From Macrostomum lignano (Eukaryota), in the NCBI GenBank assembly GCA_002269645.1, contig NIVC01000995.1:62001-126000 (forward strand): a DNA stretch of 64,000 nucleotides. The letters run 5' to 3'. The notes beneath the pieces are model-generated. The model worked only from the letters and a program-made list of their open reading frames with translations. It had not been told where the DNA came from and searched no databases. Positions 1 through 64,000 of this stretch are shown here, one piece after another. A program made the position numbers and the translations under genes. Each line of letters starts with the position of its first letter. Position 1 is the first letter of the stretch.

Positions 1-66
1 TGCGCAGCTGGACTGTCAGGCCGCTGCCGCAATAGAAGCCACAGAAATCCCTGATAGAGCAACAGC

Positions 67-16251
<16,185 letters not shown>

Positions 16252-16389
16252 GGCCACGCGTACGGAGGTCAGACTGGATCGAAAGAATTTTAAACAGTTT
16301 TGTGTTTTAAAGATACGAGAAAAGGGGATGTACATGAAATTACGTTCGTAAGTTCTGCTTGGGTACATAAAGTTTCCTTCTGAAGATCA

Positions 16390-16740
16390 GAGTGTACACT
16401 CTCAAAGTGATACAGAAGAGAGAATGTACGCTCTCAAATTGATAGAGAATGTACTCTCAGTGATAGAGAGAATGTACGCTCTCAAATTGATAGAGAATGT
16501 ACTCTCAGTGATAGAGAGAATGTACACTCTCAAAGTGATAGAGAATGTACAAGCTTTCAAAGTTATACACTGAAAGTTATAGAATGTACACTCTTGAAGT
16601 GATGAAACGTACATACACTCAAGTTGATCGAGAATGTACATGTACACTATCAAGGGGATAGAGAATGTACACTCCCAAATTGATAATGATATTGACGAAT
16701 TAACGGATTAACGAATTGATATTGATAGAATGCACAGCTT
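16390..16740. repeat. About 25-bp repeat GATAGAGAATGTACACTCTCAAAGT downstream of the iGluR stop
   Basis: Imperfect tandem copies, probably in the 3' UTR. Confidence 0.8.
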
Positions 16741-17446
16741 CTATTATCAGAAGTGATATTTTTGTAATAATAATAATGAATTACACGTAAATGCACTGCC
16801 GTAGTACAATACTTATGACACTTAATTCCTAATGTTAACATTCAGTTTGGCATACGGTAGGCACAATTATCCCCAGTATACTTAACCTGTTAACCATTTA
16901 CAATGCACACCGATTTTCGTCAATGTATTTTAAATTCCTACTCTTGCCATCTAAAATGCACCGACGATTGCACCGAGCAGTTAAAATTTTCAATGCGCAC
17001 GGAGTTAGTTAATCACGATTTCCACTACTTATGAGTAGTACAGACATAGTGTACTTCTCAGTTATCTGTTTCTGTGATGTCAATTGAATTCTGCACTGCG
17101 ATTACAAAATAAATTATCCAATTAAACGATCAGGAGAAAAAATGACTTTTACCACCTATAAAATTGACAATTGCCTCCATTTAGTGAATCAAATGTCCTT
17201 TTTATTACGAACGAGAACTTATTGGGTGTGGATCGCAAAAGCCCCTGTGACCCAGATGTCAATTGAAAAGCTGTAAACTAATCAAATGAGTAACGCTGTG
17301 ACAAAATAATTCATGAAGCTATTTTTTCTGTATCCAAGTAATAACATGCGACTTTATCGTGTATTCCAGCGGCCAATAACACGCAGAATAATCCCAGCCA
17401 ACGGCAATAGTTAACTGAAGCCACCTGCTAGTCACAGCAATCCAAT

Positions 17447-17872
17447 TCACTCCTGCTGCTCGTCAGTGCGCAGCTTCGAGCTGCCATTCACCAGCCGGAT
17501 GCCGAGCTGGGCAGCCCGCTCCACCATGCCTTTGCGCTTCTTAGAGCTCACGGTGTGCGCAATGACCCCAGCGTAACGCCGGTTCTCCATCATCAGCATC
17601 TCCAGCTCCCTGGCGTTGTGCACCAGCACGTGACGGAAGCCGTCCCTGTGGACATGCTTAGTCCGCTTGTCAGATCCGAATCCAATCTGCGGCATCACCG
17701 ACTGGCCTTTGAATTTTCTGCGCATCCGGTTGTCGATGCCCTTCGGCCGGCGCCAGCTGGGTTTGACGCGGTGATAACGGTCGCTGTGATGACGCTGGAT
17801 GTGCTTGTTGCGCTTCTTAATGCAAACCTGACGGCGCAGCGGCTTCACAGCCTGCAATCGCTTGGCCACCAT
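17447..17872 (-). CDS. RPL32: 60S ribosomal protein L32 (eL32), 141 aa, intronless CDS
   Basis: [54 protein letters not shown] match the eL32 family. A 5'-UTR intron is predicted (acceptor TTTCAG 4 nt before the ATG; donor GTAAGT at 18121). Confidence 0.97.
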
Positions 17873-18087
17873 TTGGCTGAAAGTGAAGGCGAGATCTTAA
17901 ATAAAAATGCCTAATTTGTTTAGTATTGAAGATTGTGAATAAACAGCTGGACTGAGAAACTGATTTTTCTTATAAATATTGTGTTTTAGTAATGCCAAAC
18001 TGTTTTATGGGATATGAGAGCTGATCGGTAGGGCTGTTATTAAGCAATGAAAAATGATAAGTTACAAAAAATGATTTACACTGGCCA

Positions 18088-18140
18088 TGCGACTTACTTT
18101 TTGACCAAAAATGCGACTTACCTGTGAAAGAAACCGTAAA
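18088..18140 (-). promoter_or_regulatory. Candidate RPL32 5' non-coding exon (pyrimidine-rich, TOP-like) with two tandem donors
   Basis: Minus strand reads TTTACGGTTTCTTTCACAG|GTAAGTCGCAT-TTTTGGTCAAAAA-GTAAGTCGCAT. Confidence 0.5.
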
Positions 18141-20568
18141 GCAAATTAACGCAATTTTGGGTAAACGGCAGGAGTAACTATGACTATTTTGTTAAGGCTG
18201 AATGCCTCGTCATCTGACTAGTAATACATCTATTGTTTGGGGTGGGCATTTTTGCAACTTACCCCAGGTCCATGACAATTTTTGGTGGCCAGATTGGCCA
18301 GGGCGGCCAGCAATTGCCCATGTATGATTCCTAATCATTGGACAGAGGCCCATACTAGTTTCATGCAAGTTATGAATCTAAGAGTCAGGAAAATGGTTTT
18401 CATATGCTTTGTTTGCAAATTTATTAGCAAATTGAGCCAATATTGTAGCGTAGTGTTTGCAGCTAGTTCTAGATAATTGAATTGGGGCTAATTTCAAAAT
18501 ATCAACAGTAGGATTGATAGGAAGAATCTAAAAGACTAACAAGAGAAAAAGCCCATATAACAACAATGACAAAATATACCTCTAGCTAGCCACAAGTAAC
18601 CATAGAAGACAAGGAAATGTCAGAACATAACATATGCCCTTTTTTGCACTTCTCAAAAAGTCAGCTTCTCTGATTAGAGTCAGAATGGAAACTTTCAATT
18701 TAATTCTTAAACAAAATCTTAAATCTTTCCCAAAGCTGTAGTTTTTAATTTTAAAAAATATTAGAAACAGTTAAAGTAAAACAAAAATACTTAGGTAAAC
18801 TATATTATAAACTTAGAAACTTATAGATTATACCTAAAAAGTACAATAAAACACTAGCAAACTCTAAATTTTATTAATATAAAAAAGTTTAGCATTAGTA
18901 CTTTCAATAGAGCCTAGTTTTTAAATATTGTTACTCATTGTAAAAAGGACAAAATATAATCTTAAAAAAGGCAATCAAGTGTTTGCTTTGTTTTCTATCT
19001 ATTATATTTGGCCTAAACTATTTTTTAAATTCTCAAAACAATATTTTGAGGGCCCTAAGCTAAGTAAACTTGAACTTTTGAAAAAAATTATGCTTGCTAC
19101 ATTTAAGAAAAAATAAATTAAATGCATTAGTTAGTTATACTATAAATATAGCAAAAATGTTTTTTATAGCCGTCCCTATGAATTTAGGCCTTTAGGATGA
19201 CTAATAGGTTTTGGTTAGCTTAAGGTTAGCCTAATACTAATTTAATAGGCAAAATACAATGCCATTAGGCCTACAAAAAATGAAAAAAAATAGATAAACA
19301 GACAAAATTTTATAATATAGCCTATGGCTATATAGTGTTGTATTGACTATAGTCTATAGTTTTAAATTTTTGCAGTTTCAGGGAATTCAGGCAACTAAGT
19401 TTTAAAGTAAAGTTTAAAAAATTTGACAACTTTCAAAAATAGGCCTAGGCCTAACTTGAGTCATAAGACGTAACTTATGTATAGGCCTAAGGTATCATCT
19501 TATTTAGGCCAATCATATTTATCACATGGAATTAAAATATTGATAACAAATAAGTTTTAAAATCCCTTTCAAGGGCTAATACTGATTTTGTCTGCTACCT
19601 ATTTGTCCTCTAATATTTTGAATAGTCATTAAGATTCATTTTGTATTTTGTTTGCCTTGAAAATATTCAGGTAGGCCTATACAAGTACAAGCTATTATAA
19701 AGTTGTACCAGTCAGAACTCTGAATAATGAGTAAAGCACACTTTTCACTTAGGGCTTGAAGCTTGACTTGTCGACAAGAAGACAGACAGACAGACAGCAA
19801 GCAAGCAATCAAGCGCGCTTGAGTCCAATAAAATAAAATAAAAATTAACTTTGCGCAAAAAATGTATTGGTATAACAAAATAACACATATTAGAGACTTT
19901 TGATAATAGTTTAATTTTTAATTTTTGTATGAATTTGGTGGAGATCTTATTTTAATGTATTTATTTTGTTCTTTAGTGCTCCATTATTTGCGTTGTGCTT
20001 GGATTTTAACTTAAACTTTACAACTTTTCCTAGGTAGTTTTCGTCGTCTTGACTGCAATAGATAATTCAAGCAAGCTATACTGCTACATTACATTCTCCA
20101 AAGCTAAAAAACTAAATAGTTTAGATTTTCCGTCTCATAATAAATACAGTATCGTTTGCCCAGCTTTATATTTTTCACCAAAGCTTGTTTTTAGCAGTGA
20201 ACTGGAGACTTGTTTGATTATAAGACTCAGCTATCCCTATCTACTTAAGTTAGATTTTAATTTTAGTTCCAAACACAATTTAAACTCAGACAGCTTCCTG
20301 TGATGAATAAGACAATCGTCCTGCTTTTAGCCGTTTTGCGTATCTGCAAAGTGGATTTTGTCAGGAATTACAGCAGAAAATATTAATCTCTTCAGTAAAC
20401 ACAATCACACTTCGCGAAGGAAAATTTACTACAGGTCGCCGACTCGCCCCAGTTCCACAGCTCCGTTGTGTTTCTGGTAGAGCACCTTGTCAGTCTCAAT
20501 CTCTTCCCTCTGTTGTTCAGTGCTACAATAAAGGATCGGATGGGTTAAGCATTCAGTGGCGATGTGAA

Positions 20569-23149
20569 TAGGGGGCGACCGGGACGGCCAAAGTCGGGCC
20601 CGGGTCGGGCCCGGGAATGAGGACTCGGGCCCGGGTCGGGCCTCGGGAATTCGGGACAAGATCTTTAGGACAGCTCAATAATTGGAAAAAAATCATAATA
20701 AATCTTAATACTTTTAGCATATGCGGATTACTATTAAATATATAATAAATATATCAATATATTAAATTTAATATAATATATTAAATGTATAATAAATATA
20801 TGATAAACATTAAATATATTATAATATATAAATATATTAAATATATAATAATATATAAATATAATAAATATAATATATTATATTAAATATAATAAATATT
20901 TAAATTTAAATATAATAAATATACAATAAATATTATTATTATTTAATACATTAGTTAAGACTTCAGAATAAGATAAGAGTTACATTAAAAGACTTAATAC
21001 TCAAATATCAATATACTCAATAGTTCAAATTCAATGTCACTGTGTGAGTGTGTGGCACAAGTACTGTGTGTGTGCCAGTGACAGTGATACTAACAAGCAG
21101 TGAGGTAGGCAAGCAGTCACTGTGGCAGTGCGGCTGGCACTGGCAGTGGCAGTAAGCAAAAGAAGAAAAGCTGAAGCATTAAGTGTAAGGCACTTGGCAT
21201 AGGAAGCAGTAAGGAAGTAAGAACCAAATCAATTGATTGATTCTTTTATTTGAATTTTTAGTTCCTTTACATAGCTTCAATGTAAAGAGCCATGTACACA
21301 GTCAGTATTCAGTAAGACAACAAGACAAGATAACAGAACAGAACACAAGTGAAGTGACAACACAACACAACACTCAACTGTCTCAACAGAACAGGCAAAC
21401 AGACAATGGAAATACAAGTAATTAGCTGATACCTGCCTACCTGCTCACCTACCTACTTAAACGAATATGATTACGAATACGATACTACAAGTATACGACT
21501 ACGACTACCTACGATACAAATATGAACACGATTACAAACTCTAATAGATAGCAAACTTCTTGGAAAAATGGTAGCCTTCTTGGAATGTAAATAGGAAATG
21601 TTATTTACAAAAGCTTAAAAATGACAAATAAACTTTTTAAAGAATCATATTTTTGCTTTTAGGCTGCAGCCTGCAGCGTGTAAAGTGGAATCAATATTGC
21701 AAAAAAGTATTGCAAAACTATGTTTTAATTTTATCTTCCTGGAAAAAAATCCGATCTTCCTGGAAAGTGGAAACTGGCTGTGGCTGACGCTCACGGTCAC
21801 AGACGCTCACGCTAAGAGCCTACTACGAATCAATGATATTGCTACTTCACATCATATCATCTAAATATACTAAATCTATTACTATTACTGATGCGATGCT
21901 TAACTGAGTGTTGTGCTGTCCTGATCCTGAGTCCTGAGTCCTGACCACTGACCTGACATGACGGATGACGATGAAATGATTATTGATTAGAGTACACTAC
22001 ACTACACTGTATAATTCTAACGAAAGTGACAGTAATAATTACTCGATACTTATAGCACTAGCCTAGCAGTGATTTTTAGCACTCCGTCTGTAGTCCGTCA
22101 CTTACGGAGTCACGATCACGACTCACGAGTCACTACACAATCACGAGTCACCGTCACGGTCAAAACAAAACTCGCGAATCACGAATCAGTCACAAGTCAC
22201 GACTCACGCCTCAGACACGACACGACTCCACTCCACGAGCCCAGAAAGTTCAAAGTCCAGTCCAGTCCACCCTCGGGCCTCGGCCTCCACTCAACTTCTC
22301 TTCTCCACTCCAGGAGTCCAGACGAAACGAAAGTGATAAAAAAGGAAAAAGTCAAAACTCAGAAGTCAGTAATCTTTTACGATGTCAATTTCAATAAATC
22401 GGTATCAGATATGATATCACTATCAGTCTATCAGTATTACATATATATATACATATATCTATATTGTATGTATATTGTATGATATGTATCATCAATTTTG
22501 AACAGTATGTAATTTTATTGTCGTACATGTACACTCGAAAATTCGAATCTGACTGTTTAGTTAAGTGAGTGGGTTACTTGACTCAAGCTCGAGTGGGAGT
22601 CAGGACTCAGGACAGGAGTCCAGCTGTCCAAGACTCAGGACGGTGACGGAACGGGAACGGGAGTCGGCATCGGCACTCGGACTTGGCAGCCTGGACCTGG
22701 ACTGGACATCGGGAATCGGGATGGGAGCAGCACCAGACATCACCGAACTTCACGGACAGCCGGGGCAGGGCAGACAGGCATGAGCTTGACTGACACCAGT
22801 CACCAGTGACAGTGAGTGACCGACAGCTTCATAGAATCACAGACCGCTCACAGTCAGGTCAGGTGAGGTCGAGGTGAGGTCAGTGACCGACCAGAGACAG
22901 AGATGCCTCATGCAGTCATGCCTTGCAGTTGCAGTTGCATTTTCCTGGGGCATGCAATAAAGGTAAATTAGTGTGAATGTGTTGAAAAATAATTTTTTCT
23001 TATTCGCACGCGGTTAGTGCCTTTAGGGAAAAAAGACTTGTCCCGATTTCCCGACTTTTTTAGGTTCGGGCCCGGGCCCGGGTCGGGCCACGATTTTGGT
23101 CGGGATTCCCGACTTTTCGGGCCCGGGCCCGGGACTGGGTCGCCCCCTA
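20569..23149. mobile_element. Non-autonomous hAT-type DNA transposon (2581 bp) inside SARAF exon 1
   Basis: TIRs TAGGGGGCGACC (20569-20580) and GGTCGCCCCCTA (23138-23149); exact 8-bp TSD GATGTGAA (20561-20568 and 23150-23157); subterminal CGGGCCCGGG repeats at both ends; no transposase ORF seen. Confidence 0.95.
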
Positions 23150-24187
23150 GATGTGAAGCACAGATGTCGAAGCGTCTTAAGTTTGATACTATTCAGGTAA
23201 ACATTTTTTCTCTTATACATGCATCTAATTAAGATTGATGTAGTAGTACTAGTAGTCAGCATAATTGCATACTAACTTTAAGTGCAAGTACTCCATAATT
23301 TGGCATAAAATCTTCATAATAAAAGGCTCATGTTATGTTATTGAGCTTTTCTGGTTTGTATTTATCAATATCATATTATTTGTTTTGCTTAGGCCCTATA
23401 TTATAACAGCTGTATCTGTTGCTAAATTAGCTATAATCAATTCCATGAATCATATATTCTTGATCCATTAAGCCATATAACTTCATTCATTTAGTTAAAA
23501 TTAAAAATGTTTACATTGCTTATCTAATGCTAAGATTTTATGACACTAAATTAATCTCTCACTAATTGTTGAGTTGCTCTACTCATCTCAGGTGAGCTGT
23601 GAAGGCTACGATCACCCTAACGATCCATACATCCTTGCCGGCTCCTGCGGGCTCACCTATTCATTGCAATGGTCTGGAAGGCGCCGGCACCGCAAGCATG
23701 GCATTCACGGCCACCTGTTCCGCCGTGTCCACATTGTCAACCCAATGGTTAGCGTCTTGACTGGCCTGCTAGCCTTCACTGTTGTGGTTGCCATGCTGGC
23801 GCTGGTGTTCAAGCTGTTCCGTTCCAGGCGGCACCGCTACCACCGGGTGTACACCGCCGAGGAGGGGCCACCACCGCCACCGCCGCCTTCACACTATGGG
23901 TATCATCACAGCGGCGGAAGTGGGCCTGGCTTCTGGTCTGGTGAGCGAAAGATAGGAAGAGGCTTGAGCTGCGGATAGAAGAGAGAGAGCAAGATAATCT
24001 CATATCACTTATCTCACTGTTGCTAACTCCCACGATACCTCCAACCCAAGTAATCCCCTAGGTCCATATTTCTATTGTCTATTATTAACTCTTAGGCCTT
24101 AATCACCTGTTTGTACCTATTCTTTGAGTCTATTATCAGCCACTATTCTCTATTCCTTAGTCCCTATTTTCAACCCCTAATCTCGAT

Positions 24188-24355
24188 TCTCTAGTCCTTA
24201 ATCGCTACCTTCAGCCACTAATCTCTAGTCCTTAATCGCTACCTTCAACCACTAATCTCTAGTCCTTAATCGCTACCTTCAGCCACTAATCTCTAGTCCT
24301 TAATCGCTATCTTCTGCCACTGATCTCTAGTCCTTAATCGCTATCTTCAGCCTCT
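24188..24355. repeat. 34-bp minisatellite CTCTAGTCCTTAATCGCTACCTTCAGCCACTAAT in SARAF intron 2
   Basis: Five tandem copies. Confidence 0.88.
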
Positions 24356-24669
24356 ACACTCTAATCCATAATCCCTATCCATTAGCTCATTAACAAAAGT
24401 GCAATAGCAACGCTAATCTCAAAACACCCCAAAGGCGCCGCAATGGGCGGCATGACGGGCTACATGATGGGCTCGGCGGCTTCGGCGCCGCACCATTTCG
24501 GCGGCCACTCGGCGCCATGCGAGGTGGCCTACGAGTCCGACTTTGTTGTCGGCGGCGACTCTGGCAGCGCTTTCTCTGACGACGACATCGGCTCGGCTGT
24601 GGGATTCGGCTCGGGATGGAATCGCTGATTTGTTTTCGCCTACTTTCAGTAATATATATAAATAATAAC

Positions 24670-25085
24670 TAGATGGGCCACTCAGGCACATATACTTAGC
24701 AAAACAACTTTCAACTTTCAGTTCAGTAGCAAAGAAGAATCCATAAGCTACTTTATAAAATAAAAGCAGCTGAACTGAAATGACTTTGATAAGTTTAGAA
24801 GCCCAAAGCTTGCAGGCGTAAACAACTTGCTAATTGGTTCAGGTTCAGCAATAATGTACATTAGCCAGTCCACTGAAATGTACATGGCAGCTTTAGGCTG
24901 GAAATCCGAGAAAGGCAATAAAAATTGGGTCGGGGGGTGTAGTGTGGAAAGGCGCGATTGGAGGGTTTAAGCTGGCTGGTAAGCATACACGAGCCTTGGC
25001 TTTAAAAGTACATTAAAACGCTTCAGTTTAACTTACTACTGAACTGAAAGTAGCTTACATGCAAATGTGCTGAGTGGCCCATCTA
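24670..25085. mobile_element. MITE-like element (about 416 bp)
   Basis: TIR TAGATGGGCCACTCAG(G)CACAT / ATGTGCTGAGTGGCCCATCTA plus inner IR CTTTCAGTTCAGTAG / CTACTGAACTGAAAG; no clean TSD found. Confidence 0.7.
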
Positions 25086-25441
25086 CTCTAGTATTGAATA
25101 TCTGTGGTTACGACTAACTATTCAATACACGGGCCTGAAAAATGTTGCATAGGATTTTCCAGACCAAAAAAATTTATTCAAAAATTGGAATCTCAGCTGC
25201 AGTGTTATAATTGAGTCTACTGTGCTCTGAACACGAAGCATAAAGTAAAGTTTGCTGGTATCCAAACTATTTTTTTTGTTTCTGGATAAAATTATTGCAT
25301 TCCTCTTGTTTCGGGATATTTTTGTTTTTATTATATTAGTTCTCATATAACACATTTATTTATTTCAGCTTTAACTATTGTTTTCGGTTTAAACTATCTA
25401 ATAGTTATAAAGAAGAATTAAAATAAGCAGTTCGAATTTAA

Positions 25442-25845
25442 TGTCACATGACCAAACCATAATCTCCGTCTGTACGTTAGCAAAGAAATAGCAATTAATA
25501 GGTCACGTGACTAACCAGAATCCCAGTCTGTACGACGTGACTAAACCAGAATCTCCGTCTGTACGTTAGCAGACAAATGGCAAGTTTATAGGTCACGTGA
25601 CTTAACCAGAATCTCCGTCTGTACGTTAGCAGACAAATGGCAAGTTTATAGGTCACGTGACTTAACCAGAATCTCCGTCTGTACGTTAGCAGACAAATGG
25701 CAAGTTTATAGGTCACGTGACTTAACCAGAATCTCCGTCTGTACGTTAGCAGACAAATGGTAAATTTATAGGTCACGTGACTAAACTGAATCCTTGTCTA
25801 TGGCAGAAAATGGTAGTAAATAAAAAGTGACGTGACTAAAATTCT
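25442..25845. repeat. 60-bp tandem repeat containing the palindrome GTCACGTGAC
   Basis: Exact 60-nt periodicity across 25561-25790, with degenerate flanking copies. Confidence 0.92.
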
Positions 25846-26974
25846 GGAATCTCTTTCTCTATACTCTTTTTCAATGCGGTAGCTACTTGATATCCAGTTA
25901 AATGTCTCGTGAGAGCATAAAACTTTAAACTACCTGACATTATTTATTCTTGAAATTTAATTTGAGCAATTGAGTACTTTTTTCAGCGGTAATTTCAGCT
26001 GTTTTATTAATTGAGATCGCCAACATAATAAAAGCATCTTAAGCCATTCCTCAGCGCGTTCCACAGCGGTTTTAAGAGAAACATTTTTTTTAAACTTGAA
26101 GCTTCTTTACAACCTAAGACTACTTAAGTTTGGTAGTCCTTGTTTACAACTTGTACAATGAGATTTCAAACGTGTTCTAAGAGTCTTCTATTTAGGGCTT
26201 TTGTTGAGTTGATTGACTCATTTCAATCGGCTCTGGGTTTTTGAATCCGGAAATTTGTTCAGTTACTTACTTTTTTATTTTGTCTGTAACTTTATCATAA
26301 CTGCCAATATCAAAGCGTGTTTTATTTCTATTTTTGTCAAGTGTTTGCTGTAATAACTTTGAGCATATGTTTATTGAGATAAATACATCTATTATTTATT
26401 TTGTTAAGCTTTGCACACAGAGTTTTCCTTTCAAGACATGATTCCATCTGCCAGAGAATGCCGTGGAAAACTCATTATTGCATAATTGCAAAAGTAATTA
26501 ATAATAAATGCAGTAGTAGTAATAATATTGGTATTCACAGGGACGCACAGGCGCAGCTATATGGCTTATAGCTATGACGTACAAAATCCAGTCTGCACAC
26601 CTTATGCTTAGCTAATCACTCTTTCCTGTTTATTAATTATTAATTTGACTTTTTGTCAGTTTTGGGATGGATTTCTCAGTATTTATTTATTCTTAATGTT
26701 ATTATTATGCGGTGCATATCTTTTCTTAGTTTTTGTTACAACTATAATGGACGCTTCATATTTTTGCAATATTTGCACATATTTTTGCAATTTACATTAT
26801 TTATAATTTACTACTGTTCATTATTTTTCATTATTTCTGCTTTGAATAAAAAAATTACCTAAAGTACAAACGATGCACCAATTTTCTACATATACTACTG
26901 TCAACTTTCTACAATGCAAGTTTGCTAAATTTCATAGACTCTTCGACAAAAGGGGTCGTGGTTCGAATTTTAAT

Positions 26975-27572
26975 GCTCACGGGGACCAGAACCTGGGTTC
27001 GATTTTTTATGCTCACAGGGACCAGAACTTGGGGTTCGATTTTTTATGCTCACAGGGACCAGAACTTGGGGTTCGATTTTTTATGCTCACAGGGACCAGA
27101 GTCCAGTTTCGATTTTTTATGCTCACAGGGACCAGAGTCCAGTTTCGATTTTTTATGCTCACAGGGACCAGAGTCCGTGGTTCAATTTTTTATGCTCACA
27201 GGGACCAGAGTCCAGTTTCGATTTTTTATGCTCACAGGGACCAGAGTCCGGGGTTCGATTTTTTATGCTCACAGGGACCAGAGTCCGGGGTTCGATTTTT
27301 TATGCTCACAGGGACCAGAGTCCGGGGTTCGATTTTTTATGCTCACGGGGACCAGAGTCCGGGGTTCGATTTTTTATGCTCACAGGGACCAGAGTCCAGT
27401 TTCGATTTTTTATGCTCACAGGGACCAGAGTCCAGTTTCGATTTTTTATGCTCACGGGGACCAGAGTCCAGTTTCGATTTTTTATGCTCACAGGGACCAG
27501 AGTCCAGTTTCGATTTTTTATGCTCACGGGGACCAGAGTCCAGTTTCGATTTTTTATGCTCACGGGGACCAG
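26975..27572. repeat. 36-39-bp minisatellite GATTTTTTATGCTCACAGGGACCAGAGTCCAGTTTC
   Basis: About 16 tandem copies. Confidence 0.95.
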
Positions 27573-28106
27573 ATAGGATAGTTGTTCTACAAGAATAGTA
27601 TAAATTAATAAAACTCCCAGACCTCCGTTCATTTAACCATCGTTTTAATTAAAGAATAATCCGGCTTATTTCAAATAACGAATAATTTCTGGACAATAGA
27701 AACTATTTATTATGCATTTGTCAGTGCAGATATGATGGACAAATCAGCAACCTATGTAGCAAAGCTAGTGACGTACCGTAACACCGTACGAGTACTGCTA
27801 GAGTGCATGACGCAATAAGCAATACACGAAAGCAATACGTAGGAAAAATACAGTTAAATAATGAGACACAAAGGAATTATAAGCTCGCTATTGCGTATCG
27901 GCAAGCGGCAAGATAAACAAACAGTTAGTTTCTGTCTAAGTTCGTCTACTACAGCGAGTAGTAGATGAAAGAGATTAATCAGAGTGTATCTCAGTTGCGG
28001 TGTACCACAGTGATGCTACTGATCAAGTAGTATAAATAAGATTTTTTTAAAAAGAAGCGGATTTGTAACAAAAAGGGATATAAAGGGCTTTGAGTGTACT
28101 TGTCCA

Positions 28107-28488
28107 CTGAAGGACCCTGCTGAGGGTAGCATCTGCCACACTGAAGGACCCTGCTGAGGGTAGCATCTGCCACTCTGAAGGACCCTGCTGAGGGTAGCAT
28201 CTGCCACACTGAAGGACCCTGCTGAGGGTAGCATCTGCCACACTGAAGGACCCTGCTGAGGGTAGCATCTGCCACTCTGAAGGACCCTGCTGAGGGTAGC
28301 ATCTGCCACACTGAAGGACCCTGCTGAGGGTAGCATCTGCCACACTGAAGGACCCTGCTGAGGGTAGCATCTGCCACATTGAAGGACCCTGCTGAGGGTA
28401 GCATCTGCCACATTGAAGGACCCTGCTGAGGGTAGCATCTGCCACACTGAAGGACCCTGCTGAGGGTCCCATCTGCCACACTGAAGGA
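28107..28488. repeat. 34-bp minisatellite CTGAAGGACCCTGCTGAGGGTAGCATCTGCCACA
   Basis: About 11 copies. Confidence 0.95.
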
Positions 28489-29146
28489 ACATTGAAAGAT
28501 TCCAAGTTCAAAAGGTAAAAAAACGGCATCAAATATGTATTCTAAAGATTAAAAAAGCATTAATAAGCATATCTTTAGCATCACTGGTTGAGACAGGCAA
28601 TAGTTGACAGTAATTTTTGCTATCTATATGATTACGAGTACAACATACGAACTTACAATCACAGACAAAAGAAGCCACAAGTCAGCTAATTATACTAATG
28701 TCAATGAAAAAGATAAAAAAAATCAATTAGACATTAAGCGTTAAAAAAAATAATGGAGTTATATAACACGATCCAATCAGACAGAAATATACTCCAGTTA
28801 AAAAAGGCTAAAAAATGCAAAGTACACAAAAATACGCACAAAACACGATACAGAAACTCTATATACCTGTACACGTATTGCACTATACTAACACACCTAG
28901 CACTAATACTAAGCTAGCAGTTAAACTAAAGGATATGATTCAATCTTATGTCAATCAAATTAACAATTCGCTTTTTCAAGAATTTGATTATCAGGGAATG
29001 CAGCCAAGGATTGCTGTGAGGAGATCACCTCTACACGAGAAATATTGCTGGGCAGAATAATTCCTATGAGATCAATAGAATTCGGTCGAATCAACTTTTA
29101 CTAAGCTGAATAAGCGAGAAAGACTTCTTGATGAAAGGGGCATAAG

Positions 29147-30038
29147 TGACAAACACGGGAATCAAGAAGAGTGACAAACACGGGAATCAAGAAGAGTGAC
29201 AAACACGGGAATCAAGAAGAGTGACAAACACGGGAATCAAGAAGAGTGACAAACACGGGAATCAAGAAGAGTGACAAACACGGGAATCAAGAAGAGTGAC
29301 AAACACGGGAATCAAGAAGAGTGACAAACACGGGAATCAAGAAGAGTGACAAACACGGGAATCAAGAAGAGTGACAAACACGGGAATCAAGAAGAGTGAC
29401 AAACACGGGAATCAAGAAGAGTGACAAACACGGGAATCAAGAAGAGTGACAAACACGGGAATCAAGAAGAGTGACAAACACGGGAATCAAGAAGAGTGAC
29501 AAACACGGGAATCAAGAAGAGTGACAAACACGGGAATCAAGAAGAGTGACAAACACGGGAATCAAGAAGAGTGACAAACACGGGAGGGGGAATCAAGAAG
29601 AGTGACAAACACGGGAGGGGGAATCAAGAAGAGTGACAAACACGGGAGGGGGAATCAAGAAGAGTGACAAACACGGGAAGGGAATCAAGAAGAGTGACAA
29701 ACACGAGAAGGGGAATCAAGAGTGACGAACACGGGACGGGGAATCAAGAAGAGTGACAAACACGGGATGGGGAATCAAGAAGAGTGACAAACACGAGAAG
29801 GGGAATCAAGAGTGACGAACACGGGAAGGGAATCAAGAAGAGTAACAAACACGAGAAGGGGAATCAAGAGTGACGAACACGGGACGGGGAATCAAGAGTG
29901 ACGAACACGGGAAGGGAATCAAGAAGAGTGACAAACGCGAGAGGGGGAATCAATAAGAGTGACAAACACGGGAAAGGGGAATCAAGAAGAGTGACAAACA
30001 CGAAAAGGAGGAATTAAGAAGAGTGACAAACACGGGGA
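29147..30038. repeat. 25-bp minisatellite GGGAATCAAGAAGAGTGACAAACAC just downstream of the KEAP1 stop
   Basis: Perfect copies at 29147-29585, degenerating towards KEAP1. Confidence 0.96.
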
Positions 30039-30141
30039 ATGAGTAACACGAGCGTACAGACTGGGACATCTCCAGAAAAGTGACAGACTCAGGATTATCA
30101 AATCAAAGTACACAGAGACAACCAGACTCCGTCAGCATGGA

Positions 30142-33100
30142 CTACACTGGCGGTGCCACGCCTAGGCAGACACCGTGGCCGCTCTTGCCGCAGCTCATGG
30201 GCTCCCGCTCTGTCCAGGAGTCGGTGCGCGGACAGTAGACCTCAACAGAGGACACAAACTCGTATCCATCGTAGCCGCCGAACACCCAAACGCAGTCGTC
30301 AACGGAAACGGCGGCCAGAGCGCTGCGCGGTCGCAGCATCGGAGCGCAGGCCTGCCATTGGTTGGCCTCTGTGTCCAGGCGTTCAACTGTGCGCAATTGC
30401 TGGCGCGAATCGTATCCGCCGATGGCGTAGATGTACTTGCCGACGGCTACGACTCCGGCGCCGCTGCGTGGCTGCGTCATGGCCGCGGCCGGCTCCCAAC
30501 GATCGTCCTCGGGCCAGTAGCGCTCAACTGAGCTGAGCCGCTGGCAGCCGTCGAAGCCGCCGACTGCGTACAGTAGACGATCGACAACTGCGACACCGAG
30601 GCCTATGCGGGCCTGGCGCATTGGGGCGATCGGCAGCCACTGGTCGGAGTCCGGGTCGTACCTGGGAATGGATAAATATGGACATTAACTGCTTGAGAGT
30701 TGAGACTTTTATACAAGTATGACGGCAGTGTTCGCCTCAGTAACACCTGAAATAACTAAGGAACTGGCATTTTGAGGTGGCGCCTAAGAATCCCGGATTG
30801 GAATGGCGCTTGATTATCTGGGATTGAGGCGGCGACCGAGGATCTTGGATTTTTGAGCAATACATGAGGTAATCTGGGAGCTATGCACAAGGTCTGAAAG
30901 CTGTTCACAGGGATCTGAGAGCTGTTCACAGGGTCTGAAAGCTGTTAACGGGGATTTGGGAGCTGTTTATGGGTCCGGAAGCTGTTCACAGGGATCTGAG
31001 AGCTGTTCACAGGGTCTGAAAGCTGTTAATGGGGATTTGGGAGCTGTTCATGGGTCCGAAAGCTGTTCACAGGGATCTGAGAGCTGTTCACAGGGTCTGA
31101 AAGCTGTTAACGGAGATTTGGGAGCTGTTCATGGGTCCGAAAGCTGTTCACAGGGATCTGGGAGCTGTTCACATAAGATCTGAGAGCTGTTCACAGGGTC
31201 TGAAAGCTGTTAACGGGGATTTGGGAGCTGTTCATGGGTCCGAAAGCTGTTCACAGGGATCTGAGAGCTGTTCACATAAGATCTGAGAGCTGTTCACAGG
31301 GTCTGAAAGCTGTTAACGGGGATTTGGGAGCTTTTCATGGGTCCGAAAGCTGTTCACAGGGATCTGAGAGCTGTTCACATGGGATCTGAAAGCTGGATCT
31401 GGGAGCTGAAAGCTGGATCTGGGAGTTGTTCACAGGGATCTGGGAGCTGATCACACGGTCTGAAAGCTGTTCACATGGATCTAGGAACTGTTCACGGTGA
31501 TCTAGGAGCTATTTACGGGGATTTGGGAGCTGTTCATGGGTCCGAAAGCTGTTCACAGGGATCTGAGAGCTGTTCACAGGGTCTGAAAGCTGTTACCGGG
31601 GATTTGGGAGCTGTTCATGGGTCCGAAAGCTGTTCACAGGGATCTGGGAGCTGTTCACAGGGATCTGGGAGCTGTTCACAGGGATCTGGGAGCTGTTCAC
31701 AGGGATCTGTAAGCTGTTCACAGGGAACTGGGAGCTGTTCACATGGATCTGGAAGCTGTTCAAAGGGATCTGTAAGCTGTTCACGGGGATCTGGGAGCTG
31801 TTAACGGGGATTTTGGAGCTGTTCATGGGTCCGAAAGCTGTTCACATGGATCTAGGAGCTGTTCACATGGATCTGGAAGCTGTTCACAGGGATCTGTAAG
31901 CTGTTTACAGGGATCTGGGAGCTGTTCACAGGGATATGAAAGCTGTTCACAGGGTTCGAAAGCTGTTCAAAGGGATCTAGGAGCTGTTCACAGGGATCTG
32001 GAAGCTGATCACAGGGTCTGAAAGCTGTTCACAGGGATCTAGGAACTGTTCACGGTGATCTGGGACCTGGGAGCTATTTACAGGGATCTGGGAGCTGTTT
32101 ACGGGGATCTGGGACCTTTTTACAGGATCTGGGAGCTCTTCACGGGGATTTGGAATCTGTTCACAGAAATGTGGAAGCTGTCAGAGCTTATTTGTGATAA
32201 GCTATAAGCAAGCCTAACAAGACGGACAGACATCACAAACCTCTCGGCGCTGCAATGCGACTGCGACTGGGATGCGCCGCCAACAGCGTAGATTTTATCG
32301 TCAATAACGCCAACAGCCACTCGATTGCGCGACACGGACATGGGCGCGCACCGGTGCCAACGGGATTGGCCCTGGCCAGCGGCCGGATCGAACACCTCCA
32401 GGCAGGCGGCGTCCGAGTTGCCGCTCTCGTGATTGTTCCGGCCGCCGATCAGGTAGACGCAGCCGCGAACTGACACGGCGGCCAGGCCTGAGCGAGGATT
32501 GGCGAGGTCCGGCAGGCGCTCCCAGCGCATCGTGTCCAAGCTGAGGCATTCGAATGTGCGCAGCGAGTACCGGTAATAGCCGCCAGCGGCGTAGATGACC
32601 GAGTTCAGCGGCGACTGGCGCCGGTTCGGGTCAACTCGCCGGTGCGACAGCAGGCTGGCGTGAGCGGCGGCCAGGATCTCGCGAGCGCGGGGCTGCTCGC
32701 GCAGCAGGGCGCAGTTGCGCAACTGCCGATCGATGAAGTCCGGGGAGAGCGCGTGGCAGCGCACGAGAGGGAGCAGGTCCGGAAGGAGAGGGGATCTGCA
32801 GGGGGGGGGGAGAAAATGGCGACTAACTAGATGGCGAGACCTTGAATAGAAGAGCAGGAATGTACGCTCGTAATAATAATTGAATACACCTGACCTAATG
32901 GACAGATGTGCAACCGACAGCTCAACCGCAGCTATTGCGCGGTGCATCTGAAGGCTCCGTACGGCTGTTCAGTCCAAGGACTGGGGGATCGCCACACACA
33001 CCCTGAATTACCCCAGCTAATGCTGGCACCCATTTTACAGCTGGGTGAACTGAAGCAATGCAGGAGTTAAGTGCCTTGCTCAAGGACACAAATTGTTCCG

Positions 33101-35284
33101 AGTGGGATCATGAATCGAACCCCCGAGCTTCAAGTTAAGCCAGACGCTCTAACCAACCACACACAACCACTAGACATTGGGCTTGCATGCTATATATCAA
33201 TTCTACTCCGGAGCACACATAAAAGCGCCAATACTGTACACACGCTCACACAGGGTGTACAGCGGTCCTGACTTTCTAATGGTCATGCATGTACACTGTC
33301 TCTCAGTGCCTTGGGCGTTGGCCCTCATGCCCGTTCAAAAAGTTACCGGGACAAGAATCTCTAAAAAGTCGTTGCAAACAACTCTCTAGTGACTCTTGTG
33401 TAGAATCGCGAAAGAGTCGTCCAAGAATCGTTGTGTTAACGCTTCATTTTCTACTAACTAAGTAGGCTAGTTAGAGTGCAATTAGAGTTCAATAGGCTAC
33501 ACTGAGTGTTTATTGTGTAACTTTGTGTAACTCTACAGCGATTCTAGCACGCCTCAAATAATACGACTTTTAGAGGTTTAGAGTCCCTTGTTTCCTAGTT
33601 TACCTGTGTCATCTGCGAGTGCAACGACTCTGGGACGACGCAAGCGACTCTGGGACGACGCAAGCGACTCTGGGACGACGCAAGCGACTCTGGGACGACG
33701 CAAGCGACTCTGGGACGACGCAAGCGACTCTGGGACGACGCAAGCGACTCTGGGACGACGCAAGCGACTCTGGGACGACGCAAGCGACTCTGGGACGACG
33801 CAAGCGACTCTGGGACGACGCAAGCGACTCTGGGACGACGCAAGCGACTCTGGGACGACGCAAGCGACTCTGGGACGACGCAAGCGACTCTGGGACGACG
33901 CAAGCGACTCTGGGGCGACGCAAGCGACTCTGGGGCGACGCAAGCGACTCTGGGACGACGCAAGCGACTCTGGGGCGACGCAAGCGACTCTGGGGCGCTT
34001 CTTGGCCTATGTACCGTTTTCATCGGGATCGGGATGGGTCGTGGTGCAAGAGCCAGACGCGTTTGACCCCCCCCTCCTCCCGGAAGCCATAGCTAAACCC
34101 GCGCACCTGGCAGGCCTGTTATGATGCACCCAGCGCACCAGGGCGCTAAACACGTCCGCCTCAGTCCGCACGTGCAGCCGATCGCAGGCGAGAATTCGTG
34201 CCAGCGACCGATCGGACAGCTCAAGGAACTCCTCGTGCCCGGCCAGCTCGCAGAAGTGTCTCTCAATAAATTTGTCGGCATCGCGCGCCAACTCGGAGGC
34301 GCCGTGGGTGACGGCGAACTGGTGAATGCCCAGGCAATTGGTGGGGTGCAGCTGGGCCAGCAGGTACTGGCAGCAGGCCCTGGTCACGCAGGCCAACTGC
34401 AGCATTGTAGCGGCCGGCAGCAAGTCGCAAACGTTTGATGGGGTCAGGCGAACTTCGCCAGTGTAGATGAAGCTAAGAAGCTGGCGCAGAACTGAAGCTT
34501 TGACGCCGTGCAATCGGACCTGAAATGTTTCAGTGTGCGGCATTGACTTAGATGTACACATTGCCTGGTTATTTGAGGTGTTGAATTGATATCATGTGCA
34601 GCTTGATGGATTGTGATCGGGGAATGTACAGCTTGATGGATTGTGATCGGGGAATGTACAGCTTGATGGATTGTGATCGGGGAATGTACAGCTTGATTGT
34701 TTGTGATCGGGGAATGTACAGCTTGATGGATTGTGATCGTTAGGACTTTTTGTCATTAGGGAAACCACAAGGTCACATACAGTGTTAGTTGGTAGGTGAT
34801 TTCAGTCAAGACTATTCAGATGCCATTAAGGAATCTATACAATAGATTTTATTCATAGATGGGTGTTGCTACCCACAATGTCCCTCTGAACTTGAAGTTT
34901 CCCAAGAAGATGCACCATTTCAACAACTCCAGTGCTCCTCACCTCAGACATTGCAGCTTCGCGTAGTCCACCAGTGAACATGGCTCGGAAGTAGGGCGAA
35001 GCGGACGCCAGCACAATCTTGTGACAGGGCAGGCGCTCGCCCTCAACTAGCAGAGCAACGTCGCTGAGCTGGCCAGACTCGTACAAGGCGTACATAGCGG
35101 CGAATGTCTCGGCTAGGTGCTCCTTGTGCTGCTGGAACACCGCTGGAGCCGCGCCGCCACCGTGACTGCTGGCAGCGACAGCGGCCGCGGCGGCAGCGGC
35201 AGCAGCGGCAGCAGCGGCGGCCGCAGCACCAGAGCTGCCAGAGCCAGACTCCAGACTGCACTGCGGATAGTCCTCGCCATCCAT
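30142..35284 (-). CDS. KEAP1: Kelch-like ECH-associated protein 1 (BTB-BACK-6x Kelch), 609 aa, 4 coding exons
   Basis: Exons 35284-34943, 34519-34107, 32795-32241, 30661-30142 join in frame (1830 nt). BTB SDVALLV..CHKIVLASASPYFRAMFTGGLRE; VRCHAL; Kelch AGGYYRYSL, RSGLA, GGRNN..GNSD, MSVSRNRVAVGVID, GGFDGCQRLSSVE, RSGAGV, GGYDSRQQL, RSALA, GGYDGYEF. The GGRNN/RNR pattern is KEAP1-specific. Confidence 0.93.
30878..32170. repeat. Composite minisatellite built on GCTGTTCACAGGGATCTG (about 19-20 bp, with higher-order units), KEAP1 intron 3
   Basis: Directly visible tandem variants. Confidence 0.93.
32870..33175 (-). mobile_element. tRNA-derived CORE-type SINE in KEAP1 intron 2
   Basis: Minus strand: A-box-like TGGTTAGAGCG, B box GGTTCGATTC, then TGTGTCCTTGAGCAAGGCACTTAAC..CAGCTGTAAAATGGG (resembles the MIR/CORE domain), ending in an (ATT)n tail. 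Confidence 0.8.
33625..33997. repeat. 20-bp minisatellite CGACTCTGGGACGACGCAAG
   Basis: About 18 near-perfect copies; explains the RRKRLWDDAS ORFs. Confidence 0.97.
34597..34738. repeat. 30-bp tandem repeat GGAATGTACAGCTTGATGGATTGTGATCGG, KEAP1 intron 1
   Basis: About 4.5 copies. Confidence 0.9.
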
Positions 35285-35439
35285 TGTTGCTAGGGGGGGC
35301 ACTTGAAATTTGCAAGCTTTGATAGCTATTGAATGAGTAGAATTGAACAAATAAAACTTACTGCGCTTCTACCTGCAATACATGTTAGAATGATTTTAGG
35401 TCAAATAAGAGTTTTCAAGAATAGGAGCTAGAAAGGGCC

Positions 35440-35584
35440 TGTCAACTTAAGCTCATAAAGTGGAGCCCGAGTAACCTATGTACACAAATAATATGTCCAT
35501 TCTGTTCACAGTGCCACCAGGAAGCTGGGTTTGGCTCTACCTTAATAATAATTAGGGACTCCACCTTATTAGCTCAAGTTGACA
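35440..35584. other. Small fold-back element (imperfect 29-30-bp inverted repeats) upstream of KEAP1
   Basis: TGTCAACTTAAGCTCATAAAGTGGAGCCC (35440-35468) versus GGGACTCCACCTTATTAGCTCAAGTTGACA (35555-35584). Confidence 0.55.
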
Positions 35585-36927
35585 TAATATTTTCAATTAT
35601 CCCCTTGCTTGTTCTTTCTTATCCCAAGCCCAACTTTTGTCACTTTTTGCCAAACCCAGCTTCGCCCATTTCTGAATACAACTACCCTTTTTACAATGCC
35701 TTATCCTTGAAAAAAGATGATTAAGTCTTAATAAATATTTAATCCAAGAAGAAAATCAATCCATGGGCCTATAAGCCATACTAAGCCAAATCTCAGTGTA
35801 CAAATGAAAAAAAATGTAGTTGTCAGTATGCATAATTGTCATACAATATGCATGACATGGCATGCCAATGTGTGTATAGCATATATGATTTCTTATGAAA
35901 GGTGCACAATCTCCCCCTCCCTAGTCTGTTGGCACAAAATATCTCCCCCCCCGTGGTCTATTGGTACACAATCTCCTTCCCTATGGGTCCATTATATTGG
36001 CATTGGTATTGGTATATATTTGCTTAGCATTCTCATAAATTTGTAAATTTGATTTGGGACATTCTAGCAAATACTTAGCATGAGCTAGACTATGGCTTTT
36101 AAGCATTAAGAATTATGTTTAGGGGAGATCTTTATATGAGAATAAAAGTGGAATAATAAAGCTTAATTCATTAAGCATTATGACCAATTAGGACAATGGT
36201 TTTTAATCAAAAATTTAGTATATGATTACAAATTGCCTAATATTATTTTTGGCTAATAACATTCTTCAGGCTTATTTAATATATACTCAGCAACATTGAA
36301 AAGTTGTCACCTTTGCTCCAATGAGCAGTGTATTTTGACTAGTGTCTATAACCTAGCCAACTATTTTGATATTGAAAAAATATTTGAACAAAAACAATGA
36401 AAACTGGGTCTAGCTTCAACCCATCTAATCTTCACCTTTAATTCTTCTTAATCCTTCTTTACCTAGCTTAAATCTATATTGCATGGTACAAATTGTGTCA
36501 CTTAAAAGTCAATACTAAGGCTAAGCTAGAATTTACTATGCATTCTCAATGATGGTAGCATTTTAATCTTATTAAGAATACTTTTACTTTTTAGATAAAA
36601 TTTCAATTTTCATTGTCTTTAGTAGATTACTGATTAGATTTAAGTAGGCCTTTGTTGTTTTAAATTCTATACTTTATAATTATGCTACTTTTTCTTACCT
36701 TTTCTTACTTTACCTTAAAATTAAAATTTAATTTTAGTGATACATTAAAATGCATAGTATATTATTAAATGTATAGTGTTTAATATTTAATAAAATATAT
36801 TATGAAATATATTATGAAATACATATTAAATATTAAATCTTTATTTGCTATATATAAGTACATATAAATATAAAGCAGATCCTATAAATAATAAAGTATT
36901 GTCATAAAGTTGCATGTCTGAGAAAAA

Positions 36928-37578
36928 GTAGAATTAAGAAGATGAGTGCTATCATTTTTTAGGCGACATGTTTTGCCTTGCATCAGGCATCGTCCAATTA
37001 TCAATTTCAATGCTCTGGCGACCAAAGTATCACCTACATAGGTGAAGCTACCCGACACCTGTACGTGAGAAGTAGAGAACATAGGCAAAAGATGTTGGCC
37101 ATGCACAACCACCTGATGATATGCAAAGAATGCTATGACAGCCAAATAGATAAAAACTTTTCCATCATCCATATGTGCTCAAATGAGTACAGACTAAAAG
37201 TGCTTGAGGCCCTATATATAAAATTGCATAAACCAATCCTAAATAAGCAACTTGCCAATCACAGTGCCAATGCTCTCCTTAGTGTATTCTTGGTGTACAC
37301 TTGTGCTTTAAGTGTATAAGTGTATTTAAGTATATCTACTAATCTCACTCTCTTTCTCTCTCCTCTCATTGCAACTCTATGAGCACTCCGTTGGACTGTA
37401 TAATCTACTATTATTTATATACATTTATGACTTTTATCAACCTGTTTATAGTCTTAATTGTTAAATATAAATGAACAAATAAATTGTTACTAATTTCAAT
37501 AGCCTGATGATGCCTGACGCAAGGCGAAACATGTCGCATAAAAATGATAGTGCTCACCTTCTTAAATCTTAATTCTAA
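36928..37578 (+). mobile_element. 5'-truncated Penelope-like retroelement: GIY-YIG endonuclease remnant, pseudo-LTR and inverted terminal copy
   Basis: ORF 36978-37319 reads NYQFQC..ITYIGEATRHLYVRSREH..LKVLEALYIKLHKPILNKQ (GIY-YIG of Penelope type); 36928-36993 is an imperfect inverted copy of about 37507-37578. Confidence 0.85.
37499..37541 (+). ncRNA. Minimal type I hammerhead ribozyme motif
   Basis: CTGATGA (37504-37510), stem II GCCT/AGGC, GAAAC (37526-37530), palindromic ACATGT mini stem III, GTC cleavage triplet (37533-37535); stem I is weak (TAGC/GCATA). Confidence 0.72.
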
Positions 37579-38045
37579 ATAATAAAGTGAATTTAATTTA
37601 ATATGTTTTTGATAGAAACCTAGATTTAAATTAATGAAATATTAAAAATGCAAGGTAGGTCTAGGCCTATATAAAACAAAAGATAGTTAATATATAGAAA
37701 ATTGAAATAGACCAGTAATACTAATTTTGATATTTTATAAACTTTAAGGCCAATACCAAAGGGCTTTAAAATTTATATATAATAATAGGCCTAAACTAAG
37801 CTACCTACACTTAATTTTTAACTTTGAATTTTACACTCTGTTTGTTTGGTCTATATATAAGGATTTTTATTGTAACAGTCCACTGCAAACATTTAAATTA
37901 ATTTTTTCGCCTTTAAGACATGACTAGATAAAATATAGAATAGAAATTAGGCCTATATAATTCATTAATTGATTGGCAAAAATGCAGTTTCCTAGGTCAA
38001 ATTATTTTTTGTTTAAATTTGCCTTTATTTCAGCTTTATTTCAGT

Positions 38046-38292
38046 ATGGTGGAGCGAGGGTCCAACTGGTGTATGATGGAAGTCATTCCAGATCACTCTA
38101 TGCAGAGTCTACAAACTGCGGACTGCACAGAGTCTACTACCCATCATCAACCGCTACATGTTGCTAGGCACCTGCATAATTACAGATCATCTTGGTGAGG
38201 CTCACCTTGGCGAATTCATATGGCGACATGTTTTTCCGGAGAAGCAATTCGGAAATATCCTGTACTGGATACAGCATTATTATCAATGCTAA
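38046..38292 (+). mobile_element. Degenerate Merlin/IS1595-type DDE transposase fragment
   Basis: MVERGSNWCMMEVIPDHSMQSL, then after a 25-nt insertion LPIINRYMLLGTCIITDHLGEAH, then GEFIWRHVF..FGNILYWI*. The motif order matches Merlin transposases as recalled. Confidence 0.65.
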
Positions 38293-38807
38293 AGTAAACC
38301 TTTAACTTCTTTTTTAGCTTTGTGACACTTGACAATCTGTAATACTAATACTCCCCTGCAATACATTAATATCGCATAATTTTACGAAAAAAAGATTTAA
38401 CGCAGCAAACTGCAATTGTTTGGTTAAAGCACTACACTCTACTCTATAGATAAGTTCATTTTGGTTAATATTTAAACGGCTGTTTGGATTTATGATCAGG
38501 ATCAATCAGGGTCAGGACCAATCCTATATCCTATATCCTATATATCTAACATTTTAATTCTAAAACTAAAACTCTAATAGATAAATTGTAAAATGGATGA
38601 AAATTTTCATTTTTTATATGATCTTAATAATTAACTTCTGTGGAATGCATTCTTAGTCAATCTTAGAGTTATCTTTAGGCGAAAGTAGTAAGAGTAGTAA
38701 GAATTTGGCTCAGGCAATTAGCCTGTTTGGCCAATATATTATAGAGCTATGTATTTGGAAGAATTTTCGAAATAGAAGTTTATAAAGACGACTTGAATTC
38801 TATGCAA

Positions 38808-38925
38808 AAAATCTAAATCTAAATCTAAATCTAATCTAATCTAATCTATTAGATTGCATAGAAGTCTATATCTAATCTAATCTGAGACACGTCTAATCTA
38901 AATCTAAATCGAAAATCTAAACTTC
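38808..38925. repeat. (AATCT)n pentanucleotide repeat
   Basis: Short imperfect run. Confidence 0.75.
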
Positions 38926-39877
38926 TATGCAATTTCAAATCTGCGCGTTTCTAAGAAAAACATTTTGTTTTAATACACGTGTCTCAAATTTCGTAATAAT
39001 TATTTTTTAAACGAACTGAAATTTTAGTACAAGGACGCGATTTTCAGCGAGGAGAAGACAACTCGTTTCGAGCTTCGAATCAGCCTTCAGCCTTTACTGG
39101 CTAGTCAGAATAGGAAGGTTGCCGGCTACCATAAGGGCAACAAATGCGCAGATATATACTCAGACAGATACTCAGACATATACTCAATACTGAGACAATT
39201 ACTCAAATATATACTATAAGAATAATACGCAGACCGGTTCTAAGAAACTTTGGTGGCCGTTTTTTGGATTTAATTAAAGGAGAGAAGTATAGCCCTAGCA
39301 CAGCTTGGTGGCTTAGCAGTGAGACTTATTTTAGAGGGTAGAACTAACCCCTACAATTAACTTTGGTGGCATCTTTGGTGGATAGCCACTTTAGCTAGCC
39401 AAATCTGTTTTTAAATTCCATCACTGGCATTATGATGCAATTTCCAATTTTAACAATAACATTTCATGGTGATTAAAGTAACTAAATAATACATGTATTC
39501 TAAAAGGTAAGCTACTGGATTTAGTAAGCTTGCCACCTATTGACTAATGTACATAGTGTGACGTTGTCAATTTAAGTAGCCCCGTCAAGGGCCGTTTCAG
39601 CATACGGTACCAATCTATAATATTGTTAATTAATGGTCTCGTACTCTCACGTCTGCTTAAAGTAGTGCCCAAAGAATTTTAAACAATTTGCGTACGTTTG
39701 TAAAGCCTAAGTACAGTAGGCGATCGATAATTTCTGTTTTTCTCGCCGGCCAATAGAAAAGCCGCGCATAAATTATGTTAGCCTGAAATTAAGTTCTCCG
39801 CGCGCACCCACCCCCAGCCCGCTCCTTATCAGTCCTGTATGGCTGGGGCGCTCGGGGTTAGACCCGCCTTGGACCTG

Positions 39878-40967
39878 GGGCCCGTACTATAGAATCAGGA
39901 GTTAGGAGTTAGGAGCTAGGACTCAAGAGTACTCTTGATAAGGAGTGATTGAATTTTGTGTGCTATAGATTTCAGGAGTTAAGAGTTAGGAGCTAGGAGT
40001 TCTTGCAAGGAGTGCAGCCTAGTAGTGGGGGTGTGTTCAAGGAGTGTTGCGCAATCGTTTAAGGATGATAGAGAATTGTGTGCTATATCACAATCCTAAC
40101 TTTACGCTCCTTAAGGATTGAATCTCAGGAGTGAAAATGCAAATTGCTCAAAAAATATCATTTGTGAGAGCCGTCTCTGCACGCAAAGAGGTATAAATTA
40201 TACCAGCGTATTTACTCGTTTTATTATATGCGTTGACCAAGCAATGCAGAAGAGTATCAAAAGTAAAAGTAAAAAGTCTAAATGTACATGTGTACTTGTA
40301 AATATCAATAAAAGAAAATAATACACCAGTCTAATTATCAAAGAATTGTGTCGAGTGTAATTTAGAGCTCGAGTGTGTTCAAAACGTATTAACTAGTTGA
40401 TCACGGCGGCCATTGTTGTTGACAACGATTTCGCCTTCGTTGTTGGGCTCTAAGATGTCCGGGATCACCTCTGGGTAGAGTTCTGGCTGCTCGTTTTCAA
40501 GTTTTCAATAGCACTCTCGGCTGGATCTTCTTCAAAAAAATTAATTCTTGCCTTAAATTGTCGACGGCGTCTATCATTGACTCCTTCCTCATCAGAATCC
40601 GATTCGCTGTCCGAAAACATTAGAATCCTAGCTTGTCTAAGAGTAAAAATTGGCCCTTGAACTCTTGCTTAGGAGTCAAGAGTTAGGAGCGAAATTTTCT
40701 CATTCTATAGGACACGCGCTCCTAGAATCACTCCTAAAAGCCAGCTCCTAGCTCCTAGCTCCTAGACTTCCTCTCCTAATTCTATAGCATGCCACGGACC
40801 TTAATGAGTTCTCCTAAATTCACCCAGGAGTCTCCTAACGTCCTTAAGGAGCCTCCTAGCTCTTAAAATGTACTCTTGATTCTATAGCACAGAAAAGCCA
40901 GCTAGGAGCTAGGAGTTAGGACACTCTTAAGGATTTAGGAGTTAAGAGTATTCTATAGCACGGGCCC
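39878..40967 (-). mobile_element. PIF/Harbinger deletion derivative (1090 bp)
   Basis: TIRs GGGCCCGTACTATAGAAT / ATTCTATAGCACGGGCCC; 3-bp TSD CTG (39875-39877 and 40968-40970); subterminal TAGGAG repeats; minus-strand remnants MFSDSESDSDEEGVNDRRRRQFKARINFF (from 40620) and NGRRDQLVNTF* (to 40379) resemble fused transposase N- and C-termini. Confidence 0.85.
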
Positions 40968-41387
40968 CTGCCGCCGTAGACCCCTTTGAGCCTTGCCACC
41001 GCGGCACTCCTCACTCCTTGTTTGCTTGCCTTCACTCTCCGCCTCGCTCCGCCACGGTTTTAAACCACGCCTCTGCCAAATCTCAGTCACGCCACCTCTA
41101 CTGCCTGTACGAGCTCTCGCTACGAGCACCGCCGCCACACGTTCACCGCCATCACATCGTCACCATTGCCTCCGGCTCATCGACTGACCTATCTCTGTTG
41201 ACCACCCAGACGGAATTGATAATAGCAAGTCTGACTATCCTCTCATACGGTTACAATAAACAGACTGCGGCCATTGCCCGCATCAGTCGTACTATCATCA
41301 AGTGCTACCGCTACAAAATTTGCCTCTGCCGTGCTTGCCTTCGTTAATTACTTTCGAGGCCACCGGATAATCGTCACACATAGTACT

Positions 41388-41576
41388 CAGTGGCGCACCA
41401 GGGAGCAGGGGGCGGGAGGGGCAATCGCCCCCCCTTTAGGTGGACTAGACCAGAAAAAATGAAAGGGGGGACCAAGCGAATTTTTGCCAAAATACAGAGC
41501 CGCACCCCCCCCCCTGGATCTTTACCCTCTAGATTCAAAAACCCGCCCCGTCAACAACTTTCTGGTTGCGCTACTG
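41388..41576. mobile_element. Small hAT-like MITE (about 190 bp)
   Basis: Imperfect TIR CAGTGGCGCACCAG / CTGGTTGCGCTACTG; no exact TSD. Confidence 0.55.
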
Positions 41577-42309
41577 CAGCATGTACTTAAATAGAATGTC
41601 AGTGGTGGGTTGTGCAGCACATATTTGGTTCAGGTTCAGGCAAAAAACCTCTTCGGCCAATTCGGTGTATATAATATTCCTTTAAAAATATTTGTAAAAA
41701 GAGATGGTTTTAGCAATTAAGCAAATGGATACTATGCATATGCACTATTCATTTTAGTTATTACTTATTAAAAAAATACTTATGTGTATACGAGCGTATG
41801 GATACATCAAATTGCTTGTATAGTATTAATAGTAGTAATAAAGTGGCTCAGGCTAGACAGCCTTAATATCTGGCCAAAACAAAGGTCTAAGAAACTATAT
41901 TTTGTTTATTTAAAATAACATAATTTTTGCTTAGACAAAACAGAGAATTTAATTTTTGCGCTTTTATTTCTCCAAAAGATGATGCTTACGATAACAACGA
42001 TTTTTTATTGGGTAGTATTTCGGTGATATTCTTTTCTTATCGCTGGGTGATTGGGGTGGGTAACTACACTGCAATGTATTTTCAGACATTCGGTATAAAG
42101 GTTATTTTTAGTATATATTTTCATAGTATATAGGAAGGTGTGCCTCGTATACAATTCCTTGATACAATGAATTTTTCAGTTGGTTTACGAGATGGGTGTT
42201 ACACGTTGGATAAAAAAACAGTAGAATACATTAATTATACCTTTCAAAAAAAAAATTTTTCACTCGATTATGTTCTCATAATCGAATCGATCCATTTTGG
42301 GGATCGGGA

Positions 42310-43136
42310 CTATTTTCCGCGTTCCCTAGCCCTTCGTACGGCAACAGCAGCTTCCTCGCCCATTGCAGACATGACAGTGACGATTACAGGGTACTCGTTG
42401 TCGTCCCGAATGCAGTGACGAGTAGCTTCAAGAAGCTGGGCCGCTTTATCTGGGCACAAACCCACGGTGGCTGTTGAACCAGACTTTTCGGCGACCAGAA
42501 GCTGTCCCGGGTCTCGGGAATCATCGTCATTGTTCATGACAATCCTCACGAACTGGCATTCGCGCTTCTCAACCAATGGCACCTGAACAACGTCACTACT
42601 GGTATACGCCGTGACGCGCTTCTTCCCAGTGAACACGTCAATTGCTACTAGATGAATTTTGCAGCTACCATGCTTTCCTGAAATTTATATGTACATACAT
42701 ATATAACATACGCGTTTGGGTTATGAAAATTTAATAATTGTCTACACATAAATTTAGGAATTGTATGATTTCACGCAATGTTATATGTAACTGTAACCCT
42801 TTATTTCATAAGAGCCATACATGTATGCAGGTACAGCACTACCTACTGTCTTAGACTCCTTCCTTGTGCATGTACATTTTTTAAATTCTACGAGCATATA
42901 GAAACACGTACGTGCTACACTTGAACATCTTAAAAGTCCTTTCTTCTAGGCTTACCAGTTTTGGAGCTGCTCATCTCCACAATTTTGCACGGCCTGCCAC
43001 CAATCAGCACGAAGCCTTTGACGCGCAGCTCAGAGCAGCGCACATTATCGTATCGAAGCCCTTCGTCAGCGGAGTCGGCAGCCGTCTCCATTTTTATTTC
43101 AGAATGCACAGCCTTTGAACGCCGACTAGATGCCAT
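42310..43136 (-). CDS. EIF5A: Eukaryotic translation initiation factor 5A, divergent copy (167 or 182 aa), 2 coding exons
   Basis: Exons 43136 (or 43091)-42956 and 42677-42310 join with phase 1: CSELRVKGFVLIGGRPCKIVEMSSSKTG|KHGSCKIHLVAIDVFTGKK..VIVTVMSAMGEEAAVAVR. Confidence 0.92.
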
Positions 43137-43965
43137 TGGCTTATTCCGCGCATGAGAAATCTAGAGGCAAATTACTGAGAAACTGTCGAGCTTTAATTAT
43201 CCAGCTGGCTGCATGGCAAAGAGTGCTTGATTATATACCAATTCCATGCATTTGCATCTTGCGCTAAATAGTCGAAATAATTATTACAGTAATCAGAAAA
43301 ATTCATTCATTATCATAACACTGTACTGAGTCAGTAGAATATATTGATGGGGAAATTCTTGCGAAAGCGCGTACAACAATGTACAGTAAGGTGATCCGTG
43401 GGTGCTATTTTTAGAAACAAATTCTCTCGTCTGAAAGGTAGGCGCAGCATGCTCTCCATTTCACCATCGCTTGCAATTTTTATAAAAAAATATTTTGCAA
43501 TTAAAGAAATGCTTTCAGGTTACGCTAAAAACGTTGGATTTTATACCTTCCCTCGGCTGCAGATGCAACGATCATAAAGTTGTTTTAGGTCGTATTTAGC
43601 AGCTCTTAAAATACAAAATACAATTTTTTTACAAATCCAGCTTTAAACCTTAGTCCTTTCCAACTGTCACTTAGTGTGGTGATTAAAGCTTAATAGTCTA
43701 ATAGAGTCCAATAGTCCAATGGTAAATTCTGTTGCGTCGATGTGACACTTACGAGGAGCCATAAGTGATCAGATCATAAAACGGCTGACAGGTTCCGAAG
43801 GATATATAATAGCAGATTTATCACTTATCACTTATAGCCAGGCAATACCCATGGTTAACATGGCAACAGGTTATATGACACTTCCATTAATCGCCTAACA
43901 AGGTTCCTTCTCGATGCGCATGTGCCATGTAAGGAAAGTTATTGAGCGGTTCCTAGGGAGCTGTC

Positions 43966-44608
43966 AGGAGCTGGACTGTCAATAATGAGGAGCTGGACTG
44001 TCAATAATGAGGAGCTGGACTGTCAATAATGAGGAGCTGGACTGTCAATAATGAGGAGCTGGACTGTCAATAATGAGGAGCTGGACTGTCAATAATGAGG
44101 AGCTGGACTGTCAATAATGAGGAGCTGGACTGTCAATAATGAGGAGCTGGACTGTCAATAATGAGGAGCTGGACTGTCAATAATGAGGAGCTGGACTGTC
44201 AATAATGAGGAGCTGGACTGTCAATAATGAGGAGCTGGACTGTCAATAATGAGGAGCTGGACTGTCAATAATGAGGAGCTGGACTGTCAATAATGAGGAG
44301 CTGGACTGTCACTAATGAAGAACTGGACTGTCACAAAGAAGCTGGACTGTAAAGAAGCTGGACTGTAAGGAGCTGGACTGTAAGGAGCTGGACTGTAAAG
44401 GAGCTGGACTGTAAGGAGCTGGACTGTAAAGGAGCTGGACTGTAAGGAGCTGGACTGTAATGGAGCTGGACTGTTAGGAGCTGGACTGTAAGGAGCTGGA
44501 CTGTAAGGAGCTGGACTGTAAGGAGCTGGACTGTGAAGGAGCTGGACTGTGAAGGAGCTGGACTGTAAGGAGCTGGACTGTAAGGAGCTGGACTGTAAGG
44601 AGCTGGAC
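43966..44608. repeat. 22-bp minisatellite GAGCTGGACTGTCAATAATGAG shifting to 15-16-bp GAGCTGGACTGTAAG
   Basis: Two unit lengths sharing one core. Confidence 0.95.
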
Positions 44609-44706
44609 TTTCTAAAGAACTTCTATGGTTTCGGACGAGAACCCTTTAGCTTTAGTTCAACTTGGCGTAAGATGCGGGACTGTTTAAAGTTGAGCTGGGA
44701 CTGTAC

Positions 44707-44901
44707 AGAGACGAATGCTCAGTTGGTATAAGAGGAGTTCAACTATACTCAAGCTCAAAAGTGGTTGTATACTACAGCAACAGAAGCAATTTAGAAGTTG
44801 CAGCTGCATTGGAGCAGACGTGTACATTATATAAGAGACGAATGCTCAGTTGGTATAAGAGGAGTTCAACTATACTCAAGCTCAAAAGTGGTTGTATACT
44901 A
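44707..44901. repeat. Exact 68-bp direct repeat (44707-44774 and 44834-44901)
   Basis: AGAGACGAATGCTCAGTTGGTATAAGAGGAGTTCAACTATACTCAAGCTCAAAAGTGGTTGTATACTA occurs twice. Confidence 0.85.
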
Positions 44902-45497
44902 TTGACAGGCTCTCACGGCACCATTTACGACAAGCGAAGCAATTTAGCGTGAGAAAATCTGGCTGCCGACTACAATAGCTATATACAAATGTATATTGAG
45001 AAGGGGCGGTACTATACAACTGGTAAAATAGCAGCTCAAAGACATGCGCTTGCATGACTGTAAGCAGCCCCGCATTCTGTAATATATATGCAATTATTTT
45101 AAAACTCATATAGCTTTTGTATTTTTGCGTCTGGGGTCGCAAAAAAACAGAGAGGTTCCTGACAATTATGATGAAATTACAGTAGAAAGCTCCTATACAG
45201 CCATGCAAGTGAAAGACTTGAAGGCATTGGAAAGATTAAAGAGAGGATATTGTGACAGGTGCAGACTTCTGATTTGCCTATTTGCTAAGCTCTCGCTAAT
45301 TTTCTAGGAACAACAAGACAGGAAGAAAGAGAGAGGCTTCAGAGACGGAGGGGGCAATCCCGGCCTTGCCTTTGCGGCATGCAACTCGCTCACTAATTAT
45401 CTGCTGTTTGTGCAGGCTGCGATGCAACGTCAGTTACACGGACAGTGCCAGACTGATGCATAGGCCTATCTTTATTAGCTATAGTTACGTGGACTAA

Positions 45498-46160
45498 CCT
45501 GACCATGGCGCTCCTTCCAGTGACCATGGCGCCCCTTCCAGTGACCATGGCGCCCCTTCCAGTGACCATGGCGCCCCTTCCAGTGACCATGGCGCCCCTT
45601 CCAGTGACCATGGCGCCCCTTCCAGTGACCATGGCGCCCCTTCCAGTGACCATGGCGCCCCTTCCAGTGACCATGGCGCCCCTTCCAGTGACCATGGCGC
45701 CCCTTCCAGTGACCATGGCGCCCCTTCCAGTGACCATGGCGCCCCTTCCAGTGACCATGGCGCCCCTTCCAGTGACCATGGCGCCCCTTCCAGTGACCAT
45801 GGCGCCCCTTCCAGTGACCATGGCGCCCCTTCCAGTGACCATGGCGCCCCTTCCAGTGACCATGGCGCCCCTTCCAGTGACCATGGCGCCCCTTCCAGTG
45901 ACCATGGCGCCCCTTCCAGTGACCATGGCGCCCCTTCCAGTGACCATGGCGCCCCTTCCAGTGACCATGGCGCCCCTTCCAGTGACCATGGCGCCCCTTC
46001 CAGTGACCATGGCGCCCCTTCCAGTGACCATGGCGCCCCTTCCAGTGACCATGGCGCCCCTTCCAGTGACCATGGCGCCCCTTCCAGTGACCATGGCGCC
46101 CCTTCCAGTGACCATGGCGCCCCTTCCAGTGACCATGGCGCCCCTTCCAGTGACCAGTGA
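45498..46160. repeat. Near-perfect 21-bp minisatellite CCTTCCAGTGACCATGGCGCC
   Basis: About 31 copies; the unit is divisible by 3, hence the stop-free ORFs. Confidence 0.98.
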
Positions 46161-46164
46161 CCAT

Positions 46165-47635
46165 TGACACCCTCTGTCTACAGACCATGACACCCTCTTT
46201 CTACACACCATGACACCCTCTTTCTACACACCATGACACCCTCTCTCTACACACTATGACGCCCTCTCTCTACACACCATGACGCCCTCTTTATACACAC
46301 CATGACACCCTCTCTCTACACACCACGACACCCTCTCTCTACACACCACGACACCCTCTCTCTACACACCACGACACCCTCTCTCTACACACCACGACAC
46401 CCTCTCTCTACACACCACGACACCCTCTCTCTATACACCATGAACCCTCTCTCTACAGACCATGACACCCTCTTTCTACACACCATGACACCCTCTTTCT
46501 ACACACCATGACACCCTCTCTCTACACACTATGACGCCCTCTCTCTACACACCATGACGCCCTCTTTATACACACCATGACACCCTCTCTCTACACACCA
46601 CGACACCCTCTCTCTACACACCACGACACCCTCTCTCTACACACCACGACACCCTCTCTCTACACACCACGACACCCTCTCTCTACACACCACGACACCC
46701 TCTCTCTATACACCATGAACCCTCTCTCTACAGACCATGACACCCTCTTTCTACACACCATGACACCCTCTCTCTACACACCACGACACCCTCTCTCTAC
46801 ACACCACGACACCCTCTCTCTACACACCATGACCCCTCTCTCTACACACCATGACACCCTCTCTCTACACACCATGACCCCTCTCTCTACACACCATGAC
46901 ACCCTCTCTCTACACACCACGACACCCTCTCTCTACACACCACGACACCCTCTCTCTACACACCACGACACCCTCTCTCTACACACCATGACCCCTCTCT
47001 CTACACACCACGACACCCTCTCTCTACACACCATGACGCCCTCTTTATACACACCATGACACCCTCTCTCTACACACCACGACACCCTCTCTCTACACAC
47101 CATGACGCCCTCTTTATACACACCATGACACCCTCTCTCTACACACCACGACACCCTCTCTCTACACACCACGACACCCTCTCTCTACACACCACGACAC
47201 CCTCTCTCTACACACCACGACACCCTCTCTCTACACACCATGACCCCTCTCTCTACACACCATGACACCCTCTCTCTACACACCATGACCCCTCTCTCTA
47301 CACACCACGACCACGACACCCTCTCTCTACACACCACGACACCCTCTCTCTGAACACCATGACACCCTCTCTCTACAGACCATGACACCCTCTCTCTACA
47401 CACCACGACACTCTCTCTCTGCACACCATGACACCCTCTCTCTACACACCATGACACCCTCTCTCTACACATCACGACACCCTCTTTCTACACACCATGA
47501 CACCCTCTCTCTGCACACCATGACACCCTCTCTCTACAGACCATGACACCCTCTCTCTACACACCACGACACCCTCTCTCTGAACACCATGACACCCTCT
47601 CTCTACAGACCATGACACCCTCTCTCTACTGATCA
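46165..47635. repeat. 21-23-bp minisatellite ACACACCA(C/T)GACACCCTCTCTCT
   Basis: Long tandem array directly abutting the 21-bp array. Confidence 0.96.
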
Positions 47636-48414
47636 TAGCACCCTCTATAAACCTTAGTGTCTCCTCTTGTCTCTACAAGACCCAGAACTCTGTATATTCC
47701 TCTTTCAAGCCAGCAATATTTCTTAATAATTTTAAAATATGAAATAGCCCATATGCGAGCTCGTACAACTTATTACTATCTTATAAAATCTCTCCAAACA
47801 TAATTATGACGACGCCCCAGCGCAAAATGGCATTCACCTAGCATACTGGTATAATAAGTCAGTAAATAGTCATAAAATTCGATCTATAACTGTCTGGCAC
47901 CTAAAAGCAAACTGCAATCGCAATGGGGGAGAGAGGAACAGCTAAAGTAAGACAATTTATTGGATACGAGGGGCGACGTCAAGCAAACAGGCGGCAGGCG
48001 AAGCTGTGTTGATTTAAACGAGCCGAATTGTTGCAAAGTGGATCGAGTGCCAGCTCCGCACGAGTCTCGCCTAGCCCGGTGCCGCGTCGCGCGCTTGAAA
48101 TGCGTTTGAGGCGCAGGTGGATAAGCTTTCAATCCTTACGGTTATTTACTCACGTGTGTAGAGACGGCCATTCAGCTATTGGGGGGCTTGGCTGGCTTAT
48201 TGACGGGTCGGAGAAGAACTGGGTGTGGGGGCACACAAATTCTGTATAGCACAGATTTTTGTTAAGTACACCTTTGAGAAATAAATTTATTCTCATATTT
48301 CCAGTTTTTGGTTCAATATTTTATGACTACGATGGAAAAGCATAATGTGCGGCATTTGCATTCTATTGAGAGTCCATCTTAAGGATGACGCCAGCTTGCT
48401 TTGACTAAAGGGCA

Positions 48415-49045
48415 TACGTGTACACCAAATCTGATGCGTACCTGTACATGTACACCAAACCTGATGCATATCTGTACATGTACACCAAAGCTGATGCCTT
48501 ACCTGTGTACATGTACATCAAAGCTGATGCGTACCTGTACATGTACACCAAAGCTGATGCGTACCTGTACAAACAAATCAAAGCTGATGCGTACCTGTAC
48601 ATGTACACCAAATCTGATGCGTACCTGTACATGTACACCAAAGCTGATGCGTACCTGTACAAACAAATCAAAGCTGATGCGTACCTGTACATGTACACCA
48701 AATCTGATGCGTACCTGTACATGTACACCAAATCTGATGCGTACCTGTGTACATGTACACCAAAGCTGATGCGTACCTGTACATGTACACCAAACCTGAT
48801 GGATATCTGTACATGTACACCAAACCTGATGCGTTACCTGTGTACATGTACATCAAAGCTGATGGATATCTGTACATGTACACCAAACCTGATGCATATC
48901 TGTACATGTACACCAAACCTGATGCGTTACCTGTGTACATGTACACCAAAGCTGATGCGTACCTGTACATGTACACCAGAGATAAAGCTTACCTGTACAT
49001 ATACACCAAAGATTGCGCTTACCTGCACATGTACACCAAGGTTCG
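48415..49045. repeat. About 30-bp minisatellite TGTACATGTACACCAAAGCTGATGCGTACC
   Basis: About 20 copies. Confidence 0.94.
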
Positions 49046-49889
49046 CGCATACCTGAAGGATGGCGTTTCTGTACGGTGGGTCCCTAAGAATTGGCCAGGT
49101 TAGATATGCTTCTATACCTAGCAACTGTTTCTTTAAGATAAACACTGCTTGCCCTCAATTAAATAAACACAATTAAAATAATCGTATCAAGTCGAAATCT
49201 TCCCAATTCTCGGGGCACATGCACCGCCAATATTCCCAGAGAAAAGGCGATTTGCATTCGGGCTGCGCAAGAAAAATCCTGGCAAAAGCCATGAAATACT
49301 GTTTGCCCTGCATCCCTGCATTCAGAACTGTCAGACACACAAAGCATTGAGTTAGCTATAGCTGTATAAAGAAAGTGGGGGGGGGTTCTTTTTGGGATCG
49401 ATTTCAAAAGCTTGCCTCCCCCCGGGCCCCACCCCGTGTGTATTCCCTCTCGCTGAGTTGTTTTCACAGGCCCATGAATAATTCATCAACGCCATACACT
49501 GTACAGCAATACACCTGCTCCAACTAGCGCCAGTTCTGCCATCGTTGACTCCCAATTGGCCCGCCGGAGCCGCCGCGCTTCATCTCAATGCTGTAGGGGA
49601 AAGCTGGAACAATGAGGTCTTGATAGAGCATCTATCTATCTACAGGTGCGGGTACAAGGCACAAGCCAAACTCATATTTCTGATATGAGCAGTATGATGG
49701 CGACCCCGATGCAGCACGACTCGCATGTGACTTGAATTTATTTTCAAAGCAAGAGAAAATATCCGCGTTACTTCTTTGTCCTTCCGCATCTTCTTATTAT
49801 TTGTTCATTCACTCTTCCATCCTTTCCTATTCTTTCCCCTCTCATCTACTCCTCTATCCTCCTCTTCCTCCCCTCTTTCCTCCCCTCCA

Positions 49890-50600
49890 ACTCGTACCAT
49901 CTCCTCTCATCTCCTCTTATCTCCTCTTATCTCCTCTTATCTTTCCTTATCTCCTCTCATCTCCTCTCACCTCCTCTTATCTCCTCTTATCTTTCCTTAT
50001 CTCCTCTCATCTCCTCTCATCTTCTCTCATCTCTTGTCATCTCCTGTCATCTCCTGTCATCTCCTCTTATCTCCTCTCATCTCCTCTCATCTCATCTATC
50101 TTTTCTTATCTCCTGTGATCTCCTCTCATCTCCTCTCATCTCCTCTCATCCCCTGTCATCTCCTGTCATCTCCTCTCATCCCCTGTCATCTCCTCTCATT
50201 TCCTCTCATCTCATCTATCTTTTCTTATCTCCTCTCATCTCCTCTCATCTCCTCTCATCCCCTGTCATCTCCTGTCATCTCCTCTCATCCCCTGTCATCT
50301 CCTGTCATCTCCTGTCATCTCATCTTATCTTTTCATATATCCTCTCATCTCCTCTCATCTTCTCTCATCTCTTGTAATCTCCTCTCATCTCCTCTCATCT
50401 CATCTCATCTTTTCTTATCTCCTCTCATCTCCTCTCATCTCCTCTCATCTCCTGTCATCTCCTGTCATCTCCTCTCATCTCCTCTCATCTCCTCTCATCT
50501 CCTCTCATCTCCTGTCATCTCCTGTCATCTCCTCTCATCTCCTCTCATCCCCTCTTATCTTTTCTTATCTGCTCTGCTCTCATCTCCTCTCCTCTCCTCT
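49890..50600. repeat. 10-bp pyrimidine-rich repeat CATCTCCTCT
   Basis: Explains the 409-aa Ser/Leu/Pro ORF. Confidence 0.93.
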
Positions 50601-51240
50601 CTTTTCTTCTACTTTTTTTCCCCTCTTCTCTCCTCTTCCTCCTCCCCTCTCCTTCCTCTCTCTGAAGTGCCAAACACGCAGAAGGCCCGCAGCCATGAGC
50701 TGTATCATCTATCCGGCACTAAAGGCAGATTTTTGAGGTCGAATTTCGTACCAACTGAAATGGGCAGCCAACACCCACCCTCCCCCGCACCCAAAGGCCT
50801 TCAACATGAATGGAAATCGCACGTGCATTTTAACAGGGCGTTGTTGAAATGCAGAACTAACAAGTTCCACATTCTTGGCAGCTGGGTACCAGTGTCCAGC
50901 GCGTTTAGGCCGAGATACTGGCCATTGTTCAGCCTCAATGGTACCCTGTTAAGCTACTCCCGCTTTATTGGCTTTGCCAAAGCGACTCGGACCAATGGGC
51001 GCTGAGCAAACCATAGAAAAGGAAAGGCGAAGGCGGGGGGCTGCGTGCCTTCCCCAATTCAGCTCTCTGTCTGTCTGCTCTCCGCTATGAAAAGGCAGGC
51101 GCACTGTTAGATCCGGCTGCGATTCCCAAGAAGCTCGGCTAATTCTCTCCTTTAAAGTCTCAGCCTCACTGCCTTCCTAGCCGGTCGCTTCGCCGCCAGT
51201 TGCTTCACTCCACTGGCTCGCTTCTGGCAATGTCGACAGG

Positions 51241-62636
<11,396 letters not shown>

Positions 62637-62715
62637 GTGAGGGATTGCGCCAAAGGTTTTACTTTTGTCAGAGTCTCGTATCAATGCGGTAACAAAACTT
62701 CTAATTCCTAATCCG

Positions 62716-63955
62716 ATGGCGCCACTTGGTGCTGGCGCCACTTGGTGCTGGCGCCACTTGGTGCTGGCGCCACTTGGTTCTGGCGCCCCTTGGTTCTGGC
62801 GCCCCTTGGTTCTGGCACCCCTTGGTTCTGGCGCCTCTTGGTGCTGGCGCCTCTTGGTGCTGGCGCCCCTTGGTTCTGGCGCCCCTTGGTTCTGGCACCC
62901 CTTGGTTCTGGCGCCTCTTGGTTCTGGCGCCCCTTGGTTCTGGCGCCCCTTGGTTCTGGCGCCTCTTGGTGCTGGCGCCCATTGGTTCTGGCGCCTCTTG
63001 GTGCTGGCGCCCATTGGTTCTGGCGCCCATTGGTTCTGGCGCCTATTGGTTCTGGCGCCCATTGGTTCTGGCGCCCATTGGTTCTGGTGCCCATTGGTTC
63101 TGGTGCCCATTGGTTCTGGTGCCTATTGGTTCTGGTGCCCATTGGTTCTGGCGCCATTTGGTTCTGGCGCCCATTGGTTCTGGCGCCCATTGGTTCTGGC
63201 GCCCATTGGTTCTGGCGCCCATTGGTTCTGGTGCCTATTGGTTCTGGTGCCCATTGGTTCTGGTGCCCATTGGTTCTGGCGCCCATTGGTTCTGGTGCCC
63301 ATTGGTTCTGGTGCCCATTGGTTCTGGCGCCTCTTGGTTCTGGCGCCCCTTGGTTCTGGTGCTCCTTAGTTTTGGCGCCTCTTGGTTCTGGCGCCCCTTG
63401 GTGCTGGCGCCCATTGGTTCTGGCGCCCATTGGTTCTGGTGCCCATTGGTTCTGGTGCCCATTGGTTCTGGCGCCTCTTGGTTCTGGCGCCCCTTGGTTC
63501 TGGTGCTCCTTAGTTTTGGCGCCTCTTGGTTCTGGCGCCCCTTGGTGCTGGCGCCCATTGGTTCTGGCGCCCATTGGTTCTGGCGCCCCTTGGTGCTGGC
63601 GCCCCTTGGTGCTGGCGCCCCTTGGTGCTGGCGCCCCTTGGTTCTGGCGCCCCTTGGTTCTGGCACCCATTGGTTCTGGTGCCCATTGGTTCTGGCGCCT
63701 CTTGGTTCTGGCGCCCCTTGGTTCTGGTGCTCCTTAGTTTTGGCGCCTCTTGGTGCTGGCGCCCATTGGTTCTGGCGCCCATTGGTTCTGGCACCCATTG
63801 GTTCTGGCGCCCATTGGTTCTGGCACCCATTGGTTCTGGCGCCCATTGGAGCTGGCGCCCATTGGTTCTGGCGCCCATTGGTTCTGGCGCCCATTGGTTC
63901 TGGCGTCCATTGGTGCTGGCGCCCATTGGTGCTGCCGCTCCTTGGTGCTAAGTTG
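62716..63955. repeat. 16-bp minisatellite GGTTCTGGCGCCCATT, Delta intron 8
   Basis: About 77 copies; explains all ORFs at 62604-64000. Confidence 0.97.
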
Positions 63956-64000
63956 GCTATGTTCCCGCTGGGGGTTTCAACCATAGACACTTTCGTTTGA

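Follow-up and report, generated by a model that had tools for sequence, protein, structure and literature searches.

A non-autonomous Ac/Ds-like transposon probably disrupts one of three SARAF copies in the flatworm Macrostomum lignano

Our study reports on a 2,581-bp transposon on Macrostomum lignano contig NIVC01000995.1, found within a 64,000-nucleotide stretch that was analysed as a whole (the window). The host gene of the insert is SARAF, which is present in three near-identical copies, one of which (g4) carries the insertion. We consider it very probable that a non-autonomous Ac/Ds-type transposon inserted into SARAF exon 1 and turned one of the three subgenome copies into a recent null allele. 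The g4 copy would thus represent a clean textbook case of a transposon inactivating one duplicate soon after genome doubling, and the assembly that contains it also supplies the matching empty-site controls.

Results

The host gene is identified by its domain content and by structural alignment to the human luminal domain as SARAF, the store-operated calcium entry-associated regulatory factor, in agreement with an earlier interpretation made from the letters of the DNA (the sequence-only reading). The M. lignano SARAF protein P0001 carries the Pfam domain PF06682, and residues 26-130 align with the solved luminal domain of human SARAF (6O2U) at E=6e-30. After removal of the element and restoration of a shortened run of T the open reading frame of g4 spans 282 aa; the reconstructed product is 94% identical to P0001 (over a 274-aa reconstruction with a provisional N-terminus), retains 25 of 25 invariant SARAF columns once the element is removed, and follows the SARAF plan of a SARAF domain with its conserved residues, then a transmembrane helix and then a C-terminal tail. 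Searches by tblastn and alignment to the paralogs P0001 and P0122 place the 5' part of coding exon 1 of this copy (BOX15_Mlig000794, copy g4) at 20303-20568, where it encodes the signal peptide and, as far as codon E89, the first half of the luminal domain. The 3' part of the exon (A90 to Q102) lies at 23158-23196 and is followed directly by the genuine exon 1 donor, CAG/GTAAAC, at 23197; exon 2 (23592-23940) encodes the remaining luminal domain, the transmembrane helix and a proline-rich region, and exon 3 (24435-24628) ends with the stop codon TGA at 24626-24628, all on the forward strand. Rfam and tRNA scans of the element and the rest of the window returned no non-coding RNAs.

The transposon occupies positions 20569-23149, has a GC content of 40%, and separates codon E89 of the exon from A90, a point that lies midway through the ER-luminal beta-sandwich domain and within the region that aligns to 6O2U. 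Its terminal inverted repeats match at 12 of 12 bases: the left repeat (20569-20580, forward strand) reads TAGGGGGCGACC, and the right repeat (23138-23149, reverse strand) is its exact reverse complement, the forward strand ending in ...CCCCCTA. The repeats are flanked by a target site duplication (TSD) of 8 bp, GATGTGAA, at 20561-20568 and again at 23150-23157, where the first G completes an acceptor-like CCCCCTAG. The first triplet of the left repeat, TAG at 20569-20571, is an in-frame stop, and translation across the left junction gives IQWRCE and then terminates. The coordinates and bases that the sequence-only reading had assigned to the element, its inverted repeats, the TSD and the in-frame TAG were re-read in the sequence and are all correct. 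A scan of the window for 8-bp duplications combined with inverted ends of at least 11 bp returned this element and one doubtful 223-bp unit, and the same scan on twenty shuffles of the window gave zero to one match; the transposon structure is far beyond chance.

The paralogous loci L001 (g1) and L003 (g2) in the same assembly are the decisive evidence for insertion. In both, the exon is uninterrupted and GATGTGAA is present once, exactly at the insertion point. Both loci are colinear with the window at 95-97% identity, with flanks that remain colinear for more than 15 kb on both sides, and both encode an intact 282-aa SARAF. Together with the perfect 12-bp ends and the 8-bp duplication, these empty sites bear out the earlier claim of a transposon within a SARAF coding exon. 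L002, the locus of g4 itself, recurs without any difference inside the window (at 13164), and a search for a fourth paralogous locus (g3) through the neighbouring ribosomal protein L32 gene returned only the window's own contig. The DV1 assembly is reported to contain three paralogous subgenomes, which are about 2.2% diverged and differ mainly by indels (PMC10733133).

On structural grounds, the ends of the element look like those of the hAT type, and specifically of Ac/Ds-like transposons. As hAT characters we took an 8-bp TSD, inverted ends of ~10-25 bp beginning 5'-YARNG, subterminal repeats within ~200 bp of the ends, and a transposase. The element displays the 8-bp TSD, the short inverted ends and clustered subterminal repeats, whereas a hAT transposase (BED finger, DDE core and dimerisation domain PF05699) is encoded neither by the element nor by the ORFs of the window. 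The left subterminal region (20581-20698) contains repeated (G)TCGGG and GGGCCCGGG motifs and aligns inverted to the right end, where the right subterminal region (23010-23137) carries the same motifs in both orientations. TCGGG occurs six times in the left 130 bp, seven times in the right 140 bp and three times in the 2,311-bp interior; GGGCCCGGG occurs three times at the left end, six times at the right end and nowhere in the element interior. In hAT elements such subterminal repeats are the presumed binding sites of the transposase. The target preference of the Ac group is nTnnnnAn; set against this consensus, which is quoted from general knowledge, the single site GATGTGAA fits with A at position 7 but has A, not T, at position 2.

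Within the element, an AT-rich degenerate tandem array (20732-20946, forward strand) holds most of the sense-strand AATAAA hexamers, of which there are ten (the first at 20697) against two on the antisense strand. The longest ORF of the element is 137 aa and a Pfam search of all six frames at E<=0.1 found no domain; the element is therefore non-autonomous. No transposase was found among ORFs of at least 150 aa across the window, which contain host domains only (ion channel, kelch repeats, low-complexity), and a search of the window, L001 and L003 (~108 kb) with the inverted end at up to two mismatches and by whole-element BLAST returned no second copy. The hAT assignment of the sequence-only reading accordingly holds for the ends, the TSD and the subterminal repeats, but neither a transposase nor another copy accompanies them in the sequences searched. 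A metagenome scan for the inverted end plus the subterminal pattern gave 27 matches, on contigs of 57-78% GC that shared only the pattern itself, and these were set aside as chance. A whole-word search of the literature identified no report on hAT elements in Macrostomum.

The g4 copy carries a second lesion at 20334-20337 (forward strand), a run of four T where both paralogs have five. With one nucleotide missing, the reading frame changes at codon 12 and gives MNKTIVLLLAVLRICKVDFVRNYSRKY followed by a stop, and thus even perfect removal of the element gives no full-length protein from the assembled sequence. The shortened run could be a real mutation, and a homopolymer error of the PacBio-based assembly is also possible. 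The products of three neighbouring genes on the contig (787, 138/139 for the L32e gene, and 609 aa) are equal in length to those of the paralog loci or within one residue of them, which argues against frequent indel errors. A 23-nt mini-intron was considered as the source of the frame change near the signal peptide and rejected, both paralogs reading through with one extra T. Apart from this deletion, g4 has just two private substitutions relative to the paralogs in the remaining 849-nt coding sequence; the variants in g4 are A at 23668 and C at 20332.

The coding sequence annotated in GenBank (P0121, BOX15_Mlig000794g4; 23164-24628, forward strand) begins with M92, whose ATG is the first one past the element, and the only GenBank product for g4 is truncated to 191 aa; in the protein collection the SARAF gene cluster is represented by just three GenBank models. 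The g4 model could rest on reads or transcripts placed at more than one locus (BLAT and STAR settings, PMC5730564) and therefore says little about g4 expression.

The sequence-only reading had also suggested that the element could be spliced out in frame, and its donors, acceptors and frame arithmetic (three in-frame routes and one that shifts the frame) were reproduced on recomputation. Three candidate cryptic donors lie within 20544-20569 on the forward strand, with GT at 20544, 20556 and 20564, and the candidate acceptors are the AG dinucleotides ending at 23150 and at 23158. When scored over the nine positions of the consensus MAG/GTRAGT, the donors match at four (20544, TGG/GTTAAG), three (20556, TCA/GTGGCG) and six positions (20564, GAT/GTGAAT, the best of the three), and the two genuine donors of SARAF at seven each. 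The best donor, 20564, shifts the frame when joined to the new CCCTAG acceptor at 23150, and the two donors in frame with that acceptor, 20544 and 20556, are both poor. The in-frame routes lose two or six codons or convert CEA to S, and each of the three removes W86 or C88 of the luminal domain, residues that are invariant among 25 diverse SARAFs. Precise removal of the element was checked in all nine registers, none of which offers GT-AG, GC-AG or AT-AC.

Insertion was simulated at 789 possible positions in the SARAF coding sequence. The target duplication started with G, and so created a CCCTAG acceptor, in 27% of the simulated insertions; 9.5% had this acceptor plus an in-frame GT within 25 nt, and 25% had some in-frame GT..AG route. 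The splice-site arrangement is not beyond chance, and about 10% of random exon sites should offer it. The earlier proposal that a TAGGG-ended hAT element forms an acceptor whenever its TSD starts with G is true, but it is trivial, applying to any ...CCCTA end, maize Ac/Ds included (PMC3260210).

Discussion

Most likely, the g4 insertion is a recent event of an ordinary kind that knocked out a redundant gene copy, rather than the birth of a new intron. The insertion duplicated 8 bp of its target and placed an in-frame TAG right after E89; we propose that it went by cut-and-paste into coding exon 1 of one SARAF subgenome copy, in the neopolyploid M. lignano line DV1, and left g4 as a presumptive recent null allele or nascent pseudogene. 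This loss would be tolerated because two intact 282-aa copies remain, and the small number of private substitutions suggests that the lesion is recent. The acceptor-like CCCCCTAG would be an automatic by-product of a ...CCCTA transposon end joined to a TSD that starts with G, and read-through transcripts would most likely end at the TAG or acquire their poly(A) tail at the AATAAA cluster that lies 130-380 nt inside the element. As one of two alternatives, the sequence-only reading had put forward that a SARAF copy was freshly knocked out, and this is consistent with all of the evidence, from the in-frame TAG and the empty sites to the intact g1 and g2 and the scarcity of private substitutions.

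It is very unlikely that g4 is instead a leaky allele, or intron gain in progress, in which the spliceosome removes the element between a cryptic GT (20544, 20556 or 20564) and the AG at 23150 or 23158 to leave an in-frame SARAF mRNA lacking two to six codons. The named sites exist and their frame arithmetic is right, the acceptor CGCCCCCTAG has a short pyrimidine run, and pairing between the inverted subterminal regions (~110 nt) in the pre-mRNA could draw the ends close to each other. Splicing of Ds-type elements out of exons is established in maize. Transposons that take a splice site from their own target duplication are documented as well (PMC9860276). However, no canonical pair allows precise excision, the in-frame donors reach only 3/9 and 4/9, the best donor and best acceptor together shift the frame, and every in-frame product is without the invariant W86 or C88. 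The upstream frameshift would block translation of the N-terminus in any case; the same arrangement is found at about 10% of random exon sites, there are ten sense-strand AATAAA hexamers, and the element is 2.6 kb long and the sole copy seen in the ~108 kb searched. The earlier proposal of intron gain in progress therefore finds no backing in this locus, and the insertion is currently without bearing on the origin of introns. We regard as highly improbable the broader view that a TAGGG...CCCTA family, whose right end makes a pyrimidine-TAG acceptor at every target that begins with G, has been recently active and is regularly removed from exons or gives trans-splice acceptors. It would then be an introner-like family of hAT origin in an animal, observed as intron gain takes its first step, and neopolyploid redundancy would be sheltering its imperfect splicing.

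The 191-aa model invites a different explanation, in which spliced-leader trans-splicing takes place at the 23150 acceptor, or the right end of the element acts as a promoter, and the first long ORF yields a protein from M92 to the end that has no signal peptide and retains half of the luminal domain. Trans-splicing affects 38.8% of M. lignano genes, and transcripts are split at trans-splice peaks by the pipeline used for annotation (PMC5730564); a trans-splicing acceptor requires no cis donor, and exactly this ORF is annotated. Yet we consider this unlikely: once the frameshift is present, the 191-aa ORF is the longest ATG-initiated ORF in any g4 model, so the annotation does not discriminate, and a minimal upstream ORF, ATG-TGA, lies at 23151-23156. 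Such a protein would be without the signal peptide and the invariant residues T36 to C88, and its function is thus unlikely. The GenBank protein PAA73747.1 (191 aa) appears to be the remnant of a disrupted gene and not a genuine short SARAF isoform. That the insertion or the whole fourth locus is chimeric or mis-assembled, and absent from the worm genome, is extremely improbable; chimeric scaffolds are reported to make up 36% of the assembly length, with errors in how some paralogs are represented (PMC10733133), but where two paralogs have an exactly empty site, a perfect 8-bp duplication around perfect inverted ends marks real transposition rather than mis-joining, and colinearity of the flanks with the paralogs extends beyond 15 kb on each side. 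A recent knockout by transposition would mean that a non-autonomous Ac/Ds-like element moved in M. lignano after the divergence of its three subgenomes, and such movement may interest both builders of transposon tools and students of duplicate-gene loss in this model flatworm.

Comparison with known systems

The element resembles maize Ac/Ds, and above all those non-autonomous Ds elements that contain filler DNA (Ds-l4 class, PMC3260210), in its 8-bp target duplication, its short inverted repeats starting TAGGG and ending CCCTA, its short repeats clustered in the terminal ~150-200 bp, an interior that bears no relation to any transposase, and exon insertion of a kind that gives null or leaky alleles. 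The ends of Ac read C/TAGGGATGAAA ... TTTCATCCCTA (PMC3260210), and the M. lignano inverted end shares the first five bases only; its subterminal motif is (G)TCGGG / GGGCCCGGG rather than the AAACGG of Ac/Ds, and the host is a flatworm, with no autonomous partner or transposase found in the window.

Introners, described from Micromonas, Aureococcus, Symbiodinium and others (PMC9860276, PMC12130899), are likewise non-autonomous elements with inverted ends and a target duplication that lie in coding sequence, and in both cases a splice-site dinucleotide is completed by the duplication. In contrast to the single copy in ~108 kb seen here, introners occur in families with many similar copies each, their splicing is demonstrated, and the reading frame is restored or nearly so. 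The M. lignano element has no precise GT-AG route, its in-frame routes each drop an invariant residue, and no canonical pair supplied by the element and its TSD restores or nearly restores the frame. The main texts of the two introner papers mention neither flatworms nor hAT.

The third comparison is with the loss of duplicates after polyploidy in M. lignano itself, with its subgenomes S, L1 and L2 (PMC10733133). That work presents genome-wide statistics, and the SARAF disruption and the inserted element are absent from its descriptions. Kilobase-scale indels are reported to account for most of the divergence between M. lignano paralogs (PMC10733133), and the SARAF insertion is of the same kind, a kilobase-scale indel at one of three paralogous loci that are ~97-98% identical.

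Host gene and paralogous loci

The SARAF protein cluster comprises three GenBank models: g1 (282 aa), g2 (282 aa) and g4 (191 aa), the last of which lies in the window. The whole g4 locus (L002) matches the window exactly from position 13164 onwards and derives from contig NIVC01000995.1 of assembly GCA_002269645.1 (Mlig_3_7); this exact match identifies the window as nuclear DNA of the flatworm, occupying record positions 62001-126000. The protein reconstructed from the window is 94% identical to the M. lignano SARAF P0001 (BOX15_Mlig000794g1, Pfam PF06682). The gene runs on the + strand from an ATG at 20303, with exon 1 split by a transposable element into 20303-20568 and 23158-23196, intron 1 at 23197-23591, exon 2 at 23592-23940, intron 2 at 23941-24434, and exon 3 at 24435-24628, ending at a TGA stop codon. 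The element lies between codons E89 and A90, where the frame reads I84 Q85 W86 R87 C88 E89 before meeting the element's own first triplet, TAG; this point is in the middle of residues 26-130, the region alignable with the solved human luminal domain 6O2U. Intron 2 contains a tandem array (24130-24377) whose units (ctctagtccttaatcgctaccttcagccactaat) are about 34 bp long and vary in number among the paralogous loci, with several extra units at the g1 locus (L001). A second array (25440-25800), just 3' of SARAF, has a unit of about 60 bp that includes the palindrome-like aggtcacgtgac and also differs in length from that of L001.

The g1 locus and the g2 locus (L003) share the neighbours of the window copy: an ionotropic glutamate receptor, a ribosomal protein L32e-family gene (PF01655), SARAF itself and a 609-aa gene. 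L001 is colinear with the window over tens of kilobases, and L003 aligns across the gene region of about 5 kb. The L001 alignment jumps from window position 20568 straight to 23150 with an 8-nt overlap, and base-level alignment shows an unbroken GGC-GATGTGAA-GCACAG at the insertion point in both paralogs. This single uninterrupted GATGTGAA in both paralogs proves a genuine transposition event with 8-bp target duplication, and the empty sites place the insertion after the divergence of the paralogs. Counted in mismatches, g4 differs from g1 by about 1.1% and from g2 by about 1.8%. In the DV1 assembly the subgenomes S, L1 and L2 are paralogous to one another, diverge by 2.2% in SNPs and differ mainly by indels (PMC10733133); this threefold structure explains the three SARAF copies, and no fourth SARAF locus was retrieved. 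A 253-nt segment (19124-19375) is common to the window and L003 and missing from L001; it seems to have been lost from the g1 locus, not inserted in the window.

A possible second lesion and the annotated product

The sequence-only reading correctly described an insertion in a SARAF copy and overlooked a 1-nt lesion upstream of it. At 20334-20337 the window has TTTT, as against TTTTT in both paralogs, which shifts the frame at codon 12; translation from the ATG gives MNKTIVLLLAVLRICKVDFVRNYSRKY and then a stop. Restoring the T and removing the element yields a complete 282-aa SARAF open reading frame. Beyond these two lesions, g4 has only two private substitutions in 849 nt of coding sequence, one synonymous (20332, C in g4) and one R128Q (23668, A in g4), so the damage is recent. 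The shortened T run could be either a true second lesion or an error of assembly in a homopolymer. Product lengths of the neighbouring genes on the g4 contig agree with those of the paralogous loci, L32e at 138 aa against 139 aa, and frequent indel errors are therefore unlikely. The L32e-family gene (17447-17872, - strand) lies directly after a ctttcag acceptor and has its ATG at 17872-17870; its recorded product begins three codons downstream, and the discrepancy looks like a boundary quirk, either of the annotation or of the trans-splice cut.

In GenBank g4 is the 191-aa PAA73747.1 (P0121, 'hypothetical protein BOX15_Mlig000794g4'; span 23164-24628), which starts at M92 (ATG 23164), just past the element. 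The annotation pipeline placed a de novo transcriptome by BLAT with near-best hits, and mapped RNA-seq reads with up to 1,000 multi-mappings before calling open reading frames (PMC5730564). Owing to the codon-12 frameshift, M92 begins the longest ATG-initiated open reading frame whether the element is skipped or not, and the annotation is thus neutral on splicing. PAA73747.1 is the 3' remnant of a disrupted SARAF copy and not a bona fide short isoform.

Structure of the element

The element spans 20569-23149 (2,581 bp). Its two ends are perfectly inverted over 12 bp, TAGGGGGCGACC occupying 20569-20580 and its exact reverse complement 23138-23149, which gives the terminal pair TAGGGGGCGACC ... 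GGTCGCCCCCTA; the element is flanked by perfect 8-bp direct repeats of GATGTGAA at 20561-20568 and 23150-23157. The subterminal 110-130 bp or so of the two ends are imperfect inverted copies of one another. Motifs of the types (G)TCGGG and GGGCCCGGG crowd these terminal regions and hardly occur in the 2.3-kb interior. The interior is AT-rich tandem repeat and low-complexity sequence; it has no open reading frame longer than 137 aa, and none of its frames matches a Pfam domain. No transposase was found in the window, and no further copies of the element were found in the roughly 108 kb searched from M. lignano; metagenome contigs gave chance hits only, in GC-rich contigs.

Searching the entire window for structures that combine an 8-bp duplication with inverted ends of 11 bp or more recovered this element and one doubtful 223-bp unit, and shuffled sequence gave 0-1 hits. 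The latter unit (54779-55017) lies between copies of ATGTACAT, has 11-bp inverted ends with one mismatch, and is made of AATGTACATT repeats, and could be either a small MITE-like element or simply a palindromic repeat. The blocks at 4001-6000, 8001-10000, 28001-30000 and 46001-48000 show extreme strand-composition skew, with GC skew reaching +0.46 and -0.64 and AT skew reaching +/-0.43. Such values point to long stretches of low-complexity or satellite sequence, and open reading frames inside them give spurious Pfam matches such as cornifin and antifreeze beta-roll. No non-coding RNA genes were found.

Potential splicing of the element

The bases, coordinates and splice sites named in the sequence-only reading are all present as it described them. 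Exact removal of the element with one copy of the duplication offers a GT-AG, GC-AG or AT-AC pair in 0 of 9 registers, which makes precise removal of the introner type impossible. Candidate donors were scored as matches to the nine-position consensus MAG/GTRAGT. The donor at 20544 (TGG/GTTAAG, 4/9) with the AG ending at 23150 is in frame and loses residues 82-87, including Q85 and W86; that at 20556 (TCA/GTGGCG, 3/9) with the same acceptor is in frame and loses W86-R87. The donor at 20564 (GAT/GTGAAT, 6/9) gives a frameshift with 23150, and with the AAG ending at 23158 an in-frame product in which C88-E89-A90 becomes S; the surroundings of this AAG are purine-rich, and the AG at 23150, the stronger of the two, precedes it by 8 nt. 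Both genuine SARAF donors of g4 match at 7/9 positions. Across 25 aligned SARAFs of animal, fungal and protist origin, W86 and C88 never vary and Q85 hardly does, and each in-frame product would thus lack an invariant residue of the luminal domain.

Simulated insertion at all 789 positions in the g4 coding sequence gave a duplication starting with G in 27% of cases, the same together with an in-frame GT within 25 nt in 9.5%, and some in-frame GT..AG route in 25%; the splice-site arrangement at the element is unremarkable. The element carries ten AATAAA hexamers on the sense strand, the first 128 nt inside, against two on the other strand, an excess from which premature polyadenylation of read-through g4 transcripts may reasonably be inferred.

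Discussion

The insertion had been read either as a fresh knockout of one SARAF copy or as intron gain in progress. The knockout is well supported by the TAG after E89, the empty sites in the paralogs and the scarcity of private substitutions. Intron gain at g4 lacks support in the sequence: precise canonical removal is unavailable, the in-frame donors are weak, their use would cost invariant residues, and the arrangement is one that chance readily supplies. The g4 element is most likely a recent transposon insertion, ordinary in kind, into a redundant SARAF copy of a neopolyploid genome.

A literature search of limited depth identified no account of either hAT elements or introners from Macrostomum. 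Introners are marked by precise removal (PMC9860276), whereas the g4 element has no precise canonical route. The proposed rule that the element forms an acceptor whenever its target duplication starts with G holds, but not as a speciality of its family: maize Ac/Ds also ends in ...CCCTA, so the rule is a general property of such ends and not a special adaptation. The ends of Ac are C/TAGGGATGAAA ... TTTCATCCCTA, its target duplication is 8 bp long, and hexamers occupy its subterminal regions (PMC3260210). The g4 element itself carries no transposase; it resembles Ac/Ds in the length of its duplication, in its TAGGG...CCCTA ends and in having subterminal repeats, and from this structure we call it a putative hAT-like, non-autonomous element.
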